From Thermodesulfobacteriota bacterium (lineage in GTDB: Bacteria; Desulfobacterota; Desulfobaccia; Desulfobaccales; 0-14-0-80-60-11): a stretch of 64,000 nucleotides of DNA. Positions 1 through 64,000 of this stretch are shown here, piece by piece. The position numbers and the translations under genes are program-made. Where the stretch lies: positions 128,141 to 192,140 of the forward strand of contig JBMORF010000082.1 in the NCBI GenBank assembly GCA_049322315.1, read 5' to 3'. Numbering within the stretch: position 1 is the stretch's first letter; each line of letters opens with the position of its first letter. Below the pieces are notes generated by a model. It worked only from the letters and a program-made list of their open reading frames with translations, made no database searches and was not told the DNA's origin.

Positions 1-1278
1 GGACCGCCGCCCGGAACCCCGGCGCAGCTTCCGGTCCTTGTCCCGGCTGAAGCGTTTGACCTTAAAAGTGGCGCCCACCTCGAAAATTTGCCCGGCCACC
101 TCCTGGTCCCAGGTATCCCCTTCGGACTCCCGGTCCGGGGGGGAAGGCGGAGGGAGAGGCGGCATAACTTCTTCCGGCGGCTGGTTTTCCTGTTGCTCCG
201 CGTCCTCTCCCGGGTTATCCTCCGGTGACTCCTCCTGATTCGCCTCATTATCCGGTGGCGGCGGCGGTGGGGGCGGGGGAGGCGGCGGCATCGTCTCCCG
301 GCGGCGGTGCAGCAGGGCCATGGCGGCCACCTCTTTGATCTCCTCGATACCCGCCTCGGATTTGGCGCGATAGGCGGCCAGGGCTACCGCGGCCCGCTCG
401 ATGATAAGATCCGCCCGGTGGCCGGCGACATTATGGCTCAGGCACAACTCCGAGATCAGGGAGCGCAGGTGCTTGGGAAAGCGCACGGCGGGCAGATTCT
501 CCTGGGCCTGGGCAATCTGGCGGGCGATTATCTCATTGTCCGCCTGATAGGCGGCGATAAAATCCTCGGGCTGATTGTCAAAATCCTCCCGTCTTTCCAT
601 GAGTTCCACCCGGGACTCGAGGTCCGCGCCGCCGTTAATCTCTACGCACAGGCCAAAACGGTCCAAAAGCTGGGGCCGCAAATCGCCTTCCTCAGGATTC
701 ATGGTACCCACCAGAATCAGGCGGGCCGGATGCTGAAAGGAAATCCCTTCCCGCTCCACCACATTCACCCCGCTGGCCGCGGCATCCAGGATGATATCCA
801 CCAGATGATCGTCCAACAGGTTGACTTCATCCACATAGAGAATGCCGCGATTGGCCTTGGCCAGGAGACCGGGCTGAAACCGCCTTACTCCTTCCTGGAC
901 CGCGGCTTCAAAGTCAATGCCGCCCAGAACCATATCTTCCGTGGCATTGAGGGGCAGATCGACGAATCTCACCCGGGAGGTGGCGCCGCCGTTTCGGGGC
1001 GGCCGCCGGCGGCAGTCCCGGCAATAATCCTCGGGAGCCGCCGGGTCGCACCGGAAAGGACAATCGGCCACGATCTTGATCTCGGGCAATAAAGCCGCCA
1101 GGGCCCGGACCGCGGTGGACTTGGCCGTGCCTTTTTCCCCCCGGATCAAGACGCCCCCCACCCGGGGATCAATGGCATTCAGGATCAGGGCCAGCTTCAT
1201 CCGCTCCTGCCCCACAATGGCGGCAAAAGGATAGACCCGGTATCCGCCGGCCGCGCTGCTTGCCTTAGGATCACCCAC
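1..1278 (-). CDS. Class-I (Co/Mg) chelatase ATPase subunit: ChlI/BchI-like AAA+ domain, Pro-rich acidic linker and the start of a ChlD/BchD-like region. Partial; the 3' end runs off the window.
   Basis: Own minus-strand translation from GTG 1278: MGDPKASSAAGGYRVYPFAAIVGQERMKLALILNAIDPRVGGVLIRGEKGTAKST (Walker A), ILYVDEVNLLDDH (Walker B), LVGTMNPEEGDLRPQLLDRFG, then a PPPPPPPPPPPPDNE...EE linker typical of D subunits. It is absent from the ORF track because there is no stop in the window. Track ORF 307..1092(+) is its antisense shadow. Confidence 0.85.
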   Translation of the reverse strand, partial: MGDPKASSAAGGYRVYPFAAIVGQERMKLALILNAIDPRVGGVLIRGEKGTAKSTAVRALAALLPEIKIVADCPFRCDPAAPEDYCRDCRRRPPRNGGATSRVRFVDLPLNATEDMVLGGIDFEAAVQEGVRRFQPGLLAKANRGILYVDEVNLLDDHLVDIILDAAASGVNVVEREGISFQHPARLILVGTMNPEEGDLRPQLLDRFGLCVEINGGADLESRVELMERREDFDNQPEDFIAAYQADNEIIARQIAQAQENLPAVRFPKHLRSLISELCLSHNVAGHRADLIIERAAVALAAYRAKSEAGIEEIKEVAAMALLHRRRETMPPPPPPPPPPPPDNEANQEESPEDNPGEDAEQQENQPPEEVMPPLPPPSPPDRESEGDTWDQEVAGQIFEVGATFKVKRFSRDKDRKLRRGSGRRS

Positions 1279-1341
1279 AATTCACCCCTGGGACCCAGGC
1301 CCCCGTTGGCTGTTTGGAGAAGGTGGCGTCATGGCCGGAGA

Positions 1342-4300
1342 TCAACTCATAACCTCCTCAATCTCTCCCTCAATATCCAGATAGGCCTCCCGGAGCTTAT
1401 CCGTCATCTCCTGGGAGGCGTTCCACATACCCCGGTTAATCGCCTCCAGGAGCTTGTCCAGGATGTTTTGCAGGGCATAAGGATTCACCTCTTTCAGCCA
1501 CTTTTGCATTTCGGGGTCGAGGGCGTATTTATCGGCGAACCGTTCGTACATGAAGTCGTCGACGACTTCCGCGGTGGCGTCCCAACCTAAAACCACGTCC
1601 ATCATTTTGGATAAATCCCCGGCGCCTTTATAGCCGTGGCGCTTCAACCCCTCGATCCATTTGGGATTGAGCAGCCGGGAGCGAAAAACATGCTTGGCCT
1701 CTTCGAAGGTGGTGCGCATCTTGACCCGCTTGGGATCACTGGCGTCCCCCATCAGGGCGAAGGGCAGCTCTCCCCGGACCGCCTTCACCGCCACGATCAA
1801 GCCGCCGTAATAATTGTAATAATCGGTGCAGGAGAACATGTCGTACTCCCGGGAATCTTCATTTTTCACGGTCACGTCCATGCGGGACAGCAGGCGGCGG
1901 AAAGTCTCCGGCTTCTGCTTGCCGTAACTCTCCTGGCCGTAGGCATGGGAGGAATAGCGGATATAATTGTTGGCCAGGTCTTCTTGGGTTTGCCAGGCCT
2001 TGGCCTCGATCAATTCGGCCACGCCGGCCCCGTAGGTCCCCGGCGGACAGCCGAAGACCCGGAAAGTCGCCTCCCGGAAGGCCTCCTCGGAACTCCTGCC
2101 ATCCCGAAGATATTCTTCAATATCCTGCAATACATGCCGCCGGATCATGTTGGTCTCCAAGGGATCATCGAAGACCGCCAGCAGTTGCACCGCCTTATCG
2201 ATTAGCTCCACCAGGTTGGGGAAAGAATCCCGGAAAAACCCGGAAATTCGCGGCACTACATCGATGCGCGGCCGCCCCAATTCGGATTGGGGAATGATTT
2301 CCACCCCCCGCACATTGCCGCTACCCGGCTGCCAAACCGGCTTGACGCCCATCAGGTAGAGAATTTCCGCCAGATCGTCCCCCTTGGAGCGCATGGTGGG
2401 GCCACCCCAGAGTATGATGCCCACACTCTCGGGATACTTGCCGGTATCGTTCAAATAACGCTCCAACAAGGCGTCCCCCAGGCGCTGGCCCACCTCCCAG
2501 GCAGCGGGGCTGGGAATCTTCTGGGGGTCCACGGAGTAAAAATTCTTGCCGGTGGGAAGAATATCGGCCTGTCCCCGGGTGGGGGCCCCGGACGGCCCCG
2601 GCTCCACAAAGCCGCCCTCCAGGGCGTTTAAGGCCGCGTCGATTTCTTCAGTGGCCCGGCGGATATTGGGCACCAATTTCTGGCAGATGTAGTCCAACAC
2701 CGCGGCGACACCGGCGTGGGGTTGGCCGAGCGCCGCGGCGATCATCTCCTGATGGTCGGCCTGGTAATCATTCTCCGCCAACCGGCGCGCCAATTCCAGG
2801 GCCTGCTCATGGGCCTGGCGAATCAACTGTCCCCCGGTTTTCCCCTGGAAGCCGGGCAGAACCTTGCCCTTATTCTCCACCAGAACATCATAATCAAACC
2901 CCAGGGCCGCCACGATGGATTCCCGCAAGGAAGGCACGTCGCCATTGGCCAACCGGGTGAGCTGCACCACAAACTCTTCCAGGCGTTTGCCTGCCGGATA
3001 AGTGCCCAGGGTGTGCAAGCCATCGCTGATCATGGTGTCGGCGACGTCCTCCAGGTAGGCGTGCAACTTTTGCAGAAAACCATCGAAATCCTGCATGGCC
3101 TCGGCTTCGGAAATTTCCAGGTCCTTGTCCAGGTCCGCCTGGGTCACCGCCTCCCAGATCATGGGGCGGATGAGGGCCAGCTTGCCGGGATCTTCCCGCT
3201 TGGCGTCATCGTAATCCCGGAGATGATTCTCCACCTTGGCCAGGTCTTCGTATAAATCGGCGTTGGTAAAAGCCGGAGTCAGGTGATCGATGATGCAGCA
3301 GTAACTGCGCCGCTTGGCCTGGGTGCCTTCGCTGGGATCATTGATGATATAGGGATAGACGTTGGGCAGGTCCATGATGGCCAGGTCGGGGTAACACTCT
3401 TCCGAGAGTCCCAGGGCCTTGCCCGGCAGCCATTCCAGGGAGCCGTGCTTGCCCACGTGAATCACCGCGTCGGCCTTAAAGACGTGCTTCAGCCAGCGGT
3501 ATTTCATCAGGTAATGATGGGGCGGCGAGAGATACAGATCGTGGATAATGGCGTCGGCGTTCTCCAAATAGCCCCGGGGCGGCTGCATGGTGATGAAGAC
3601 GTTGCCGTTAGTAAAACCCGCGAAGTTTAACTCGCCGTTATGCACAAACAGGTCTCCCGGCGGCGGACCCCAGTCTCCGGTCATCTTGGTCCGGGTGGCC
3701 TCCGGCAGGGCTGCATGCCAGGGCAGGTAGTCGTCCGGTCCGGCTTTGGCCAAGGCCCGGTCCGCCATTTTTTCCGGCGTCAGCCAACGCCGGTCGTAGG
3801 TCATCTGCGCCAGCACTTCCTCGGCCATGGCGTCGCCGCTGTCATAAAAGCGTTCCACCCGGTAGCCCCGGTCCGCCATCCTCTCCAACAGCAGCTTGAC
3901 GCTGGCGAAGCTGTCCAACCCCGCGGCGCAGCCGATGCGGTCGTTGCGAGGCGGATAATGATGATAGATAATACCAATCCTCTTCTCCGCGTTCGGTTTC
4001 CGGCGGAGTCTGGCCCAATTGAGAGACAGCGACACCAGCCGCTCCACCCGGTCGGGGATGGGAACCTGCTTGGCCAGCAGCGCGCCGGTAATGGGGTCGT
4101 GTTGTTCTTCTTCCCGGGTGGCCACCGGCACGTTGATCAGCGCGCCGTCGAACTCCGGCTGGGCGGCGCAAAAGGAGACCTCCATGGTGGACATCCCCTG
4201 CCAGCTTTCCTGCCATTGCCGGTAAGGGGAAAAACTGGTCATCGCCTGGATGAAAGGCACGTTCAGCTTGGGCAACAGCTTTTTATACTCCTCCTTGACA

Positions 4301-5112
4301 ATGGTCAGGGAAAACATCAGGGGATTGATCAACACGTCGATACGGGGCCGGCCCTGGTCCAGGAAAAATCGGTCCACGATATAATCCGCCCCCTGGTTCC
4401 CCAGGGTTTTGTCGGGATAACGGATATGAAAGACCGGCAGGACATTGGCCCCCTGTCTTTCTATTTCCCGGATGATGGCGTCGATGTACTGCAAGTTCTG
4501 GTTAACCCAATAATTTTGGTAAAACCATAAGCCCACGGTGAGCTTCCGGGGATCGACCTTGGCGGCCAGATACTCCTCCAAATCGGGGACCGTGGCATAA
4601 TCCGGATGGTAAACGCCTTCCTGGAGGACCTTCTCCGGCAAAACCAGGGGTTCCGCCTCTCCAAAGAGAAGGTTATTGATATAAATCAGCATTTGCAGAA
4701 AATTCTGCGGGCCGCCAAAAGTCAGGTAACGGTTCAGGGTATCCCAGATGCCGTTCTCGAAGCCGTCGGCATATTTCTTGGCCGCGAAGAGGGCCTCTTC
4801 GTCGCCGCCTATGGGCTGCACATGAAAATGGGGGGCTTTTTCCCCGGAGGACCGCCTCTCCTCTAAAGCGGCCACCAAGGGCTCAAAGGCCGGGCAGGAG
4901 GCCTCGCCGCCGTGCAAGGTGATGATGATGATCTCCGCGGCCAGGGCCTCCTTGACAAAGGCGTTTTGCCGGGATTCGTCAAAAAGTTGGCTGCGGGTCC
5001 GGGCGGTAATTTCCAGATTGCCGCCGCTTTCCCGGAAGCGGACCACCGCCTGGCTCAAAATGGGAATTTCATTGGCAGTGGCGCTGAAGTAGGCTAAACG
5101 GTAGGGTTGCAT
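1342..5112 (-). CDS. cobN: CobN / Mg-chelatase H family large chelatase subunit (cobaltochelatase CobN-like), 1256 aa
   Basis: Track ORF 1342..5265. The likely start is ATG 5112 (MQPYRLAYFSATANE...), which overlaps the stop of the upstream radical-SAM gene. Length and sequence are typical of CobN (e.g. VGKHGSLEWLPGK, GRPRIDVVPRISGFFRD). It lies next to a ChlI/D-type ATPase gene. Confidence 0.9.
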   Translation of the reverse strand: MQPYRLAYFSATANEIPILSQAVVRFRESGGNLEITARTRSQLFDESRQNAFVKEALAAEIIIITLHGGEASCPAFEPLVAALEERRSSGEKAPHFHVQPIGGDEEALFAAKKYADGFENGIWDTLNRYLTFGGPQNFLQMLIYINNLLFGEAEPLVLPEKVLQEGVYHPDYATVPDLEEYLAAKVDPRKLTVGLWFYQNYWVNQNLQYIDAIIREIERQGANVLPVFHIRYPDKTLGNQGADYIVDRFFLDQGRPRIDVLINPLMFSLTIVKEEYKKLLPKLNVPFIQAMTSFSPYRQWQESWQGMSTMEVSFCAAQPEFDGALINVPVATREEEQHDPITGALLAKQVPIPDRVERLVSLSLNWARLRRKPNAEKRIGIIYHHYPPRNDRIGCAAGLDSFASVKLLLERMADRGYRVERFYDSGDAMAEEVLAQMTYDRRWLTPEKMADRALAKAGPDDYLPWHAALPEATRTKMTGDWGPPPGDLFVHNGELNFAGFTNGNVFITMQPPRGYLENADAIIHDLYLSPPHHYLMKYRWLKHVFKADAVIHVGKHGSLEWLPGKALGLSEECYPDLAIMDLPNVYPYIINDPSEGTQAKRRSYCCIIDHLTPAFTNADLYEDLAKVENHLRDYDDAKREDPGKLALIRPMIWEAVTQADLDKDLEISEAEAMQDFDGFLQKLHAYLEDVADTMISDGLHTLGTYPAGKRLEEFVVQLTRLANGDVPSLRESIVAALGFDYDVLVENKGKVLPGFQGKTGGQLIRQAHEQALELARRLAENDYQADHQEMIAAALGQPHAGVAAVLDYICQKLVPNIRRATEEIDAALNALEGGFVEPGPSGAPTRGQADILPTGKNFYSVDPQKIPSPAAWEVGQRLGDALLERYLNDTGKYPESVGIILWGGPTMRSKGDDLAEILYLMGVKPVWQPGSGNVRGVEIIPQSELGRPRIDVVPRISGFFRDSFPNLVELIDKAVQLLAVFDDPLETNMIRRHVLQDIEEYLRDGRSSEEAFREATFRVFGCPPGTYGAGVAELIEAKAWQTQEDLANNYIRYSSHAYGQESYGKQKPETFRRLLSRMDVTVKNEDSREYDMFSCTDYYNYYGGLIVAVKAVRGELPFALMGDASDPKRVKMRTTFEEAKHVFRSRLLNPKWIEGLKRHGYKGAGDLSKMMDVVLGWDATAEVVDDFMYERFADKYALDPEMQKWLKEVNPYALQNILDKLLEAINRGMWNASQEMTDKLREAYLDIEGEIEEVMS

Positions 5113-6173
5113 GACTGATTCTCTCCCTCGGTGATATTGGACAAGGAATGATAATGGGGGCGTTTCTGCTGCATGTAGGCCCAGATGGCCCGGTAGAGAT
5201 GGCAAGCAAGCCCTGACTGCTGGTAATCGTTGTAGAACAGACGGCTGGGGCAATCGCCGGGACAAAAATTATGGAGTGGGCATGATTCGCAGTCGGCGTC
5301 GGGTCGGCGGCGCCAGCCCCCAAGTTTCAATTTTTCCCCGGCCAGGTCCTCTACGGTGCCGGCGTAAAAACGGGAATCACCGATGGTTTGGCCACAAGGG
5401 TAAACGCTGCCGTCCGGATGCGCCGCCAGGCTTTCGCCCCGGCAGGCGTGGCAGAAATCCCGGGATTGCCGCCGGCGCCAGGCCTCTTCCAGTTTATCGA
5501 GTTCCCGCAGTTGCAGGGGGATGGGCCGCCTTTTATTGATGAGTTCCAGGGTGTGGAGAAGTTCGGAAACACCGATCTGTAAAGACTTGGCCGGGGCCGG
5601 GGCGACGCCGTTTGCCCGCGCGGCCCCTTTATCGATCAATAAATCCAGGCCGAGACCCCGGGCCTGGGAAAAGCCGCCTAAAAGCAGCGCCAATCCCTCC
5701 AGGCGGCCGACATTCTGGGCGGTCACCACCGTGGTGACCCGGAATTCAATCCTATTTTCCTCCAATTGCCGCAGGCCCGCGAAGGTCTGTGGAAACCCAC
5801 CCCTTTGCGCCTCATGCACGGCAGGCGAGCCGTCCAGACTGACGCCCACCTGAATACGGTATTGCTTGATGAGGCGGATGAGCTGAGCATCGATGCACGT
5901 GCCGTTAGTTTGCAGCCCCAGGGTAGCCGGCAAGCCCGCCCCCCGCACCCGGGCGGCGGTATAGGCGATCAAATCCGGCTTGAGCGTCGGTTCGCCGCCG
6001 CTTAACTGCACGTGAAAGGGTTGACCGGAAGCTTCGGCCAAGCTGATGGCCCGGTCGATGATTCCGGGGGACATCACGTGCGGCGCTGCCGTGGGCGGGC
6101 GATAGCAATAGCGGCACTGCAGATTGCAGTCATCCGTGAGCCACAAGATCAAATAGCGAATCGTCGGCTTCAT
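5094..6173 (-). CDS. Radical SAM enzyme with a C-terminal SPASM-type auxiliary Cys cluster region
   Basis: N-terminal CX3CX2C motif (LTDDCNLQCRYCY). C-terminal Cys-rich segment CHACRGES..YPCGQ..CESCPLHNFCPGDCPSR. First gene after the cobalamin riboswitch. Its last 19 nt overlap the cobN start. Confidence 0.85.
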   Translation of the reverse strand: MKPTIRYLILWLTDDCNLQCRYCYRPPTAAPHVMSPGIIDRAISLAEASGQPFHVQLSGGEPTLKPDLIAYTAARVRGAGLPATLGLQTNGTCIDAQLIRLIKQYRIQVGVSLDGSPAVHEAQRGGFPQTFAGLRQLEENRIEFRVTTVVTAQNVGRLEGLALLLGGFSQARGLGLDLLIDKGAARANGVAPAPAKSLQIGVSELLHTLELINKRRPIPLQLRELDKLEEAWRRRQSRDFCHACRGESLAAHPDGSVYPCGQTIGDSRFYAGTVEDLAGEKLKLGGWRRRPDADCESCPLHNFCPGDCPSRLFYNDYQQSGLACHLYRAIWAYMQQKRPHYHSLSNITEGENQSCNPTV

Positions 6174-6314
6174 CTACACACCCAATTAGCGTCTCAACAA
6201 CAGCTCAAAATCGATTGTAATCCGGGTCCTTATGCCTTACTGCCAAATGATTGAGCGCCAGATGCAAGGATTCTTTGGTCATCATCAGGTTTCCGCGGCC
6301 CAGGAATCGAGCCC

Positions 6315-6351
6315 AAAAAAAAATCCTTGAGTCCAAACGGACCCAAGGATT
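6315..6351 (-). terminator. Intrinsic terminator forming the expression platform of the cobalamin riboswitch
   Basis: Minus-strand read AATCCTTGGGTCC-GTTT-GGACTCAAGGATT: a 13-bp stem with one G-U pair, followed by nine T (plus-strand A-run 6315..6323). It lies about 140 nt upstream of the radical-SAM start. Confidence 0.85.
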
Positions 6352-6623
6352 GCACCCAGTTTCACTTGTTCCTCGGGGAGGCTGGAGAGCTTTGCCATTC
6401 CTCTCGCAGCCCAGCTTCGCCCAATCCGTCGTTGGGCATCGGCCTGATGGTTACAGGCAGGTCTTCTGGCTCCCGGATCTTTCTACTCCCTGCGCCTTCC
6501 CATCTCTTTTAAAAAAGACAGTGGCTTTCACGCAGGTTTCGTCCCCGGTTACAGCGGCGGGACCGCGCCGGTTTCACACCGGCTTCCCTATCAAGCCCCT
6601 CAGGGCACCTGTAGCTCTAATTA
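6352..6623 (-). promoter_or_regulatory. Cobalamin (B12) riboswitch aptamer
   Basis: Minus-strand read contains GGTGCCCTGAGGGGCTTGATAGGGAAGCCGGTGTGAAACCGGCGCGGTCCCGCCGCTGTAACCGGGGACGAA...GCCACTG and a B12-box-like GGGAGCCAGAAGACCTGCC (about 6455..6473). This matches the conserved cobalamin riboswitch core. It precedes a cobN operon. Confidence 0.9.
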
Positions 6624-6629
6624 AGGCAA

Positions 6630-6659
6630 ATAATATGCCCCCTCTCAGTCCGCTGTCAA
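6630..6659 (-). promoter_or_regulatory. Sigma-70-type promoter driving the riboswitch and chelatase operon
   Basis: Minus-strand TTGACA (6659..6654), an 18-nt spacer, then TATTAT (6635..6630), immediately upstream of the first riboswitch helix. Confidence 0.6.
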
Positions 6660-6837
6660 TATAATTTTTTCCCTGGCGCAGTTTTTAGGCCGGCAAGGAA
6701 AAATGAAGGAGGAGCAGGATAGCTGGAATGGCCAGGAAAAAGCAGGGAGCAACGCCCCGTCTGTTAATCAGTTAAAAATTATGCTAATCTGGGGTCGGGG
6801 TGTTTTTGCTTCACCCCTGAGATTGCCCGAGGTTTCC

Positions 6838-8577
6838 ATGAGCATTCGCACTCATTTAATCCTGGCCTTTTTAGGGATCATTCTGCTGCTGGCTTTGGGC
6901 GGCTTGTTGGTGGCCGACCGGATGGCGGAGAGATCAAAGGCGGATACCATAATCTTTGCCGAAGCCTTGGTTAAAAAAATCGAATCCGCCAATTACCGGC
7001 TGAGTAAACAGGTTTTGACCAAATATGGCGAATTTATTGTCCAGGACAAGGCCGAGATGGTGGCCAGGGAGATCTCCGACTTCCTGGCGGGCCAAAAAAC
7101 TTATGATTATGCCACACTTCGCCAGGATAACCGGCTCCGGGAAACTGCCGTTCAAAATATTTATACCCCGGAAGGCAAGGCCGGTTATACGATTCTTTAT
7201 GATAAAAATGGGGAGAACATCTTTCATCCCGATCGGCAGGTGGAGGGCCAAAATTATAAAAAATGGTCAGATACATACCCGGAAGTGTGGGAGGCCGTGA
7301 AAGCGGCAATTGCTCATAAAAGGTCCACCAGGTACCTAACCTTCTTTGATCAACAAAACCGCGAAAGGAAGCGTTTTGCCGCCACCGTGCAAATCTCCGG
7401 GACCCCATTTGTGGTGGCCGCGGTGGTTAATATCGACGAGTTTTTTTTCCCCACCCAGGAGAAAATCAAGCAGGCCAGCCAGGAAATTCTGGACCAGGCC
7501 AGAAAAACCATTGGGTCCCAAGCGGCGGCGGTGCAGCGAAAATTTGAAATAGTCGGCCTTTTCAGCCTGATAGCCTTATGTCTCCTGGGAGTATTATCCG
7601 GACTCTTCCTGGCTGACCGCCTCTCCCAACCTTTAATGAAACTGGGAGACTATGCCAAGAAATTGCCCCACCAAGACTTTTCATCTCCGCCTGATCCGGA
7701 GTCCCTGATCCCCCGGCGATACTTGAAGTATAACAATGAGGTGGGTTACCTGGCGAAGTCCCTGGATTTTATGGAAGCCGACCTGAGGGAACATATCCGG
7801 GAATTGGTCAAAACCACTGCGGCCAAGGAGAGGATCGAAAGCGAATTGCTCATCGCCCGGGAGATACAGATGAGCATCCTGCCCAAGATTTTTCCTCCCT
7901 TTCCCCACCGCCGGGATTTCGACATCTACGCCCTCATCAAGCCGGCCAAAGAAGTGGGAGGTGATTTCTATGACTTCTTTCTCCTGGATGATCAGCATTT
8001 CTGCTTCGTTATCGGCGACGTCTCCGATAAGGGGGTGCCGGCCTCCCTCTACATGGCGGTGACCAAGACCCTCATCAAAGCCATGGCCCAGCATAGATAC
8101 CTCCCGGGCGAGATTCTTACCCGGGTGAACCGCGAGCTGGTCTCGGGCAATACCACTTCCATGTTTGTCACGGTGTTTCTGGGGACCTTGGACACCCTCA
8201 GCGGTCGGGTGCTCTATGCCAACGGCGGCCACAATCCCCCTTTGATGATCCGGAACCGGGCCGGCGTGGATTTCCTGGCCCCCTTCGGGGATGCCCTGGT
8301 GGGGGGCATGGAAGGTTTATCCTATAAAACCGGAGAACTGTTCCTGGCTCCCGGTGAGGCCCTGTTCCTTTACACCGACGGGGTGACCGAGGCCAGCAAC
8401 CGGGAGGAAGAGCTATTCTCAGAAGAGCGGCTCCTGCAAAGCTTGCAGGATCTGCCTGGGGCCTCTTCCCGGGCAACGATCCAGGCGGTCAAAGCCAGGA
8501 TTGATGAGTTTGTGGCTGGGGCGCCCCAGGCGGATGATATTACCATGTTGATGATCCGTTTTCAGGGCAGGGGCTAA
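6838..8577 (+). CDS. Membrane sensor PP2C/SpoIIE-family serine phosphatase (RsbU-like): TM, periplasmic sensor domain, TM, HAMP, PP2C
   Basis: Track ORF 6703..8577. The likely start is ATG 6838 (MSIRTHLILAFLGIILLLALGG). There is a second TM segment, then a HAMP-like segment, then PP2C motifs GGDFYDF, GDVSDKGVPASLYMAVTKT, LYTDGVTEA and ADDITMLMIRF. Confidence 0.85.
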   Translation: MSIRTHLILAFLGIILLLALGGLLVADRMAERSKADTIIFAEALVKKIESANYRLSKQVLTKYGEFIVQDKAEMVAREISDFLAGQKTYDYATLRQDNRLRETAVQNIYTPEGKAGYTILYDKNGENIFHPDRQVEGQNYKKWSDTYPEVWEAVKAAIAHKRSTRYLTFFDQQNRERKRFAATVQISGTPFVVAAVVNIDEFFFPTQEKIKQASQEILDQARKTIGSQAAAVQRKFEIVGLFSLIALCLLGVLSGLFLADRLSQPLMKLGDYAKKLPHQDFSSPPDPESLIPRRYLKYNNEVGYLAKSLDFMEADLREHIRELVKTTAAKERIESELLIAREIQMSILPKIFPPFPHRRDFDIYALIKPAKEVGGDFYDFFLLDDQHFCFVIGDVSDKGVPASLYMAVTKTLIKAMAQHRYLPGEILTRVNRELVSGNTTSMFVTVFLGTLDTLSGRVLYANGGHNPPLMIRNRAGVDFLAPFGDALVGGMEGLSYKTGELFLAPGEALFLYTDGVTEASNREEELFSEERLLQSLQDLPGASSRATIQAVKARIDEFVAGAPQADDITMLMIRFQGRG

Positions 8578-8610
8578 ACGTGGGCTTTGTTAAAATCTGA
8601 GGGGGGAAAG

Positions 8611-10323
8611 ATGGCCAAGAAGCCGGCAAACCTAGTCTTTGGGGTCGATGAAAATCCGCCTTGGGGGATCACTCTGCTCCAGGGACTGCAGCATGTCTTC
8701 ATCATAACGGTCTACTTTATTTTTCCGGTCATCGTCATCCACGCCTTGGGCGGCACTGACGACCAGGCTGCCACCATGGTCAAGATGTCCATGATCGGCA
8801 TTGGCATCACTACCATATTGCAGGTTCTGCGCAAAGGTCCCATGGGCTCCGGCTACCTTGCCCCCTCAGGCAACGGACCCGCTTACCTATCCGCCACCTT
8901 GCTGGCCGCCAAGTCCGGGGGCCTATCCTTGATCTGCGGGATGACCGTCGTCGCCGGTCTCTTTGAGGTCCTAATCTCCCGCATCGTCAGCCGCCTGCGA
9001 GTCCTGTTTCCGCCGGAAGTCGCCGGACTGGTGGTGACCATGGTGGGCATCGAACTCATCCCCCTGGGCATCGAGCGCTTTTTCGGCCTGGGTCCTGGCG
9101 GGACCGGGATCAGTCGCAACGATTTTCTGGTGGCCCTGATCACCTATGTCTGTATGGTGGGCATCAACACCTGGGGCAAAGGCATGCTGCGCCTCTATCC
9201 CATCCTCATCGGCATGGGGGTAGGCTACCTGAGCGCCTTCTTCTGGGGTATCCTCACTCCCGCCAAACTGAGCAGCATCAGCGCCGCGCCCTGGATCTCC
9301 TTCCCCCGGTTCGCCAGCTTCGGCTGGTCCTTCGATATGGCACTGTTGCTGCCGTTCTTAATTGCCACGCTCTGTTCCACCCTCAAAGACATTGGCGATC
9401 TGACCACCTGCCAAAAAATCAACGACAGCGAGTGGAAGCGCTCCGATATGAAGTCCATCGGCAACGGTATCCTAGCAGATGCTGTGGGTGATATCCTCTC
9501 CGGGGTGATCGGTGGCCTGGGCCAGACCACTTCTTCCAGCAATATCGGTTTCTCTCTGGCTACCGGGGTCACCAGCCGCCGCATCGCCTATGCTATCGGG
9601 GGCCTTCTCTGCTTTCTGGCCTTTTTTCCCAAGTTGGCGCAGTTCTTTGTGATCATGCCCCGGCCGGTCATGGGGGCCATTCTGATCTTTGTGACCAACT
9701 TCATGGTTCTGGCGGGTTTTCAGATCATCACCACCCGGATGCTGGACACCCGGAAGATCTTTGTCATCGGCACCTCTTTTATCTTTGGGATTTCGGTGTT
9801 CCTCTACCCCCAGGCCTATCGCCAGGTCCCCGCTTTAGTGCAACCCATTTTTAGTTCCGCCCTCTCCCTGGCCACCATTAGCGTAGTCATCCTGAATCTT
9901 ATCTTTCGCCTGGGCATTGCCAAACGCCAGGGGCTCACCATCACCCCCGAGGATCGTGATTTTGCTGAGAAACTCACCACCTTTATGCAGAGGCAGGGGG
10001 CGGCCTGGGGCGCCCGGCGGGAGGTGATCCAACTGGCGGAGTCGGCCATGATAGAGTTTATGGAGGCCCTGGTGGGTCTGAAGCTGGCCGGCGGCCCCAT
10101 CGAGGTGGAGGCGAAATTTGACGAGATGAGCCTGGAGGTGAGCTTCCACTATCAGGGACGCCTGCTGGATTTCCATCCCCAGCTCCCCAGCCAGGCCGAC
10201 TTATTGGAGGACGAGGAAGCAGTCTACCGGCTCTCCAGCTTCATCATCAAGAATCATGTAGACCGCATCAAAACCGGGGAAGAGAACGGCCGTTGTTTGG
10301 TGGTTTTTCACTTCGACCATTAA
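8611..10323 (+). CDS. NCS2 (xanthine/uracil/vitamin C permease) family transporter with a roughly 130-aa cytoplasmic C-terminal RsbW-like (degenerate GHKL) domain
   Basis: ATG 8611 is preceded by GAGGGGGG. The N-terminal motif WGITLLQGLQHVF and a multi-TM body are typical of NCS2. The tail (9925..10320) aligns by eye with the adjacent RsbW-like kinase. Confidence 0.75.
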   Translation: MAKKPANLVFGVDENPPWGITLLQGLQHVFIITVYFIFPVIVIHALGGTDDQAATMVKMSMIGIGITTILQVLRKGPMGSGYLAPSGNGPAYLSATLLAAKSGGLSLICGMTVVAGLFEVLISRIVSRLRVLFPPEVAGLVVTMVGIELIPLGIERFFGLGPGGTGISRNDFLVALITYVCMVGINTWGKGMLRLYPILIGMGVGYLSAFFWGILTPAKLSSISAAPWISFPRFASFGWSFDMALLLPFLIATLCSTLKDIGDLTTCQKINDSEWKRSDMKSIGNGILADAVGDILSGVIGGLGQTTSSSNIGFSLATGVTSRRIAYAIGGLLCFLAFFPKLAQFFVIMPRPVMGAILIFVTNFMVLAGFQIITTRMLDTRKIFVIGTSFIFGISVFLYPQAYRQVPALVQPIFSSALSLATISVVILNLIFRLGIAKRQGLTITPEDRDFAEKLTTFMQRQGAAWGARREVIQLAESAMIEFMEALVGLKLAGGPIEVEAKFDEMSLEVSFHYQGRLLDFHPQLPSQADLLEDEEAVYRLSSFIIKNHVDRIKTGEENGRCLVVFHFDH

Positions 10324-10327
10324 AGGA

Positions 10328-10753
10328 TCAGGACACGGCAGCAGGCGGGGTCAGGTCAAAGCAGAAGGTCACCTGGTTGACGCCGGATTCATAGTGATAG
10401 TCGATCTCATCGGCCAGTTGCCGGGCCAAGTGGATTCCCAGCCCCCCGATGGACCGCTGTTCCAAGTCCGGACCCAGATTCGGTGGCCCCTTTTCCAGGA
10501 GATTGAAGCGTCGGCCCCAATCCCGCAAAGACAGGCAAAATCGGTGTTGATCCTCCAGGAAGAAACTTACCTCCACCTCACCCGGCCCCCGGGGGTAGGC
10601 GTAGCGGATAATGTTGGTCAGCAGCTCTTCCAGGACCAATTCGATCTCCCATCTTCGCTCCCGGGGCAGGCCCAATTGCTCCAGTTCCGGCGCCAGAAAA
10701 GACCGGAAGGCCTCCAGAGATTCCATAACTGCCGGTAATCGCAGCCGGTTCAT
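10328..10753 (-). CDS. Anti-sigma-factor-type serine kinase (RsbW/SpoIIAB-like, HATPase_c_2)
   Basis: 141 aa. N-box-like EIELVLEELLTNIIRYAY, G-box SIGGLGIHLARQLADEIDY. Its start overlaps the stop of the STAS gene by 4 nt (10750..10753). Confidence 0.85.
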   Translation of the reverse strand: MNRLRLPAVMESLEAFRSFLAPELEQLGLPRERRWEIELVLEELLTNIIRYAYPRGPGEVEVSFFLEDQHRFCLSLRDWGRRFNLLEKGPPNLGPDLEQRSIGGLGIHLARQLADEIDYHYESGVNQVTFCFDLTPPAAVS

Positions 10754-11088
10754 GGTTTGATCTGCGCGAGGGCTTCATCCAGGGAGGGATACATGGGAAA
10801 CATGCTGTAGATGCCGGCAATATTGAAGACCTTTGCCACCATGCCGGCAATTCTGGAAAATACCAGGCTGCCATCCCTGGCCTTTAATTGTTTGGCCACG
10901 AACAGAATTGTCCTGATGCCGGCACTGCTGATGTAGTCAAGTTCACCCAGATCCACCGCGAAGTATGATTCTCCCGTCTCCAGCCATTTCAGGCATTTCT
11001 GCTCAAACTCAGGAGCGGTCGAGGCATCCAACCGTCCTTTGAGTTTGAAAACCACTACTTCCCCTTGTTTTTCCGTGATCAATTCCAT
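10750..11088 (-). CDS. STAS-domain anti-sigma-factor antagonist (RsbV/SpoIIAA-like)
   Basis: 112 aa. VVVFKLKGRLDASTAPEFEQ...DLGELDYISSAGIRTIL carries the conserved phosphorylatable Ser context (DYISSAG). Confidence 0.9.
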   Translation of the reverse strand: MELITEKQGEVVVFKLKGRLDASTAPEFEQKCLKWLETGESYFAVDLGELDYISSAGIRTILFVAKQLKARDGSLVFSRIAGMVAKVFNIAGIYSMFPMYPSLDEALAQIKP

Positions 11089-11711
11089 CTGACGCTCCCG
11101 AGTGGCAAAGATTCAAATAAGTTTAGCCAGCGTACACCTGCGGCAATGGGGATGGCACCGGCTCCAAGCGGCGTTTTCTGAGGCAAGCCCCAAAATGGCC
11201 CTCGGGAATAACCACCTGGGAGCCTCTCGGCGCGCCTCGGCTGGAGGAGAAAGAGGAAAGTCTGAGACGACCTTAATGGCTTCTTTCCCGGCAAGCGGCT
11301 CAAGCACCATTAGGGTGGTCCTTCTTTGGGAACCTGGTATCGGCGTTCCGGCAATTTTTTTCAAGGCCAGTGAGTAACAAGAGAAGAAAACCCCATAGAT
11401 GAGAAATTCATAATCCATTTTTTGAGGCTTAGGTTATATGTTGAAAAAATCTATCATATGAATTTTCAAAGAGAAAGAAGAATTATGCGCACATCCCGGA
11501 TTACAGAGAAACTCCCTGAAGGTGAAGAGATTCTGGGGACTTATGCCGGGTACCAATAGCTGGCCAGTTGCAGTGATCATCACTTAACACCAGCAGCAAA
11601 AAAATTTGGGGGCAGGTAACACCTTTCCATACGGAATTTGCGCTTTCACGGCTCAGGTTAACTAGAGTTAAGTCCCGAGGTTCACACTGGTTTCTGCTTC
11701 CCGGGTCCTCT

Positions 11712-13901
11712 TCACTCCATGAGCAATGGCGCAATGATGGGGGCGATCATGGACAGAGTGGCCTTGATTTTGGCCACAAAGCCATCGGCATCGCCTTTCA
11801 GAGAACTTTGAAAGGGGTTCTTAGTGGGGAAATCCTTGGACCAGGTTTCCCCGGTCACATAGACATTACCGCGGGTATCCACGGCAATGCCGTTGCCCCA
11901 ATCGTCGTCGCTGCCTCCCAGGAGATAAAAAAATCCTATTTTGCTCCCAGCGGGGAATAATTTGGCCACATAGGCATTCGCGGTATAAATTCCCGGGGAG
12001 CCGGCCACCGGGGAGGAGGACCACCCCGTAATATAGGCTGCGCCAAAACGGTCCAGGGCGATGCCATAACCTTCATCATCATAATTTTCCCCCAGGTAGG
12101 TGGAGTAACTCAGGGTGCTGCCGACTTCATCAAGTTTAGCCGCAAAGGCGTCGGATACTCCTTTCCTGGCCGCCTGAGCCGGATTCTTTAGAGGGAAATC
12201 GGCGGAGTAGGTAGTGCCGGTCACACATGCATTACCGTTATTGTCTACAGCAATGCCGTAACCTGCATCCTCATTGGCCCCTCCCAGGAAAGTGGAATAA
12301 ACCACGGCCCCGATGGCATTAAGCTTGGCCACAAAGGCGTCGCCGGCCCCCGCAAATGTCCCTTGAAGGGCGCCCGCGGTGGTAATGAAATCAGGAGAAG
12401 TGGTCTCTCCGGTCACATAAGCATTGCCATTCTTATCTACCCCAACGCCATAACTCGAGTCATCATTGGAGCCGGTAAAAATAGTGCGATAGATCAGGCC
12501 GCCGACGGGATCAAAACGGGCAATAAAGGCATTATAAAGGGAATAAATATTAAAGGTCTCTCCGGTGACACAGGCAAAGCCGTTTCGGTCCACGGCGATG
12601 GCATAGGCGGCATCTTCATAGTTATCTCCCAAGTAAGTGGAATAAACCAGGCCATTGCCCGCGGCGTTGAGCTTGGTGATAAAGGCGTCAGTGGTACCCT
12701 TGCGGCTGGATTGATAGGGGTTCATGGTAGGGAAGGAACTAGAATCGGTATAACCAGTCACATAGGCATTACCCTCTTCATCCACGGCGATGCCGTAACC
12801 CTCCTCCGAACCCTCTCCCCCCAGGTAGGTGGAGTAGACCAGGGCGTTGCCTGCGGGGTTGAGCTTGGTGACAAAAACCTCAGCAGTCCCTGAAAAATAA
12901 GAATCATAAGCCCCCAGAGTGGGAAAATCGTTGGAGAAGGTGCAGCCGGTGATGTAGGCATTGCCGCTGCTATCCACCGCGATGGCGTTGCCCACATCGT
13001 AAGCGCTTCCCCCCAGATAGGTGGAGTACAGTACTTCTGGATCGATGATCAGGGGGAGTGTTTTATCATAAGAAGTCACCGCAAAGCTGTAACTGGGAGA
13101 GTCCTTTCCCGGGGCCAGTTTGAAGCCCCCCTGCCGGGGTACCCGCACGCCGTTGATCACCTGGTAGATAAAAGGTTTTTTCTGCGCCAGGGAGCCGCCG
13201 TCGGGCAGATGGGCGATCAGGTCTCCTGCCTGGGTGACTTCCAGGCCTTTAATGCCCTGGTACTGAAATTTCACCCGGCCCGGATCAGCCCCGGGTTTGA
13301 CCATGACGTCGTATTCCAGGTGGCGCCCCTTGCCGTAAAATTTCAGATCGATCCCGGGGTAGGCGTCCAGGTAGGCCACCGCTCCATAAGTGGGAATGCC
13401 GGTGCGCCATTTTTTGGGGTCCGCGCCCCGGAGATAGTTGACTTGCCCGGCCTGGAGGCCTACCCCGGAGATCTTCACTCCGGGAGACATGCCCACCGGG
13501 GTCAGGTTAAAGTGCAGCGGCAGGGTATGTGCAGCAGGTATCCGGGCCAAGCGGGCTTCCCTTTGCGCCTTACCCTTCCGGGGGCCGCGGCCCGTAGCCC
13601 CAACCGGGTTAGCTGCCTTAAGCAAGGAAAACTGGAGGCCAGCCGGAGTGAAATAAACGGCCCGGCCCTGGCCTTGGGCATAATATTTGATCCGCCCCTC
13701 CACCTGGCCCCGGTTTTCAACGAAATAAAGGGGGAGGCGGCTGCCAGGCTCTCCGGGGCCGGGCCTTTTAAGCCGTTCCGGCGCCTGGCCGGCTCCGGCC
13801 GGGGCCGGAGTGGGAGTGAAGGATATCATGCCGCCGATGAGGGTCGCCAACAGGCTCCAAAAGATTAACGGTGAACGGGGGAACCGCCTTCCTCCTGCCA
13901 T
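11712..13901 (-). CDS. Secreted SBBP (beta-propeller) repeat protein
   Basis: N-terminal signal-like segment. At least 8 repeats of the pattern YSTYLGG..D.G.GIAVD..GNAYVTG.T.S.DFPT, typical of SBBP repeats. Last gene of the RHS operon. Confidence 0.85.
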   Translation of the reverse strand: MAGGRRFPRSPLIFWSLLATLIGGMISFTPTPAPAGAGQAPERLKRPGPGEPGSRLPLYFVENRGQVEGRIKYYAQGQGRAVYFTPAGLQFSLLKAANPVGATGRGPRKGKAQREARLARIPAAHTLPLHFNLTPVGMSPGVKISGVGLQAGQVNYLRGADPKKWRTGIPTYGAVAYLDAYPGIDLKFYGKGRHLEYDVMVKPGADPGRVKFQYQGIKGLEVTQAGDLIAHLPDGGSLAQKKPFIYQVINGVRVPRQGGFKLAPGKDSPSYSFAVTSYDKTLPLIIDPEVLYSTYLGGSAYDVGNAIAVDSSGNAYITGCTFSNDFPTLGAYDSYFSGTAEVFVTKLNPAGNALVYSTYLGGEGSEEGYGIAVDEEGNAYVTGYTDSSSFPTMNPYQSSRKGTTDAFITKLNAAGNGLVYSTYLGDNYEDAAYAIAVDRNGFACVTGETFNIYSLYNAFIARFDPVGGLIYRTIFTGSNDDSSYGVGVDKNGNAYVTGETTSPDFITTAGALQGTFAGAGDAFVAKLNAIGAVVYSTFLGGANEDAGYGIAVDNNGNACVTGTTYSADFPLKNPAQAARKGVSDAFAAKLDEVGSTLSYSTYLGENYDDEGYGIALDRFGAAYITGWSSSPVAGSPGIYTANAYVAKLFPAGSKIGFFYLLGGSDDDWGNGIAVDTRGNVYVTGETWSKDFPTKNPFQSSLKGDADGFVAKIKATLSMIAPIIAPLLME

Positions 13902-13928
13902 ATTCTCTCCTCTGCGGGGCTGCCCCCT

Positions 13929-14609
13929 TTAGGGCTGGTGTTTCTCCACTCCCGGCTCCGGGTCGGAAGTGTAAATCTTCTCTTGATCTTTCAGAATCTT
14001 GGGATGCGGAGGTCCGGTTGTTTCCTTTTGCTCCTTAGGCGTCCCGGCTGGACTGGCGGTCCCGGCCTTTGCCCCCGCGGCCGCTGTGGTCCGGCGGATA
14101 AAGTCCACCCTGGCTTCCAGTTCCTGGGCCACCTCTTTTTGATACTCGTCTTTTTCCTCCGGGCTGAAGGCCCCCTGATTAAGGAAATTTTGGATCTCCC
14201 CCTGCAGGTCCTCCAGTTCACGGTCCGAACCGGCCAGCCTGATCCTGGTGAGCAGCGCGGGCCAGGCCGGGGCTGCGGGGATGCCGCCCCCGGTGATGGT
14301 CAGCGACTCCTGGACCGGGGCAACCGCGACGGGAGTAGATGAGGCGGCAGAGGCGCTGACCGCTGCCCCGGCCTGGGGAGAAGCCGCAACGCTGGAAGAG
14401 GCCTGCACCTGCTGGGTCAGCCGGTTCCCCACCGCATCATAGGTGTACTGAATGACGGTGCCGTCGCTATACTGCACCTTGATGAGACGGTTGAGGTCGT
14501 CGTAAGTGTATTGGGCGGTGGCGGAAAGAGATTGAGCTGTAAATAGCAAGATGGTAAATAGCACCAACATATATGGTTGCATCAATTTTGTAGGCTTATG
14601 CTTAATCAT
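13929..14609 (-). CDS. Small exported protein with a short YD-repeat segment, an Ala/Ser/Pro-rich linker and a charged C-terminal region; function unknown
   Basis: 226 aa. Signal/TM-like N-terminus (MLVLFTILLFTAQSLSATAQ) followed by YTYDDLNRLIKVQYSDGTVIQYTYDAVGNRLT. It starts 18 nt after the RHS stop, which is the position normally taken by an immunity gene. Confidence 0.6.
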   Translation of the reverse strand: MIKHKPTKLMQPYMLVLFTILLFTAQSLSATAQYTYDDLNRLIKVQYSDGTVIQYTYDAVGNRLTQQVQASSSVAASPQAGAAVSASAASSTPVAVAPVQESLTITGGGIPAAPAWPALLTRIRLAGSDRELEDLQGEIQNFLNQGAFSPEEKDEYQKEVAQELEARVDFIRRTTAAAGAKAGTASPAGTPKEQKETTGPPHPKILKDQEKIYTSDPEPGVEKHQP

Positions 14610-14627
14610 TTTATTTACAACCTCAGA

Positions 14628-17600
14628 TTATTTGGGGCAGACACCTTTCTTTGTTAAGTCTCTAAAGGCATTCAAAAACTCAGGATCGGTATATGCTTGC
14701 AGCAAGTCATCTGCAGCACTAACTACATCTAAAGTTCCCAATAAGTTGTCTATATTTTCAACCCATAAGTTAGGCGAAAGTCTCCCACCTACTAACCCAA
14801 GGCTAAGATCAGCTGCAGTTGCTAGATTTTGCGCAGTATAGCTGTTGGGAAAAGCGAGGTCCGCAACATCATTAAAAAACGATCCTTTACTAGCTGGGTT
14901 TTTTTCAAACAGAGCCGCCCAAAGATTTGTCGCATTTACAGTTACACCATAAGATCCTGTAAAAACTAATGCAGTGCCAGCCACAAGGCCTACTCCAGTT
15001 ACTGCTGTTCCCGTAGCTATAATAGCACCACCAGCAACTGCAAAAGCATTCCCAACAAGACCACCAAAAGATCTGCCAGCCTGCTCCCAATTAACCAAGC
15101 CTACAGGATCTATGTATTCGACCGGATTATTTTTCACAAATGCATATAAATTCTTCCCACCGGTCTCCTTCAGTGGGTCTCTGGTCATCCACCTTCCCAC
15201 TGCTGATGCATAAAAACGATACCCATAATAGGACATTCCGGTCTGGTCATCATAAGGTTTGGTGGAAAACTGCATGAGCTGGCTCAGGCTGCCGCTCTGG
15301 GCCCGGCGGCGGCCGAAGGGGTCGTACTGGTAGGCCGCAGACACTCCCCCGGCGCTGTTTAACACCGCGGAGACATTCCCTTTGCCATCATAAAGATAAG
15401 AGTAATTTGCGCCTTCCTGGTTGAGATGGAGCAGGCCGCCGATGCCGCCGCCTTTATGGTGTCCCCAGGTGTATTCCCGGGTAATATTGTTGTCCGCGTC
15501 CCGCTCCTGCACCAGTAGGGCGCCGTCATAGACATAGCGGCTGTCGGATACCAGACTGCTGTTGCGGTACTTTTTCACCTGTACCAGCATCTCGCCAAGG
15601 TAGTAGTACTCCGTCTTGTTCCAGGCGCCGTCAGCGCCGGTATGGGTGAGGGATTGCAGACGATTTTCGGGATCGTAAAGCGCGGTAAAGGCGTAGCCGT
15701 CCGGGGTGTAGCCCTTTTCCAGGTTGCCGTCCCGGTCGTGGGCAAAGGTCTTGGTTCCGGGGTCGGTGGCGCTGAGGAGTTGGTTGACGTTGTTGTAGGC
15801 ATACTGGACTGCCGCATTCTGGTAGGGAGTAGGAACTACTGGTTCATTGGCGGTTTCCGCGGCCCGGAGATCCTGGGCGTTGAAAGTGTAGGAGTAGCTG
15901 TTAATGAGCACTCCTGCGATATTTTTAGTGGTCATTTGGGTCAGGCGTTGTAAGGCATCATATTGAAAAGTGGTCCTGGCGCCGTTGGGCCGGGTGAGGG
16001 ACCGCACCAGGGGATTGACCCCGGTATAGGTATAGTAGTAGAGGTCGCCGCCGGCGTTAACTGCAGTGAGCCGGTTATACTCGTCATAGGCGTAGGCCGC
16101 GGCCTGGCCCTTTTCCCGGGTCATGGCGATCCTGCGGCCCAGGGCGTCGTATTGATAAGTAATTTTGTCATTGTCCCAGGGACCGTCCACGCTCACCAGC
16201 CGGGAATTGGCGTCATACTCGTAGGTGTAAGTTCCCACAGCATTGCTTGAAGAGAGCAGCCGGTTGTATTTATCATAAGTATAATTAATCCAGGGCAAAG
16301 TGTCTTGGTAGTAATAGGTGTTGTAATAAATCCGGGTGAGATTGTTGTTGGCGTCGTAATTATAATAAGTGGTAATGCCCCGGGCATTCCGTTTGGAGGC
16401 CACCAGACCATAATTGTTATATGTGTATAACTCGTATTCGCCGTCCGCATAGATCTTTTTCACCAGGCGGTCACCGGCGTCATATTTGAAGCGGGTGACA
16501 TTGCCCTTGGGGTCCACCAGTTGGGTGCGGTTGCCGTTGGCGTCATAAGCAAACCGGGTCATGCCGCTGGCGGGATCGGTGACCGCGGTGAGGCGGTTGA
16601 GCTTGTCATAGGTATAAAAGGTGGCCTGGCCCGAACGCTCGGTGACTTGGTCCAGCAGTCTGGGGCAGCAGGTGGAATACTGGAAACTCCTAAATTTGCC
16701 GTCGGGGTAGGTGATCCGGGTCGCCTGGTCCAGGTCGTTATAATCATAGGTCACCGTCAGGCCGGTGGCATCGGTGTAGGTCCGCACCCGGTCCAGGGCG
16801 TCGTAGGTATAGCTCTGCACCCGCTGGGCCGCGCGGGTGCGGTGGCGCCCCTGCCTCACTTCCACCAGCCGGTGGTAGGCATCATAGAGATAATTGGTGA
16901 CGGCGCCCGCCGCATCGGTGCTGGAAATCAGTTGCCCATAATCATTATAAGCGAAGGTGGTGACATTTCCCAGACGGTCGGTAAGGGAGGTGACCTCATG
17001 GGTATTGTTATAGGTCAGTTTTATTTGCCCCAGGTCATCCTGGGTGGAGATGAGATCGACATTATTGCTGGCATAGGTCATATTGGCCGTATAAGATAAG
17101 GAAGCGGTGATGGAAGTAGGCAGACTCATATTATTATAAGTGTAACTTTTATAGCCATGATAATCTGAAACATAAGTACGGTTCCCGTAGCTATCATAAC
17201 CAAAATAATAGCCATCACTTAAGGGTAATCTCTTAGAAGCGATATATCCTTGATAGTTACTAGTTATATAATAATATCTTGTCTTTGGTGTATTAACATT
17301 GCTTGCCTCGTAACTGACATAATTAACGTAATTATTAGGACTGACGTACCAGCCATAAATCAAATTGCCGTCATAATGATACTCTTCCTTATTACCAAAA
17401 GGATCGGTGACGGTAACCCGGAAATCTTCCCACATAGTACCGCCGGGCGCTGGGTAACCGTTACTGCCGTTAGGAATGCCGTCCGCCGGTTCAGTATAGA
17501 TATTCCAGACACCCCGGTCCTTGGCGATGCTGGTCATAAAAATGTCTTGATCATAGGTAAAACTCGCCGCATAGTTCCCCATATCGGTGATTTTAACGAG

Positions 17601-19409
17601 ATTTTTGTTGGCGTCGTAGTCAAAGGCGGCGGTGCGGCCGAAGGGGTCGGTTACCTGGGTTACCAGGTTATTGGCGTTGTAGGTTAAGTTGGTCACCCGC
17701 CCCACGGCGTCGGTGATGGTCGTGAGCCGAACCGCGGCGTCATAGCCGAAAGTCAATTTCAGGCCGTGGGCATCCCGAATCTCCACCAGAAAGGGCTGGA
17801 GCGAGGTGGTCCCCGCAGGGATGTTGAAAGTATAGACCGAATCATCGGGAAATCGCAGCTCATAATGGTACGCCGAGAGCTTATCCAGCCGGTTGAAGAC
17901 CTGGGTGGGGGGCGTAAAGCCGCCGGCGCCGTCCGGAGTAAAGATATCATTCCGGCCATCGCCCATGAAAACGGTAACCGTGCCACCGGTATCTTCCACC
18001 AGGTAACAGCCGTAATTAAAGGCCCACTTGTTACCGAAGGGTTCGTATTGGGCTATGGAGGCTTGGGAATTGTAATTCAGGGTAATTTCCACGCCTGGGC
18101 CGATGGGACTGCGGTACCATAAAGGGGTGTCAGTGACAAAGAAATTAAGATTGATGGGATTTACGGACCATACCGGGGACCCGCAACCCTTTTGCTTATT
18201 ATCCGGTTTTCCCAAATTAGAGGGGGCCCTCGGGACCCCGCAACAGCCGCCATAGAGGTCTGACATCTCCTTGGCCGCCAGTTTCAGGCCCGGGAGGCCA
18301 TGGGGGCCGGCAAAGACCAGGGCGTTGCCGCCCCATTCCCGGGCGAACTCCGCTTCGGTCTGGCGAAAGCGGTTGCCGCTCTGGGGATCGAAGAATTGCA
18401 AGGCGTTCTTTTCCACCGCCTCCAGGACCCAGTAATGGCCGCGGTCGCCTTGGGTCCGCCCGGTCAACTGGACGATGGCCGGCAGGGGAATTTGGCGCAG
18501 TTGGGCAACCGTCAACTTCAGGCCGGTAAGCCGATAGCCTTGGCTGGCGGCCAGTGACTTGAGGTCCCGCATACTGTGGCCCCGGGATGAGGCGGCCACC
18601 AGTTTCTGAAGGTCCCGGGCCTGGGATTTCTGCCCCTTCTTGCGGAGCAAATGGGCCAGGGCCTGGGCGCCGCAGTTAAAGATGGCCAGTTGGTCCCGTT
18701 TTTCCCGGGAGAGCCTCTGAATCCAATGGGCCGCGTAGGTGCGGTCGCGCCAATCTTGGCTGTCCTGTTTGAGCAGCCGGAACTGTTCCTGGGCTGCGGG
18801 GAAATTGCCCTGCAAGGTCTTCAGGTTGGCCAGGCGGGTCCGGGCCTTGTGGACCATAATCCTGGCGCCCTGGTGCTGGCTGTCACGGTTGGCTGCCAGG
18901 ATCCGGTTAAAGCAGTTCCCCGCCTCAGTATAGCGGCCATGATAGAGGGCATCGCAGCCCACGTGCAGAACGGCCTCCGAGGCCCAGGGACTGTCCGGAT
19001 ATTGAGCCACATGCTGCCGGAACATTTCCACCGCTTCCTGGTATTCATGCATATTCCAGGCTTGGATGGCAACCCCGAAGGAGTGATTGACCTCTCTTTC
19101 CCGGGCCTTATTGGCCAGGAAATGCGTAGGATAGAGGGGTCCGCCCAATTGGCCCGCGGCCATCAATTCTTCGGTAGTCGGCGCCCGGGAAAGATTTAAA
19201 GGCTTGACGGAATGGCGGACCTGAGGGAGGTCCTGGGCAGCGGCGCGGCAGTTGAATCCTGTCAGGCTGAAGAGGAAAACAAGATTAACCAGGGCAAGCA
19301 ATCCTGCCCTCAACCAGAAAGGCACTAATTCACTACGTGATGAAAGCCGACTCATTTGCCTGTCTCCCAGCCGATTCATCATCTTTCGGGAAGTCTGTAA
19401 GGACTTCAA
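14628..19409 (-). CDS. Secreted RHS/YD-repeat polymorphic toxin: signal peptide, TPR region, C39-like cysteine peptidase, YD-repeat shell, RHS core (DPVGL), then a 155-aa glycine-zipper C-terminal tip
   Basis: 1593 aa. The start is uncertain (alternative Met codons at aa 10, 11 and 19). C39-like motifs NCGAQALAHLL and GHYWVLEAV...FFDP lie at about 18306..18692. There are dozens of YD repeats. The core ends in RWMTRDPLKETGGKNLYAFVKNNPVEYIDPVGL (DPVGL at 15096..15110). The tip is 14631..15095. Confidence 0.9.
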   Translation of the reverse strand: MKSLQTSRKMMNRLGDRQMSRLSSRSELVPFWLRAGLLALVNLVFLFSLTGFNCRAAAQDLPQVRHSVKPLNLSRAPTTEELMAAGQLGGPLYPTHFLANKAREREVNHSFGVAIQAWNMHEYQEAVEMFRQHVAQYPDSPWASEAVLHVGCDALYHGRYTEAGNCFNRILAANRDSQHQGARIMVHKARTRLANLKTLQGNFPAAQEQFRLLKQDSQDWRDRTYAAHWIQRLSREKRDQLAIFNCGAQALAHLLRKKGQKSQARDLQKLVAASSRGHSMRDLKSLAASQGYRLTGLKLTVAQLRQIPLPAIVQLTGRTQGDRGHYWVLEAVEKNALQFFDPQSGNRFRQTEAEFAREWGGNALVFAGPHGLPGLKLAAKEMSDLYGGCCGVPRAPSNLGKPDNKQKGCGSPVWSVNPINLNFFVTDTPLWYRSPIGPGVEITLNYNSQASIAQYEPFGNKWAFNYGCYLVEDTGGTVTVFMGDGRNDIFTPDGAGGFTPPTQVFNRLDKLSAYHYELRFPDDSVYTFNIPAGTTSLQPFLVEIRDAHGLKLTFGYDAAVRLTTITDAVGRVTNLTYNANNLVTQVTDPFGRTAAFDYDANKNLVKITDMGNYAASFTYDQDIFMTSIAKDRGVWNIYTEPADGIPNGSNGYPAPGGTMWEDFRVTVTDPFGNKEEYHYDGNLIYGWYVSPNNYVNYVSYEASNVNTPKTRYYYITSNYQGYIASKRLPLSDGYYFGYDSYGNRTYVSDYHGYKSYTYNNMSLPTSITASLSYTANMTYASNNVDLISTQDDLGQIKLTYNNTHEVTSLTDRLGNVTTFAYNDYGQLISSTDAAGAVTNYLYDAYHRLVEVRQGRHRTRAAQRVQSYTYDALDRVRTYTDATGLTVTYDYNDLDQATRITYPDGKFRSFQYSTCCPRLLDQVTERSGQATFYTYDKLNRLTAVTDPASGMTRFAYDANGNRTQLVDPKGNVTRFKYDAGDRLVKKIYADGEYELYTYNNYGLVASKRNARGITTYYNYDANNNLTRIYYNTYYYQDTLPWINYTYDKYNRLLSSSNAVGTYTYEYDANSRLVSVDGPWDNDKITYQYDALGRRIAMTREKGQAAAYAYDEYNRLTAVNAGGDLYYYTYTGVNPLVRSLTRPNGARTTFQYDALQRLTQMTTKNIAGVLINSYSYTFNAQDLRAAETANEPVVPTPYQNAAVQYAYNNVNQLLSATDPGTKTFAHDRDGNLEKGYTPDGYAFTALYDPENRLQSLTHTGADGAWNKTEYYYLGEMLVQVKKYRNSSLVSDSRYVYDGALLVQERDADNNITREYTWGHHKGGGIGGLLHLNQEGANYSYLYDGKGNVSAVLNSAGGVSAAYQYDPFGRRRAQSGSLSQLMQFSTKPYDDQTGMSYYGYRFYASAVGRWMTRDPLKETGGKNLYAFVKNNPVEYIDPVGLVNWEQAGRSFGGLVGNAFAVAGGAIIATGTAVTGVGLVAGTALVFTGSYGVTVNATNLWAALFEKNPASKGSFFNDVADLAFPNSYTAQNLATAADLSLGLVGGRLSPNLWVENIDNLLGTLDVVSAADDLLQAYTDPEFLNAFRDLTKKGVCPK

Positions 19410-20340
19410 GCAATTGTCGCCTTAGCTCCATTGCCTGGAATAGGAGGAAGGGGCTATATCTAGAGGTTTGGCAAATACGGCAGATGCGACGAACAGAGGA
19501 GGGGAGTACTTTTGGGGGGAATGGCATTCCATTATTCCTAATCCTATTATCGATTAATTATCTAAAAGATAAACTGTTCAAACAAACATTTAAATAGATT
19601 CAAATTGTAAAGATTATCGGAAGCGCTTTGTACCTTAGTCGACTTTTTATTAATTGTCAATAAATTCTTTAAAAGAGTAGCATCGGTTTAGTGATGCAGA
19701 TGTCTACCGCTCCCCTCTGCAATGGTGGCCCACCAGGTATTGGGCAATAGGTTGCCGGAGGAAACGCAAAGGGAAAAAAGACTGCCAATATGGGGTATTA
19801 TAAGTGACTCTAATTAATAGACTCTGAGTGGAACCGATCTTTTGATCTGGGGATAATTGGCAAACTAGCAATACTCTATCAGGATTTGGGCCACCATAGG
19901 GTTGCCTTCCGCCAGTTCTGTCAGGTATGCCTTGAGAGGTGGCGGATTTTGGAAGGCTCTCTCCGGGGCGCACGCAATAGGAAGGCCTGTACCGGTGCGG
20001 CCTTCTCCTTTACCACCAAAGGAGAGAGCCGTTCAAAATGAAAATAACCCTGGCAGTGATGATAGGTGCCGGCGCCGACAATGATTTCATCGGGCTGGGC
20101 CAGGCCCATGAGCCGGCTACGTATAGTATCTTTTTGACTGCAACTCGGTATAACATAGCGGCGTTCATGGCCCACGGTTACCGGCTCCGGCAAGGCTCTG
20201 GACTGCAGCCGGGCAAGCGGGGCCGAAGCAATTTTGGGAATTTCCTCCGGGCCAGGTTTCAGACTATGGCCGCATTGGCTACGTTTTGATGCTTTTTGAT
20301 TGCGGATTAGTATTAGAGAAGGGGCTTTAAATCCAAGCAA

Positions 20341-21036
20341 TTATTCATCCCGGAGGCGGTAGCCCACCCCGGGTTCGGTGAGCAGATATTGGGGGCGGGT
20401 GGGGTCGTCTTCCAGTTTGCGGCGCAGATTGAGAATAAAGATGCGCAAATAGGAGTTTTCCTCCACCGCAGTGGGGCCCCAGACCTCTTTCAGCAATTGG
20501 CGGTGGGTCACCACTTTGCCCCGGTACTTCAGCAGGACGGAAAAGAGCTTGTATTCGATGGGGGTGAGATGCACTTCCTCCTGGTCCCTGAAGACCAGGC
20601 GCCGTTCAAAATCCACCTTGATGTTACCCAGGGAAAAGGAAGTTGCCTGCTTGCCGTCCTCCGCGGGCGCGGTGCGGCGCAGGGCCACGCGCATGCGGGC
20701 CAGCAACTCCCCCACCCCGAAGGGCTTGGTCAGGTAATCATCCGCACCCGCGTCCAGATTGGCCACTTTGTCCCGTTCCTGGCCCCGGGCGGAGAGGATG
20801 ATAATGGGCACCCCCGACCAGGTCCGCAACTGTTTGATTACTTCGATCCCTTCCATGTCCGGCAGTCCCAGGTCCAAAAGGACCACCTCCGGCACCCGGG
20901 AGGCGGCCAGGGCCAGCCCCTCCTTGCCGGTGCCGGCCTCCAGCAGGTCATAGCCCTGGGTTACCAGGCTGGCCCGGAGAAACCGGCGGATATGGGGATC
21001 GTCTTCGATGAGCAAAATAACCGGATTCATGCTCAC
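20341..21036 (-). CDS. kdpE: OmpR-family response regulator, KdpE-like
   Basis: 231 aa. Receiver motifs LLIEDDP, VLLDLGLPDMEG and ADDYLTKPF, plus a winged-helix C-terminus (GVGYRL). Its start overlaps the stop of the upstream kinase gene by 4 nt. Confidence 0.85.
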   Translation of the reverse strand: MSMNPVILLIEDDPHIRRFLRASLVTQGYDLLEAGTGKEGLALAASRVPEVVLLDLGLPDMEGIEVIKQLRTWSGVPIIILSARGQERDKVANLDAGADDYLTKPFGVGELLARMRVALRRTAPAEDGKQATSFSLGNIKVDFERRLVFRDQEEVHLTPIEYKLFSVLLKYRGKVVTHRQLLKEVWGPTAVEENSYLRIFILNLRRKLEDDPTRPQYLLTEPGVGYRLRDE

Positions 21037-23042
21037 ACCTTGGCCGCGTCTCCCGATAGATTTTTATCCAGCAGGGGTGCGCCTGCCACCAGGGGGATGG
21101 TGAAGCTGAACACGGCCCCGCCTTCCGGCCGGTTGGCGGCCCAGATGCGGCCGCCGTGGGCCTCGATGATACGGCGGCAGATGGTCAGCCCCAGGCCCGC
21201 ACCCCGGGCGCTCCCCGGGGCCACCTGGTAGAATTTTTCAAAGATGCGCTCCTCCTCACCCGGAGGCAAGCCCGGACCCCGGTCGGCAATGGCCACCAGC
21301 AGTTCTTGCTCCTCCAGACGCCCCAAGATTTCCAGGGGCGTTCCCGGGGGGGTATATTTCATGGAATTTTCCAAAAGGTTGATCAGTACCCTTTCTAAGA
21401 GCAAAGCGTCGATCTTGACCAGGGGGAGATCGGTGGGCAAATTTATGGACACCGGGTGGTCCTTAAGCTGGGTGTCCAGTTGGGCCAGGGCGCAGCCGAT
21501 CACTTCCTCCAGGACGTGCCACTCCGGGTTGAACATGGCCTGGCCGGACTGGAGGCGGCTCATCTCCAGGAGATTGTGCACCAGGCGGTCCAAGCGCTTG
21601 GCCTCTTCATAGATGGTCTGGGATAATTCGTGTTTGGTGAAGGGATCCAGGTGGCTCTCCCCCTCTAAAAGGCTGCTGGCGGAGCCGGCGATGACGGTGA
21701 GGGGGGTGCGCAGGTCATGGGACACGGAACTGAGAAGGGTGTTGCGCATCTGTTCGGCTTCAATCTGGAGTTGGGCCGCCTGGGCCTGGCGGGAGAGGTT
21801 CTCTCGTTCGATGGCCAGGCCCACCTGGCTGCCCAGGGCCTCCAGCAGCCGCAGGGAATCCGCCTCCAAGGAGTCAAGCTGGGCCGGTTCCAGCCGCAGC
21901 ACTCCGATAACCCGGGACGCGGCCATGAGGGGCAGGTAGATGCTCCTAACCGCGGACAGGGTGCCGGTGCCCGGTCCGGCCAGATGACCGTGGCGGAAGA
22001 CCCAGGAAGCCACCATCTCTTCCCGGACGTCCTCATCAGTAAAAGGATGTCCCGCCTGGATCTGTAATTTGCCGTCGGCCCGGGGCATCAAAATGGCCAC
22101 CCGGCTGTCGAAGATTTGGGAGATTTGGGCTGCGGCCACTTGCAGTAGTTCTTCCAGGCTGTTGATGGCCGTGAGGTTCTGGTTCATCTCCAGAAGGGCC
22201 GCGGTTTGCCGCTCCTGCTCCCGGGCGATTCGGGCCTGATGGCGCACCCGGGTGGTCAGACCGCTGACCAGGGTGCTCACTAAAAGCATCACCACCAGGG
22301 TGATGGTGTATTCGGTGTTGGCCACCGCGAAGGAGAAGTATTCGGGCACAAAAAAGAAGGCAAAGACGGCCACGCTGAAAATGGAGGAGAACAGGGCGGG
22401 GCCCCGGGTGAGAAAAGAGGAGATGATCACCACCGTCAGGAGATAGATCATGGCCAGGTTGGTGAGGGCCAGATAGGGAAAGAGGACCCAGGCCAAGCCG
22501 GTGCAGAGGCCCACGCCGCCTGCGGCCAGGAGATATTCCCGGAGGAGCCGCCGGGGTTTGGGGGCCGGGGCCGGGGCCGGAGGGGCCTCCTCCCCTTCCC
22601 CGGAGATGACGAAGATGTCAATGGGGCCGCAGTTCCAGATGAGATGATCCACTAAAGAGATGCCCAAGAAGCGCCGCCAGCGGCGCTCCACGGGTTTGCC
22701 CACAAAAATTTTGGTAACCTGGTGTTCCCGGGCAAAGGCCAGGATTTCATCACCGACGCGGAAGCCGGAGACCTTCAGGGCCTGGGCCCCCAGTTTGGCC
22801 GCCAGATAGAGGGCCTGGGCCACGTGCTCCTGGTTTTCCTGGGACAGGCGGGAGTGGGAGGGAGTTTCCACATAGAGGGCGTACCACTTGGCCTGTTGGG
22901 CGTCGGCGATGCGCTTGGTGGCCCGGATCAGGGGAAGGGAAAAGGGACTGGGGCTGAGACAGACCAGCAGACGTTCGCCGCCGGACTGGGTCTGTTCCGC
23001 CTTTGGCTGCACCATGGCCCCGGGTTCCGGGTTGGACGGCAT
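21033..23042 (-). CDS. kdpD: KdpD-like sensor histidine kinase (Usp domain, 4 TM, GAF, HisKA, HATPase) lacking the N-terminal KdpD P-loop domain
   Basis: 669 aa. It begins directly with the Usp-like segment RLLVCLSPSPFSLPLIRATKRIA. H-box SHDLRTPLT. C-terminal GLGLTICRRIIEAHGG. Confidence 0.8.
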   Translation of the reverse strand: MPSNPEPGAMVQPKAEQTQSGGERLLVCLSPSPFSLPLIRATKRIADAQQAKWYALYVETPSHSRLSQENQEHVAQALYLAAKLGAQALKVSGFRVGDEILAFAREHQVTKIFVGKPVERRWRRFLGISLVDHLIWNCGPIDIFVISGEGEEAPPAPAPAPKPRRLLREYLLAAGGVGLCTGLAWVLFPYLALTNLAMIYLLTVVIISSFLTRGPALFSSIFSVAVFAFFFVPEYFSFAVANTEYTITLVVMLLVSTLVSGLTTRVRHQARIAREQERQTAALLEMNQNLTAINSLEELLQVAAAQISQIFDSRVAILMPRADGKLQIQAGHPFTDEDVREEMVASWVFRHGHLAGPGTGTLSAVRSIYLPLMAASRVIGVLRLEPAQLDSLEADSLRLLEALGSQVGLAIERENLSRQAQAAQLQIEAEQMRNTLLSSVSHDLRTPLTVIAGSASSLLEGESHLDPFTKHELSQTIYEEAKRLDRLVHNLLEMSRLQSGQAMFNPEWHVLEEVIGCALAQLDTQLKDHPVSINLPTDLPLVKIDALLLERVLINLLENSMKYTPPGTPLEILGRLEEQELLVAIADRGPGLPPGEEERIFEKFYQVAPGSARGAGLGLTICRRIIEAHGGRIWAANRPEGGAVFSFTIPLVAGAPLLDKNLSGDAAKV

Positions 23043-23214
23043 ATGTCCCTTATATCCCTAGATATCTTATTTATCGCAGGATAACCGGTCCGGGGCTTTT
23101 GGTCAAGTGCTGCTACGCCTTTGGGTCTTGGGCGGAAGGATATCTCACGCCAAAACGCAAAGACGCAAGAATAAACTTCCGTGAACCAAAGGCATATTTT
23201 CTACCCGCGAGGAA

Positions 23215-23290
23215 AAATCCCCCCTACCCCCCTCTAGAAAAGGGGGGTTTAAAAGTCCCCCTTTTTTAAAGGGGGACTTAGGGGGATTTT
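23215..23290. repeat. G/C-tract nested hairpin element (family copy 1), probably also the terminator of the upstream transporter gene
   Basis: Outer stem AAAATCCCCC (23215..) pairing with GGGGGATTTT (..23290). It encloses the hairpins CCCCCC-tctagaaaa-GGGGGG and AGTCCCCC-ttttttaaa-GGGGGACT. Related elements lie at 47373 and 55472. Confidence 0.6.
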
Positions 23291-23309
23291 GGGAATCGCG
23301 GTTGGTAAT

Positions 23310-25046
23310 TCAATACGCAATCAGCAGGTAGCACATGGCAATGGTGACGGTGATCATCATGGGCCACCAGCAGGCCCGCATGTAAGCCAGAAACGAGATA
23401 TGGTAGCCAGATTTTTCCGCCAGCCCCACGGTGACCACGTTGGCGCTGGCCCCGATCATGGTGCCGTTCCCCCCCAGACAGGCCCCCAGGGCCAGGGACC
23501 ACCAGAGCACCCCGGACTCCGCGCCGGGAATGGTCTGGTTCAAAAAGGCGATGATGGGCAGCATGGTGGCGGTGAAGGGGATGTTGTCGATGAAGGCCGA
23601 GGCAATGGCGCTCACCCAGAGGACGAGGATGATGGCTACCGTCAGGTTGCCCCGGGAAAGGTCTTTCACCCAGTTGGCAATCATCTGGATCAGGCCAGTT
23701 TCCTCCGCGCCGGCAATGACCATGAACAGGCCGATGAAAAAGACCAGGGTGGGCCATTCCACCTCATGCTCCAGCATCTCCACGATATCCACCCGGGAGA
23801 TGACCAAAAGCAGCATGGCCCCGATGAGGGCCGCGATGGACACCTCCATATGGAAAATGCCGTGGAGGGCGAAGAGCAAAACGGTGAAGCCCAGGAGACA
23901 CAGACCCTGGACCGTCAGCTTCATGTTGGTGATGCGATACTCCTCCCGTAAAAATTCGATGGTGCGGGCCACGTCCTTGACTTCGGCCTGCTGATAATCC
24001 TTCTTGTGCCACCAAAGGTACCAAAAACCGGACATCACCAGACAGACGGTGCAGGCCACCACCAGATTCTGAACGAACTGGGCGAAGGAGAGGCCGGCAT
24101 AGGAGCCGATGAGGATGTTGGGAGGATCACCGATCAAAGTGGCGGTGCCGCCCACGTTGGAGGCAAAGACCTCGGGAATCAGGAGGGCTATGGGGTTGAT
24201 CTTCAGGGTGACCGCGATCTCGATGGTCACCGGGATCATCAGCAGCATGGTGGTGACGTTGTCCAGAAAGGCGGAGGTCACCGCGGTGATTACCTGGAGC
24301 ACAAAAGACAGCACAAAGATGTTGCCCCGGGCCCAGGCAAAGGCCTTATAGGCCAGGAACTGGAACATACCCGTCTTCTTCAGCACCCCCACGAAGATCA
24401 TCATGCCCATGAGCAGGAAGACGACGTTCAAGTCGATGGCGTGCATGGCGTCTTCGAAGGAGATGATGAAAAAGGACTTGTCGAAGGTGCCCAGGGTATA
24501 GGAGACGAAGAGGATAAAAGCCGCGCCCAGAAAGGCCGCCAGGGTGCGGTGCATCCACTCCAAAGAAATTAAAAGGTACACCAGCAGCAGGACGATACTG
24601 GCGATCCAGAACGCCGGGGTGATGATCCGTTGCATGGTGAGGTTTTGGGACGCCTGGAAGAGGCGGTGGCCCTGGGCGTCCGCCCCTGCGTCCACCACCT
24701 TCACGGCCGTGGCCGGGACGGGCTTCCAGGAAGGCTTGGCGGCCTTCACCTCCACCCGAGCGTCGGGGAGGGTGCCGGCGGGCAGGATAAAGTCCGCCAC
24801 AAAACCCCCGGGTTTACCGGTGACGATCTCCGCCGCCTTGCCCAGGGGTCTGATGTGGCGGCCGTTCACCAGCACCTCCACCTCCACTTCCTTGAGGCCC
24901 TTGCCCATGGAATCGACGACCAGCCCGGAGACGGCCAGGCGGTCGCCCGCTGGAGGAGGAGCGGCCAGGGTCGGAGATGCGGCCAGGAATCCCGCAACGA
25001 ACAGGAATATTAAGATATTCAGAAAGGAAACCAACTGCTTGGGCAT
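23310..25046 (-). CDS. ArsB/NhaD-superfamily (CitMHS/SLC13-like) anion permease with an N-terminal signal peptide and an Ig-like (carboxypeptidase-regulatory-like) domain
   Basis: 578 aa. The N-terminal 120 aa are beta-rich (SGLVVDSMGKGLKEVEVEVLVNG), then there are at least 10 TM segments with the motif TSAFLDNVTTMLLMIPV, typical of this superfamily. Confidence 0.75.
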   Translation of the reverse strand: MPKQLVSFLNILIFLFVAGFLAASPTLAAPPPAGDRLAVSGLVVDSMGKGLKEVEVEVLVNGRHIRPLGKAAEIVTGKPGGFVADFILPAGTLPDARVEVKAAKPSWKPVPATAVKVVDAGADAQGHRLFQASQNLTMQRIITPAFWIASIVLLLVYLLISLEWMHRTLAAFLGAAFILFVSYTLGTFDKSFFIISFEDAMHAIDLNVVFLLMGMMIFVGVLKKTGMFQFLAYKAFAWARGNIFVLSFVLQVITAVTSAFLDNVTTMLLMIPVTIEIAVTLKINPIALLIPEVFASNVGGTATLIGDPPNILIGSYAGLSFAQFVQNLVVACTVCLVMSGFWYLWWHKKDYQQAEVKDVARTIEFLREEYRITNMKLTVQGLCLLGFTVLLFALHGIFHMEVSIAALIGAMLLLVISRVDIVEMLEHEVEWPTLVFFIGLFMVIAGAEETGLIQMIANWVKDLSRGNLTVAIILVLWVSAIASAFIDNIPFTATMLPIIAFLNQTIPGAESGVLWWSLALGACLGGNGTMIGASANVVTVGLAEKSGYHISFLAYMRACWWPMMITVTIAMCYLLIAY

Positions 25047-25127
25047 TTTTATTCCCCTTTGAGCATCGCCTCATAGTGGGCGGTCCGAGGGAGACCGGGA
25101 TTTCTCCCGGTCCCCCCGAGGTTCGCC

Positions 25128-26657
25128 CTACATTTTCGGAGCCAGCACCTGCATCCCCATGAGGGGCCAGATAAGGTAACAGAACAGAGCCAGCACCACC
25201 ATCAGGACGGCGCTGGGGATCCAGCCGTAAGTGAAGAATTCCCCGGTGGTGAATTGTTTGCTCTCATAGGCAATGGCGTTGGGGGCCGCGCCGATGAGCA
25301 GGTTAAAGGGCATGCCCGCGGTGACCAGGGAGGCGAAGAGGATGACCATGGGACCCACGCCTAGATATTTGGCGATGACCAGGGACACCGGCAGGGAAAT
25401 GGCGATGGCCGCCACGTTCATGATGAAGTTGGTCATCAACAGGACGAAGAAAGCGATGCCCAGGACGAAGACCAGCCAATTAGCCTTGAGGAACATGGTG
25501 AGCCAATGGATGGCCAGCCATTCCGCCGCGCCCGTCTGCCACAGGCAGAAGCCGATGGACATGGCCCCGCCAAAGAGGAGGATGATGTTCCAGGGAATGG
25601 CTTCCAGGTCTTCCACCGTCAAAGTTTTTGTCATAAAGAAGGCCAGGGTGCCGATGAGCATGATACCGGCCCGGTCCAGCTTGGCAAAGGCCGGTACGAA
25701 GGACTTGAGCATGAAGAGGGTAACCACCACCGCCATGGTGACGATGACCACCCATTCCTTGGGGCTTAAGGGGCCCAGCTCCTTGGAGAGTTCCTGGGCC
25801 TTGGCCCTGAGCCCGGAGATGGAGTTCCGTTCCGGCGGGAAAATCATGATAATAATAAGCCAGATCAGGAAGACCATGATCACCCCCACCGGCAGCATAT
25901 ACCAGGTGAGTTCGAAGAAGGCAATGTCTTTGCCGGTGAACTCCTTGAACATGCCGGCCGCGGCCACGCCCCGGGCCGCGCCCAGAAAGGTGATGATGGA
26001 GCCGGCGCCCGCCACCCAGGCCATGCCGATGAAGAGGCCCTTACCGAACTTGGTGGGCTGATCGCTCTCGCTGTAGAGGGCGTGGATGGCCAGGAGCAGG
26101 GGAAAGATGGCCGCGGCCACCGCGGTGTGGGCCATGAGCAGGGTCATGGCGGCGATGACCAGAAAGGTGCCCAGGAGGATGAAGCGGGTGTTTTCCCCCA
26201 CGACAGTCAGCATCTTGTAGGCCATGCGTTTGGTGAGACCCGAGGCGCTGAAGGCCAGGCCGATGACCACCGAACCGAAGATAAACCAGACCGAGGGGTC
26301 CAGGAAGTCCCCCAGGGCCTGCTTGGCGGTGCGCAGATGGAACAGGACTTGAAAAAGGCCGATGGCAATGGCGGTGGCGCCGATGGGCATCACCTCGAAG
26401 ACCCACCAAATTCCGGCCATGAGAAAAAGGCCCAGGGACAATTTCCCGGTCCAGGAGAGCTTGAAGACTTTACCAGCCGGGTCCACCCCGTCCGGCAAGG
26501 TAGGAATGGCATAAAAAATAAAGAATACTGCCAAGCCCAACAGAATGTAACAGACACGTCTCCAATCGATGGGCACTTTTTTAGGGGCAATAAAGATCTC
26601 TTCCGGCATCTCCGGCAGGCCCGCACCCACCGGCATTTTTTTAACATCTTCCGCCAT
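25128..26657 (-). CDS. DASS/SLC13 family divalent-anion:sodium symporter-like transporter
   Basis: 509 aa polytopic protein. Duplicated hairpin motifs (..AAIFPLLLAI.., ..NVAAIAISLPV.., GAAPNAIAY) are typical of DASS transporters. Confidence 0.75.
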   Translation of the reverse strand: MAEDVKKMPVGAGLPEMPEEIFIAPKKVPIDWRRVCYILLGLAVFFIFYAIPTLPDGVDPAGKVFKLSWTGKLSLGLFLMAGIWWVFEVMPIGATAIAIGLFQVLFHLRTAKQALGDFLDPSVWFIFGSVVIGLAFSASGLTKRMAYKMLTVVGENTRFILLGTFLVIAAMTLLMAHTAVAAAIFPLLLAIHALYSESDQPTKFGKGLFIGMAWVAGAGSIITFLGAARGVAAAGMFKEFTGKDIAFFELTWYMLPVGVIMVFLIWLIIIMIFPPERNSISGLRAKAQELSKELGPLSPKEWVVIVTMAVVVTLFMLKSFVPAFAKLDRAGIMLIGTLAFFMTKTLTVEDLEAIPWNIILLFGGAMSIGFCLWQTGAAEWLAIHWLTMFLKANWLVFVLGIAFFVLLMTNFIMNVAAIAISLPVSLVIAKYLGVGPMVILFASLVTAGMPFNLLIGAAPNAIAYESKQFTTGEFFTYGWIPSAVLMVVLALFCYLIWPLMGMQVLAPKM

Positions 26658-26694
26658 GATTAAACTCCTTATCTACGGAACTCCGGGGGTAAGC

Positions 26695-27201
26695 TTATTC
26701 GCCCAGGACCAACTCCGAGATCTCCTTGAAGAGATCGCTTAAACGCACCATACCGGCCACTTTGTGGTCCTGGATCACCGGCATCATGCCCACGTTTTCC
26801 TTGACCATCAGGAAGATGGCCTTGGCCACCAGGTCGCTGCCCTGCACGGTGACTTTGATGGGGCTCATGACTTCACTCACCGGTTTTTGGGAAGCCTCCT
26901 TCAAACCGGGGCCGAAGAGATCGCCCATGAGGACGGCCAGGTTGGGGTCTCCTTTCACCAGGCTGGTCTCCTGGAGAAACCTGGGCTCCAGCCCCCGGAT
27001 GATGTCCCGGAGGGTCAGGATGCCCATGAGCTGGTACTTTTCGTCGAAGACCAGGACGGCCCGGGGTTCAAAAGACCCTTCGAACTTGATGGCCGCTTCC
27101 CGGACGATGGCCATGGCCTGGCGTAAGGTGAACCAGTAGGGGATGTGAGGGTAGTCCTCCAGGGGGATCATCAGATCCTTCACTCTTTTTTCGTACGGCA
27201 T
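26695..27201 (-). CDS. CBS-domain pair protein
   Basis: 168 aa with two CBS-like repeats (VLVFDEKYQLMGILTLRDII; MPVIQDHKVAGMVRLSDLF). First gene of the transporter operon. Confidence 0.8.
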   Translation of the reverse strand: MPYEKRVKDLMIPLEDYPHIPYWFTLRQAMAIVREAAIKFEGSFEPRAVLVFDEKYQLMGILTLRDIIRGLEPRFLQETSLVKGDPNLAVLMGDLFGPGLKEASQKPVSEVMSPIKVTVQGSDLVAKAIFLMVKENVGMMPVIQDHKVAGMVRLSDLFKEISELVLGE

Positions 27202-27482
27202 GGGAACCTCCGACTAAAATAATTTTTCCTAAGCCTTGGAATAATTATGCAATTTTGGCTCACCACCGAGCCTCCTTGCCTTGGCTAATCTTTTAGCAAC
27301 CGCAAGATTAAAACGGGGTTAAAATGCAGGGAAGGGTTGTTAAATTTGCGTTAAGATCGAGAATTATTTCACAATTCCGGTGGGCTCCCCTGCTTGACTG
27401 GCAATCTGAACCTGGCTTAAAATTTGAAAAAAATGTAATATAATGTGCCTGCTCTTCCCAGGAGGACCTGCACCTGAAACGC

Positions 27483-30032
27483 ATGTGGCAACGCCTTGTA
27501 CCCAAGGACCGGAGCAACACCCAGGCGGCCTTAGCGGAAAAATACGCGAATTTTCAGCGTTTGTTAGCGGCCAATAATACGGTCTTGACCCTGATGGCCG
27601 ATATGGAAGAGAAGCTCTCCGGCGACTTCCTCTTCGATCTCCAGTATATCCGGGCCAGTGTCAACCAACTGGCCGGGGAGACCGCCATCCTGGTGGAAGC
27701 CCTCAATAACCTGGGAGATCATCGTTATGGGGGTTTGGTCGATTCCTTCCGGCGCATCATCGGCGAGGTGGAAGACGTCTTGAGCCAGCGCCGGGAGATT
27801 CCCCAGGCTCCCTTGATCCTGCCCCTGGAACTGCTGGACCTGGAAAAAGCAGAAACCGTGGGGGGCAAGAACGCCAACCTGGGGGAAGTTAGGAACCGGG
27901 TGGGCCTGCCGGTGCCCCCGGGTTTTGCCATCTCCACTTACGCCTACAAGGTTTTTCTGGACTATAACCAGATAGCGGCGCGTATCGCCGATCTCCTGGG
28001 CTTCTGGCGGATTGACGATCTGGACAGCCTGGCCGGGGTCAGCGAAGAATTAAAATCCATGGTCAACCAGGCCCAGGTACCCCCGGAACTGGAGGCGGCC
28101 ATCGCCCAAGCCTATGAGGAGCTGTGCCGTAAGGAGCAAGAGCGGCCGCTGGTGGCCATGCGCTCCAGCGCCGTGGGGGAAGACCTTTCTTTAACCTTCG
28201 CCGGGCAATACGCCACCTACCTTAACGTCCCTGCCGGGGAGATGGTTAACCGTTATAAAGATATTCTGGCCAGCCTCTTTACGCCCCGGGCCCTGTTTTA
28301 TTATAAGACCCGGGGGTTTAAAGAGGAGGAAATGGCCATGGGGGTGGCGGTGCTGCCCATGATCAACGCCCAGGCCAGCGGCGTGCTCTTCACCCGGCAG
28401 CCGGAAGCTCCGGACCAGGACGCGGCCCTGATTAACGCCGTCTGGGGCCTGGGCCGCTATGCCGTGGGCGGCGTCATCGAACCAGACCATTACCTGGTGG
28501 CCTATGAGCCGCCCGGCCAAGTGCTGGAGCAGCGCCTCCCGGCCAAAGAGGTGATGTTGGTCAATACTCCCGGAGGCGGGGTGGAAGAGGCGCCGGTCCC
28601 CCCGGAAAAGAGGCAGGCCCCCTGCCTGGAGCCCAGGCATTTACAGGAGTTGGCCCGGTGGGCCGCGGTCCTGGAGGCCCATTACCGGCGGCCCCAGGAC
28701 GTGGAGTGGGCCCTGGACTTTGAGGACCGGCTCTGGCTCCTGCAGAGCCGGCAGTTGCACATCCCCGTCAAAGCCCCCCCGGAGGGAAAGCCCAGAACGT
28801 TGAAGCAATACTCCGTGCTCCTGGACCAGGGGACGGTGGCCTGCCGGGGGGTGGGAGCCGGGCCGGTGGTCTTGGTGCGCAAAGACGAAGACCTGAAGAA
28901 TTTTCCCACCGGGGGGGTCCTGGTGGCCCGGCACACTTCCCCCAAATACGTGACCGTGATGCCCCAGGCCGCGGCCATCATCACCGACGCGGGCAGCCCC
29001 ACCGGGCATATGGCCCTGTTGGCCCGGGAGTTTCAGGTGCCCGCCATCCTCAATACCGGGACAGCCACCCAAATCCTGCAACCCGGTCAGGAAGTGACCG
29101 TGGACGCCAATTATAACAATGTCTATGAAGGCGTTATCACCGAACTCCTGGAACCACGGACCCCCAAGACCCACGATCTGGAGGACAGCCCGGTCTTCCG
29201 CACCTTAAGAGAAGTGCTGAAAAAGGTGATTCCCCTCAATCTCATCAACCCCCAGAGCGAGGCTTTCTCGCCGGAGAACTGCCGCACCATTCACGACCTG
29301 GTGCGCTTCGCCCACGAATTCTCCATGCGGGAAATGTTCGCCTTGACGGAAGACGAAGTCCAGGAAGGCAAAGAAGCGGTGGACCTGGATTCGGGCCTGC
29401 CCTTTAAAGTGCGCGTCCTGGACCTGGGCGGGGGGTTAAAGAGGGGGTGGAAACGAAAAGTCCGGCCTGAGCAGATTACTTCCATTCCCTTCAAGGCCTT
29501 TTGGCAGGGGCTCACGGCCATGCGCTGGCCCCAGGGGAAACCCGCAGGCGCCAAAAGTTTCAGCTCGGTTTTTGTCAAGAGCGAGGAGGAGGTGGCCCAG
29601 GGAGCCGATCCCTACCGGGACCAGAGTTACGTGATTCTCTCCAAGAATTATATGAACTTCAGCATCCGCCTGGGTTATCACCTGTCCCAGGTGGAGGCCT
29701 ACGTCAGCGACCAGATTAACGATAACTACATCACCTTTATTTTCCGGGGCGGGGGCTCCACCCCGGAGCGCCGGGAGCGGCGGGCCCGGCTGATCGAGGC
29801 CATCATCGACCGCATGCACCTCCACTATGACCGGAAAGGCGACACCATCAAGGCCAGGATCGCCAAATATCCCCCGGAGCAATTGGTCCAAAGACTGGTC
29901 CTCTTCGGCAAACTCACCCTCTACACCAAACAACTGGACATGGTCCTCTTTTCCGAAGGAATCGTGGACTGGTACATCAAGGATTTCATCCGGGAGCACG
30001 TGGGGGGGGAAAGGCCTAAAAGGATAGAGTAA
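27483..30032 (+). CDS. PEP-utilising-enzyme-like phosphotransferase: PpsA-type ATP-grasp N-domain, swivel phospho-His domain and a non-canonical roughly 270-aa C-terminal domain
   Basis: 849 aa. GGKNANLGE and MRSSAVGED (the PPDK_N nucleotide-binding part). Mobile domain GGVLVARHTSPKYVTVMPQAAAIITDAGSPTGHMALLAREFQVPAI. The C-terminal third has no recognisable PEP/pyruvate TIM-barrel motifs. Confidence 0.75.
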   Translation: MWQRLVPKDRSNTQAALAEKYANFQRLLAANNTVLTLMADMEEKLSGDFLFDLQYIRASVNQLAGETAILVEALNNLGDHRYGGLVDSFRRIIGEVEDVLSQRREIPQAPLILPLELLDLEKAETVGGKNANLGEVRNRVGLPVPPGFAISTYAYKVFLDYNQIAARIADLLGFWRIDDLDSLAGVSEELKSMVNQAQVPPELEAAIAQAYEELCRKEQERPLVAMRSSAVGEDLSLTFAGQYATYLNVPAGEMVNRYKDILASLFTPRALFYYKTRGFKEEEMAMGVAVLPMINAQASGVLFTRQPEAPDQDAALINAVWGLGRYAVGGVIEPDHYLVAYEPPGQVLEQRLPAKEVMLVNTPGGGVEEAPVPPEKRQAPCLEPRHLQELARWAAVLEAHYRRPQDVEWALDFEDRLWLLQSRQLHIPVKAPPEGKPRTLKQYSVLLDQGTVACRGVGAGPVVLVRKDEDLKNFPTGGVLVARHTSPKYVTVMPQAAAIITDAGSPTGHMALLAREFQVPAILNTGTATQILQPGQEVTVDANYNNVYEGVITELLEPRTPKTHDLEDSPVFRTLREVLKKVIPLNLINPQSEAFSPENCRTIHDLVRFAHEFSMREMFALTEDEVQEGKEAVDLDSGLPFKVRVLDLGGGLKRGWKRKVRPEQITSIPFKAFWQGLTAMRWPQGKPAGAKSFSSVFVKSEEEVAQGADPYRDQSYVILSKNYMNFSIRLGYHLSQVEAYVSDQINDNYITFIFRGGGSTPERRERRARLIEAIIDRMHLHYDRKGDTIKARIAKYPPEQLVQRLVLFGKLTLYTKQLDMVLFSEGIVDWYIKDFIREHVGGERPKRIE

Positions 30033-30049
30033 GTAGGAGACTCAAAGCC

Positions 30050-31093
30050 ATGTCTGACGTTTTTCAACAACAAATGGACGCAGAGAAAATCCCTCTTATA
30101 CTCGGCCTGGATGAAAAGGCAGGCTACCGGGCTCTACCCATGAGGAATTTGAGGGTAGGATATGAAGTCCCCTTTGATATTTTTTTAAAAATAAAAAAGA
30201 AGGGTGAACCAATACCCAGTTTTGTGAAAGGCTGCCCCAAGGGCGAGATTTTCCATCAAGACTGGTATCTTCAGCTGGAGAAACTCAAGATTCCCAACGT
30301 CTATGTCTCTTTGCAAGAGATTGATTTGGTGATGGAATATATTAATCACCACCTAGACTTGCTTATAAAGGACGACCATTATAACGATCTGGAAAAAGGG
30401 ACATTAGTCTGCGATGCTGCGCATCTGTGGATGCTCCATTTTTTTCATCGCGAAGAAGCCCGCACCGGTGAGCAAATCAACCAAGCCATAAAATTTATTG
30501 ATATCTTGTTCAATACCGTCAAGGGCGACCATCACTCCCTCAAATGCTTACTGGAGGTGAGACGCACCGGTTCTCATCTTTTTTCCCACAGCCTTAATGT
30601 CTGCCTGTTAGGCTTGGCATACACCGCTTTCCTGGGATGGGATCAGGAAAAGATCAGATGGTTCGGGGTCGGGGCCTTGCTCCATGACATCGGTCTGATA
30701 TACACGCCTTTATCGATTCTGGAGAAGAAGGGGAAGCTCACCCCAGAGGAAATGAACAAGATCAAACGTCATCCCATTGACGGCTTCAGGATGTTGCAGG
30801 ATTTTGGCTATTTGCGTTGGGAAGCCTTACAGATGATCGTGCAACACCATGAGAATGGTGACGGCTCCGGTTATCCGGATGGCTTAGTAATTACCGAAAT
30901 TAAAACCTGGGCCCGGATTTTGCGGATCCTGGATTGTTACGAAGCCATGACCGCCCCACGGTCCTGGCGACAGGCCATTGAGCCCAAGGAAGCCATCTGG
31001 ACCATGCGTGCCGATTGGGAGAAAGACAAGATTTTCGACCGCTATTACCTGGAGACCCTCATAAAATTCCTGGCAGGCCAGCAGGCAAAATAA
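30050..31093 (+). CDS. HD-GYP domain protein (putative c-di-GMP phosphodiesterase) with an unknown N-terminal domain
   Basis: 347 aa. HSLNV..LLHDIG and the signature HHENGDGSGYPDGL. It starts 17 nt after the upstream gene. It is visibly more AT-rich than its neighbours. Confidence 0.85.
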   Translation: MSDVFQQQMDAEKIPLILGLDEKAGYRALPMRNLRVGYEVPFDIFLKIKKKGEPIPSFVKGCPKGEIFHQDWYLQLEKLKIPNVYVSLQEIDLVMEYINHHLDLLIKDDHYNDLEKGTLVCDAAHLWMLHFFHREEARTGEQINQAIKFIDILFNTVKGDHHSLKCLLEVRRTGSHLFSHSLNVCLLGLAYTAFLGWDQEKIRWFGVGALLHDIGLIYTPLSILEKKGKLTPEEMNKIKRHPIDGFRMLQDFGYLRWEALQMIVQHHENGDGSGYPDGLVITEIKTWARILRILDCYEAMTAPRSWRQAIEPKEAIWTMRADWEKDKIFDRYYLETLIKFLAGQQAK

Positions 31094-31185
31094 TTTGTTA
31101 ATTTCCCGGGGTCTTAGCGGTAAATAGCCTGACTCCTCACTATGGCTGCTATCTAAAAAATAGGGGCTTTCGCTGCCAGACGGCC

Positions 31186-31212
31186 GGATTTTGCGCGGCG
31201 CTCAGGATGACA
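31186..31212 (+). repeat. Copy of the 'GAATGACA-type' repeat arm (same family as 53189..53328)
   Basis: GGATTTTGCGCGGCGCTCAGGATGACA resembles GAGATTCTTCC..CGCTTCGCTCCGTTCAGAATGACA at 53290..53328. It lies in a convergent intergenic region. Confidence 0.45.
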
Positions 31213-31242
31213 TTTGATCCTGCTGAAAATTGCTGTCGCTGG

Positions 31243-31869
31243 TTAAAACGATTCAAAAAAAGTGGCGCTGAGCACATCCACCTTGCCGGTTTGCATCTGG
31301 TATTTGGCCACCACCAGGTCCAGGCGGCCCTGCTCCAGGGCCTCACTGATGATCCGGCTCTCCCGGCGCAAGGTCTCCTCCAGGTATTGCAGGTGCCGGT
31401 TGGTGGCCTCCTCCACCAGCTCCGGGCCGTTTTTGCCCATGGACCGGGCCTGGATCACCGACGGAGTAATCTGTTGGACGATGGAGGTGATATGGCCTTC
31501 ATCACACTCCGGGTGGGCCACCGCCGCGGTGACTGCACCGCAACTTTCGTGGCCCTTGATGATCAGCAAAGGGACGTGGAGATGGGCCACGGCATACTCC
31601 AGGCTGCCGATGCTGGTGGGATCCAGAACCAAGCCGGCGGTGCGCACCACAAAAAGATCGCCCAGGCTCTGGTCAAAGATGATCTCCGCGGGCACCCGGG
31701 AATCGGAACAACAGAGCACCGCGGCTTCAGGTTGCTGGCCTTGGGATAAAGTCTTGCGCAAATCCAACAGATTCCGCCCCTGGAACAGGCCCTGGACAAA
31801 CCGCATATTACCTTCAATGAGCTTATACCAAATCTCTCTGCCGATGTGGCCGTGGCCGGGATGCGCCAT
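31243..31869 (-). CDS. Beta-class carbonic anhydrase
   Basis: 208 aa with CSDSRVPAEIIFDQSLGDLFVVRTAG and GHESCGAV, the Zn-ligand Cys/His/Cys context of beta-carbonic anhydrases. Confidence 0.9.
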   Translation of the reverse strand: MAHPGHGHIGREIWYKLIEGNMRFVQGLFQGRNLLDLRKTLSQGQQPEAAVLCCSDSRVPAEIIFDQSLGDLFVVRTAGLVLDPTSIGSLEYAVAHLHVPLLIIKGHESCGAVTAAVAHPECDEGHITSIVQQITPSVIQARSMGKNGPELVEEATNRHLQYLEETLRRESRIISEALEQGRLDLVVAKYQMQTGKVDVLSATFFESF

Positions 31870-32133
31870 AGATGCCTCTCTTTCGCGGGAATTTACCGGT
31901 TTCCCAAGCTATGTAAGCAATTATTTTCAGATCTTGCCGTCCCTCCAGGCTCTTACAGTTAGAGGGCGCCGGGGGGAAGGCCGCTAAAAATCACCAAGCA
32001 ATCCTGGGGGATTACTAAGAAGTAGCCGCAAATGACCGATCCTGTCAAGAGGCAAGGCAACACTTAATGCCGGAGTGACAGACCCAGCCACGGTCTGTCA
32101 GGTTGGCGGTCAACCGCCGGAATTCGCCTCTTA

Positions 32134-34371
32134 TCAAGCGGTTGCCCCTTGGGGTCTGCCGGCTTTGGCCTCCCCCGGGGTTTCCGGTTGCAGGGAGACA
32201 AAAAAAGTGGTGCCCTGGTTACTCCCCTCCCCGTCCGGCACTCTGGACTCAAAGCGGATATTGCCCCCGTATTTTTCGACGATGGCATAGCTCACCGATA
32301 ATCCCAGCCCCGTGCCCTCCCCCACCCTTTTGGTGGTGAAGAAAGGATCGAAGATGCGGTCGGCGATCTCCTTGGGGATGCCGGTACCGCTGTCCGCAAA
32401 GATCGCTTCCACCATCTGGCTGTAAGGATTGATCCGGGTCATGACCTTGAATTTGCCCCCCTGGGGCATGGCGGCGATGGCATTGTTCACCAAGTTGATG
32501 AACACCTGTTGCAGTTCCCCGGCATCGCCGTGCACCCGGGGCAGGTCCCGGGCCAAACGGGTTTCCAAGTCCACCTTGTGGGTCAGGAAGCTATTTTGCA
32601 CCAAGGACAAAACGGTTTCAATTTCTTTATTGAGGTCGGCGAATTCCTCCTTCTTGACAGGCTGCCGGGCGTAGGTCATTAATTTTTCCACGATCCTTTT
32701 GGCATTGAGCCCCTGGCGTTCAATGGTCTTGAGGATTTCGTGCTCTTTGCTCTCCGGGGAGATGCGGTCCAGCAGGATTTCGGTAAATCCCAGGATGACT
32801 CCCAAAGGATTATTGATCTCGTGGGCCACTCCCGCGGAGAGAGTGCCCAGGGATGCCAGTTTTTCGGTGCGGTAGAGTTGGTCCTCGATCTTCTGGCGCT
32901 CGGTGATATCCCGGGCCATGACCAGAATCCGCTCCACCGTGCGGCCATCTTCCCCGAAGACCGGCACGACATGGGTAGAGAGCCAATAGGCCCGGTCCCG
33001 GATACGCATCTCTCCTTTTACCTCTGCACTTTTCCTGCCCTCCAGCACCCCGCGAACCTGCGCCAGCATGGACCTGGCGTCATCCGGGGCGAAAAAGCTC
33101 TCAAGGGTTTTGCCGGCAATCCCCGCAGCCGGCACGCCGAAGGCCAGGGCCGCGGCGTTATTGGCGCTGATAAACTCTCCTTTCTCATTGAGCAAAAAGA
33201 TAAAATCCCGGGCGTTTTCCACCACCGATTTATATTGTTCCCGGCTGCGGCGCAGGTCGGTGGTGGTGTTATCCACCTCCCGCTGCAATTCCACGGACCA
33301 GCGCATCTCGTAATAGATCACGGTTGCGGCTGCCAGAATCAGGGCGAAGATGAGGATGCCCTGGATTAAAAATTGTCGCACATAAAGGGAATGGATGGTG
33401 CCGTAGACTTCATCGGTGGGCGCCACCACCGCCACCGGCCAGATCCGGGTCCCATCCGGATTGACCTTGGCGTGGCTGTAAGCGACAAATTTGATCATTT
33501 CCCGGATGACGCCCCGGTGCCAACCGGAATTGTATTGGGAAGTGCCTTCCTCCCCGGCCAGCATCCTCTTCTTTTGAATTTCGTTGATCTTGGAAAAACT
33601 GATGACCGGGTTACGCCGGCCCCGGGCCGTGAAGGCGTCTTCCCCCACGAACTCCCGCTCCGGGTGATAGAGAAAGATGCCGTCCTTATTGATCACCCAG
33701 CAGTAACCGGTGCGGCCGGAGCGGATCTTGGCGCAGTAGTGGCCGGTGAACTTGCTGGCATCTATCTTAAAAAGCAGGACCCCGTCCAGCTTGCCCGTAG
33801 CCTTGGGATGGGATTCGTCCACACTGACTTCGTATACCGCCATGGCCAGATTAAAGAAAGGGATCTTGTGGTTTCCCTGGACCTGCAATTCCACCGGCCC
33901 TTGACAGATTTGCCCCCGGTGGGCCGGGTCCCGGGCCCAAATCACCTCCGGGGTATTGGCAAAATTTTGCTCCACGACTCGGGGGCCATCCTGGTCCAGC
34001 ATGTAGGCCTTATCAGCCAGGCCGTTCTGGAAGTCTATCCTGACGATGGCCGTCACCCCCAGTTTGGAAAGGTCATCGAAACTGACCTTCATGCGGTTGG
34101 ACCAGGCCACCGGTTCCAGGTATTGGATGGAGGGCGAATAATTGAGGATTTTAAGTTCCCGGCGCAAGAACTCCAGTCCGTCTTCCAGTTGCCGGGCGGT
34201 GGTCTTGGCCAGGATGAGTTGTTGCTGTTGAAAGTCTTCCGAGACAATCTCCCGGGTCCGCTGCAAGGAGAGCAGGCCCAGGACGAAGGCCACCGCCAGC
34301 AGGAGGATCACCAGCAGACCCAGGCCCTTAAGCAGCCGCCTAATATTAATCTTTTCCATGGGATTGGCCAT
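32134..34371 (-). CDS. Membrane sensor histidine kinase: TM, Cache-like periplasmic domain, TM, PAS, HisKA, HATPase
   Basis: 745 aa. H-box GVAHEINNPLG. N/G boxes NLVNNAIAAM and GTGLGLSVSY. A PAS-like segment sits between TM2 and HisKA. Confidence 0.85.
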   Translation of the reverse strand: MANPMEKINIRRLLKGLGLLVILLLAVAFVLGLLSLQRTREIVSEDFQQQQLILAKTTARQLEDGLEFLRRELKILNYSPSIQYLEPVAWSNRMKVSFDDLSKLGVTAIVRIDFQNGLADKAYMLDQDGPRVVEQNFANTPEVIWARDPAHRGQICQGPVELQVQGNHKIPFFNLAMAVYEVSVDESHPKATGKLDGVLLFKIDASKFTGHYCAKIRSGRTGYCWVINKDGIFLYHPEREFVGEDAFTARGRRNPVISFSKINEIQKKRMLAGEEGTSQYNSGWHRGVIREMIKFVAYSHAKVNPDGTRIWPVAVVAPTDEVYGTIHSLYVRQFLIQGILIFALILAAATVIYYEMRWSVELQREVDNTTTDLRRSREQYKSVVENARDFIFLLNEKGEFISANNAAALAFGVPAAGIAGKTLESFFAPDDARSMLAQVRGVLEGRKSAEVKGEMRIRDRAYWLSTHVVPVFGEDGRTVERILVMARDITERQKIEDQLYRTEKLASLGTLSAGVAHEINNPLGVILGFTEILLDRISPESKEHEILKTIERQGLNAKRIVEKLMTYARQPVKKEEFADLNKEIETVLSLVQNSFLTHKVDLETRLARDLPRVHGDAGELQQVFINLVNNAIAAMPQGGKFKVMTRINPYSQMVEAIFADSGTGIPKEIADRIFDPFFTTKRVGEGTGLGLSVSYAIVEKYGGNIRFESRVPDGEGSNQGTTFFVSLQPETPGEAKAGRPQGATA

Positions 34372-34800
34372 ATAACTTCTTAGTCCTGAAAAACTTTGGT
34401 TTAGTAACCAGACTGCCGGAAAACTAACATTTTTTTATTCGAAAAAAAATGCATATCCGTTTCAGACTCCCTAAAGCGTTTGTAGCCCTTCTCCCAGGTC
34501 TAGGCTTATCTCCAGAGAGAGGAAGTAAAAGGACCTAAAACTTGGGGAAGACACACCTGGGACACAACCTTCGAATCCGGCTGATTACTGATTGCCCATG
34601 AATCTTGCGACCTTTGCCCTGAGCTGGAGTCCGGTGCTGATACTGGCGGTTTTAGCGGTGGGCTTCATCTCCTCCCCCTTTAAATTGCCCTGGCCGCGCC
34701 CAGGTGCGGCGCCCAGGGCCGGGAAGGAGAGATTCTCCGCCGCACCATCCCCCTAAACCTGGCCGCCTCTTTCCTCCAAAATATGTCTTGAAAAAGGGTC

Positions 34801-34830
34801 TTGCAAGAAACCCCTAATCTGCCGGATAAT
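34801..34830 (+). promoter_or_regulatory. Candidate sigma-70 promoter for the RsbW-like-GNAT gene
   Basis: TTGCAA (34801..34806), an 18-nt spacer, then GATAAT (34825..34830), about 47 nt upstream of ATG 34878. Confidence 0.35.
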
Positions 34831-34877
34831 CCCCATTAGGCCGCTTCATAGGGGAAAGCTGTTGCAGAGGGAATTTC

Positions 34878-36389
34878 ATGCCTGCATTAATCCAAACTGA
34901 GCTAAATCTGCCGGCAAATGAGGCAATGCAGCGACTGGCGCAGGATTATGTGCGGGGTCTGGCGCAATTGGCCGGTTTCCCGGAAGACCAGGCGGAACCC
35001 CTCGCCCTGGCGGTTTGGGAGGCCTGCCGGAATGCCATCGAGCACGCCTTTGCGGAGGAGGAACCCGGTACGCTGAAGCTGGCGGGAGAGGTTACCCCCG
35101 TAGCCTTAACCCTGTCTCTTGGCGATAAGGGCCTGCCATACTACCAAACTAAGGGTTTTAGATCGCCCGCACAGAGCCCTGGAAGCCCAGCCCAAGGTTT
35201 TCAGGGATTGCCCTCTCTCCAAGAATGCTTCGACGAAGTGAGCTGGATCTACCATGGGGTGGGGGGCAATGAATTGCGCCTCACCAAAAACCTGACGGAA
35301 GCCTTCCCCCTGCCGGCCCCGCAGCCCGAGACTCCCGGCCCCTGGGCCGAAGCAGTTACCCCGGCGGGGCCCGACGTCTACACCATCCGGCGGTTGCGTC
35401 CGGGAGACGGCATCCAGGTGGCCCGGTTACTCTACCGAGTCTACGGCTACCATTACTTTGAGGACTACTATTATCCGGACCGGCTGGACCACGAGGTCGC
35501 CGTCGGCCGGCAGGTGGGGGTGGTGGCCGTGGCCGACGACGGTGAATTTGCCGGCCTGGAAATAGTGGCCCGGTGGGAACCGGGTCCTCTGGGGAGGTGG
35601 TGCGCTTTGGCAGTGGCGCCGGCCCACCGAGGCCGGGGGCTGAGCCAGCGCCTCTCTGATCGCCTCCAGGAAGAGATCAGGCCGATGGGTCTGATCGGCG
35701 CGTTTGGCGACCCCCTCGCCATCCACACCATCAGCCAGCAGATTTGCGAGAGCCTGGGCTTCCATGTCACCGGCATCCAACTCCTGGAAGTGCTGACGCA
35801 TTTGCAGACCCTCCGGGGCCGGAACGGGCCCGGCAGGCCATGGGAAAGGGAAGTGGAGCCGGGCCTCCAGCGGGTCACCACGGTCTTTTATTTTCAATAT
35901 TTGGCGCCGCCGGAGCCAAAGGCTGTCGGCGCACCGCCCCAGCACCGGGAGTTGCTGGCGAAGATCTATGAGAACCTGGGAGTGAAGGTGCAATTTTTGA
36001 AACCGCGCCGACCCATGGGGGCCGGGGAATTAAAAGTTCACTATGACCAGACCCTCGAGGTCGGCACCATCCAGGTGAACCGCGTCGGCCGCGATACCCT
36101 GCCGGAGATTTCCCAGGCTCGGCGGGACCTGTGCGACCTGACGGGGGCCAAGGTGGTGGGCCTTTTACTGCCGCTGGCGCAAGGCGGGACGCCTTATCTG
36201 TGCGAGGCCGCCGAAGCGGAGGGCTTCTTTTTCTCCGGCGTCCTGCCCCACTTCGCCCTGGACGGGGATTTCCTGCGGCTCCAGTACCTCAATACCGACT
36301 TGGACCCGGAGCGCATCCACCTTTATTCTCCTTTTGCCAAGGAACTTCTGGCCTATATCCTCCAGGAAAAGGAGCGGGTGGGGCAATAA
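34878..36389 (+). CDS. Fusion protein: RsbW-like HATPase (anti-sigma kinase-type) N-domain, GNAT acetyltransferase domain, and a roughly 200-aa unknown C-domain
   Basis: 503 aa. The N-terminus LALAVWEACRNAIEHAF..GTLKLAGEV is RsbW-like. The GNAT core is IRRLRPGDGIQVARLL...ALAVAPAHRGRGLSQRL. Confidence 0.7.
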   Translation: MPALIQTELNLPANEAMQRLAQDYVRGLAQLAGFPEDQAEPLALAVWEACRNAIEHAFAEEEPGTLKLAGEVTPVALTLSLGDKGLPYYQTKGFRSPAQSPGSPAQGFQGLPSLQECFDEVSWIYHGVGGNELRLTKNLTEAFPLPAPQPETPGPWAEAVTPAGPDVYTIRRLRPGDGIQVARLLYRVYGYHYFEDYYYPDRLDHEVAVGRQVGVVAVADDGEFAGLEIVARWEPGPLGRWCALAVAPAHRGRGLSQRLSDRLQEEIRPMGLIGAFGDPLAIHTISQQICESLGFHVTGIQLLEVLTHLQTLRGRNGPGRPWEREVEPGLQRVTTVFYFQYLAPPEPKAVGAPPQHRELLAKIYENLGVKVQFLKPRRPMGAGELKVHYDQTLEVGTIQVNRVGRDTLPEISQARRDLCDLTGAKVVGLLLPLAQGGTPYLCEAAEAEGFFFSGVLPHFALDGDFLRLQYLNTDLDPERIHLYSPFAKELLAYILQEKERVGQ

Positions 36390-36499
36390 AACCGTTTTCG
36401 GTTTTCGCCGATGAGTCTGCTGCTTTCTGTCAGCCTACCGCGCTTCAATGAAGGTCAGCCGACCCCGCCAAACAGCCTCTGTCAGGGTCGCCGCAAGGA

Positions 36500-37522
36500 T
36501 CAATTAACCGGATTGCATACCTGCCCCTTTTCTATAAAGGTCAGGATGGCATCCAGATTGGTTTGAAGAATCCGCTGCACCGCCTGGGTGGTATTGAAGG
36601 CGTTATGGGGGGTGAGGATGACGTTGGGAAACCGCTGCAAATAAAAGCTTTCGAAAGCCGCCTGGTAATCCTGGGGCGAGAAATCGGCGCGGCCGTGCAC
36701 CAGTTCGCTCTCTTTGATCCACAGCAGCTCCCCTTCAAAGGAATCCAGCGCCAGGCCTCCCAGAAGGCCGTTTTCCAGGGCCCAGAGGAGCGCCGACGTT
36801 TCGGTGATGGGGCCCCGGGCGGCATTGACCAGGAGCGCCCCCGGCTTGAGCAAGGTGATACTGTCCCGGTTGATCAGGTGGTGGGTCTCGGGCACATAAG
36901 GCACGTGGATGGTGACGATGTCGGAACTGCGTAGCAGTTCCTCCAGCGGCACGTATCTTGCCCCATGCCGCTCCACCAACTCCTGCTTCTGGTAGGTATC
37001 ACAACATAAGATGTGCATGTCAAAGCCGCTGGCGATTTTGACCACATGGGCCCCGATGCGGCCGGTGCCGATCACCCCCAGGGTGCTGCCGGCCAGATCG
37101 ATGCCTCGCACGTCCTGCCGCACCAACCGCCCCTGCTTGGAACGTTCGAAAATGGTGGTCAAGCGGCGGGCCAGGGTCAGGATCAGGGCAAAGGTGAACT
37201 CGGCCACCGTGTTTGCCCCATAGTCCGGCACATTTGTCACCGCAATGCCTTTTCCCTTGGCGCAAGCCACGTCAATGTGATCAACGCCGGTACAACGGGT
37301 GGCAATCAATTGCAAATGCGGCAATGCTTCCAGCACCGCCTGATTGACCAGGCTCAGGGCGCCGATGGAGAGGATTTCGGCGGCGGCGATGGCCGCCGCC
37401 TTTTCCATGGTTAATCCTTCTTTTTCGTAGGAATGCTGGAGTACCTCAACCTGGTGCCCTTGAAAAGCCGCCTGGTAGATGGCTGATTCCCAACCTTCCA
37501 GATTAAAAAAGGCTACCCTCAT
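36500..37522 (-). CDS. D-isomer-specific 2-hydroxyacid dehydrogenase (D-lactate/phenyllactate dehydrogenase-like), NAD-binding
   Basis: 340 aa. GVIGTGRIGAHV Rossmann motif. The catalytic region is ...LLVNAARG...LDSFEGE...TPHNAF. Confidence 0.85.
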   Translation of the reverse strand: MRVAFFNLEGWESAIYQAAFQGHQVEVLQHSYEKEGLTMEKAAAIAAAEILSIGALSLVNQAVLEALPHLQLIATRCTGVDHIDVACAKGKGIAVTNVPDYGANTVAEFTFALILTLARRLTTIFERSKQGRLVRQDVRGIDLAGSTLGVIGTGRIGAHVVKIASGFDMHILCCDTYQKQELVERHGARYVPLEELLRSSDIVTIHVPYVPETHHLINRDSITLLKPGALLVNAARGPITETSALLWALENGLLGGLALDSFEGELLWIKESELVHGRADFSPQDYQAAFESFYLQRFPNVILTPHNAFNTTQAVQRILQTNLDAILTFIEKGQVCNPVN

Positions 37523-37622
37523 GGGGTTCTCCTCGGGAAAGACCTGGCCGGCGGAAGATAGTGCCCTTCACCGCTACCCGACGGATTAGGCAAAGTCTTC
37601 CGCCTGCTGGTAAGAGGTCTTT

Positions 37623-39281
37623 CTATTTCTTGGCGGCGTGGCTCTTGAAAATCTGGCCCAACCGCAAAATGCCCTCCGAGCAATCCAGACGGTCCAGGCG
37701 CACCTCGATAAAGGCCAGAGTATCTGGCTGTTCTTGGGTCATCTGCAGGGCATCCTCCAGTTCGCCTTCGGTTGTAACCTGGCAACCCCAGCCACCCCTG
37801 AACACCTCGGTCAGCCGGTGATAGTCCCACATATGCAAGTCGTTGTATGGTCCTTCGTGCAGCGCCCGCTCGATGGTATAGCCGTCATTATTGATGAGGA
37901 AGATAACCGGGTTCAGCCCATGGCGAATCATGGTGGACACTTCCTGGGCCGTCATCTGGAAGGCGCCATCTCCCACAATGGTGACCGGCCGGCGCGTCGG
38001 TGCGGCCAGTTTCGCCCCCAGGGTGGCCGGGACGCTGTAGCCGATGGACATATAAAACGCCTGGTTGATGCAGGGGACGTTGCCGGGCAGATAGAGATCC
38101 GCGGCACTGAATATCGAATCCCCGGTATCGGCGATCAGCAGGGAGTTGCTGTCCAGGAAGTGGTCCAGCCTCTCATAAAAGCGTTTATGGGTTATCTTTT
38201 GATCCCGCACCGGGACAAACTTTTCTTGTCTCCCGGTCGCTGCAGGCTGAACCTTGGCCGCTGGGCCCATGGGGAGTTTGACCTTCAGCGCCTCGATAAA
38301 ATCCCGTAAGCTGACCTGGTTAAAGACATGGTGCTTGATGCCGACCTTGTCCGAATTGGCCACGATCATCTTGGGAATGTCAACCAACAACGCGGTCCCA
38401 TGCCCCAGGTTGACGTCGGTCATCAACGTCCCCAGGCATAAGATCAGATCGGCGTCCTCCACCGCTTTTTGTATGCTTTCCTTACCCAGATAACCCTTAT
38501 AGACTCCGATAAATTGCGGATGTGACTCGGGGATTACGGATTTGCCCAATAAGGTCGTGGCCACCGGATAGCCGCTATGGTCGATGAGCGCCAGCAGGGC
38601 GTCCTGAGCCCCCAGCCGAAGGGACTCAACCCCCGCTAAAATAATGGGGTTCTTGGCTGCGGTCAGCAGCGCCACCGCCTCTTCCACCGCCTCCGCCAAC
38701 GCCCCCGGGTCCGAGGGGATCGTGGTGTCCACCTCGAAGGGGCCGGGTTCAGGACATGGTTGGGCTACCAAATCCATGGGGATCTCGATATAGACCGGGC
38801 GTCGCTCCCGCAGGCAGGTGACTAGGGTGGCGTCGATCTTCTCTATAGCCTGTCCGGGTTTTTCCAAAATCACCGCAGCTGCGGTAATGTGCTGAAAAAC
38901 CCGGTACTGGAGGTTCATACTGCCCATGGTATGATGCAGGAGGTGAGGGTTGGACCGGTCGGTTATCCGGGGTCCGCCGCTGATCAGCACCACGGGTAGT
39001 CTTTCAGCATAAGCCCCGACCACGGCATTATAAGCGCTGAATCCCCCGACCCCATAGGTCACACAAAGTCCCCCTATCCCGTTCATGCGGGCATAGGCGT
39101 CGGCGGCGTACCCGGCGTTCAGTTCATTGCAGGTGCCGATTACCTTTAGGTTGCTCTCTTCCAGGCAGTCAAAGAAATCCAGAACATAATCTCCCGGGAC
39201 CCCGAAAATATGTTTTAATCCAGCCTGTTCCAGACGTTTCACTAAATACTTGCCGATGGTGGTGGTGATGCTTGATGCCAT
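37623..39281 (-). CDS. TPP-dependent 2-ketoacid decarboxylase (indolepyruvate/phenylpyruvate/pyruvate decarboxylase family)
   Basis: 552 aa. The N-terminus IGKYLVKRLEQAGLKHIFGVPGDYVLDFFD..GTCNELNAGYAADAYAR and the TPP motif GDGAFQMTAQE...NNDGYT are typical of IpdC/PDC. Confidence 0.85.
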   Translation of the reverse strand: MASSITTTIGKYLVKRLEQAGLKHIFGVPGDYVLDFFDCLEESNLKVIGTCNELNAGYAADAYARMNGIGGLCVTYGVGGFSAYNAVVGAYAERLPVVLISGGPRITDRSNPHLLHHTMGSMNLQYRVFQHITAAAVILEKPGQAIEKIDATLVTCLRERRPVYIEIPMDLVAQPCPEPGPFEVDTTIPSDPGALAEAVEEAVALLTAAKNPIILAGVESLRLGAQDALLALIDHSGYPVATTLLGKSVIPESHPQFIGVYKGYLGKESIQKAVEDADLILCLGTLMTDVNLGHGTALLVDIPKMIVANSDKVGIKHHVFNQVSLRDFIEALKVKLPMGPAAKVQPAATGRQEKFVPVRDQKITHKRFYERLDHFLDSNSLLIADTGDSIFSAADLYLPGNVPCINQAFYMSIGYSVPATLGAKLAAPTRRPVTIVGDGAFQMTAQEVSTMIRHGLNPVIFLINNDGYTIERALHEGPYNDLHMWDYHRLTEVFRGGWGCQVTTEGELEDALQMTQEQPDTLAFIEVRLDRLDCSEGILRLGQIFKSHAAKK

Positions 39282-39335
39282 GGCAGCCTCCCTGTGATGT
39301 GCAAAAATTTCTCTTCCGTCACGGTGAAGCGGTAA

Positions 39336-40619
39336 TTACCATAGGACCAAAGATTCCTCGTAGATCTGCGCCAGGTCATCCTCGCTGGGGAACCTGGGGG
39401 CGTTGTGCAGGTTCCGCTGCTGCCGCAAAGCCCCCTTCACCATCTGGGGAATGTCCTCCCGGGTGAAGCCCACCGCGGCGATGCCATTGGGAAGTTTCAA
39501 GCGCCTGATAAGGGCGATGATTTCATCCGCCAGGATTTTGCCGGCATCTTCTCCTTTGGCCTGGGAGACCGAGGCCCCCAGGATTTCGGCCACCTGCAGA
39601 TGGCGTTCGGGGCAGGCCGGTGCGGTGAACCGGGCCACCGCCGGCGCGGTGAGGATCACCGCGATGCCGTGCGGCGCCAGGGGATGGTCGCCGCGAGGAT
39701 AGCCCTCCGGACGATACTGGCGCACCATGCCGGCGATGGGGTAGGACAGGCCGTGCGGCATAGCTACTCCGGCGGTTTCGAAGGCCACCCCGGCGCACGA
39801 AGAAGCCAGAAGCATGTGGCTCCGGGCCTCCTCATCTTCGGGGTCCTCGATAGCGCGGATGAGATATTTGGCAACCGTCCGCAAGGTATCCAGGCACCAG
39901 ATGTCACTGATGGGATTGGACCCCTGGTAGGGCGGCCGCAGGCTGGGGCGTTCGGGCCGCGGGCGTTGATTGTATGGGAGGGCGGTGTAGGATTCAAACA
40001 CGTGGCTCAGGACATCCAGGCCGGTGGCCGCCGCCACCATGGGCGGCATGGTCCTGGTGTTTTCCGGATCGACAATCCCCAACACCGGCTTGGTGAATTG
40101 GTGCACAAAAGCCGCCTTGACATGGAGGGTTTCAATGTCCACCACCGCGATGCCCGTGTGTTCGCTGCCGGTGCCCGCGGTGGTGGGCACCGCGATCAGG
40201 GGCTTGCAGGGGCCCGGGACCTGCCGCCCCTTGCCCACCGGAGGCGCAAAATAATCCAGAAAGTCTCCGGGGTAAGTGCTGTAGAGATTGGCCGCCTTGG
40301 CGGTGTCCATGGTGGAGCCGCCGCCCACCGCCACGAAGGCGTCCACCTCCTCCTGTTTGGCAACCTCAATGGCATCCAGGAAGGAGGCGTCGTTGGGCTC
40401 GATGCGCACCCGATCAAAGAAGACATAGGGGACTTGGTTGTCTTCCAGGGACTGTCGCACCTCGGCCACCGGCGGCTGTGAGGCCAGATAGGCGTCCGTA
40501 AGCACCATCACCCGGCGGACCTTCATATCCGCCAGGTCCATGCCGATTTCCCGGGTAGCCCCCTTGCCGAAGCGCATCCGGTTGCCGGCCGCCATCTCAA
40601 ACGCGATTTCGTTAGGCAT
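39336..40619 (-). CDS. Iron-containing (group III) alcohol dehydrogenase
   Basis: Track ORF 39336..40673. The likely start is ATG 40619 (MPNEIAFEM..). Motifs GGGSTMDTAKA, AVPTTAGTGSE and a His-rich metal site (HGLSYPIAG). Confidence 0.85.
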   Translation of the reverse strand: MPNEIAFEMAAGNRMRFGKGATREIGMDLADMKVRRVMVLTDAYLASQPPVAEVRQSLEDNQVPYVFFDRVRIEPNDASFLDAIEVAKQEEVDAFVAVGGGSTMDTAKAANLYSTYPGDFLDYFAPPVGKGRQVPGPCKPLIAVPTTAGTGSEHTGIAVVDIETLHVKAAFVHQFTKPVLGIVDPENTRTMPPMVAAATGLDVLSHVFESYTALPYNQRPRPERPSLRPPYQGSNPISDIWCLDTLRTVAKYLIRAIEDPEDEEARSHMLLASSCAGVAFETAGVAMPHGLSYPIAGMVRQYRPEGYPRGDHPLAPHGIAVILTAPAVARFTAPACPERHLQVAEILGASVSQAKGEDAGKILADEIIALIRRLKLPNGIAAVGFTREDIPQMVKGALRQQRNLHNAPRFPSEDDLAQIYEESLVLW

Positions 40620-41050
40620 GTGGACCTCATCTCTTATCCGGTTATTGCCGGGATTATCTCGCAGCCCTGGCATTACCTGTCTAAAACCGATAATTGGGAT
40701 CCCTTTCCACCATGGTTAAGACCGAACCCCACCGCTTCACCAAAACTACCTTTCTCGTAGGTAGGAGGCATGTTAGCCAAAAATTCTTGATGCGTCAATT
40801 CAAATTGAAACTTTGTGCACTTAGCCCCATCGTTTAACAGATTCCTGCTTGATTGCCGATCTATGCACCCCGGACCAGCACCACTCAATAGTGGTTCGCA
40901 AGAGGAAAGGCTGAAACAGCAAGACCATACCCAATGTATGAGCTAAAAGATCACTTGCCAGGCCAGAAACTTATTGGATTTCCAGGTAAAATATATGATA
41001 TACTTTGCTTATTCGCATCCTAACGATGCAATCAAACCAGGAGGTGAAGC

Positions 41051-41480
41051 ATGAAAGTAGTCAAGGCAATCGACCTTTACCTGGATTACCATCGGCTGAA
41101 CTCCCAAAATAAATACGAACCGGTCATATGAGTCTTTCCTATCTAAGTTCCGAGACCAATTTTCTGACCGGGACCCGGAGTCAATCTCGCCCGACGAAGT
41201 TCTCTCCTTCCTGATCGGGCTGAATGAAGGCTGCAAACAATTAACCAAGCACACCCGTTATTCCTATCTCAAAGCCTTCTTCAACTTCATCCCCAATAAC
41301 CTGGATGCCCAACTCCCGAATCCATGGGACACCCCCATGCTGAAGAAACTCTTTCGGCCTGATAAACTGGGGCGTTGGCAGATCCATGAGAAAGAGACCA
41401 TCGACGAGATCATCTTCCGCACCACTAAGGTTAGGAACTGTCTGATGCTGGAGCTCATGGCCCGGGGCGGCATGCGGGTG
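41051..41480 (+). pseudogene. Tyrosine recombinase/integrase fragment: N-terminal SAM-like domain and the start of the catalytic domain, frameshifted and 3'-truncated
   Basis: ATG 41051 follows AGGAGG and reads MKVVKAIDLYLDYHRLNSQNK, with a stop at 41129. The reading continues in the +1 frame as NTNRSYESFLSKFRDQFSDRDPESISPDEVLSFL..TKHTRYSYLKAFFNF..RNCLMLELMARGGMRVG (catalytic Arg box). Homology then ends. Confidence 0.75.
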
Positions 41481-41942
41481 GGACCCGGTATGGATGACCT
41501 GAAGGGGACCGGGCTGGACCAGGCCTCGCAGTCCGATGGGATTCACGGTTATTATCGCTCCGCTATAAGAGACAGAAAAAAGAAACCGGCCGGTTCGATC
41601 AGGGGAGATATAGTCCATATCGGCCGCCAAGGGTACCGTGGAAAGATGAGTCAGGGCTCCGGTGGCGGAATTGATGGCATAAGTGGCCACAGAATAGGGG
41701 ATCGACCGGATGGAGGCGTAAAGAAACCGGCGATCCGGACTCACCGCCAGGGGCATGACTATTTTGCCCGATGGTGTTTTGCCGAGTAGTTGTAAGGCGC
41801 CATTTTGGGGGTTCATCTGCAAAGTAGCAATTTCTCCGTCCTGGGCGTTGGAGACATAGACAAAGGTCTTGGCCGAGGCCGCAGGGATCATCACCCCGGA
41901 GCATAAAAGGTGGATCAATAAAATCAAGGTTGCCTTTCTCAT
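41471..41942 (-). pseudogene. N-terminal fragment (about 155 aa) of a 7-bladed beta-propeller lactonase (YbhE/Pgl-like), 3'-truncated
   Basis: Track ORF 41241..41942. A signal peptide is followed by KTFVYVSNAQDGEIATLQMNPQNGALQLL..PLAVSPDRRFLYAS..ISPDRTGRFLFSVSY. Lactonase-like sequence stops near HTGSHPHA. The rest of the ORF is antisense read-through of the integrase fragment. Confidence 0.7.
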
Positions 41943-42129
41943 AGTAACCGTCCTCGATCAATCATGTTTTACACCGCAATAAAAACCTACTTGCGTTGAC
42001 CAAAAAAGGTTCGAATTTCGACATACTAACCCCTCAATGACCAGACGGTATCAAACTGGTTAAGCCGATGGACCCCAGGCCATGGCAGACATTTTTTATT
42101 TTGGCATAATCTTGGCTGATTGCTTAAAT

Positions 42130-43533
42130 CTAGCGGGCCGGTCTGCCCAAGTCCCGGGGATTTCTGTGGTTGCGCCAGTGGTCTTCAATCTCATCCAGGG
42201 AGATGCCTCTGGTTTCCGGCACCAGGAAATAGACAAACCACCAGGCAATAATGCCCAGAAAGGCATTGAACCAAAATGTGCCGGACTTGCCCAGGACATC
42301 CAGAAGACTCAAAAAAATCAGGGTATCCAGAAAATAAGCGGCCCAGAGGACGGTGGTCGCCAGGCTCATGGCCAGGGCCCGAACATTCGCTGGATAAATT
42401 TCTGAGATCAAGAGGAAAAAGATTGTACCCGGCCCAATCACCCAGAAAGCCGCAAACACCATCAGGCTAACTTCGGCGAAGGTCCCCTGGAAACTCGGAA
42501 AAAAGGGGGAAACGGCCAGACCCAACCCGACCAGGCTGACAACCATACCCGCGAGTCCTATCAAAAGCAGAGTTCGCCGCCCCCAGCGGTCCACCAGGGA
42601 CATGACCAGGAGGGTGGCCAATACCTGTGCCACCGCTATGCCAACCGTAGCTAAAATATCCACAGATTGAGATTGGCCCCCTGACATCTCAAAGATGGTG
42701 GGAGCATAAAAAATCACGATACTAATCCCGGTCACCATCCGGAAGATTGCCAGGCCGATGCCGATAATCAGCACGATGCGTAAGTAGGGTTGCAATAAAT
42801 GAACCCACCCTCCCAATTTTTGGTTCAGACACTTAAGGAGGGTCTCAAGCTCACCGGCAATATCCGCCCCTCCCCGCACTCGCCGCAAGGACTCACAGGC
42901 TTTATCCGAACATCCCTGCAGCATCAGCCAGCGGGGGCTCTCAGGCAAAACCGCGCTGCCGATTCCCAGAATAACTCCGGGGACGGCCCCCATGGCCAGC
43001 ATGATCCGCCATTGATGCATCATGGCAAAGGCAAGATCAACGAGATAAGCCACCAGGATGCCCACCATGACTGCCAGAAAATAGACGGTCACCAGCCGCC
43101 CCCTGGATTGGGCCGGGGCCAACTCGGCAATATACAGAGGGGTCACAAAGGACGCCATACCAAAGCAAACCCCGGTAAGAACCCGGCCCAGGATCAGCCA
43201 GGAAACGTTCATGGCCAGGGATGAGGCGATCGGTCCCAGGATTCCCAACCCCGCAATGAACAAGAGGGTTGGCCGTCGCCCCCAGCGATCGGCGATTTTG
43301 CCCCCGCCTGCGGCCCCCAGCATGGCGCCAAAGAGGGCCGAGGCTATGACGATTTCCACCAGGATGACGGGCAGGGCAAACTCAACCCGGATAAAGAGGA
43401 TGGCACCGCCAATAACAGCCAGGTCATAGCCAAAAATCATCCCCCCCGAAGCTGCAATGGCTGAAGCGAGGTAGAGGAGGTATCCTCGCCGAACAATGTC
43501 GGAAGGCACTGGTGGAGGGAGCAAAGGCTCCAT
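42130..43533 (-). CDS. MFS transporter, sugar-porter family
   Basis: 467 aa, 12 TM segments. Signature motifs DRWGRRPTLL, PESPRWL and VPETRGISLDEIE. Confidence 0.9.
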   Translation of the reverse strand: MEPLLPPPVPSDIVRRGYLLYLASAIAASGGMIFGYDLAVIGGAILFIRVEFALPVILVEIVIASALFGAMLGAAGGGKIADRWGRRPTLLFIAGLGILGPIASSLAMNVSWLILGRVLTGVCFGMASFVTPLYIAELAPAQSRGRLVTVYFLAVMVGILVAYLVDLAFAMMHQWRIMLAMGAVPGVILGIGSAVLPESPRWLMLQGCSDKACESLRRVRGGADIAGELETLLKCLNQKLGGWVHLLQPYLRIVLIIGIGLAIFRMVTGISIVIFYAPTIFEMSGGQSQSVDILATVGIAVAQVLATLLVMSLVDRWGRRTLLLIGLAGMVVSLVGLGLAVSPFFPSFQGTFAEVSLMVFAAFWVIGPGTIFFLLISEIYPANVRALAMSLATTVLWAAYFLDTLIFLSLLDVLGKSGTFWFNAFLGIIAWWFVYFLVPETRGISLDEIEDHWRNHRNPRDLGRPAR

Positions 43534-43637
43534 AAGCTAGAATGCGGCCTTTTGGATGTGTTCTAAATCTGGATATTCTCTCATATGATTGTGCATTACT
43601 ACCATTTTTGACGGGTAACTGGGTATTAGTCCCAAGA

Positions 43638-44663
43638 TCAGTAACTCTCCTCTTGCTCCAGGTCTTCCTCCCCGGTTTTATGGCGGAAGAGGTGATGCAC
43701 CCACACCTGGTAGATAATGACGAGGGGGACAAAGGTTAAGGCCACTCCCAGCATGATTTTTAAGGTCAGGGGACTGGAGGAGGAGTTGAAGGCCGTGAGG
43801 CTATAAGCCGGATCGATGCTGGAAGGGAGCAGTTTCGGGTAAAGCCCCACCACGCCAAAGAGGGTGGTGCCGACGATGGTGACGCAGGAGGCGAACCAGG
43901 CCCGCCACCAGGCGGCTTTGGCGATATAGACCCGGATCATGATCAAAGCGACCACGGTAATGGCGGGAATCAAAAAGAGTATGGGTTTATCCAGGTAGTT
44001 ATCGTAAAGGAAGGTGACCCGGCGGCTGACCAAAAGAAAGATCACCGCTATCACCAGGAGGGCGGCCCAGAGCTTGGGCACCAATTTCGCGGCCCGGTCA
44101 TGGAGGGGACCCCCGGCTTTCACCGCCAGCCACAAAGAACCGTGGACCGTAAAGAGGAGGACGAAAAGAATCCCCCCGGCCAGGCCGTAAGGGTTGAGGA
44201 GGGTGAACAGGGTGCCCTGATAGATGCCATCCTTGTCAATGGGGAGGCCGTGAAAGATATTGGCAAAGGCCACCCCCAGCAATAAGGCGGGCAGGAAACT
44301 GCCGATGACCAGGCAGGTGTCCCAGACCTTCTTCCACCCCGGGCTGTTGACCTCCTCCCGGAAGGCAAAGGAGACGCCCCTAAAGATCAATGCGAAGAGG
44401 ATGAGCATCAAGGCCGAATAGAGGCCGCTGAACATCACCGCGTAAGTGGTGGGGAAAGCCGCGAAGGTAACGCCTCCGGCAGTGATCAGCCAAACCTCGT
44501 TGCCGTCCCAGAAGGGACCCATGACCCGGTAGACCAGGCTCCGCTCCTTATCGGTCTTGGCCACTACCGGCAACAACGTCCCCAGACCCAGGTCAAAGCC
44601 GTCCAGCATAAAATAGACGGCCCACAGGATGCCCCACAGCAGAAACCAGATAGTTTCCAACAT
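43638..44663 (-). CDS. cydB: Cytochrome bd oxidase subunit II
   Basis: Track ORF 43638..44687. The likely start is ATG 44663 (MLETIWFLLWGILWAVYFMLDGFDLGLG), 4 nt after the cydA stop, with GGAGGG upstream. Confidence 0.9.
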   Translation of the reverse strand: MLETIWFLLWGILWAVYFMLDGFDLGLGTLLPVVAKTDKERSLVYRVMGPFWDGNEVWLITAGGVTFAAFPTTYAVMFSGLYSALMLILFALIFRGVSFAFREEVNSPGWKKVWDTCLVIGSFLPALLLGVAFANIFHGLPIDKDGIYQGTLFTLLNPYGLAGGILFVLLFTVHGSLWLAVKAGGPLHDRAAKLVPKLWAALLVIAVIFLLVSRRVTFLYDNYLDKPILFLIPAITVVALIMIRVYIAKAAWWRAWFASCVTIVGTTLFGVVGLYPKLLPSSIDPAYSLTAFNSSSSPLTLKIMLGVALTFVPLVIIYQVWVHHLFRHKTGEEDLEQEESY

Positions 44664-44667
44664 GACC

Positions 44668-45999
44668 TTAACCCTCCACCTGGACAACGGCCGCGGGCGC
44701 GGGCTCCGGCCCCCGCCGTATGTGCTTGACGATGAGATAGAAAGCTACCGCGCCCAGGAGGGAATAGACGCCGATAAAGGCCGCCAGAGTGGTCCCCACC
44801 TGGGAGACGGCGATGGGTGAGACCGCGTCCTTGGTCCGCATCAACCCATAGACGATCCAGGGCTGCCGCCCCACCTCGGTGACGATCCAACCCGCCTGCA
44901 AGGCGATATAGGGTAGAGGGATGGAATAGAGAAGCAGCTTCAGGAGAAAGGGGCTGGACTCCAGCTTTTTTCGCTTGAGCCAGGCCACCACCGTCACCAG
45001 GGCAAAGAAAAATCCCAAGCCCACCATCACCCGGAAAGCAATGAAGGTCAGGGCCACCGGGGGCCGGTCTTCTTTGGGGAAGTCCTTGAGCCCTTTAACC
45101 GTGGCGCCGGGGGAGTGATAAGCCAGCATACTTAAGAGCCCCGGGATTTTCCCGAACTCGGCGACGTTGCGTTCATTTTTCTCGTCCGGGATCAGAAACA
45201 TAGCCATGGGCGCGTCGGCCTGGGTATCCCAGAGGGATTCCATGGCCGCCAGTTTGGCGGGTTGGATCTTGGCCACCTCCGCGCCGTGGATGTGGCCCTG
45301 GACGATTTCCGCCAGGGAGAAGATCAGGGCAAAGACCAGGCCCAGCCGCAAGGATTTGCTAAAGAAGGAGACATGCTGTTTCTTTAAAAGATGGTAGGCG
45401 CTGACGCCCATGACAAAAAAGCCCGCCAGGATATAGGCCCCGCTGATAGTGTGAAAATAGATTTGGAAAGCGAAAGGCTGGGTGACCACGGCCAGAAAAT
45501 CGGTGAGTTCGGCCCGGCCGTTACGCAAGGTGAAGCCCACGGGGTGCTGCATCCAGGCGTTGGCTATCAGAATCCAGAGGGCCGAGAGGTTGGAGGCGAA
45601 GGCCACCAGCCAGATGCTCAGGCAATGGACCTTGGGGGAGAGACGTTTCCAGCCGAAGATCCACACCGCCAGGAAGGTGGATTCCAGGAAAAAGGCCAGG
45701 GTGGCTTCGATGGCCAGAAGGGAGCCGAAGATATCTCCCACGTAGCGGGAGTAGCGGGACCAGTTGGTGCCGAATTGAAATTCCAGGGTAATGCCGGTGA
45801 CCACCCCCACGGCAAAATTAATGATGAAGATCTTGCCCCAGAATTTGGCCAGGCGGCGGTATTCCTCATCGCCGGTTCTGACGAACTTCGTTTCCATGAT
45901 GGCGATGAGGATGGATAACCCCAGGGTCAGGGGCACGAAGATGAAGTGGAAAAAGGTGGCCACCGCGAATTGCAGCCGCGAAAGCATCAGGACGTCCAT
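44668..45999 (-). CDS. cydA: Cytochrome bd oxidase subunit I
   Basis: Track ORF 44668..46107. The likely start is ATG 45999 (MDVLMLSRLQFAVATFFHFIFVPLTLGL), preceded by AAGGAGGGGAG. Q-loop and haem-ligand regions are present. Confidence 0.9.
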   Translation of the reverse strand: MDVLMLSRLQFAVATFFHFIFVPLTLGLSILIAIMETKFVRTGDEEYRRLAKFWGKIFIINFAVGVVTGITLEFQFGTNWSRYSRYVGDIFGSLLAIEATLAFFLESTFLAVWIFGWKRLSPKVHCLSIWLVAFASNLSALWILIANAWMQHPVGFTLRNGRAELTDFLAVVTQPFAFQIYFHTISGAYILAGFFVMGVSAYHLLKKQHVSFFSKSLRLGLVFALIFSLAEIVQGHIHGAEVAKIQPAKLAAMESLWDTQADAPMAMFLIPDEKNERNVAEFGKIPGLLSMLAYHSPGATVKGLKDFPKEDRPPVALTFIAFRVMVGLGFFFALVTVVAWLKRKKLESSPFLLKLLLYSIPLPYIALQAGWIVTEVGRQPWIVYGLMRTKDAVSPIAVSQVGTTLAAFIGVYSLLGAVAFYLIVKHIRRGPEPAPAAVVQVEG

Positions 46000-46284
46000 A
46001 GCATTGCTCCCCTCCTTTGACAGAATTGGCTTAAACTCATGGTCATTCTCCGGCCCGGTCCCTTGAGAATAATTGCAGGATGTTAACTTTGTAAAATAAT
46101 ACCCCAATCCGCGTTGTCCAGGCTCTCTAAAGCCCGTCGGGATGAAACTGGGGGCCGGGGGATTTTCTTTAAGTCCTTGGCGGCACCGGAGTTCTAGTCA
46201 GTGGCCGCCGGGGTTTCGATGGCCGCCGCCGGGTGGGAAGAGGGGCAGGCAGGAGTACGCCCCCCTGGTTCCGGCTTTATCCGT

Positions 46285-46545
46285 TTAATCCCTATGCGGC
46301 CAGGGCTCTCCGGCCTTTTCTTCCACCAGATAGCAAAAAGAGACCCATTCCACTTCCCGGTGGGAAACGGGGCAGCGCAACCTGATCTTTTCCAGGCCCA
46401 GGCCGATCACTTCCCAGTCGCCCCCCCGGGGTCCGCCGGCGATGAAGATCTTCTGCCCTACTTTAAAGGGGTAGGGCCGGAAAATCGCCACCTTATCGGC
46501 TGGACCCCGGGTCTCTTCCGGACTCGGCTTCCGGTACTCACTCAT
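46285..46545 (-). CDS. Small conserved-looking protein of unknown function, translationally coupled to dfx
   Basis: 86 aa from ATG 46545 (MSEYRKPSPEE...), 5 nt after the dfx stop. No family was recognised. Confidence 0.5.
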   Translation of the reverse strand: MSEYRKPSPEETRGPADKVAIFRPYPFKVGQKIFIAGGPRGGDWEVIGLGLEKIRLRCPVSHREVEWVSFCYLVEEKAGEPWPHRD

Positions 46546-46550
46546 GGGTC

Positions 46551-46925
46551 TTAGGCCTTCCACAACCCGTGGAGGTTGCAGTATTCCCGGGCCGTCACCG
46601 TGTCAGCCTGAATCTCGAAAACGGCTTCCGGAGCCTGGCCCGGTTGGAGAAACTGCCGGTAGGCCTTGCCGTCGGCCAGGACTTCAATCCATTCGATGTA
46701 GTGTTTCTCCTCCATGGGGTGGGCCACGCTTCCCACTTTCACCTTAAAGCCGCCGGGGATTTTTTCGATTACCGGCACGTGCTTTTCCTTAGCCGCGTCC
46801 ACGGTGTTTTCCTCAAAGTTTTTCATGGGCGCGCCGCAGCAGACCAATTCCCCGGCTCCGGTATGCAGCACTTCCACGATGTTCCCGCAGGTCTCACATT
46901 TATAGATCTGCATCTTCCTGGTCAT
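46551..46925 (-). CDS. dfx: Desulfoferrodoxin (2Fe superoxide reductase)
   Basis: 124 aa. N-terminal desulforedoxin-like [16 protein letters not shown]. Centre II motifs [20 protein letters not shown] and CNLHGLWK. Confidence 0.95.
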
Positions 46926-47034
46926 GGATTTTCTCCTTTTGGATGAGAATTTAGGGATAATTTTGAATGAGGTTTCCCTTTAGGGAATTTCTGCTGTTCC
47001 ACTGCTCCGGCGGCCTGGAAGGATTCCCGGTCCT

Positions 47035-47241
47035 TTACTCCGACCAGCTTCCTTTCTTGATGTGGGCTTCCCGTTCCGCCTCGGCCAATTTTTGCAGTTT
47101 ATAGGCCGAATCCCGGAGCACCCCATAGAGCACGCCGCAGCCCACGTCTTCCCGGGCCGCGTCGCCCGCGTCCGCCAATGCCAGCATAGCCGCGGCCAGT
47201 TCCAGGGTTTTGGTCAGGCATTCATTTGCGGCGTTACCCAC
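47035..47241 (-). CDS. Small (68 aa) helical protein of unknown function, the apparent sigma-54-dependent target gene
   Basis: Track ORF 47035..47310. The likely start is GTG 47241, preceded by CAGGAGAG (MGNAANECLTKTLELAAAMLALADAGD..). A sigma-54 promoter lies about 50 nt upstream. Confidence 0.5.
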   Translation of the reverse strand: MGNAANECLTKTLELAAAMLALADAGDAAREDVGCGVLYGVLRDSAYKLQKLAEAEREAHIKKGSWSE

Positions 47242-47293
47242 TTTACTCTCCTGCAACCGTCGGAAATTCCTCCATTTACTACAAGTTATAAAT

Positions 47294-47309
47294 ATCAAAA
47301 GGCGTGCCA
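47294..47309 (-). promoter_or_regulatory. Sigma-54 (-24/-12) promoter
   Basis: Minus-strand TGGCACgccttTTGAt. The consensus is TGGCAC-N5-TTGCW, so there is one mismatch in the -12 element. It lies between a sigma-54 activator gene and the small ORF. Confidence 0.6.
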
Positions 47310-47372
47310 CTGCCGCATTTTTTCAGGTCTTGAGTAAGTATTGGCAATAATTGATTATATTTGATAAAAGGT

Positions 47373-47409
47373 TTTCCTCGCCCCCTCCCGGGGATAAAGG
47401 GGAGGAATC
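47373..47409. repeat. G/C-tract hairpin element (family copy 2)
   Basis: TTCCTCGCCCC-ctcccggggataaa-GGGGAGGAA followed by TCTTTTT. It shares GGGGATAA(A)GGGGA..ATCTTTTT with the element at 55472..55515. Confidence 0.5.
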
Positions 47410-47485
47410 TTTTTGAGACACTTTTGCATCAGGTTGGCTAGAGAAAAGCCTGATGATTAGGAAGGATTAAGAAAATGGTACTGTC

Positions 47486-48838
47486 TCATGTTTCTCCATG
47501 AGGCACAAGTGTTTCCTGAGACACGAGAAAGCGATACAGGGTGGCCCGGCCCACGCCCAGAAGTCTGGCGGCCCGAGCCTTGTTGCCGCCGCATTGGCGC
47601 AGCGCCGCGGCAACGGCCTCCCCGTTCAACTTCCGGGCCGGTCCCCGCCGGGAGGTCTCTTCCCGGATTTCCTGGGGCAACTCCTCCGGCCCCATGGCTC
47701 CCCCTTCGCTTCGGGCCAGGGCATAGTGCACCGCGTTTTGCAGTTCCCGGACGTTCCCCGGCCAGGGGTATTTCTCCAGCAAGGAAAGGGCCACCGGGGA
47801 AAAGCGGGGGACCTGCCCTCCCTCTTTTCGGGCGCGTTGCAGAAAAAAATCCAACAGCAAAGGAATGTCGCCCTGACGCTCCCGCAAGGGCGGTACCTCC
47901 ACAGGCACCACGTTCAGACGATAAAAAAGATCCCGACGGAAATTCTTCTTGTCGATCTCCCGTTTCAAATCCCGGTTGGTGGCGCTGATAACCCGGACGT
48001 CTACGGAGATGGTCTTTTCCCCGCCCACCCGCTCAAACGCCCCGTTTTCCAGGACCCGCAGGAGCTTAACCTGCATATTCAAAGGCAGTTCGGCCACTTC
48101 ATCCAGAAAGATGGTGCCGCCGTGGGCCAGCTCAAAGCGCCCTTTTTTATCGCGCAAAGCGCCGGAGAAGGCGCCTTTCACATGGCCGAAAAGTTCGCTT
48201 TCCACCACTCCTTCGGGGAGAGCGCCGCAATTGACGGGGACAAAAGGCCCCTGGCCCCGCCGGCTTTCGCTGTGGATGGCCGCGGCCACCAGTTCCTTGC
48301 CGGTGCCCGTCTCCCCGGTGATCAGCACCGGATAGTCGTTTTCCGCCAGGCGGCTGATCTGCTTAAAGATCTGAATCATTTTGGGGTCCCGCCCCACGAT
48401 CCCCGCAAATCCCGCCGCGTCTTCGGCCCAGAGCTTCAGCCCCACCAGGCTGGTAATGTCCTTGAGGGCCGCCAGCACCCCGGCGAAGCGCCCCTGCCCA
48501 TCCATCAGGCCCACCACCGACATTTCCACCTGTTTGGGCTCTCCCCGCCGGGTGACAATGTTTAAAGGGTAACTCAACTCCGTCCAGGCATCCGGGGCTT
48601 TGCCGCAAAAGGAGCACTGCTTGCCGCACAAGGGGCTGCCAAAGACCTCGTGGCAGTCCCGGCCCAGAACCTCCTCGGCGGTAAAGCCGGTCAAGGCCGC
48701 GGCCGCGCGGTTAAAGAAAAAAATCCTCCGGTAGGGATCGTGGCCGATGACCCCTTCCTGGAGATGGTCCAGGAGCGGCTCCAGGTTCTTCAGGTCCACC
48801 ACAAATTTACCCGGGGCAAAATCTGCCGGAAAGCTCAT
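47486..48838 (-). CDS. Sigma-54-dependent transcriptional activator: PAS domain with a Cys4 motif, AAA+ sigma-54 interaction domain, Fis-type HTH
   Basis: 450 aa. GETGTGKE Walker A, GAFSGA (GAFTGA variant), ESELFGH, and the C-terminal HTH AARLLGVGRATLYR. The Cys motif is DCHEVFGSPLCGKQCSFCGK (about 48605..48655). Confidence 0.9.
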   Translation of the reverse strand: MSFPADFAPGKFVVDLKNLEPLLDHLQEGVIGHDPYRRIFFFNRAAAALTGFTAEEVLGRDCHEVFGSPLCGKQCSFCGKAPDAWTELSYPLNIVTRRGEPKQVEMSVVGLMDGQGRFAGVLAALKDITSLVGLKLWAEDAAGFAGIVGRDPKMIQIFKQISRLAENDYPVLITGETGTGKELVAAAIHSESRRGQGPFVPVNCGALPEGVVESELFGHVKGAFSGALRDKKGRFELAHGGTIFLDEVAELPLNMQVKLLRVLENGAFERVGGEKTISVDVRVISATNRDLKREIDKKNFRRDLFYRLNVVPVEVPPLRERQGDIPLLLDFFLQRARKEGGQVPRFSPVALSLLEKYPWPGNVRELQNAVHYALARSEGGAMGPEELPQEIREETSRRGPARKLNGEAVAAALRQCGGNKARAARLLGVGRATLYRFLVSQETLVPHGET

Positions 48839-49097
48839 ATCTGCCTAATTTCCCCTATATTTCATAGTATCCCATCAACCGGGGAATATCAAACGGAGTT
48901 TGGCGGAGACCAGCCGGGAGGGTGCAATTGGGGGGCTGCCGCTACCGACAATTTCCGATCCCGCCCCCTGCCCTCAGGGGCACCCCCGACGAACAGACTG
49001 CCTTTTTCCTTGCCAGGCTCTTTCCTTTTCAGATAAGTTAATTTATTTAAGGGTCTTAGCGGCAAGGGGCGAAAACCGGCGCTAATCAGGGGAAAAC

Positions 49098-49973
49098 TTG
49101 GCAAATTTTCACGACTTGCTCCAGTTCATCTTCGCGGGTTTGACCGGCGGCGCCATCTACGCCCTGGTGGCCCTGGGCTTCGGGGTGGTGCACAACACCA
49201 TGGGCATCGTCAACTTCACCCAGGTGGATTTCGTCTCCTTGGGGGGGATGATCCTGTTCAGCGCCCTGTTTGCCGTGGGCCTGCCCATGCCCCTGGCCCT
49301 GGCCGCGGCGGTGGTGGGAGTGACCCTGGTGGCCATCGTCGTGGAGGAAATCGGCGTCCGGCCTTCCCGCTCCCAGAGCCACCTGGTGTTGATCTTCCTG
49401 ACCATCGGGTTGTCCATCATCCTCCGGGGAGTCATGAAGATCATCTGGGGCAAAAACCGCATGGCCGTGCCGCCTTTATCCGGCGAAGCGCCGGTGAAAC
49501 TGTGGGGCGCCACCATCCTGCCCCAGACCCTGTGGATTCTGGCCCTCACCGCCGGGGCCATCGTGCTGTTGGTCCTCTTCTTTCGGAAGACCTCCATGGG
49601 CCTGGCCATGCGGGGGGTGGCCGCCAACGAGGAAGCCGCGGCTACGGTGGGTCTCAAGGTGCGCCGGGTCAAGGCCATGAGTTTCGCCCTGGCCGGGGCC
49701 CTGGGGGGCCTGGCCGGGTGCCTGGTGACCCCCATCACCACGCTTTCTTATGACGTGGGCGTGCTCCTGGGCCTCAAAGGTTTCGCCGCCGCCATTTTAG
49801 GGGGCTTCGGCTCCTTTCCCGGGGCCATTCTGGGGGGCTTGATCCTGGGGCTGCTGGAGACCCTGGGCGCGGCTTATATCAGCAGCGCCTATAAGGACGT
49901 CATCGCCTTTGTGGTGCTGCTGTTGGTGCTCTTTATCCGCCCCCGGGGATTATTGGGTGGGGGAGCAGGGTGA
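49098..49973 (+). CDS. livH: Branched-chain/hydrophobic amino acid ABC transporter permease (LivH-type)
   Basis: 291 aa from a TTG start. FIFAGLTGGAIYALVALGF..VNFTQ and the C-terminus DVIAFVVLLLVLFIRPRGLLG are typical of LivH. Confidence 0.85.
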   Translation: MANFHDLLQFIFAGLTGGAIYALVALGFGVVHNTMGIVNFTQVDFVSLGGMILFSALFAVGLPMPLALAAAVVGVTLVAIVVEEIGVRPSRSQSHLVLIFLTIGLSIILRGVMKIIWGKNRMAVPPLSGEAPVKLWGATILPQTLWILALTAGAIVLLVLFFRKTSMGLAMRGVAANEEAAATVGLKVRRVKAMSFALAGALGGLAGCLVTPITTLSYDVGVLLGLKGFAAAILGGFGSFPGAILGGLILGLLETLGAAYISSAYKDVIAFVVLLLVLFIRPRGLLGGGAG

Positions 49974-49984
49974 GGAGATGTTCC

Positions 49985-50042
49985 GTAGGCGAACCTTGTG
50001 TTCGCCCCGGGGCCCAGGGCGAACACCAGGTTCGCCCCTACG
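49985..50042. repeat. REP-like hairpin doublet (GGCGAAC-N6-TTCGCC type)
   Basis: GTAGGCGAACcttgtgTTCGCCCC (49985..50008) and GGCGAACaccaggTTCGCCCCTAC (50018..50041). The same units occur at 58045..58062 and inside the RAYT ORF (58358..58509). A half-site lies at 25121..25131. Confidence 0.8.
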
Positions 50043-50077
50043 TTTAATCCCGATTTAAATCAAAACCACCAGTGGTA

Positions 50078-50542
50078 ATGCCTAAACATAGCGCCGGATT
50101 ATTGATGTACCGCCACCGGGAAGGCGTCCTGGAAGTTTTCCTGGTACATCCCGGCGGCCCCTTTTGGGCCAAAAAGGACCTGGGCGCCTGGTCTCTGCCC
50201 AAGGGGGAATATAACCCGGAGGAGGACGCCCTGGCCGCGGCCCGGCGGGAGTTTGCCGAAGAAACCGGCTTCGAGGCCGGGGGGGATTTTATTCCTCTCA
50301 CGCCCTTAAAACAGCCCAGCGGCAAAGTCATCGACGCCTGGGCCTTTGCGGGAGACTGCGACCCCGCAGCTATAAAAAGCAACACTTTTGCCCTGGAATG
50401 GCCGCCCCGCTCCGGGAAGCAACAAGAATTCCCGGAGATCGACCGGGCCGGGTGGTTTACCATCGAGGAAGCGAAGGTTAAAATAATCAAGGGGCAGGCG
50501 GGGCTTTTGGAGGAGTTGCAACAGATTTTAAGCCTGCCGTGA
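50078..50542 (+). CDS. NUDIX hydrolase
   Basis: Likely start ATG 50078 (MPKHSAGLLMY). Nudix box GEYNPEEDALAAARREFAEETGF. It is flanked by repeat elements on both sides. Confidence 0.85.
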   Translation: MPKHSAGLLMYRHREGVLEVFLVHPGGPFWAKKDLGAWSLPKGEYNPEEDALAAARREFAEETGFEAGGDFIPLTPLKQPSGKVIDAWAFAGDCDPAAIKSNTFALEWPPRSGKQQEFPEIDRAGWFTIEEAKVKIIKGQAGLLEELQQILSLP

Positions 50543-50543
50543 A

Positions 50544-50637
50544 TAGTTCAAGGTTTAAAGTTCAAGGTTCAAGGTGGAAAAATGCTCAGAAGTATCAGCT
50601 TTTTAACTTTGAACTTTGAACCTTGAACTTTGAACTA
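50544..50637 (+). repeat. Heptad-repeat long hairpin: two 32-nt arms, each made of four tandem 7-mers (GTTCAAG/GTTTAAA), with a 30-nt loop
   Basis: Pairing 50544..50575 with 50606..50637 gives 27 Watson-Crick pairs, 4 G-U pairs and 1 A-C mismatch on the plus-sense RNA. The G-U pairs become C-A mismatches on the other strand. Confidence 0.75.
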
Positions 50638-50657
50638 ATGCCAATGGAAAACAAAAA

Positions 50658-52511
50658 TTGGAACGAAAAGATCAACGAAATCAACGCATCTTAATGGGCA
50701 ACGAGGCCATCGCCCGGGGGCTCATCGAGTCCGGGGTGACTTTGGCCGCGTCTTATCCCGGCACCCCGGCCTCGGAGATCCTCCAGGCCGTGGCCGCGTT
50801 CGCTAAGGAAGAGGCTATTCCCTTGCACGCGGAATGGTCGGTGAATGAGAAAGTGGCCTATGAAACGGCCCTGGCCAACAGCTACACCGGCCGCCGCTCC
50901 GCGGTCTCCATGAAGCAGGTGGGCCTGAACGTGGCCTCCGATCCCTTTCTGCGTTCGGCCTACCTGGGCGTCAAGGGCGGGCTGGTGGTCATCTCGGCGG
51001 ACGACCCCGGCCCCCACAGCTCCCAGACCGAGCAGGATTCCCGCTTCTTTGCCATGTTCGCCAAAGTCCCGGTCTTCGACCCCTCCAGCCCTAAAGAGGC
51101 CAAGGAGATGGTGGATAGGGCCTTTAAGCTCTCGGAAAAATACGAGATGCCGGTGATGCTCCGCCCCACCACCCGGGTCTGCCACGCCCGTCAGAACGTG
51201 CCTCTGGCGACGCCCGAGAGGCTGGAGCGGGTGGCGCATTTCCAGAAGAATCCGGGGCGCTGGTGCGCCACGCCCCAGTATCTTAAGGAACTGCACCGGA
51301 CCTTGAACCAAAAAATCGAGGAGATTGCCGGGGAAGAGGAATTTTATCCCATCCTCACTCCCGGGGACGACTCCTTCCCCGGGGCCTGCATCATCGCCTC
51401 CGGAGTGGCCCTGGCCCACACCTGGGACCTCCTGGAAGAAATGCTCCTGCTGCGGCGCCTCGATCTCTATCAGGTCACCTTGCCCTATCCTTTGCATCAG
51501 GGCTTTATCAAGAATATCAAATCCCGTTATCAGCGGGTCCTGGTCCTGGAGGAGACCTACCCGGTCATCGAACTGCAACTGGCCGGGGACCAGGTCCAGG
51601 GCCGGGGCGCCAAAATGGTCCCCGGAGCCGGAGAGCTGACCCCGGAGGTCATCCGCCTGGCAATCGAGAGATTTTTGCGCCTGCCCCCGGCCCCGGCGTT
51701 GGCGGCCCCTGGCGGAGGAGAGGTCACCCGCCCCACCCTCTGCGCCGGCTGCGGCCACCGGGCGGCATTCTATGCCATTAGGGAGGCGTTCCCGGAGGGC
51801 ATCTTCCCCAGCGACATCGGCTGCTATACTTTGGGGATGAACCTGGGGGCGGTGGACACCTGCCACTGCATGGGCGCGGGCATCAGCCAGGCCGCGGGCT
51901 TCTACCAGGCCTACGTCGCGGCCGGGGAAAAAGTGCCCCCCATTGTAGCCACCATCGGCGATTCCACCTTTTTTCACGCCGGAGTCCCGGCCCTGATTAA
52001 CGCGGTCTTCCACCGGAACCGCTTTATCCTGGTGATCCTGGACAACTCCACCACGGCCATGACCGGCCACCAGCCCACCCCAGAGAAAGAGATTACCGCC
52101 CTGGGAAAACCGGGTAACCCGGTTTACCTGGCGGATCTGGTTAAAGCCTGCGGCGTCCGTTTCTTGAGGGAAGCCGATCCTTACGATATTCCCGGGTTCA
52201 TGTCCCTGCTCCAAGAGGCCGACCGTTATTGCCGGGGGGAAGATGGGAGATTAGCGGTAATCATCGCCAAACACTGTTGCATTCTGGACCGGGAGGCCCG
52301 GAAGAGCCAGCCGGCCTTCAAGGTTATGATTATCGAGGACTGCACCGGCTGCCGCCACTGCCTGGACGATTTTGAATGCCCGGCGCTACACCTGGATGAA
52401 GCCGCCGACCGGGTGGTTATCGATGAGGCCCGTTGTATCGGCTGCGGCGTCTGCGTCCACGTCTGCCCGGGAGGGGCGATTGAAGCGATGGCGAATAGCC
52501 AGGGCCAGTAA
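50658..52511 (+). CDS. iorA: Indolepyruvate:ferredoxin oxidoreductase alpha subunit
   Basis: 617 aa; the start is uncertain (TTG 50658 or ATG 50694). GNEAIARGLIESGV N-terminus. TPP-binding GDSTFFHAG. Two C-terminal 4Fe-4S motifs CTGCRHC..C and CIGCGVCVHVCP. Confidence 0.9.
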   Translation: MERKDQRNQRILMGNEAIARGLIESGVTLAASYPGTPASEILQAVAAFAKEEAIPLHAEWSVNEKVAYETALANSYTGRRSAVSMKQVGLNVASDPFLRSAYLGVKGGLVVISADDPGPHSSQTEQDSRFFAMFAKVPVFDPSSPKEAKEMVDRAFKLSEKYEMPVMLRPTTRVCHARQNVPLATPERLERVAHFQKNPGRWCATPQYLKELHRTLNQKIEEIAGEEEFYPILTPGDDSFPGACIIASGVALAHTWDLLEEMLLLRRLDLYQVTLPYPLHQGFIKNIKSRYQRVLVLEETYPVIELQLAGDQVQGRGAKMVPGAGELTPEVIRLAIERFLRLPPAPALAAPGGGEVTRPTLCAGCGHRAAFYAIREAFPEGIFPSDIGCYTLGMNLGAVDTCHCMGAGISQAAGFYQAYVAAGEKVPPIVATIGDSTFFHAGVPALINAVFHRNRFILVILDNSTTAMTGHQPTPEKEITALGKPGNPVYLADLVKACGVRFLREADPYDIPGFMSLLQEADRYCRGEDGRLAVIIAKHCCILDREARKSQPAFKVMIIEDCTGCRHCLDDFECPALHLDEAADRVVIDEARCIGCGVCVHVCPGGAIEAMANSQGQ

Positions 52512-52576
52512 TCAGTGGTCAGTTTTTCTAGCCATTGATCACTGATGACTGATCACTATCTTTGCCTGGAGTAGTT

Positions 52577-53086
52577 ATGAAACAACAGATAATCGTCAGC
52601 GGCCTGGGGGGCCAGGGAGCCTTGACCATCACCCGGGTTTTGGCGGAGGCCGCCGCGGCCTTGGGGTGTGAGGTCCTCACTTCCGAGACCCACGGCATGG
52701 CCCAACGGGGCGGCACCGTGATCTCCATGATCAAGGTGGGGCCTTTTCGGGGGCCCCTAATTCTCGCCGGCCGGGCAGACGTGGGGTTGTTCCTGCATGC
52801 GAAAAATCTGGGGGTGCATCGCTTTTATCTGCGACGCAGCGCCGGGCTTTTTGTCAATGCCGAGGTTCCCGGGGACTACCACAGCGTGGACGCCGGGAGT
52901 CTGGCCCGGCAACTGGGCGCGCCCGTGGCCGCCAACCTCATCCTCCTGGGTTATGCGGCCGGTAAAGGCGGGCTCTTTTGCGGTACGGACCTCCTGGAGC
53001 AAGTCATCCGGGAAAAAACCCCGGCTCGGTTCCGGAAAATAAACCTTAAAGCGTTGCATACCGGGATGGACGCGGCCACGGCCTGA
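52577..53086 (+). CDS. iorB: Indolepyruvate:ferredoxin oxidoreductase beta subunit
   Basis: Likely start ATG 52577 (MKQQIIVSGLGGQGALTITRVLA). 169 aa, directly downstream of iorA. Confidence 0.85.
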   Translation: MKQQIIVSGLGGQGALTITRVLAEAAAALGCEVLTSETHGMAQRGGTVISMIKVGPFRGPLILAGRADVGLFLHAKNLGVHRFYLRRSAGLFVNAEVPGDYHSVDAGSLARQLGAPVAANLILLGYAAGKGGLFCGTDLLEQVIREKTPARFRKINLKALHTGMDAATA

Positions 53087-53137
53087 AACGGCCTGCAAAG
53101 CAACCATTCTCGGGAGGAAATGCCCATAACACATCTT

Positions 53138-53159
53138 AACCTTGAACTTTAAACCTTGA
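53138..53159 (-). repeat. 22-nt exact inverted copy of part of the heptad-repeat hairpin arm
   Basis: AACCTTGAACTTTAAACCTTGA is the exact reverse complement of 50548..50569. Together the two elements bracket iorAB. Confidence 0.8.
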
Positions 53160-53188
53160 GATAGTGATTTCTGCGAAAGCGCCTTTTT

Positions 53189-53328
53189 TGTCATCCTGAA
53201 TGAAGCGAAGGATCTCGGATTTTAGCGCTCGGAATTCCCAAATTGGGGGTAATAATCGGCGCGGCCTGGAAAAGCCATGCTACCAAAAACGAGATTCTTC
53301 CCTCCGCTTCGCTCCGTTCAGAATGACA
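53189..53328. repeat. Inverted-repeat pair (TGTCATCCTGAATGAAGCGAAGGATCTCG ... CGAGATTCTTCC[CTCCGC]TTCGCTCCGTTCAGAATGACA) enclosing about 70 nt; MITE-like or a structured RNA
   Basis: Left arm 53189..53217, right arm 53290..53328. The arms are complementary apart from transitions and a short insertion in the right arm. A related arm is at 31186..31212. Confidence 0.65.
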
Positions 53329-53392
53329 GAAGAGGAACTGTCGCAGAGGTCTCAACTATGAACTCACAAATCAAGCGAAGGAGACCTAGAGC

Positions 53393-53590
53393 ATGGAAGA
53401 ATGTCCCCGGCAAGAAAAGAATTTAGCCTATTGCAACTGTAGCTATGGTTCCTGCGACAAAAAGGGGATCTGCTGCGAGTGCCTCCACTACCACCGGAAA
53501 ATGGGGGAACTGCCGGCGTGTTATTTTACCCCGGAGGTGGAACGGACTTATGATCGCAGTATTGCCCGCTTTATAAAATCATCCCGGTAG
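53393..53590 (+). CDS. Small Cys-rich protein (8 Cys; CNC..C..CCEC pattern), function unknown
   Basis: 65 aa: [45 protein letters not shown]... It looks like a conserved small metal-binding protein. It lies 16 nt upstream of livM. Confidence 0.6.
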
Positions 53591-53606
53591 AGGGAGAAGA
53601 CGCGGC

Positions 53607-54620
53607 ATGAGGGGTTGGGAAAAAGCAAAGTTATTTGCCCTCCGCCACCGCACCGGCCTCACGGTCTGGGTCCTGGCCGGGATTCTGCTGGTGACGCCCC
53701 TGGTGGTCAACAACCCTTATAATTTAGGGATTCTCAACCTCATCGGCGTTTACGTCATCGTCGTCCTGGGCCTCAACCTGTTCATCGGCTATGCGGGCCA
53801 GATTTCTCTGGGGCATGCGGCGTTCTTCGGTTTGGGGGCCTATGGCTCCGCCATCCTCACCGCCACCTATCATTTCCCAGCCTGGCCCGTTATGGCCTTG
53901 ATCGCCGTGGTGATGGCATTGGTGGCCCTGGCCCTGGGGGTGCCCACCCTCAGGCTCACCGGCCACTATCTGGCCATGGCCACCCTGGGCTTCAACTACG
54001 TGGTGAGCAGCATCTTCGTGCAATGGGATGACGTCACCGGCGGGCCTGCCGGCCTCTCCGGGGTGCCGCCCCTCTCCCTTTTCGGCTTCACCTTTGACAG
54101 CGACGTCAAGTTTCACTACCTGGTATGGACCTTTGCCCTGGTGGCCCTGACGTTGTGCCTGAACCTGGTTAGGAGCGGCGTGGGCCGGGGTCTGGCCGCC
54201 CTGGCCCAGGACGAGGTGGCCGCGGCCACCTTCGGGGTTAACGTGCAGCGGGACAAGGTGCGGGTTTTTGTGCTCTCCGCGGTTTTCGCCTCCCTGGGCG
54301 GGAGCCTCTATGCCCACTACTTCGGCTACGTCAACCCGGAAGCTTTCAGCATCTTTAAATCTCTGGACCTGGTCATCATGGTGGTGGTGGGAGGGTTGGG
54401 GTCCATCTGGGGCACTCTTTTCGGGGTGGGCTTTATTGTCATTCTCCCCCATCTGGTTGATTTTTTCGAAACTTATTACGACATTATCCACGGGGTGATT
54501 TTGGTGGTGATCCTCCTTTTCTTGCCCCAGGGTTTTATCACCGGCTTGATGGACCTGATCAAGATTCGCCTGGCCCGGCGCCGCCTTGCGGCCCCGGTGG
54601 AAGCCGAGACAAGTCGATAA
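53607..54620 (+). CDS. livM: Branched-chain/hydrophobic amino acid ABC transporter permease (LivM-type)
   Basis: 337 aa. NLFIGYAGQISLGHAAFFGLGAYG is typical of LivM. Confidence 0.9.
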   Translation: MRGWEKAKLFALRHRTGLTVWVLAGILLVTPLVVNNPYNLGILNLIGVYVIVVLGLNLFIGYAGQISLGHAAFFGLGAYGSAILTATYHFPAWPVMALIAVVMALVALALGVPTLRLTGHYLAMATLGFNYVVSSIFVQWDDVTGGPAGLSGVPPLSLFGFTFDSDVKFHYLVWTFALVALTLCLNLVRSGVGRGLAALAQDEVAAATFGVNVQRDKVRVFVLSAVFASLGGSLYAHYFGYVNPEAFSIFKSLDLVIMVVVGGLGSIWGTLFGVGFIVILPHLVDFFETYYDIIHGVILVVILLFLPQGFITGLMDLIKIRLARRRLAAPVEAETSR

Positions 54621-54647
54621 GGTATTCACCCCGGAAACCTAGAAATT

Positions 54648-55424
54648 ATGAACCACACCCTTCTGGAGATAACCAACCTCAGCAAACACTTCGGGGGCCT
54701 GCCGGCCCTGTCGGAGGTGAGTTTCCGGGCGGCCCGGGGCCAGGTCACGGCCCTCATCGGCCCCAACGGCGCCGGCAAAACCACCCTGCTCCATTGTCTT
54801 TCCGGGGTGATCAAGCCGGATGCCGGGGAGATCATCTTCGACGGCCGCGACCTCGCCGGCATGTCCGCCCACCGGGTGGCCCAGTTGGGGATTTCCCGCA
54901 CCTTCCAAAATCTCCGTCTCTTTCCCCGGCTGTCAGTCCTGGACAACGTCCTCTGCGGCCTCACCGTCCAGGCCGGGGATTCCCTGCTGGACGCCCTGCT
55001 CCGGTTGCCGGGCCTGCGCAACCGGGAACGGCGGCTGCGGCTTACAGCCCTGGAGACCCTGGACAGTTTCGGCCTGGCGGATAAGGCGGCCCTGCCCGCG
55101 GGCGTGCTGCCTTATGGAGACAAAAAAAGAGTGGAAATGGCCCGGGCCTTCGTCTCCCAGCCGGTTTTGACCTTACTGGATGAGCCGGTCGCCGGCCTCA
55201 ATCCCGAAGAGACCGCCCAGATTGCCGCACTAATTCGCCAAATGCGCGTCTACGGGAAGACCATGCTCCTGGTGGAGCACGACATGGAGATGGTTATGGG
55301 GGTGTCGGACCGGGTAGTGGTCCTGGATGGCGGCTGCCGCATCGCTGCGGGCAGCCCCGATGAGGTGCGGATCAATCCCCTGGTGCTGGAGGCCTACCTG
55401 GGCCGCATGAGCGCCACCGCTTGA
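54648..55424 (+). CDS. livG: ABC transporter ATP-binding protein (LivG-type)
   Basis: 258 aa. Walker A GPNGAGKTT, signature YGDKKRVEMARA, Walker B LLDEPVAGL. Confidence 0.9.
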   Translation: MNHTLLEITNLSKHFGGLPALSEVSFRAARGQVTALIGPNGAGKTTLLHCLSGVIKPDAGEIIFDGRDLAGMSAHRVAQLGISRTFQNLRLFPRLSVLDNVLCGLTVQAGDSLLDALLRLPGLRNRERRLRLTALETLDSFGLADKAALPAGVLPYGDKKRVEMARAFVSQPVLTLLDEPVAGLNPEETAQIAALIRQMRVYGKTMLLVEHDMEMVMGVSDRVVVLDGGCRIAAGSPDEVRINPLVLEAYLGRMSATA

Positions 55425-55471
55425 GATTACACTGGTTGCGAAAAGTTATTTCCGCCCCCCCCTCAACCTGG

Positions 55472-55515
55472 CCCTCTACCCCCACTGGGGGGAGAGGGGA
55501 TAAGGGGAAAGATTT
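55472..55515. repeat. G/C-tract hairpin element (family copy 3)
   Basis: CCCTCTACCCCC-actg-GGGGGGAGAGGG followed by GATAAGGGGAAAGATTTTT. It marks the left edge of the island between livG and livF. Confidence 0.5.
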
Positions 55516-55590
55516 TTGGCAATTGCTATAAATGGCAAGAGGGCCAAGACCCTAAAGTCCCAGCCCTCTTTCACCAAAATTTCGTCGTGC

Positions 55591-56040
55591 TTATTTCATG
55601 ACAATATTGAGGCCCTGGGCTCCCAGGCTCAACTGCACGCCCTTTTGGGTGGCTTTCAGGTTGATGACCGTACCCTTTTCGTTCCGCATCAACAGGCCGA
55701 TCTCGCCTTTGATCACGGCCACGCCGGCCTGGGCCGCCACGTAGTGGCCCGGAAAGTCGGCTATACTCTTCATGTTATAGACGTCGCCCTTGGCGCTGAT
55801 CTTGCTGATACCCACCGCGCCGGCGTCCAAACCCCGAACCTGGAAGGTATATTGCTTGTTCTGGAACTTTATAATACCGTCCCCCCAGGTAACACCCACG
55901 CCCGCGGCTATCTGGGTGCTCTCCAGGGTCAGTTCCCCCAGGGGATAAGGGGTCTGGGGTTGGGCCCCTACCGCGTATGCCAAGCCGAGAAGCATCGTCG
56001 CCGCCGCCAGAATGCAAAGAATCCTTTTCATACGCATCAT
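55591..56040 (-). CDS. Small secreted beta-rich protein of unknown function
   Basis: 149 aa with a signal peptide (MKRILCILAAATMLLGLAYAVGA). The rest is Gly/Val-rich with alternating polarity. No confident family assignment. Confidence 0.6.
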   Translation of the reverse strand: MMRMKRILCILAAATMLLGLAYAVGAQPQTPYPLGELTLESTQIAAGVGVTWGDGIIKFQNKQYTFQVRGLDAGAVGISKISAKGDVYNMKSIADFPGHYVAAQAGVAVIKGEIGLLMRNEKGTVINLKATQKGVQLSLGAQGLNIVMK

Positions 56041-56478
56041 TCAATCCTCTCTTAAAAAAATTTTTCACAAATTAAGACCGTCCAGCCAAAAGTCAACCAC
56101 TCGGTCTTATATCTTATTCTTTTCGGCTTTCCGGTCCAGGTCAATAAAAAAATGCTCCCGAATGACCACTTCCGTTTATAACCTTTTGGAGAAGCGGCGT
56201 CCCGAGACGTTCTTTCCCTAAAATATTCCGTCAGGTTAACGGCTCGTTGGTCCGGACCACCTGGCGCCTGTCGCTGCTGAAACCTTGGGGTCTGATGGTC
56301 AGTTGCACCCCCGGGCCAACGGCATCCCAAGTTACAATAACAATAATATCGTTTGCTGACATGTCAAGGGGGGCGCTACCTGGTTGAGTTTGGCGACAGC
56401 TGCTTCACCACCGGCAAACCCGGCCAGGGTCGAAGAGGTGATAGGTATTGCAGTGAGGCTAGCAGATAGAGGATACTT

Positions 56479-56712
56479 ATGAGAAATTATATTATCCCAA
56501 GGAGCCGCAAATTGGATATCGATCATTTAACCCTGGCTCAGATAGTGGCGGCAATCCAGCAGGCCGCCAAAAACTGCCAGTGCGAAGGAACCCGGGAAAC
56601 CATTTTCACTTCCCGGGGGCGGGACAACATCGTTCCTTGTCTCCAATGCGAACCCCTATATCAAGCCCTGGAGCACCTGGAAGCCGCGGCCGCGATTCTT
56701 AAGGGTATTTAA
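56479..56712 (+). CDS. Hypothetical 77-aa protein with CxC...CxxC
   Basis: Track ORF. Cys pairs are NCQCEG and PCLQCEP. It lies inside the accessory island. Coding status is not independently supported. Confidence 0.4.
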   Translation: MRNYIIPRSRKLDIDHLTLAQIVAAIQQAAKNCQCEGTRETIFTSRGRDNIVPCLQCEPLYQALEHLEAAAAILKGI

Positions 56713-56784
56713 GCCAAAAGCCGCACCCTTAAGAATAAAGCAGGCGCGCCGCCAAGGGAGATTTCTTTTTCCCCAGAGGAGGTC

Positions 56785-57117
56785 TTGATGGCTGCTGCAT
56801 TAACCATGGGTACCCGGATTTACCGGCCGGCCTCCCTGGCGGGCCGGGGGCAGGAGGTGCGTCTGGTGCTGGAAAACCCCGCCATGGAACACTTCGATGA
56901 GGGCACGGTCATGCTCCGGGCCGTGCCGGACGGGGCCGGGGCTGAACACTGGCGGGTCATCCCCTGGGAGGCAGGGGGTGGCCGGGTCCTGGTCTGCGAC
57001 GAACCCATCCCCGAGGACTGGACCTATTTCGAGGTCCTCTTTGCGGACGTCAACTTCGTGGCGGTCTCGCCGGTGGCGGGGGAGCTGGAGGAACTGAGAA
57101 AGCTCTACCGTCCGTGA
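56785..57117 (+). CDS. Hypothetical 110-aa protein
   Basis: Track ORF with normal-looking amino-acid composition, preceded by GAGGAGG. No family recognised. Confidence 0.45.
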   Translation: MMAAALTMGTRIYRPASLAGRGQEVRLVLENPAMEHFDEGTVMLRAVPDGAGAEHWRVIPWEAGGGRVLVCDEPIPEDWTYFEVLFADVNFVAVSPVAGELEELRKLYRP

Positions 57118-57230
57118 ATTTCGAAAGCCGGACCGCCCGGGCCCGACTCCTGTACTGCAGCAGGCCGATCCATTCGTTAACTTCCGGCTACAACTGATAA
57201 AAAATTAGCTCAGCAAGCGTTACCTGCCCC

Positions 57231-57443
57231 TCACCGGCTCACCGGCTCGTAATAGGCCACGCCATCCCCCCACCAGGTGAGTTTATAGCGCCTGCCCTTC
57301 ATATCGATATGGGGCCGCACCCAGAGAATGAGGCGTTCTATCAAACGGCCGTGCAAAGGATGGGAAAAAACCGCGGTCACCAACCGGGTGGGTTCGTCCA
57401 CCACGTCGGGAAAAGGATCAACATGTAATTCCGGCATAGCCAA
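57231..57443 (-). CDS. Hypothetical 70-aa protein
   Basis: Track ORF, MAMPELHVDPFPDVVDEPTRLV... No family recognised. Confidence 0.35.
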   Translation of the reverse strand: MAMPELHVDPFPDVVDEPTRLVTAVFSHPLHGRLIERLILWVRPHIDMKGRRYKLTWWGDGVAYYEPVSR

Positions 57444-57638
57444 ACTTCTCCTGTAAATCTTGCGCCTTGATTGCCACTTCTATTTTTATAATATAACCTT
57501 ACCAGCAAAATTTTGCCAAGCGGCAGGGGAGTGAGCCTGAGTTTCCAGGGGCCGGGAGGGATTCTCCTTGGATTTCGAAGGTTCCTGGACAAACAAAATA
57601 TTTTCCATTATTTATTTACATCATTTAGGATAGTCACC

Positions 57639-57875
57639 ATGGTGCGGATAGGGATTTACTTGACGGAAAAGCAGCAGGCCGCGCTCCGGGACCTGGCCCG
57701 GCAGACCGGCCAGACCCAGAGTAAATTGATCCGCCGGGCCATTGACGACTTCATTGATCGCCATAAGGCTCTGGACCGCCGGGCCATGTTGGAGCAGGCC
57801 TGGGGGATATGGAAAGATAGAGACGATCTGCCTGATTTTCGCGCCTTGCGCAAGGAATTTGACCGCTGGGCTTGA
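57639..57875 (+). CDS. vapB: Ribbon-helix-helix (CopG/VapB-type) antitoxin
   Basis: 78 aa from ATG 57639: MVRIGIYLTEKQQAALRDLARQTGQTQSKLIRRAIDDFI, an RHH fold pattern. It is followed 12 nt later by a PIN-like ORF. Confidence 0.75.
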   Translation: MVRIGIYLTEKQQAALRDLARQTGQTQSKLIRRAIDDFIDRHKALDRRAMLEQAWGIWKDRDDLPDFRALRKEFDRWA

Positions 57876-57887
57876 CGTCTTAGGGGT

Positions 57888-58103
57888 ATGATGGTCCCGT
57901 GGCTATTGGTGGATACAAGCGTGATAGTGGATTATCTTCGGAACCTTGATGAAAATGGGGCTTATCTAGAGGCGCAGGCTGAAGCCCTTCCTTTTCCACC
58001 ATCACCATGGCGAAACTCTATGCCGAGATGTGGGAGGAACGCTGGGCGAACACAAGGTTCGCAACGTTGGCAATGCGAATGGTTGATCCCTTATGATGAC
58101 TAA
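57888..58103 (+). pseudogene. vapC: Decayed PIN-domain (VapC-type) toxin gene: frameshifted and truncated
   Basis: The N-terminus LLVDTSVIVDYLR carries the first PIN acidic residue. The expected ..STITMAKLYAEM.. segment is only readable in another frame after about 57990. Similarity ends at the REP unit at 58045..58062. The ORF is 71 aa, whereas PIN toxins are usually about 130 aa. Confidence 0.65.
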
Positions 58104-58791
58104 ATTAGCTGAAAAGCGGCGGCGTTCCATCCGCATACAGGGATGGGATTATTCCCAGGACGGGGCTTATTTCGTTACGGTTTGCACCCATAATAAAGAA
58201 TACCTTTTCGGAGATATTGTCGGGGATTTAATGCATCTCAATGCCCCTGGAGAGATGGTTCTTCAGACCTGGGAGGAATTACCGGCGCGATTTCCGGCCA
58301 TGGAACTGGACGCCATGGTCCTCATGCCCAACCATTTCCATGCAATCGCAGTCATTCGTAGGGGCGAACCTTGTGTTCGCCCTGAGCGCCCCGAATCTGG
58401 TTTAAGCCCGGAACCTGGTGTTCGCCCCTCTTCCACGCCCCTCGAAGATATTAGGCATATTAACCTTGGCGATCACCCGGACCAGGGCGATCACAAGGAT
58501 CGCCCCTACAGGAAACGCCCACAAGGGACAGGGGCGGAATCAATTGGGCGCATCGTCCAGGCGTTTAAATCCCTAACTACCCACCGATATATTCAGGGCA
58601 TACGGAAATCCGGCTGGCCGCCATTTAAGGGAAAGTTATGGCAGCGCAACTATTTCGAACGGATCATCAGAGATGAGAATGAATGGGAGCGCATTTCCGA
58701 ATACATTGCAGCCAACCCTGTGAATTGGGCGTTGGATCGGGAGAACCGGGAGGCGGGGAAGGTTAGGGCGGGGGAACCGTGGCAGGTGTAG
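58093..58791 (+). CDS. REP-associated tyrosine transposase-like protein (IS200/IS605 Y1 HUH family, RAYT-type) with a REP-derived insert
   Basis: 232 aa. WDYSQDGAYFVTVCT, the HUH motif MPNHFHAI, and the catalytic Tyr region LWQRNYFERIIRDE. Residues about 88-148 are encoded by three REP-like units (58358..58509). Confidence 0.85.
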   Translation: MMTKLAEKRRRSIRIQGWDYSQDGAYFVTVCTHNKEYLFGDIVGDLMHLNAPGEMVLQTWEELPARFPAMELDAMVLMPNHFHAIAVIRRGEPCVRPERPESGLSPEPGVRPSSTPLEDIRHINLGDHPDQGDHKDRPYRKRPQGTGAESIGRIVQAFKSLTTHRYIQGIRKSGWPPFKGKLWQRNYFERIIRDENEWERISEYIAANPVNWALDRENREAGKVRAGEPWQV

Positions 58792-58846
58792 AAATGGTAG
58801 GGAAGCAGTACCCATTTTACGTCTGTTTACCATATAATTGAAGATT

Positions 58847-59434
58847 ATGGAAGATGATATTCGCATTTCCTGGGAAAGGTTTTTAAACCCTGATGTTTTG
58901 AGAACTAATTTAATAGTGGCTTCGCTATATATAACTGCATTTGAAATGCTAAAAGAAAGTATAATAGAACGACCAAAAGAATATTTCTCAGTAGGTTATG
59001 ATAAAAATGGTCTAATTGTTGATGAAAAATATAATATAAAAGTATTGAGTTTAAATAAAAGTCCGCTTTATGCATCTTTATCTTGGCTAAAAGATATGGA
59101 TGCAATAGATAGTAATGATATAGATATTTTTGATAAAATTATAAAATGCAGAAACGACATAACCCATGAAATTGTTAATTATATTTCAAAAGGAGTGAAG
59201 ACTGATCCACTTCCACTTTTTAATTCAACGATAGACCTATTGCACAAAATTGAAAAATGGTGGATTCTAAATATAGAGATAGCTATTAATCCGGAACTGA
59301 ATGAAAAAGAAGTTAAAGAGGATGAAATTGTTCCTGGTAAAATCATGATTCTGCGCTTGCTTTTGGATATAGCATTGGGGTCTGAAAAAGAATCAAGACT
59401 CTATTACAATGAGTTTATTAAAAAGCATGATTAA
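58847..59434 (+). CDS. AT-rich foreign ORF, all-alpha-looking, with a candidate HEPN RNase motif (RNDITH)
   Basis: 195 aa from ATG 58847. Hand counts of 17 and 22 G+C per 60 nt at 58921 and 58861, against 44 per 60 at 59521. The motif KCRNDITHEI fits the HEPN Rx4-6H pattern with Asn after Arg. Its 3' end overlaps the livF start by 26 nt. Confidence 0.55.
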   Translation: MEDDIRISWERFLNPDVLRTNLIVASLYITAFEMLKESIIERPKEYFSVGYDKNGLIVDEKYNIKVLSLNKSPLYASLSWLKDMDAIDSNDIDIFDKIIKCRNDITHEIVNYISKGVKTDPLPLFNSTIDLLHKIEKWWILNIEIAINPELNEKEVKEDEIVPGKIMILRLLLDIALGSEKESRLYYNEFIKKHD

Positions 59435-61538
59435 AGATAATATTGAAACCCTACTCCACATCTCCAACCTTACCGTCCATTATGGGGCGGCGCAGGCGTT
59501 GTTTGGGGTGTCGCTCTCCGTGGGCCGGGGGGAGACGGTGGCCCTGGTGGGGGCCAATGGGGCGGGGAAGACCAGTCTCTTGAAGGCGGTGATGGGGTTG
59601 GCGCCGCCTTCCGGGGGGCAGATTCTCCTGGAGGGGGAGGACGTCACCGGCTCTACCCCTGCGGCCATGGCGGCCCGGGGGGTGGCTTTGGTCCCCGAGG
59701 GGCGGGAGATGTTCGGAGACCTGACGGTCAAGGAGAATTTGGAGTTGGGGGTTCTGGCCCTGAATATTAGCCGGGGGGAAATGCAGAGCCGTCTGGAGGA
59801 GGTCTTCAGCCGCTTCCCCAAGCTGAAGGAGCGCAGCAAGCAACGCAGCAACACCCTGTCCGGCGGGGAGCAGCAGATGGTGGCCATGGGCCGGGCCTTG
59901 ATGGCTAAACCCCGGCTCCTGCTCCTGGATGAGCCCTCTTTGGGCCTGGCGCCCTTGATTACTGACGAAATCTTTGAGATTATCAAACAACTCACCCGGG
60001 CCGGGGTGACCATCCTCTTGGTGGAGCAAAACGCGGCCCGGGCCTTGACCGCGTCCAAATCCGCCTATTTGCTGGCCAACGGCAAGATCGTGGGCCAGGG
60101 CCGGAGCGACAAGCTCCTGCTGGACCCGGAACTGCGCCGGGCCTTTTTGGGCGCGGGCTCCGGCGACAACCCCGCGGCTTCCCGCCTGGGCGCAGCCGGA
60201 CTTACTAATATCAGACTGGAAAAACCGGATATGAGCAAACTGACTTTTATGCCTCCCTTTAAAACCAGGGAAGAACTTGAGGAACATCAGCTTCAACGCC
60301 TGAAGTGGAGCATACGCCACGCCTTCGAAGGCTCCAGCTTCTACCGGGCCCATCTGGAGGCTGCCGGCGTCACCCCCGGCGACATCCGCTCTCTGGACGA
60401 CCTGCAAAAACTTCCCCTGACCACCGCCGACGACCTCCGGGACGGCTATCCCTTCCCTTTCCGGGCCGTGCCCTTCGAGCAGATCGTGCGTATCCACGCC
60501 TCCTCCGGCACCACCGGCAAGCGCAAAATTCTGGGCTACACCCAAAAGGACCTGGACGACTGGGAGCATTTCTTCGCCCGGGCCTACGAGATGGCCGGGG
60601 TCACGCCTTTGGACCGGGTGCAAATCGCGGTGGGCTACGGGGTGTGGACCGCGGGCGCGGGCTTCCAGGCGGGGGTGGAAAAATTGGGAGCCCTGGCCGT
60701 ACCCGTGGGGCCGGGGAACGTGGACATGCACTGCGAGTTTCTGGTGGACCTGCAAAGCACGGTGCTCTGCTGCACCGCCTCCATGGGGTTGCTCATGGCC
60801 GAAGAGGTAAATAAGCGGGGCATCGCCGACAAGATCAACCTCCAAAAAGTCATCTACGGCTCGGAGCGCTCCAGCGTCTCCATGCGCCGTAAGATCTCGG
60901 AACTCCTGGGGGGCGTGGAACTCTTCGACATCCCCGGCATGACCGAACTCTACGGGCCGGGCACCGGCATCGAGTGCCCGGATCACGACTGCATCCACTA
61001 CTGGGCGGACTACTACCTCCTGGAAATCCTGGACCCGGAGACGTTGCAACCCCTGCCCGAGGGCGAATGGGGGGAGATGGTGGTGACCACCCTCACCAAG
61101 GAGGCCGCGCCCTTGCTCCGCTACCGCACCCGGGACATCACCCGCATCATCCCCGGGCCTTGCACCTGCGGGTCCATCCTTCCCCGGCATTCCCGCCTCC
61201 GGGGCCGCACCGACGATATGTTCAAGTTCCGGGCGGTGAACATCTACCCCTCCAGCATCGACAAGATTCTCTCGGAGGTGCCGGGCTTAGGCTCCGAATA
61301 CCAGATCCACCTGACCCGGGAGGCCGGGGGCCGGGACCACATGCTGCTGAAGGTGGAGCGGGGCGAAGGGGTGGAACCGGGCCGGGCCGATGAACTGGGC
61401 CGGGAGATCATTTACACGGTCAAACACAAACTTCTGGTCACCCCGGAGGTGGAGGTGGTGGAGTACGGCGCCCTGCCCCGGACGGACCGGAAGAGCAAGA
61501 GAGTTTTTGATACCAGGATAACTGATTCGGTAGTGTAA
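59409..61538 (+). CDS. In-frame fusion ORF: LivF-type ABC ATPase (aa 1-248), 26-aa linker, then phenylacetate-CoA ligase (PaaK, from Met275 at nt 60231)
   Basis: 709 aa with no stop between the modules. LivF part: GANGAGKTS, LSGGEQQMVAMGRAL, LLLDEPSLGLAP, ..RRAFLG. PaaK part: EEHQLQRLKWSIRHAF..FYRAHL, IHASSGTTGKRK, YGPGTGIEC. Confidence 0.8.
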   Translation: MSLLKSMIKDNIETLLHISNLTVHYGAAQALFGVSLSVGRGETVALVGANGAGKTSLLKAVMGLAPPSGGQILLEGEDVTGSTPAAMAARGVALVPEGREMFGDLTVKENLELGVLALNISRGEMQSRLEEVFSRFPKLKERSKQRSNTLSGGEQQMVAMGRALMAKPRLLLLDEPSLGLAPLITDEIFEIIKQLTRAGVTILLVEQNAARALTASKSAYLLANGKIVGQGRSDKLLLDPELRRAFLGAGSGDNPAASRLGAAGLTNIRLEKPDMSKLTFMPPFKTREELEEHQLQRLKWSIRHAFEGSSFYRAHLEAAGVTPGDIRSLDDLQKLPLTTADDLRDGYPFPFRAVPFEQIVRIHASSGTTGKRKILGYTQKDLDDWEHFFARAYEMAGVTPLDRVQIAVGYGVWTAGAGFQAGVEKLGALAVPVGPGNVDMHCEFLVDLQSTVLCCTASMGLLMAEEVNKRGIADKINLQKVIYGSERSSVSMRRKISELLGGVELFDIPGMTELYGPGTGIECPDHDCIHYWADYYLLEILDPETLQPLPEGEWGEMVVTTLTKEAAPLLRYRTRDITRIIPGPCTCGSILPRHSRLRGRTDDMFKFRAVNIYPSSIDKILSEVPGLGSEYQIHLTREAGGRDHMLLKVERGEGVEPGRADELGREIIYTVKHKLLVTPEVEVVEYGALPRTDRKSKRVFDTRITDSVV

Positions 61539-61714
61539 CTTTTCAAGGTTGCATGCGAAGAGTTTAACCAAAGGGACACAGGGGTCGAAGAAGATTTGAT
61601 CGGTCCACAAGCAGGATTATTCATCATGCCCATCTTTTTGTATCCTTTGTGTCTTTGTGGTAAAAGCATTATAGATAATGAATTCCTTACCAAATTTGGA
61701 GGCTTAGGACAAAA

Positions 61715-62056
61715 ATGACCGGTCCAAAGACGGTCGCGAGAGATGATGACCCGGTGCTGCATGAAATCCTGCGCCGCCTCGTGGAGACTTTTCAACCGGA
61801 TCGGGTTTATCTTTTCGGGTCCAAGGCCAGAAGTGAAGCAGGGCCGGACAGCGATTACGATCTGCTGATCGTGGTTCCGGATGAAGCTCCCCCGGAAAAG
61901 AAGCGGAGCCGTTTGGCCTATCAGGCCTTGCGGGGCACCCGGGCCGCAGCGGATGTTTTGGTATGGACCCGGGAGGCCTTTGACAGCCGCCTGCACCTTC
62001 CCGCTTCACTGCCCGCGACGATCACTAGAGAAGGAAAGCTTCTTTATGCCGCTTGA
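61715..62056 (+). CDS. Minimal nucleotidyltransferase (MNT-type antitoxin)
   Basis: 113 aa. VYLFGSKARSEAGPDSDYDLLIVV is the GSx10-DxD nucleotidyltransferase motif. It overlaps the HEPN gene by 11 nt. Confidence 0.85.
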   Translation: MTGPKTVARDDDPVLHEILRRLVETFQPDRVYLFGSKARSEAGPDSDYDLLIVVPDEAPPEKKRSRLAYQALRGTRAAADVLVWTREAFDSRLHLPASLPATITREGKLLYAA

Positions 62057-62459
62057 CCCGGTGTTAGTGGCAGAAACCAAGGCCTGGCTGCGGAAAGCGG
62101 CTTCCGATCTCAGGGCTGCTCAGCATGACCTGACCGCTTCTCCTCCGCTTCTGGATGATGCCACATTCCACTGCCAGCAGACCGTGGAAAAAATGTTTAA
62201 AGGCTTCCTCATGTGGCACGGTGTCCCTTTTCGCAAGACCCACAGCCTGGAGGAACTTGGCGAGCAATGCCTTGACCTGGACGCCTCGTTGAGAGATATG
62301 ATGGACAGGGCAGTTCCCTTAACTGAGTTCGCCTGGAAGTTTCGCTATCCCGGGGAGCCAGAGGAACCATCCATTCAAGAAGTACAAGAGGCATTGGAGA
62401 TCGCCCGGGAGGTTCATGGGGCAATTCTGGCAAGACTACCTCTGGAAGTTCAGACTTAG
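62046..62459 (+). CDS. HEPN-domain protein (toxin partner of MNT)
   Basis: Likely start ATG 62046 (MPLDPVLVAETKAWLRKAASDLRAA). The HEPN signature context is FRKTHSLEELGEQC. Track ORF 61881..62459 over-extends the 5' end. Confidence 0.85.
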   Translation: MPLDPVLVAETKAWLRKAASDLRAAQHDLTASPPLLDDATFHCQQTVEKMFKGFLMWHGVPFRKTHSLEELGEQCLDLDASLRDMMDRAVPLTEFAWKFRYPGEPEEPSIQEVQEALEIAREVHGAILARLPLEVQT

Positions 62460-62480
62460 GAATAATAAATTGGCCACGTC

Positions 62481-62579
62481 CTGGTCGCCCTGGAGGTGGT
62501 GGAGTACGGCGCCCTGCCCCGGACGGACCGGAAGAGCAAACGGGTTTTTGATACCCGGATCACGGATTCCGTGGTATAA
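62481..62579 (+). pseudogene. paaK: Orphan 3' fragment of paaK (last 32 codons plus stop), displaced by the MNT-HEPN cassette
   Basis: It reads LVALEVVEYGALPRTDRKSKRVFDTRITDSVV*, nearly identical in protein to the end of the intact ORF (61434..61538). It has a 48-nt identical core. All 9 downstream nt differences are synonymous. Confidence 0.85.
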
Positions 62580-62621
62580 ATTATTAAAATTGGAGGCGGA
62601 CGCCTCTTAAGGGAGTTAACC

Positions 62622-62789
62622 ATGAAGAAGCTTGTTTGCCTGGGCATGCTGCTTGTGCTTCTGGCTCTGGTCGGTTGCGCCGGCGACCCTGGGGTGACCC
62701 CCTCTCGGGACCGGGCCGCCAATTATAATTGGGGTTCGGATGCGGTCTGCTCCCCGGGTTGCCCCATAGGTATGAGCGGTTCCTGGTGA
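62622..62789 (+). CDS. Small lipoprotein (55 aa)
   Basis: ATG 62622 follows GGGAG. MKKLVCLGMLLVLLALVGCAG has a lipobox (LVGC). It is below the ORF-track size cut-off and is followed by a strong terminator. Confidence 0.55.
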   Translation: MKKLVCLGMLLVLLALVGCAGDPGVTPSRDRAANYNWGSDAVCSPGCPIGMSGSW

Positions 62790-62846
62790 GAAAGGCGGGA
62801 ACATTCACCACCATTCTTCAAAGAAACAGGGGTAACTGAGACAAGA

Positions 62847-62877
62847 AGATTGTGCCCGGGCACAATCTTTTTTTTTC
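62847..62877 (+). terminator. Rho-independent terminator
   Basis: AGATTGTGC-ccgg-GCACAATCT followed by a run of T residues. Confidence 0.85.
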
Positions 62878-62952
62878 TTTCCTCTTGGCGGACTCGATAT
62901 CTCTGTGGTAAAGGTGAAAAATGCGCCAAGGAAATCAGAGGAGGAATTATTC

Positions 62953-64000
62953 ATGAAGAGTAGGCTGTTGACGATCCTGGTGGCCATCGCCCTGGTGGGC
63001 GGCATCTCTTTGTCGGCCCAGGCCGCAGCCAAGAAGGCCGCGGCTAAGAAAGAACCCATTAAAATCGGAGCCATGTTTGCTTTGTCGGGGCCGGCGGCTC
63101 ACATCGGCACCCCCACCAAGCTGGTGGCGGAAATGGTGGTAAACAAGATCAATAAGGAAGGGGGCATCAACGGCCGTCCCATCGAGTTGATCCTGGGGGA
63201 CACCGAGAGCAACCCGGCCAAGGCCGCCACCCTCGCCAAAAAATTCATCCATGCGGACAAGGTGGCGGCCATCATCGGTCCCACCACCACGGGCTCAGGG
63301 ATGCAGGTGAAAAAGATCGTGGAAGAAGCCGGAATTCCCACCTTTATGTGCGTGGGCGGCGACCCGGTGATCATGGGAGGTAAATTCGGGGCCTTTACCA
63401 ATGTCTTCAAATCGCCACAGCGCTCCTCCGTGGCGGTGAAAAAGCTTTTCAGCTACCTCAAAGAGAAGAAGCTGACCAAGGTAGCCCTGCTTACGGCCTC
63501 GGACAGCTTCGGCAAAGATGGGGCCCAGTGGCTGACGAAACTGGCCCCGGAATATGGGATCACCATCGTCGCCCAGGAGTCCTTCGGTCCCAAAGACACG
63601 GATATGACCACGCAGTTGACCAAGGCTAAAAATGCCAAACCCCAGGCCATTGTCTGCTGGACCATCGGCCCCGCGGGTCCCATCGTCTCCAAGAACAAAG
63701 CCCAGTTAGGTATCAAGATCCCTCTCTTTCAGTGCCATGGAGAACCGGATCCCAAGTACATCGAGTTGGCCGGTAAAGCCTCCGAGGGGGACCGGATGCC
63801 CTCCACCAAGCTGATGGTGGCCGGTGAACTGGCGGATAAAGACCCCCAGAAGAAGGTGATCCAGGAATTCGTCAAGCTGTACAAAGATAATAAGTACGAT
63901 AAGCAATTTCCCATCAACACCCATTCCGGGTATGCCTGGGACGCCATCTATATCGTGGCCAACGCTATGAAAAAGGCGGGGACGGACCCCAAAGCCCTGC
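62953..64000 (+). CDS. livK: Liv-type (family 4) ABC transporter periplasmic substrate-binding protein; partial, the 3' end runs off the window
   Basis: Own translation from ATG 62953, preceded by GGAGGA: MKSRLLTILVAIALVGGISLSAQAAAKK..PIKIGAMFALSGPAAHIGTP..NKEGGINGRPIELILGDTESNP..AIIGPTTTGSG. It is not in the ORF track because there is no stop in the window. Confidence 0.85.
   Translation, partial: MKSRLLTILVAIALVGGISLSAQAAAKKAAAKKEPIKIGAMFALSGPAAHIGTPTKLVAEMVVNKINKEGGINGRPIELILGDTESNPAKAATLAKKFIHADKVAAIIGPTTTGSGMQVKKIVEEAGIPTFMCVGGDPVIMGGKFGAFTNVFKSPQRSSVAVKKLFSYLKEKKLTKVALLTASDSFGKDGAQWLTKLAPEYGITIVAQESFGPKDTDMTTQLTKAKNAKPQAIVCWTIGPAGPIVSKNKAQLGIKIPLFQCHGEPDPKYIELAGKASEGDRMPSTKLMVAGELADKDPQKKVIQEFVKLYKDNKYDKQFPINTHSGYAWDAIYIVANAMKKAGTDPKAL

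Follow-up and report, generated by a model that had tools for sequence, protein, structure and literature searches.

A long-lived zone of gene accretion and decay, as we read it, between livG and livF in a Desulfobaccales genome

In a Thermodesulfobacteriota bacterium (Desulfobaccales), livG and a livF::paaK fusion are separated by 4 kb of DNA. We consider it probable that this spacer is a long-lived zone of accretion and decay, located within an operon of a single clade, rather than a discrete mobile island. Comparison of sequences indicates that most of the 4 kb is old and conserved in the clade, 'clade-conserved' being defined by sequence identity across mostly short metagenome contigs, not by a species tree. 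Recent DNA of the selfish or defence type seems limited to the right end, where a RAYT with its REP-like hairpins and a HEPN-like gene look recent. As an old conserved patchwork with recent DNA only at that end, the locus has something to teach but is not exceptional.

The locus and its borders

The stretch analysed, hereafter the window, comprises 64,000 nt (assembly GCA_049322315.1, contig JBMORF010000082.1, positions 128,141-192,140 of the forward strand). The 4-kb separation and every feature listed in the original prediction are found where it placed them (Table 1); the mosaic nature of the region is borne out, and the labels RHH, broken PIN, RAYT and HEPN-like were all right. To this we add a correction: a PaaK-type CoA ligase is joined in frame to livF here. 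The first ~10 codons of the fusion lie within AT-rich inserted DNA, as seen when its start region is aligned with those of L001, L091, L092 and L031. Between the convergent livG and sec149, a G/C-tract hairpin present in one copy in the window is probably a bidirectional terminator; a fold of 55425-55595 includes its stem (z = -1.96).

Table 1. Features of the livG-livF region (positions in the window)
Feature	Position	Strand	Remarks
livG	54648..55424	+	left border; NCBIfam LivG 5e-78 (261.8 bits, under the model's own 362-bit cut-off)
G/C-tract hairpin	55472..55498	.	CCCTCTACCCCCACTGGGGGGAGAGGG
sec149	55591..56040	-	149 aa, secreted, beta-rich; distant likeness to EipA/DUF1134; a resident of the clade's gene block
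AT-richer spacer	56041-56230		
Relic of a second sec149-family gene	56264..56380	-	C-terminal ~39 codons; blastx against sec149-family proteins
orf77	56479..56712	+	77 aa, CxC..CxxC; four invariant Cys (C33, C35, C54, C57); subclade-specific
orf110	56788..57117	+	109 aa from ATG; listed as a 110-aa ORF at 56785..57117
orf70	57231..57437	-	68 aa, Desulfobaccales-wide family; listed as a 70-aa ORF at 57231..57443
vapB-type RHH antitoxin gene	57639..57875	+	intact; Pfam RHH_3 6e-8, RHH_1 3e-7
vapC (PIN) remnant	57888..58040	+	matched by blastx to the intact L128 PIN
REP-like palindrome	58044..58064	+	5' flank of the RAYT
RAYT-type Y1 transposase	58093..58791	+	Pfam Y1_Tnp; NCBIfam REP_Tyr_transpos
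HEPN/DUF4145-like gene	58847..59434	+	stand-alone; 195 aa, 29 % GC
livF::paaK fusion	59427..61538	+	right border; Pfam ABC_tran 7.5e-32, AMP-binding, AMP-binding_C_2

A patchwork shared with relatives

In the outgroups Geobacteraceae, Desulfosarcina and NC10/Methylomirabilia, livG and livF abut, with tblastn matches 2-24 nt apart (L005, L006, L007, L010, L011, L012). The two genes are thus normally adjacent, as had been assumed, and the gap in the window is an insertion zone relative to this empty junction. The fullest order seen in relatives, where livG is 79-82 % identical (L003, L020, L093, L110-L124), is livG–AlkD–sec149(−)–bestrophin-like–memb167–orf110–[vapBC]–DsrE–YkgJ(−)–livF. Individual contigs hold parts of it: livG to orf110 in L110, L115 and L118, with one member short in each of L106 and L124; orf110-DsrE-YkgJ(−)-livF-paaK in L138; orf110-RHH-PIN-DsrE-YkgJ in L128, L132, L133 and L139; livG-YkgJ(−)-livF in L003 and L020; livG-MTase-DsrE-orf70(−)-livF::paaK in L158. 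The closest-related contig found, L091 (LivF 95.5 %, PaaK 96.6 % identical), matches the window order orf77-orf110-orf70-RHH-RAYT. Divergence scales with that of the flanks: orf110 is 86 % identical in L091 vs 96 % for LivF, and 71 % in L093 vs 81 % for LivG.

The sec149 gene is host-like (GC3 0.75, codon score 0.44) with dN/dS of 0.25-0.59, and its product would be an ordinary lineage-specific protein, periplasmic or associated with the envelope. Pfam EipA is matched by 4/9 members of its family (best E 9e-5), and the window protein itself has no Pfam match, EipA included. Where at least 2.6 kb lie upstream of orf110 (n = 15), a sec149 homologue is found upstream of it and divergent from it in 14 loci, at 253-2248 nt. 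One may therefore ask whether the two genes form a functional divergent pair with intervening membrane proteins, that is, an envelope-related module residing here by chance. Persistence of the linkage in loci without livG within reach points that way, as do the bestrophin-like gene and memb167 that stand between the two in many loci, memb167 abutting orf110 in L097. However, since all these loci belong to a single clade, the linkage could be inherited synteny; spacing and intervening genes vary, and the EipA match is weak. We find this reading doubtful. Of 12 sec149-orf110 loci that extend a further 1.8 kb or more upstream, seven have no livG there (e.g. L088, L126), which implies either movement of all or part of the block or a rearrangement of the operon; a degree of mobility may thus be involved.

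Could the whole spacer be a single, recently acquired mobile island? Distant relatives have an empty site, the region holds toxin-antitoxin, transposase-like and HEPN genes, and GC varies along it. As for the alternating composition proposed originally, most of the region is host-like, and strongly atypical composition is restricted to 58.8-59.4 kb. GC3 and codon scores are host-like for sec149, orf110, orf70, orf77 and the RHH gene, all five with dN/dS below 1. Pfam and NCBIfam reveal no integrase or DDE transposase domain in the zone, and no long direct repeats flank it. Furthermore, the genes recur piecemeal at the same junction with a divergence that tracks the flanks, and relatives hold different subsets, instead of showing presence or absence of a whole unit. 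Piecemeal recurrence and host-like codon usage largely refute a single mobile island, which we regard as quite improbable.

The small genes

The original prediction saw in the small ORFs of an accessory island candidates for new defence or addiction modules. What we find are host-like genes conserved at this position (sec149, orf110, orf70, vapB), and a PADLOC search of defence models that returns no match for sec149, orf77, orf110, orf70 or vapB. Relatives of orf77 (dN/dS 0.16-0.32) occur in L091 (79 %), L092, L093, L134 and L137; its product, which has no match in Pfam, PADLOC or PDB, is probably a zinc ribbon. The orf110 product belongs to a conserved uncharacterised family with the motif GGRVCVCDEPIPEDWTYFEV..VNFVAVSPVAG, represented by 17 cluster representatives in an exhaustive HMMER search and by 56 metagenome loci. 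Its gene has a GC3 of 0.81, a dN/dS of 0.25-0.67 and a GGAGG 5 nt upstream of the ATG; the structure model is unusable (pLDDT 44). For orf70 (dN/dS 0.05-0.37) there are 364 homologues of ~68 aa, often at other loci, and a Pfam domain is absent from the 120 listed; its usual place in relatives is immediately upstream of livF::paaK, in divergent orientation (L004, L031, L092, L158-160). Both orf110 and orf70 would encode small cytoplasmic proteins.

That a new toxin-antitoxin or anti-phage module is formed by orf77, orf110 and orf70, by themselves or together with the RHH gene, might be suspected from their small size, their uncharacterised nature and their proximity to toxin-antitoxin, RAYT and HEPN genes. 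In addition, vapBC directly follows orf110 in seven loci (L100, L107, L121, L128, L132, L133, L139), and the four-cysteine pattern of orf77 presumably resembles that of zinc-ribbon antitoxins. Yet there is no fixed unit, orf110 being mostly found without orf77 or orf70, while orf70 is so often located elsewhere. The presence or absence of vapBC between orf110 and DsrE (it is missing in L101, L103, L109 and L138) is typical of independent insertion of a toxin-antitoxin pair. No relatives of orf110 or orf77 were found in viral contigs, and the neighbours (AlkD, bestrophin-like, DsrE, YkgJ) are of the housekeeping type. A new module is, in our opinion, very improbable, and the small ORFs would rather be ordinary lineage-specific proteins.

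That they are chance ORFs can be dismissed for sec149, orf77, orf110 and orf70: although GC-rich DNA yields many spurious ORFs and a first search with concatenated queries came back empty (probably an artefact of Gly-rich linkers), homologues sharing conserved motifs exist for all four, and a dN/dS of 0.05-0.67, host-like codon usage and a called frame that scores best of six identify them as real genes. It is true only of the 43-codon ORF at 56231..56362 (-), which had been noted as an additional, unlisted ORF. It is spanned by the sec149-type relic, a pseudogene fragment and not a gene (46-54 % identity to sec149-family proteins, blastx E 3e-4) with a marginal codon score of 0.07.

Decay and recent cargo at the right end

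The intact vapB-type gene (dN/dS 0.19-0.32) precedes what is left of its toxin gene. Of vapC, 57903-57989 retains codons 5-33, and 57995-58036 retains codons 36-49 in a different frame; the remainder is deleted as far as the REP-like palindrome. In L107, L128, L132, L133 and L139 the RHH gene is followed by an intact PIN gene (Pfam PIN 5e-19 in L128), and the decay of vapC differs from genome to genome.

The RAYT adjoins this decayed gene, and three or four related contigs have one in the same position, with orthologues in L091 (87 %), L001 (65 %) and L094 (64 %). It scores 23.7 bits against Pfam Y1_Tnp (cut-off 23) and matches NCBIfam REP_Tyr_transpos in two stretches (8e-18; 64.7 bits, under the 80-bit family cut-off). 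An in-frame insert at 58358-58509 consists of two REP-like arms, forming an inverted repeat (I2) that is 93 % complementary. The motif of the REP-like palindrome recurs upstream of the L001 and L091 RAYTs, and a REPIN-like doublet occurs elsewhere in the window (49987-50037).

Homology between the window, L001 and L091 stops just past the RAYT stop codon and restarts at about codon 10 of livF. The slot thus delimited contains a HEPN/DUF4145-like gene in the window and in L001, and in L091 a DUF4238 gene (Pfam 1.8e-44; PADLOC DUF4238-Pers 1.9e-18). The GC content of this cargo is 0.29, 0.31 and 0.315 in the window, L001 and L091, respectively, vs 0.63-0.65 for livF::paaK. The HEPN-like gene looks like recent foreign cargo, and it is there alone, not in the small ORFs, that the defence-type reading of the region remains tenable. 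Its 258 homologues of ~197 aa form a tight family (50-85 % identity across phyla) in which R102, N103 and H107 (RNxxxH) are invariant. Pfam DUF4145 is matched, below threshold, by 23/27 members, and most members also match other HEPN models below threshold. The AF2 model (pLDDT 88.7) is mostly helical, with Csm6 as its best, not significant, PDB match (E 0.6). Neighbours of the family include type III restriction-modification with ParD and MqsA, AbiJ/Abi_C, GmrSD with a transposase, and TerB/BrxC. Published studies count DUF4145 among the divergent HEPN RNases (PMC3710099) and see in it the catalytic domain of RAZR, a single-gene defence protein (PMC13017515). Most likely, the window protein works on its own as an RNase, like toxins or abortive-infection proteins. 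Given an 8-nt overlap between the stop of its gene and the livF start (ATGATTAA), livF::paaK is probably co-transcribed and translationally coupled with it.

A scenario for the zone

The accretion and decay that we favour would have proceeded as follows. From an ancestral state with livG and livF::paaK abutting, the junction opened in a Desulfobaccales-like lineage, where, as synteny shows, it gathered small unrelated genes amounting to as much as ~7 kb: AlkD, sec149, bestrophin-like, two small membrane proteins, orf110, vapBC, DsrE and YkgJ. Some genomes have a methyltransferase or a TetR-ACAD-Etf set there. The subset retained differs between descendants. The window genome has kept sec149, orf110, orf70 and vapB, together with the subclade-specific orf77, and has lost the others; a second copy of sec149 survives in it as a fragment, and so does vapC. 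The RAYT with its REP-like hairpins sits beside the decayed vapC, and the interval between its stop and the livF start is a single-gene slot in which foreign genes of ~30 % GC are exchanged. The present cargo would act as an RNase on its own, coupled to livF::paaK.

Comparison with known systems

As in EipA/DUF1134 periplasmic envelope-integrity proteins, which some of its relatives match in Pfam, sec149 combines a signal peptide with a ~125-aa Gly-rich domain of the beta type; it comes, however, from a different lineage (Thermodesulfobacteriota), and the likeness is one of sequence. The vapBC remnant recalls type II toxin-antitoxin loci, with an RHH gene followed at once by a PIN gene and an intact pair at the same position in relatives. 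It departs from them in its frameshifted toxin, reduced to codons 5-49, and in an antitoxin that persists alone under purifying selection. In REPIN-RAYT systems the Y1 transposase is present in one copy and is mostly passed on vertically (PMC5581495, bioRxiv 10.1101/2022.05.22.493013). The window protein shares with them the HxH and Tyr motifs of Y1/HUH enzymes, a REP-like palindrome at the 5' flank, a REPIN-like doublet in the window and a locus kept in related genomes. It differs by an NCBIfam score under the family cut-off and by the two in-frame REP-like arms between HUH and Tyr motifs, likewise present in L001, L091 and L094.

The HEPN-like gene resembles the DUF4145-type RNases (RAZR C-terminal domain, PMC13017515; HEPN survey, PMC3710099) in its invariant R-N-x3-H, its helical model, its sub-threshold model matches and its stand-alone occurrence in restriction-modification, Abi and toxin-antitoxin neighbourhoods, a few prophage-like contigs among them. 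In contrast to these, it has neither a zinc-finger or other fused domain nor an MNT partner, its family is tight in length and sequence, and its similarity to solved HEPN folds is not significant. Finally, the zone as a whole is akin to variable regions flanked by core genes, or integration hotspots: livG and livF are conserved, the content between them differs in related genomes and is enriched in a toxin-antitoxin pair, a transposase-like gene and defence-type single genes, and decay products are present. Unlike such hotspots, it separates two ABC-transporter genes that normally overlap or abut, showed no integrase or repeat boundaries in our searches, and consists mostly of old, host-like content kept by vertical descent, not acquired by recent transfer.

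The livG-livF junction and its contents

Every feature that the original prediction had listed for the gap after livG is present, as established from the ORF list, the DNA itself and domain scans (see the table). An Rfam scan of 55-60 kb gave no match, a promoter and terminator scan gave counts not above those in shuffled sequences, and an exact-sequence look-up of LivG returned no record.

Features of the spacer separating livG from the livF::paaK fusion, with its borders
Feature	Position	Strand	Remark
livG	54648..55424	+	left border
G/C-tract hairpin	55472-55498		single copy in window
sec149, 149-aa secreted protein	55591..56040	-	
AT-richer spacer	56041-56230		
43-codon ORF (orf43)	56231..56362	-	
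orf77	56479..56712	+	
orf110	ATG 56788, end 57117	+	
orf70	57231..57437	-	
RHH gene	57639..57875	+	
broken PIN	57888-58040	+	
RAYT-type Y1 protein	58093..58791	+	
195-aa ORF, 29 % GC, HEPN-like	58847..59434	+	
livF fused in frame to PaaK-type CoA ligase	59427..61538	+	right border

A first set of comparison loci was gathered with a LivF::PaaK probe run against one genome per species, and the proteins of the window were then placed on them by tblastn. In L005-L007 and L010-L012 (NC10/Methylomirabilia, Desulfuromonadales, Geobacteraceae and Desulfosarcina) a gap of 2-24 nt separates the livG match from that of livF. The empty junction that had been proposed as a check does exist, and the spacer is an insertion relative to these distant relatives.

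In closer relatives the gap is always filled, and its contents vary. It spans 1.2-1.3 kb in L003 and L020, where it holds an opposite-strand YkgJ-type CxxCxxCC gene, and about 5 kb in L004, with TetR, acyl-CoA dehydrogenase, EtfBA and an orf70 homologue, while in L001 it comprises a PIN fragment, a RAYT (REP-associated Y1 protein) gene and an AT-rich gene. The comparison loci as a whole are mostly short metagenome contigs. When the window proteins were mapped onto the loci that carry orf110, the same genes were found repeatedly at this junction. The most complete order, assembled from overlapping pieces, reads livG-AlkD-sec149(-)-bestrophin-like-memb167-orf110-[RHH-PIN]-DsrE-[memb139]-YkgJ(-)-livF::paaK, memb167 and memb139 being small membrane proteins. 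Its left half is seen in L110, L115 and L118 (L106 and L124 each lack one member), its right half in L128, L132, L133, L138 and L139, and L158 reads livG-methyltransferase-DsrE-orf70(-)-livF::paaK. The closest-related contig found, L091 (LivF 95.5 %, PaaK 96.6 %), keeps the order of the window, orf77-orf110-orf70(-)-RHH-RAYT.

What, then, is the nature of this spacer? It had been read as an accessory island harbouring novel defence ORFs. The insertion itself stands; the island and defence reading is right only in part. It is not borne out for the left two-thirds, whose genes keep this position throughout the clade and are host-like in composition, the very pattern that the original prediction had named as its refutation. 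Relatives hold overlapping subsets of these genes at the same junction, not a unit that is present or absent as a whole. Among all ORFs of 55425-59444, Pfam and NCBIfam profiles revealed no integrase, recombinase or mobilising transposase, the RAYT-type Y1 protein being the only protein of this kind, and no direct repeat linking the two borders, nor any target duplication, was found. Clearly foreign composition is confined to 58.8-59.4 kb (GC 0.26-0.36); sec149, orf110 and the RHH gene, which codes for a vapB-type antitoxin, are host-like. The sec149-orf110 block lies away from livG in 7 of the 12 testable loci. The model that best accounts for the region, and one that we hold with fair confidence, is that of a long-lived zone of accretion and decay within the operon, completed at its right end by a recent cargo slot adjacent to RAYT. 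A pair of transporter genes that are normally fused or abutting can thus be split, and the gap can then remain, over a long period, a permissive site where genes land and decay.

Other junctions of the operon

The gene that closes the spacer, an in-frame fusion of the ABC ATPase LivF with a PaaK-type phenylacetate-CoA ligase, belongs to a livH-iorA-iorB-livM-livG-livF::paaK cluster. The fusion recurs in loci from Desulfobacterota, Geobacteraceae and NC10/Methylomirabilia (L001-L031); the arrangement suggests that uptake and the CoA activation of aryl acids may be coupled. Further downstream, a 108-nt direct repeat (85 % identity; 61450-61557 and 62491-62598), which is the duplicated 3' end of paaK, brackets an MNT (NTP_transf_2)/HEPN pair (61715..62459) that L003, L020 and L009 do not have. 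This pair is a second small insertion, restoring the gene end that it interrupted. Finally, a 65-aa Cys-rich DUF6485 ORF lies between iorB and livM (53393..53590). It is found in L110 and L115 (74-76 % identity) and is absent from L003 and L020, where iorB adjoins livM, so that another junction of the same operon took up a small gene.

The small protein families

An exhaustive HMMER search retrieved 17 cluster representatives of orf110, and when the family alignment was used to scan metagenomes, 56 loci were returned; sec149 lies upstream of orf110, and divergent from it, in 14 of the 15 loci with enough sequence. The orf70 family comprises 364 proteins of about 68 aa in Desulfobaccales and relatives, while orf77 homologues come from five related loci, with four invariant cysteines. 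Codon usage and GC3 are host-like for sec149, orf110, orf70, orf77 and the RHH gene alike, the called frame scores best for each, and pairwise dN/dS ranges from 0.05 to 0.67. This establishes four small families as genuine: orf110, orf70, orf77 and the EipA-like secreted protein.

The likeness of the latter to EipA comes from its relatives: four of nine sec149-family members match EipA/DUF1134 weakly (best E 9.3e-5), and the window protein, which reads with an N-terminal hydrophobic leader, has no Pfam match, EipA included. The 43-codon ORF is no gene. The final ~39 residues of sec149-family proteins find their match at 56264-56380 (E 3e-4), a stretch that is therefore the relic of a second copy of the sec149 type. 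Remote-homology and structure checks had been proposed for the small ORFs: sequence and profile searches of the PDB with sec149, orf77, orf70 and orf110 returned nothing credible, and an AF2 model of orf110 built from a 10-sequence alignment was unusable (pLDDT 44).

As for the suggestion that these ORFs are candidate defence or addiction modules, it gained no support: PADLOC profiles gave no family at E <= 1 for sec149, orf43, orf77, orf110 or orf70, and no relatives of orf110 or orf77 were present in viral contigs. The orphan ORFs of this region prove to be conserved, lineage-specific genes, and we note that toxin-antitoxin, transposase and HEPN neighbours do not suffice to turn adjacent orphan ORFs into defence candidates.

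Several other ideas were discarded. In the window, orf77 and orf110 share a frame with a single TAA between them, as a readthrough or split gene would; in L091 they are offset by 295 nt, that is, in different frames, and this possibility is rejected. A role of orf77 as antitoxin of the PIN protein of L134 was ruled out, that PIN gene being a 5'-truncated remnant behind repeat hairpins. Nor was programmed frameshifting retained for orf110; the representatives concerned (P0124, P0126, P0128, P0130 and P0137) break at differing positions. Clustering at 50 % identity over-represents odd variants such as frameshifted ones, and pseudogenes enriched in this way, or else assembly errors, probably account for the frameshifted orf110 entries. 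In L093 orf110 is duplicated in tandem (5998-6318 and 6491-6811). Other short G/C-tract hairpin or tandem-repeat elements occupy the same spacer in L004 (148-593), L134 (1830-1925) and L091 (770-958) and, like the hairpin of the window, yield spurious low-complexity ORFs.

A decaying vapBC-type pair and a RAYT gene

In relatives, an intact RHH-PIN pair sits between orf110 and DsrE (the PIN protein of L128 matches Pfam PIN at 5e-19), while L101, L103, L109 and L138 are wholly devoid of it, a pattern of presence and absence that fits independent insertion of a toxin-antitoxin pair. In the window the RHH gene is present, intact and under purifying selection, and no intact PIN toxin was found beside it. 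The PIN gene has decayed differently in each genome. That of the window, frameshifted, reads as codons 5-33 followed by codons 36-49 in another frame, its homology ending at the REP-like palindrome at 58044; L001 has only codons 71-126 left; L134 has a 5'-truncated remnant from about codon 49, in a contig that ends inside the gene; L091 has kept no remnant.

Assignment of the next gene to the RAYT group comes from a Pfam Y1_Tnp match (23.7 bits for a cut-off of 23), from the motifs NHFHAI and QRNYFERI, which correspond to HxH and to the catalytic tyrosine, and from an NCBIfam REP_Tyr_transpos match (8e-18) of 64.7 bits, under the 80-bit cut-off and split in two by an insert. The palindrome GGGCGAACACAAGGTTCGCCC, of which no copy is expected by chance, occurs at 58044 in the 5' flank of RAYT, at 58362 and 58485 inside the ORF, where the two copies form a 27-nt inverted repeat (93 % complementary), and, in the form of a doublet, at 49987-50037. 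No fetched locus without a RAYT has the motif. The doublet, inverted and REPIN-like, lies just after livH and before iorA, and is the sole copy in the 64-kb window outside the RAYT gene and its flank. REP-like palindromes are thus part of the RAYT ORF itself, and, placed in frame between its HUH and tyrosine motifs, they encode GEPCVRP and GDHKDRPY; this insert is kept in all four orthologues seen (window 58358-58509, L001 926-944, L091 2137-2155, L094 896-914). The literature describes RAYTs as single-copy genes that have been domesticated (PMC5581495) and are mostly inherited vertically (PMC5581495; 10.1101/2022.05.22.493013). That the window, L091, L001 and L094 all have RAYT at one and the same locus agrees with this.

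A probable cargo slot and its HEPN-like gene

When the window, L001 and L091 are aligned, homology stops just after the RAYT stop codon and restarts near codon 10 of livF. The slot so delimited is occupied by the HEPN-like gene in the window (GC 0.29) and in L001 (GC 0.31), and in L091 by a DUF4238 gene (GC 0.315; Pfam 1.8e-44; PADLOC DUF4238-Pers 1.9e-18). In the window the stop codon of the cargo overlaps the livF start (ATGATTAA, 59427-59434), from which we infer that livF::paaK would be co-transcribed with the cargo gene and translationally coupled to it. Two propositions that go further are rather unlikely. The interval from the RAYT stop to the livF start would be a true cargo-exchange slot, in which single AT-rich defence-type genes (a HEPN/DUF4145-like RNase in the window, DUF4238 in the closest relative) are swapped and, through overlapping stop and start codons, tied to the livF::paaK message; a stand-alone and uncharacterised HEPN family of more than 250 members would then be expressed and retained in an unusual way. 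The EipA-like sec149 and orf110, for their part, would make up a conserved two-gene envelope module, previously unrecognised.

The 195-aa HEPN-like protein has an exact copy in an NCBI MAG labelled Thermodesulfobacteriota bacterium, and its family (258 hits, about 197 aa) displays 50-85 % identity across phyla. The conserved HEPN Rx4-6H motif is present, with R102, N103 and H107 invariant in 27 sequences. Against HEPN-clan profiles, the sole match of the window protein is HEPN_Cthe2314 (E 0.08); 23 of 27 relatives match DUF4145 below threshold (best E 3.6e-4), and others match RiboL-PSP, Apea or HepT-like, likewise below threshold. The AF2 model, which is confident and mostly helical, shows no significant similarity to solved HEPN domains (top match Csm6, E 0.6). 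Members of the family adjoin a type III R-M system with ParD and MqsA, RadC and AbiJ/Abi_C, a transposase and GmrSD, or TerB/BrxC, and four relatives reside in viral contigs. This tight, widespread, stand-alone HEPN/DUF4145-like family, found in defence-type neighbourhoods, is a reasonable candidate for single-gene abortive infection. DUF4145 itself is described in published work as an RNase of divergent HEPN type (PMC3710099), and also as the catalytic domain of RAZR, a defence protein encoded by a single gene (PMC13017515).

What the first reader, a model, noticed from the sequence alone, without database searches (positions are those of the whole stretch)
58045..58791. RAYT-type transposase whose ORF contains three copies of the REP hairpin it presumably mobilises
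**REP units outside the gene**
Intergenic REP units of the form GTAGG(G)GCGAAC-cttgtg-TTCGCC(CC) and GGCGAAC-N6-TTCGCCCCTAC occur at:
- 49985..50042, as a doublet.
- 58045..58062, where the vapC remnant is truncated.
- 25121..25131, a half-site overlapping a stop codon.

**REP units inside the gene**
The same nucleotide units occur in the Y1-transposase gene, translated as RRGEPCVRPE, PEPGVRPSS and QGDHKDRPYR:
- 58358..58382 (GTAGGGGCGAACCTTGTGTTCGCCC)
- 58410..58430
- 58486..58509

Together they form a roughly 60-aa insert between the HUH motif (HFH, aa 81-83) and the catalytic Tyr region (RNYFER, aa 185-190).

**Established knowledge**
RAYTs bind and cleave REP hairpins.

**Inference**
REPs have invaded, or been domesticated within, the transposase ORF. 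This could allow autoregulation or self-targeting. It also explains peptide strings such as GEHKVRPY seen in hypothetical proteins.
Basis: partly seen in the sequence, partly recalled or inferred. Interest (0 to 1): 0.6.

Follow-up and report, generated by a model that had tools for sequence, protein, structure and literature searches.

The report
REP hairpins inside a RAYT gene
A domesticated transposase gene carries, in frame, copies of the DNA hairpins its protein is thought to cut and copy; the pattern is real and far from chance, but it was already described in 2018 as typical of this transposase subclass.

Summary
ORF 58093-58791 (+) encodes an intact HUH/Y1 REP-associated tyrosine transposase (RAYT, TnpA_REP). 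Between the HUH strand (H81-F-H83) and helix alphaC it carries three in-frame units. These are a forward GTAG-footed REP hairpin (58358-58382), a decayed forward copy (58410-58430) and an inverted REP (58485-58509). The two intact units form a 27-nt inverted repeat, like a REPIN. The same hairpin occurs outside genes at 49985-50042 and, decayed, at 58044-58062.

In 164 distinct related loci from many phyla, 131 carry such hairpins inside the gene. The order is almost always forward then inverted. Stem changes are compensatory, the units are read in different frames, and they match that genome's own extragenic REPs. The conservation is therefore in the DNA, not the peptide. AlphaFold models the insert as a disordered loop.

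This is not new. Quentin et al. [quoted passage not shown]

One correction: the catalytic tyrosine is Y204, not the RNYFER segment, which is the GTAG-guide-binding segment. Whether the intragenic REPs are tolerated passengers, a protected source copy or a regulatory site remains open.

The parts
58093..58791 (+). RAYT / TnpA_REP gene, 232 aa, intact
   Evidence: ORF. Pfam Y1_Tnp scores 23.7 bits against a cut-off of 23. NCBIfam REP_Tyr_transpos scores 64.7 bits in two stretches, below the cut-off of 80. There are 975 homologues, many named RayT by JGI. The AF2 core has pLDDT above 90, and Foldseek hits only Y1 HUH transposases, including 4er8_A.
58333..58341 (+). HUH motif codons (H81-F82-H83)
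   Evidence: Read directly from the sequence. H81 and H83 are invariant in alignment A1. They align to the E. coli HMH motif (H59, M60, H61) in 4ER8.
58357..58542 (+). Insert encoding aa 89-150, a disordered linker between the HUH strand and helix alphaC
   Evidence: The AF2 model shows no secondary structure from aa 89 to 150, with pLDDT block means of 41-56. This region is variable in length and gapped in A1, and absent in some homologues.
58358..58382 (+). Forward REP unit: GTAG foot, 8-bp stem GGGCGAAC/GTTCGCCC, loop CTTGT; translated as RRGEPCVRP
   Evidence: -9.8 kcal/mol, z -5.5. It is identical in the orthologues L161 and L167.
58410..58430 (+). Decayed second forward REP; only the 3' arm and loop are retained; translated as PEPGVRPS
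   Evidence: Direct repeat D2, 17 nt at 94% identity. It forms no stable hairpin. It is absent from the orthologues L164 and L001 as part of a 39-45-nt indel.
58485..58509 (-). Inverted REP unit (GTAGGGGCGATCCTTGTGATCGCCC on the minus strand); translated as QGDHKDRPY
   Evidence: inverted repeat I1; -9.7 kcal/mol, z -5.2. Its stem differs from the forward unit by a compensated A/T swap. The orthologues L164, L167 and L001 have GAAC/GTTC here.
58639..58671 (+).
   Evidence: It aligns to 4ER8 W94-R104. The GTAG-contacting residues W94, Q95, W99, E100, H101 and R104 are listed in PMC6006769 Fig. S11. W183 and Q184 are invariant, and E189 and R193 nearly invariant, in A1.
58702..58704 (+). Codon of Y204, the predicted catalytic tyrosine
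   Evidence: It aligns to the catalytic Y115 of 4ER8, and N208 aligns to N119. Y204 and N208 are invariant in A1.
58044..58062 (-). Decayed inverted REP about 30 nt upstream of the start codon; foot lost
   Evidence: -6.4 kcal/mol. Intact copies sit at the same place in L161 and L164 (inverted orientation) and L001 (forward orientation).
57888..58034 (+). Remnant of a PIN/VapC toxin gene (about 48 codons) deleted up to the upstream REP
   Evidence: Alignment with the intact 128-aa PIN gene of the syntenic locus L164. The N-terminal match to VapC in NCBIfam is faint.
57639..57875 (+). RHH antitoxin gene, the partner of the PIN remnant; context only
   Evidence: Pfam RHH_3 (E 2.7e-8) and RHH_1 (E 2e-7). 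It is syntenic in L161 and L164.
49985..50042 (.). Extragenic REP doublet of the same family: forward unit 49985-50006, inverted unit 50017-50041
   Evidence: (-25.6 kcal/mol, z -8.0). It lies between ORFs 49098..49973 and 50072..50542.
25121..25131 (-). REP half-site remnant (GTAGGGCGAAC on the minus strand) whose TAG is a stop codon
   Evidence: ORF 25128..26657(-) ends here. As evidence for a REP this is weak on its own.

Best explanation
**What it is.** The ORF encodes an intact REP-associated tyrosine transposase of the kind described as TnpA_REP subclass 2.4 (RAYT group 4).

Its coding sequence contains a REPIN-like element in frame. This element is a GTAG-footed REP hairpin, a decayed second copy and an inverted REP. 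It sits in the hypervariable linker between the HUH beta-strand and helix alphaC.

The units belong to the same REP family as the extragenic copies in the window. They are conserved as DNA hairpins, which are the predicted single-strand substrate of the enzyme, and not as peptides. The peptide they encode is a disordered surface loop that the HUH/Y1 fold tolerates.

The arrangement is inherited with the gene across the whole subclass.

**Shown here.**
- Presence, non-randomness and hairpin stability of the units.
- Family-wide occupancy of the same gene site.
- Compensatory covariation in the stems.
- Independence from reading frame.
- Match between internal hairpins and each genome's own external REPs.
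- A disordered loop in the structure model.
- Vertical synteny of the gene in related genomes.

**Inferred.**
- The encoded enzyme binds and cuts these hairpins.
- The intragenic units are kept matched to the genome's own REP family by copying of whole REPINs between the intragenic site and nearby extragenic sites.
- The intragenic copies are tolerated substrates rather than parts needed for catalysis.
For: **Enzyme identity.**
- HUH motif at H81/H83, Y204 and N208 aligned to Y115 and N119 of 4ER8, and GTAG-binding residues W183, Q184, E189, R193.
- Y1-transposase fold, with 4er8_A the best match by rmsd (3.4 A).

**REP units in the window.**
- 5 hairpins against 0.26 expected.
- Stable 8-bp stems.
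- A 27-nt inverted repeat inside the ORF.

**Family-wide pattern.**
- 148 of 173 loci have at least one GTAG-footed hairpin inside the gene under a relaxed scan, and 114 have both orientations.
- With strict GTAGGG plus 8-bp-stem criteria, 131 of 164 distinct genes have one.
- Hairpin density is 25.3 per 10 kb inside the gene against 1.55 per 10 kb in 1.7 Mb of flanks.
- The order is forward then inverted in 96 of 97 genes.

**Conservation is at the DNA level.**
- 90.3% of stem cells are paired against 73.7% in shuffles.
- 240 cells have changes on both sides against 63 in shuffles. Controls with the partner slid by 1-3 columns give 37-52% paired.
- GTAGGG is read in both frames that avoid the TAG stop (125 and 20). 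CCCTAC is read in all three frames (77, 53, 15).
- At the amino-acid level in 120 homologues, the compensated combinations dominate. These are EP.V 52, ES.I 43, DP.D 6 and EA.L 2, against DP.V 1. For the inverted unit, they are DH.D 53, EH.V 52 and EY.I 3, against EH.D 1.

**Match to the genome's own REPs.** In 49 of 77 loci the internal hairpin equals an external one with at most 1 mismatch. Permuted loci give 4.1 +/- 1.9.

**Whole-REPIN copies inside and outside the gene.**
- In L011, 9838-9947 and 10256-10365 share the same two stems and the same spacing, and the spacer is 96.7% identical.
- The upstream REPIN of L164 is 85% identical to the internal REPIN of L001.

**Orthologues at a syntenic locus.** The two units are kept, with only compensated changes, while the spacer diverges and has indels.

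**The insert is dispensable and disordered.** AF2 pLDDT is 41-56 with no secondary structure over aa 89-150. Homologues without an insert exist.

**Published description.** PMC6006769, sections 11, 13 and 23, describes exactly this.
Against: - No biochemical evidence here shows that this protein binds or cuts these hairpins.
- The NCBIfam equivalog model scores 64.7 bits, below its cut-off of 80. Sequence similarity to 4ER8 is weak (E 0.14).
- Only three extragenic hairpins are seen in 64 kb. Genome-wide abundance could not be measured.
- The 'tolerated passenger' part is not secure. The intragenic site is occupied in about 80% of genes. In contrast, about 35% have a unit within 400 nt upstream and about 35% within 400 nt downstream. 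The hairpins also stay intact while the spacer decays. This persistence looks like more than neutral tolerance.
- Loci with and without internal hairpins have the same external hairpin density, 1.54 against 1.59 per 10 kb. The link between internal copies and local REP abundance is therefore not simple.
Confidence: 0.69

Rival explanations
1. **Protected source copy.** The intragenic REP/iREP pair is the long-lived master copy of the genome's REPIN population. Because it sits inside the transposase gene it cannot be lost without losing the gene. It therefore travels with the gene and re-seeds extragenic REPINs, which keeps enzyme and substrate matched.
For: - The intragenic site is the most constantly occupied REP site: 131 of 164 genes, against 48 of 138 with a unit within 400 nt upstream and 39 of 113 within 400 nt downstream.
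- Internal hairpins equal external ones in 49 of 77 loci, against 4.1 expected with permuted loci.
- Whole REPINs with homologous spacers occur both inside and just outside the gene (L011, L164/L001).
- Upstream REP units share stem type with the internal units in 20 of 36 loci, against 4.2 with permuted loci.
- The subclass is scattered across many phyla.
Against: - The direction of copying, from inside the gene outward or the reverse, is not resolved by any result here.
- The extragenic doublet in the window (49985-50042) has an 8-nt spacer and two GAAC stems. It is therefore not a copy of the internal element, which has a 98-nt spacer and GAAC plus GATC stems.
- Genome-wide REPIN populations could not be examined.
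- Gene conversion from abundant external copies would give the same match.
Confidence: 0.15
2. **Cis-regulatory or self-targeting site.** The hairpins inside the ORF are selected because the RAYT, or host factors that act on REPs, bind or cut its own gene or mRNA. This would limit or switch expression of the enzyme.
For: - High and persistent occupancy of one gene site, with a fixed forward-then-inverted order in 96 of 97 genes.
- The hairpins are kept intact while the spacer diverges.
- Tandem expansion and contraction of REP-derived codons among homologues suggests ongoing DNA-level activity at the site (P0038, P0039, P0057, P0119).
- In L011 and L164 the upstream and internal REPINs are direct repeats that bracket the promoter-proximal half of the gene. 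They could mediate deletion of that half.
- REPs are reported to affect mRNA stability, termination and translation, as cited in PMC6006769.
Against: - No expression or cleavage data exist.
- 33 of 164 genes lack internal hairpins under the strict criteria. These include clear insert-free relatives (P0088, P0108), so the site is not required.
- All genes examined are intact ORFs, so no 'switched-off' alleles were seen.
- The promoter/terminator scan is uninformative.
Confidence: 0.12
3. **Protein motif.** RRGEPCVRP and GEHKVRPY/GDHKDRPY are functional peptide motifs. The palindromes are a by-product of coding, and the extragenic 'REPs' are fragments derived from the gene.
For: The two peptides are very widespread among the closest 120 homologues, at fixed positions flanking the linker.
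Against: - In more distant relatives the same DNA unit is read in other frames (VGA.../...APT/...SPL).
- The amino-acid pairs E..V, D..D, S..I and A..L are exactly those demanded by Watson-Crick compensation, and uncompensated pairs are almost absent.
- The region is modelled as disordered with low confidence.
- Insert-free homologues exist.
- Lineage-specific stems match the local extragenic REPs.
Confidence: 0.03
4. **Chance or low-complexity resemblance.** The matches are short GC-rich palindromes that occur by chance in a 57% GC window.
For: One of the listed sites (25121-25131) is only an 11-nt half-site. The heptamer GTTCGCC alone occurs 13 times in the window.
Against: - 5 full hairpins against 0.26 expected, with 0 of 100 shuffles reaching 5.
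- Folding z-scores of -5 to -8.
- The same architecture recurs in more than 130 independent genes.
Confidence: 0.01

Closest known systems
TnpA_REP subclass 2.4 of Quentin et al. 2018 (BMC Genomics 19:475, PMC6006769), equal to RAYT group 4 of Bertels et al. 2017 (PMC5581495)
   Same: - HUH and Y motifs are present.
- A highly variable insertion lies between beta3 and alphaC.
- REPs have a GT[AG]G foot, and the stem bottom is three G-C pairs.
[quoted passage not shown]
- The gene is also flanked by REPs.
- The subclass is scattered over many phyla, and REP copy number is low (about 14 occurrences of flanking 16-mers per replicon).
   Different: Nothing essential differs.
- This member comes from an uncultured Deltaproteobacteria-like genome, whereas the subclass was described as most abundant in Cyanobacteria and Bacteroidetes.
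- The paper treats the inserts as probably neutral. It does not report, in its searchable text, the fixed forward-then-inverted order, the differing stems of the two units, the compensatory covariation, or whole-REPIN copies inside and outside the gene.
- Assignment to the subclass by their own clustering was not run here.
E. coli TnpA_REP (RAYT) with REP/BIME, PDB 4ER8 (Messing et al. 2012, PMC3479197)
   Same: - Same fold: Foldseek E 3.5e-5, rmsd 3.4 A.
- HUH motif, catalytic Tyr on alphaD, metal-ligand Asn, and the W-Q...E...R GTAG-binding segment.
- The substrate type is a 5' GTAG followed by a hairpin, and REPs occur in alternating orientations.
   Different: - The E. coli REPs lie outside the gene and have imperfect, bulged stems. 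Here the stems are perfect 8-bp stems, and two units lie inside the ORF.
- The E. coli protein has about 30 residues between HUH and the WQ segment. This protein has about 100.
- Sequence identity is only about 15%.
IS200/IS605 family TnpA (IS608, ISDra2) with subterminal LE/RE hairpins
   Same: Y1 HUH fold (top hits). Hairpins with a guide tetranucleotide are recognised on single-stranded DNA.
   Different: - Those are multi-copy mobile insertion sequences whose hairpins flank the gene and define the element ends.
- This gene is single-copy at a conserved chromosomal locus in related genomes.
- Its hairpins are short dispersed repeats, two of which lie inside the ORF.
Intragenic REPs and Rickettsia palindromic elements: in-frame palindromic repeats inside protein-coding genes (Di Nocera et al. 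2013, PMC3733652)
   Same: Short GTAG-tagged palindromic repeats are inserted in frame, often as dimers. They are translated into extra peptide segments in loops or linkers and are thought to be tolerated.
   Different: - There the host genes are unrelated (uvrA, replication and repair genes), and the insertions are sporadic and lineage-specific.
- Here the host gene is the cognate transposase itself. The same site is occupied across a whole protein subclass.

Membership tests
RAYT / TnpA_REP (HUH-Y1 REP-associated tyrosine transposase) | HUH motif on a beta-strand | tested here: met
   H81-F-H83. H81 and H83 are invariant in A1. The motif lies on strand E81-88 of the AF2 model and aligns to the E. 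coli HUH in 4ER8.
RAYT / TnpA_REP (HUH-Y1 REP-associated tyrosine transposase) | Single catalytic tyrosine on helix alphaD with a following metal-ligand Asn | tested here: met
   Y204 and N208 align to Y115 and N119 of 4ER8. Both are invariant in A1 and lie on helix 195-207. Catalysis itself was not tested.
RAYT / TnpA_REP (HUH-Y1 REP-associated tyrosine transposase) | Residues that bind the 5' GTAG guide (E. coli W94, Q95, W99, E100, H101, R104) | tested here: met
   W183, Q184, F188, E189, R190 and R193 are the aligned residues. Four of six are identical and one is aromatic for aromatic. W183 and Q184 are invariant in A1.
RAYT / TnpA_REP (HUH-Y1 REP-associated tyrosine transposase) | Curated sequence model (NCBIfam NF047646 REP_Tyr_transpos; Pfam PF01797 Y1_Tnp) | tested here: inconclusive
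   NF047646 scores 64.7 bits in two stretches, below its cut-off of 80. The match is split by the insert. PF01797 scores 23.7 bits, just above its cut-off of 23.
RAYT / TnpA_REP (HUH-Y1 REP-associated tyrosine transposase) | Y1 HUH transposase fold | tested here: met
   In the AF2 model, 108 of the 232 residues, all outside the insert, have pLDDT of at least 90. The top 30 Foldseek PDB hits are all IS200/IS605 TnpA or TnpA_REP. 4er8_A has rmsd 3.4 A and TMq 0.47.
RAYT / TnpA_REP (HUH-Y1 REP-associated tyrosine transposase) | Association with GT[AG]G-footed REP hairpins next to the gene and dispersed in the genome | tested here: met
   A decayed unit lies about 30 nt upstream (58044-58062), and intact units occupy that place in orthologues. 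An extragenic doublet lies 8 kb away. Genome-wide copy number is not testable with 64 kb.
RAYT / TnpA_REP (HUH-Y1 REP-associated tyrosine transposase) | Single-copy, vertically inherited (domesticated) gene rather than a multi-copy IS | tested here: met
   There is one copy in the window. Three related lineages show the same neighbourhood: an RHH/toxin pair, the RAYT, a variable gene, and an ABC plus AMP-binding fusion gene. Whole-genome copy number was not tested.
RAYT / TnpA_REP (HUH-Y1 REP-associated tyrosine transposase) | Binding and cleavage of REP single-stranded DNA | not testable with these tools
   This needs purified protein and oligonucleotides.
TnpA_REP subclass 2.4 (Quentin 2018) / RAYT group 4 (Bertels 2017) | Insertion between beta3 and alphaC that is highly variable in length and sequence | tested here: met
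   aa 89-150 in this protein. Homologues show a wide range of linker lengths, from inserts longer than this one down to only a few residues.
TnpA_REP subclass 2.4 (Quentin 2018) / RAYT group 4 (Bertels 2017) | [quoted passage not shown] | tested here: met
   58358-58382 and 58485-58509. The same holds in 131 of 164 related genes.
TnpA_REP subclass 2.4 (Quentin 2018) / RAYT group 4 (Bertels 2017) | Canonical REP with a GT[AG]G foot and three consecutive G-C pairs at the bottom of the stem | tested here: met
   GTAG followed by GGG...CCC. Columns 5-7 pair with columns 24-26 and are 87-93% G-C across 150 units.
TnpA_REP subclass 2.4 (Quentin 2018) / RAYT group 4 (Bertels 2017) | Clustering with reference members of the subclass (their MCL/HMM classification) | not tested

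The most novel reading that the evidence does not exclude
The intragenic REP/iREP pair may not be a passive passenger. It could be the protected source copy of the genome's REPIN population.

On this reading the RAYT gene would be a self-contained replicator. It would carry its own substrate in a disordered loop, re-seed extragenic REPINs from it, and so keep enzyme and hairpin co-evolving over long times and across horizontal transfers. Self-cleavage at these sites might also act as a brake.

**Consistent with this.**
- Occupancy is about 80% inside the gene, against about 35% upstream and about 35% downstream.
- Internal units match external ones in 49 of 77 loci, against 4.1 expected.
- Whole-REPIN paralogues occur inside and just outside the gene (L011, L164).

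**Not shown.** The direction of copying.
Probability: 0.15. Interest if true: 0.65.

Novelty: new member of a known kind. Interest (0 to 1): 0.33.

Why it matters
How REP/REPIN populations and their single-copy RAYT enzymes stay matched over millions of years is an open question.

A RAYT subclass that keeps copies of its own substrate inside its reading frame is a natural test case. It allows the hairpin to be changed without changing the protein, by synonymous recoding, and the protein to be changed without changing the hairpin.

For annotation, the result explains three things:
- why recurrent peptides such as GEHKVRPY, GDHKDRPY, RRGEPCVRP and VGA...APT appear in many 'hypothetical proteins';
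- why curated RAYT models score below threshold on this subclass;
- why gene starts next to REPs are often mis-called.

For this scan, the basic phenomenon is already in the literature, so the finding is a confirmation and not a discovery.

Tried and rejected
1. **Metagenome scan for close relatives.** DNA of close orthologues was obtained through the look-up of encoding contigs instead.
2. **Rfam search of 57000-59500.** It gave only two sub-threshold chance hits. No curated RNA family covers these hairpins.
3. **Promoter/terminator scan.** Counts were at the shuffle level and uninformative.
4. **Local REP abundance.** I tested whether genes lacking internal hairpins sit in REP-poor surroundings. 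They do not: 1.59 against 1.54 external hairpins per 10 kb. Internal occupancy is therefore not simply a reflection of local REP abundance.
5. **The window's extragenic doublet as a copy of the internal element.** Rejected. It has an 8-nt spacer and GAAC/GAAC stems, whereas the internal element has a 98-nt spacer and GAAC/GATC stems.
6. **AlphaFold-database fold search.** This was meant to link the protein to named subclass 2.4 members, but the library was unavailable.
7. **PADLOC on the RAYT and the AT-rich neighbour.** Nothing significant.
Rejected on alignment to 4ER8.
9. **Peptide-motif and chance explanations.** Rejected.
Full report
**1. What is in the window**

ORF 58093-58791 (+) encodes a 232-aa protein. 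It matches Pfam Y1_Tnp at 23.7 bits against a cut-off of 23. It matches NCBIfam REP_Tyr_transpos at 64.7 bits in two stretches, below the cut-off of 80, because the match is split by an insert.

- GTAGGGGCGAACCTTGTGTTCGCCC at 58358-58382.
- GGAACCTGGTGTTCGCCCCTC at 58410-58430.
- GGCGATCACAAGGATCGCCCCTAC at 58486-58509.
- An extragenic doublet at 49985-50042.
- GGCGAACACAAGGTTCGC at 58045-58062.

The pattern GGCGAAC-N5-GTTCGCC with up to 2 mismatches hits five sites, against 0.26 expected. None of 100 shuffles reaches five hits.

As single-stranded DNA, the first and third internal units fold into 8-bp stems with 5-nt loops. Their energies are -9.8 and -9.7 kcal/mol, with z about -5. The middle unit does not fold better than shuffles (z 0.11) and is a decayed copy.

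The first and third units are in opposite orientation. They form a 27-nt inverted repeat, 93% complementary, separated by 98 nt. This is the layout of a REPIN. Their stems differ by a compensated swap: GAAC/GTTC against GATC/GATC.

**2. The protein**

An AlphaFold2 model built on 40 homologues has a confident core; 108 of 232 residues reach pLDDT 90 or more. It has no secondary structure from aa 89 to 150, where pLDDT block means are 41-56. This stretch lies between the HUH strand (aa 81-88) and a long helix (aa 151-173).

The top 30 Foldseek PDB hits are all Y1 HUH transposases. E. coli TnpA_REP (4er8_A) gives the best superposition, with rmsd 3.4 A and TMq 0.47.

HMMER alignment to 4ER8 pairs 'NIWQPRFWEHAIR...DYIYINP' with 'KLWQRNYFERIIR...EYIAANP'.
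- The catalytic tyrosine of the E. coli enzyme is Y115, with N119 as a metal ligand (PMC3479197). The catalytic tyrosine here is therefore Y204, with N208. Both are invariant in alignment A1.
These are W94, Q95, W99, E100, H101 and R104 (PMC6006769 Fig. S11).

**3. The same architecture runs through the whole clade**

A protein search gave 975 homologues. In the 120 listed, the linker after the HUH strand nearly always starts with RRGEPCVRP, RRGESCIRP or RRGDPCDRP. It ends with GEHKVRPYG, GDHKDRPYG or GEYKIRPY. The middle is variable in length and often tandemly repeated.

These peptides are translations of the forward and inverted REP. The residue pairs that co-vary are exactly the ones that restore base pairing:
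- For the forward unit: EP.V 52, ES.I 43, DP.D 6 and EA.L 2, against one uncompensated DP.V.
- For the inverted unit: DH.D 53, EH.V 52 and EY.I 3, against one EH.D.

I then fetched DNA. The sources were 80 loci from species-representative genomes, 80 from metagenomes and 12 around close orthologues.
- Under a relaxed scan, 148 of 173 loci have at least one GTAG-footed hairpin inside the RAYT ORF, and 114 have both orientations.
- Under strict criteria (GTAGGG plus an 8-bp stem with at most 1 mismatch), 131 of 164 distinct genes have one.
- Density is 25.3 per 10 kb inside the gene, against 1.55 per 10 kb in 1.7 Mb of flanks.
- The forward unit precedes the inverted unit in 96 of 97 genes that have both.
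- The two units have different stem cores in 80 of 97.

**4. The conservation is in the DNA, not the peptide**

GTAGGG is read in both frames that avoid the TAG stop (125 and 20 occurrences). CCCTAC is read in all three frames (77, 53, 15).

I took a random 150 of the 273 distinct GTAGGG-anchored 29-mers, without selecting for hairpin quality (alignment A2). The 8-pair stem gave the following:
- 90.3% of cells are paired, against 73.7% in column shuffles (0 of 500 shuffles reach the observed value).
- 240 cells carry a change on both sides, against 63 in shuffles.
- Controls with the partner slid by 1-3 columns give only 37-52% paired.

The three middle pairs each show two or three common Watson-Crick types.

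There is a caveat. Copies of a mobile hairpin inherit complementarity by descent. The covariation therefore shows that the hairpin is what is propagated or selected. It does not show that it functions inside this gene.

**5. Internal units track each genome's own REPs**

In 49 of 77 loci that have both internal and external hairpins, an internal unit equals an external one with at most 1 mismatch over the foot, stem and loop. Permuting the loci gives 4.1 +/- 1.9.

Whole REPINs are also shared between the inside and the outside of the gene.
- In L011 (a Chloroflexota chromosome), 9838-9947 lies just upstream of the gene and 10256-10365 lies inside it. They have the same two stems and the same spacing, and their 60-nt spacer is 96.7% identical.
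- In L164, the REPIN between the PIN gene and the RAYT is 85% identical over its full length to the internal REPIN of L001. The spacer alone is 75% identical.
- 14 of 42 testable loci show extragenic matches to the internal spacer, mostly next to the gene. Some of these were not inspected individually.

A REP unit lies within 400 nt upstream in 48 of 138 loci, and within 400 nt downstream in 39 of 113. The intragenic site is therefore the most constantly occupied one.

**6. Local history**

The closest relatives have the RAYT in the same neighbourhood. These are P0001 (87% identity), P0003 (73%), P0005 (71%) and L001 (65%). The neighbourhood is an RHH antitoxin with a toxin gene, then the RAYT, then a variable gene, then an ABC-ATPase/AMP-binding fusion gene. 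This fits a single-copy, vertically inherited gene.

In a DNA alignment of five orthologues, both REP units are kept with only compensated changes. The forward unit has GAAC/GTTC or GAAT/ATTC. The inverted unit has GATC/GATC or GAAC/GTTC. The spacer diverges and has 39-45-nt indels, and the decayed middle unit is part of one such indel.

Upstream, L164 has an intact 128-aa PIN gene followed by a REPIN. The window keeps about 48 PIN codons, and L161 keeps none. Both deletions end within 7-8 nt of the left edge of the upstream inverted REP. Two independent deletions share that boundary.

**7. Comparison with what is known**

Quentin et al. [quoted passage not shown] They report several further points:
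- The beta3-alphaC insertion is highly variable and contains short DNA repeats.
- The REPs of this subclass have a GT[AG]G foot and three G-C pairs at the stem bottom.
- A homology model puts the region at the periphery of the protein.

Subclass 2.4 equals RAYT group 4 of Bertels et al. 2017. That group is found in 17 bacterial classes and is associated with low REP copy numbers. In-frame REP insertions in unrelated genes are described by Di Nocera et al. 2013.

The window's gene meets every feature of subclass 2.4 that I could test. Its formal clustering with reference members was not run. The finding is therefore a new member of a known kind.

I did not find the following in the searchable text of that paper, although they may be visible in its figures:
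- the quantitative covariation;
- the amino-acid-level signature of compensation;
- the fixed orientation order;
- the differing stems of the two units;
- the higher occupancy inside the gene than in the flanks;
- the whole-REPIN paralogues inside and outside the gene.

**8. Mechanism**

The best-supported reading is as follows. The enzyme recognises the GTAG foot plus hairpin on single-stranded DNA, as E. coli TnpA_REP does. Two such substrates sit inside its own gene in a loop that the fold does not need. They are kept matched to the genome's REP family by copying of whole REPINs between the intragenic site and nearby sites.

The anatomy, statistics, synteny and structure model are shown. 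The enzymatic activity and the direction of copying are inferred.

Two more interesting readings are not excluded:
- The intragenic pair is the protected source copy of the REPIN population (about 0.15).
- It is a self-regulatory or self-targeting site (about 0.12).

A peptide-motif explanation and chance are rejected.

**9. Verdict**

- The catalytic tyrosine is Y204.
- One of the three units is decayed.
- Autoregulation is untested.

The phenomenon is real, striking and mechanistically unexplained, but it was published in 2018. Interest is therefore moderate to low for a discovery scan.

Noticed in passing
window 58838-59434 (+), and 58800-59400 generally: An AT-rich island (GC 26-30% against 57% for the window) holds a 198-aa ORF directly downstream of the RAYT. 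Its only matches are faint HEPN-like (Pfam HEPN_Cthe2314, E 0.08) and Csx1 (PADLOC, E 0.007) hits. In syntenic loci this slot holds a DUF4238 gene (L161, L167) or an Mrr_cat gene (L164), so it looks like a variable, defence-like slot next to the RAYT.
   Followed up: partly
window 57888-58062; L161 1800-1840; L164 9485-9974: Two independent deletions of the PIN/VapC toxin gene both end within 7-8 nt of the left edge of the inverted REP upstream of the RAYT. The deletion is partial in the window and complete in L161. L164 keeps the intact toxin plus a full upstream REPIN. This suggests REP-bounded deletion. It also leaves an orphan RHH antitoxin.
   Followed up: partly
window 25121-25131 (minus strand); L164 9868-9871: The TAG inside the GTAG foot of a REP serves as the stop codon of the adjacent gene. 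This holds for ORF 25128..26657(-) in the window and for the PIN gene in L164.
   Followed up: partly
window 59409-61538 (+): A 709-aa ORF appears to fuse an ABC-type ATPase (LivF-like) to an AMP-binding (phenylacetate-CoA-ligase-like) enzyme. The same 703-704-aa fusion (ABC_tran plus AMP-binding plus AMP-binding_C_2) is conserved in the syntenic loci L161, L165 and L167.
   Followed up: no
loci L001-L172, RAYT inserts: Within one gene, the forward and inverted REP units usually have different stem cores (80 of 97). AGGC with AACC and AGAC with GAAC are the commonest pairs. This is reminiscent of the Y/Z REP types of E. coli BIMEs. The order is forward then inverted in 96 of 97 genes.
   Followed up: partly
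L011 9838-9947 and 10256-10365; L164 9868-9974: Near-identical whole REPINs (two stems plus spacer) occur just upstream of the RAYT start and inside the ORF. They are direct repeats about 420 nt apart that bracket the promoter-proximal half of the gene. They could mediate deletion or duplication of that half.
   Followed up: partly
proteins P0038, P0039, P0057, P0119, P0049, P0062, P0091: Some homologues carry long tandem arrays of REP-derived codons in the linker, such as GDHNPGDHNP..., GDHRGDHQGDHK..., or three to four GEHKVRPYG units. This indicates slippage or repeated REP duplication at this site.
   Followed up: no
proteins P0020, P0059, P0054: These proteins have N- or C-terminal extensions made of REP translations (VGANLVFAQ, RGANTRFAPT, WANTWFAPT, GGHKDRPYKC). 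They are probably mis-called gene ends that run through flanking REPs. This is a source of REP-derived peptides in 'hypothetical proteins'.
   Followed up: no
window 57463-57525 (-): A sub-threshold Rfam hit to RT-18 sRNA (25.5 bits against a gathering score of 41.3, E 0.16) lies upstream of the RHH antitoxin gene. It is probably chance.
   Followed up: no
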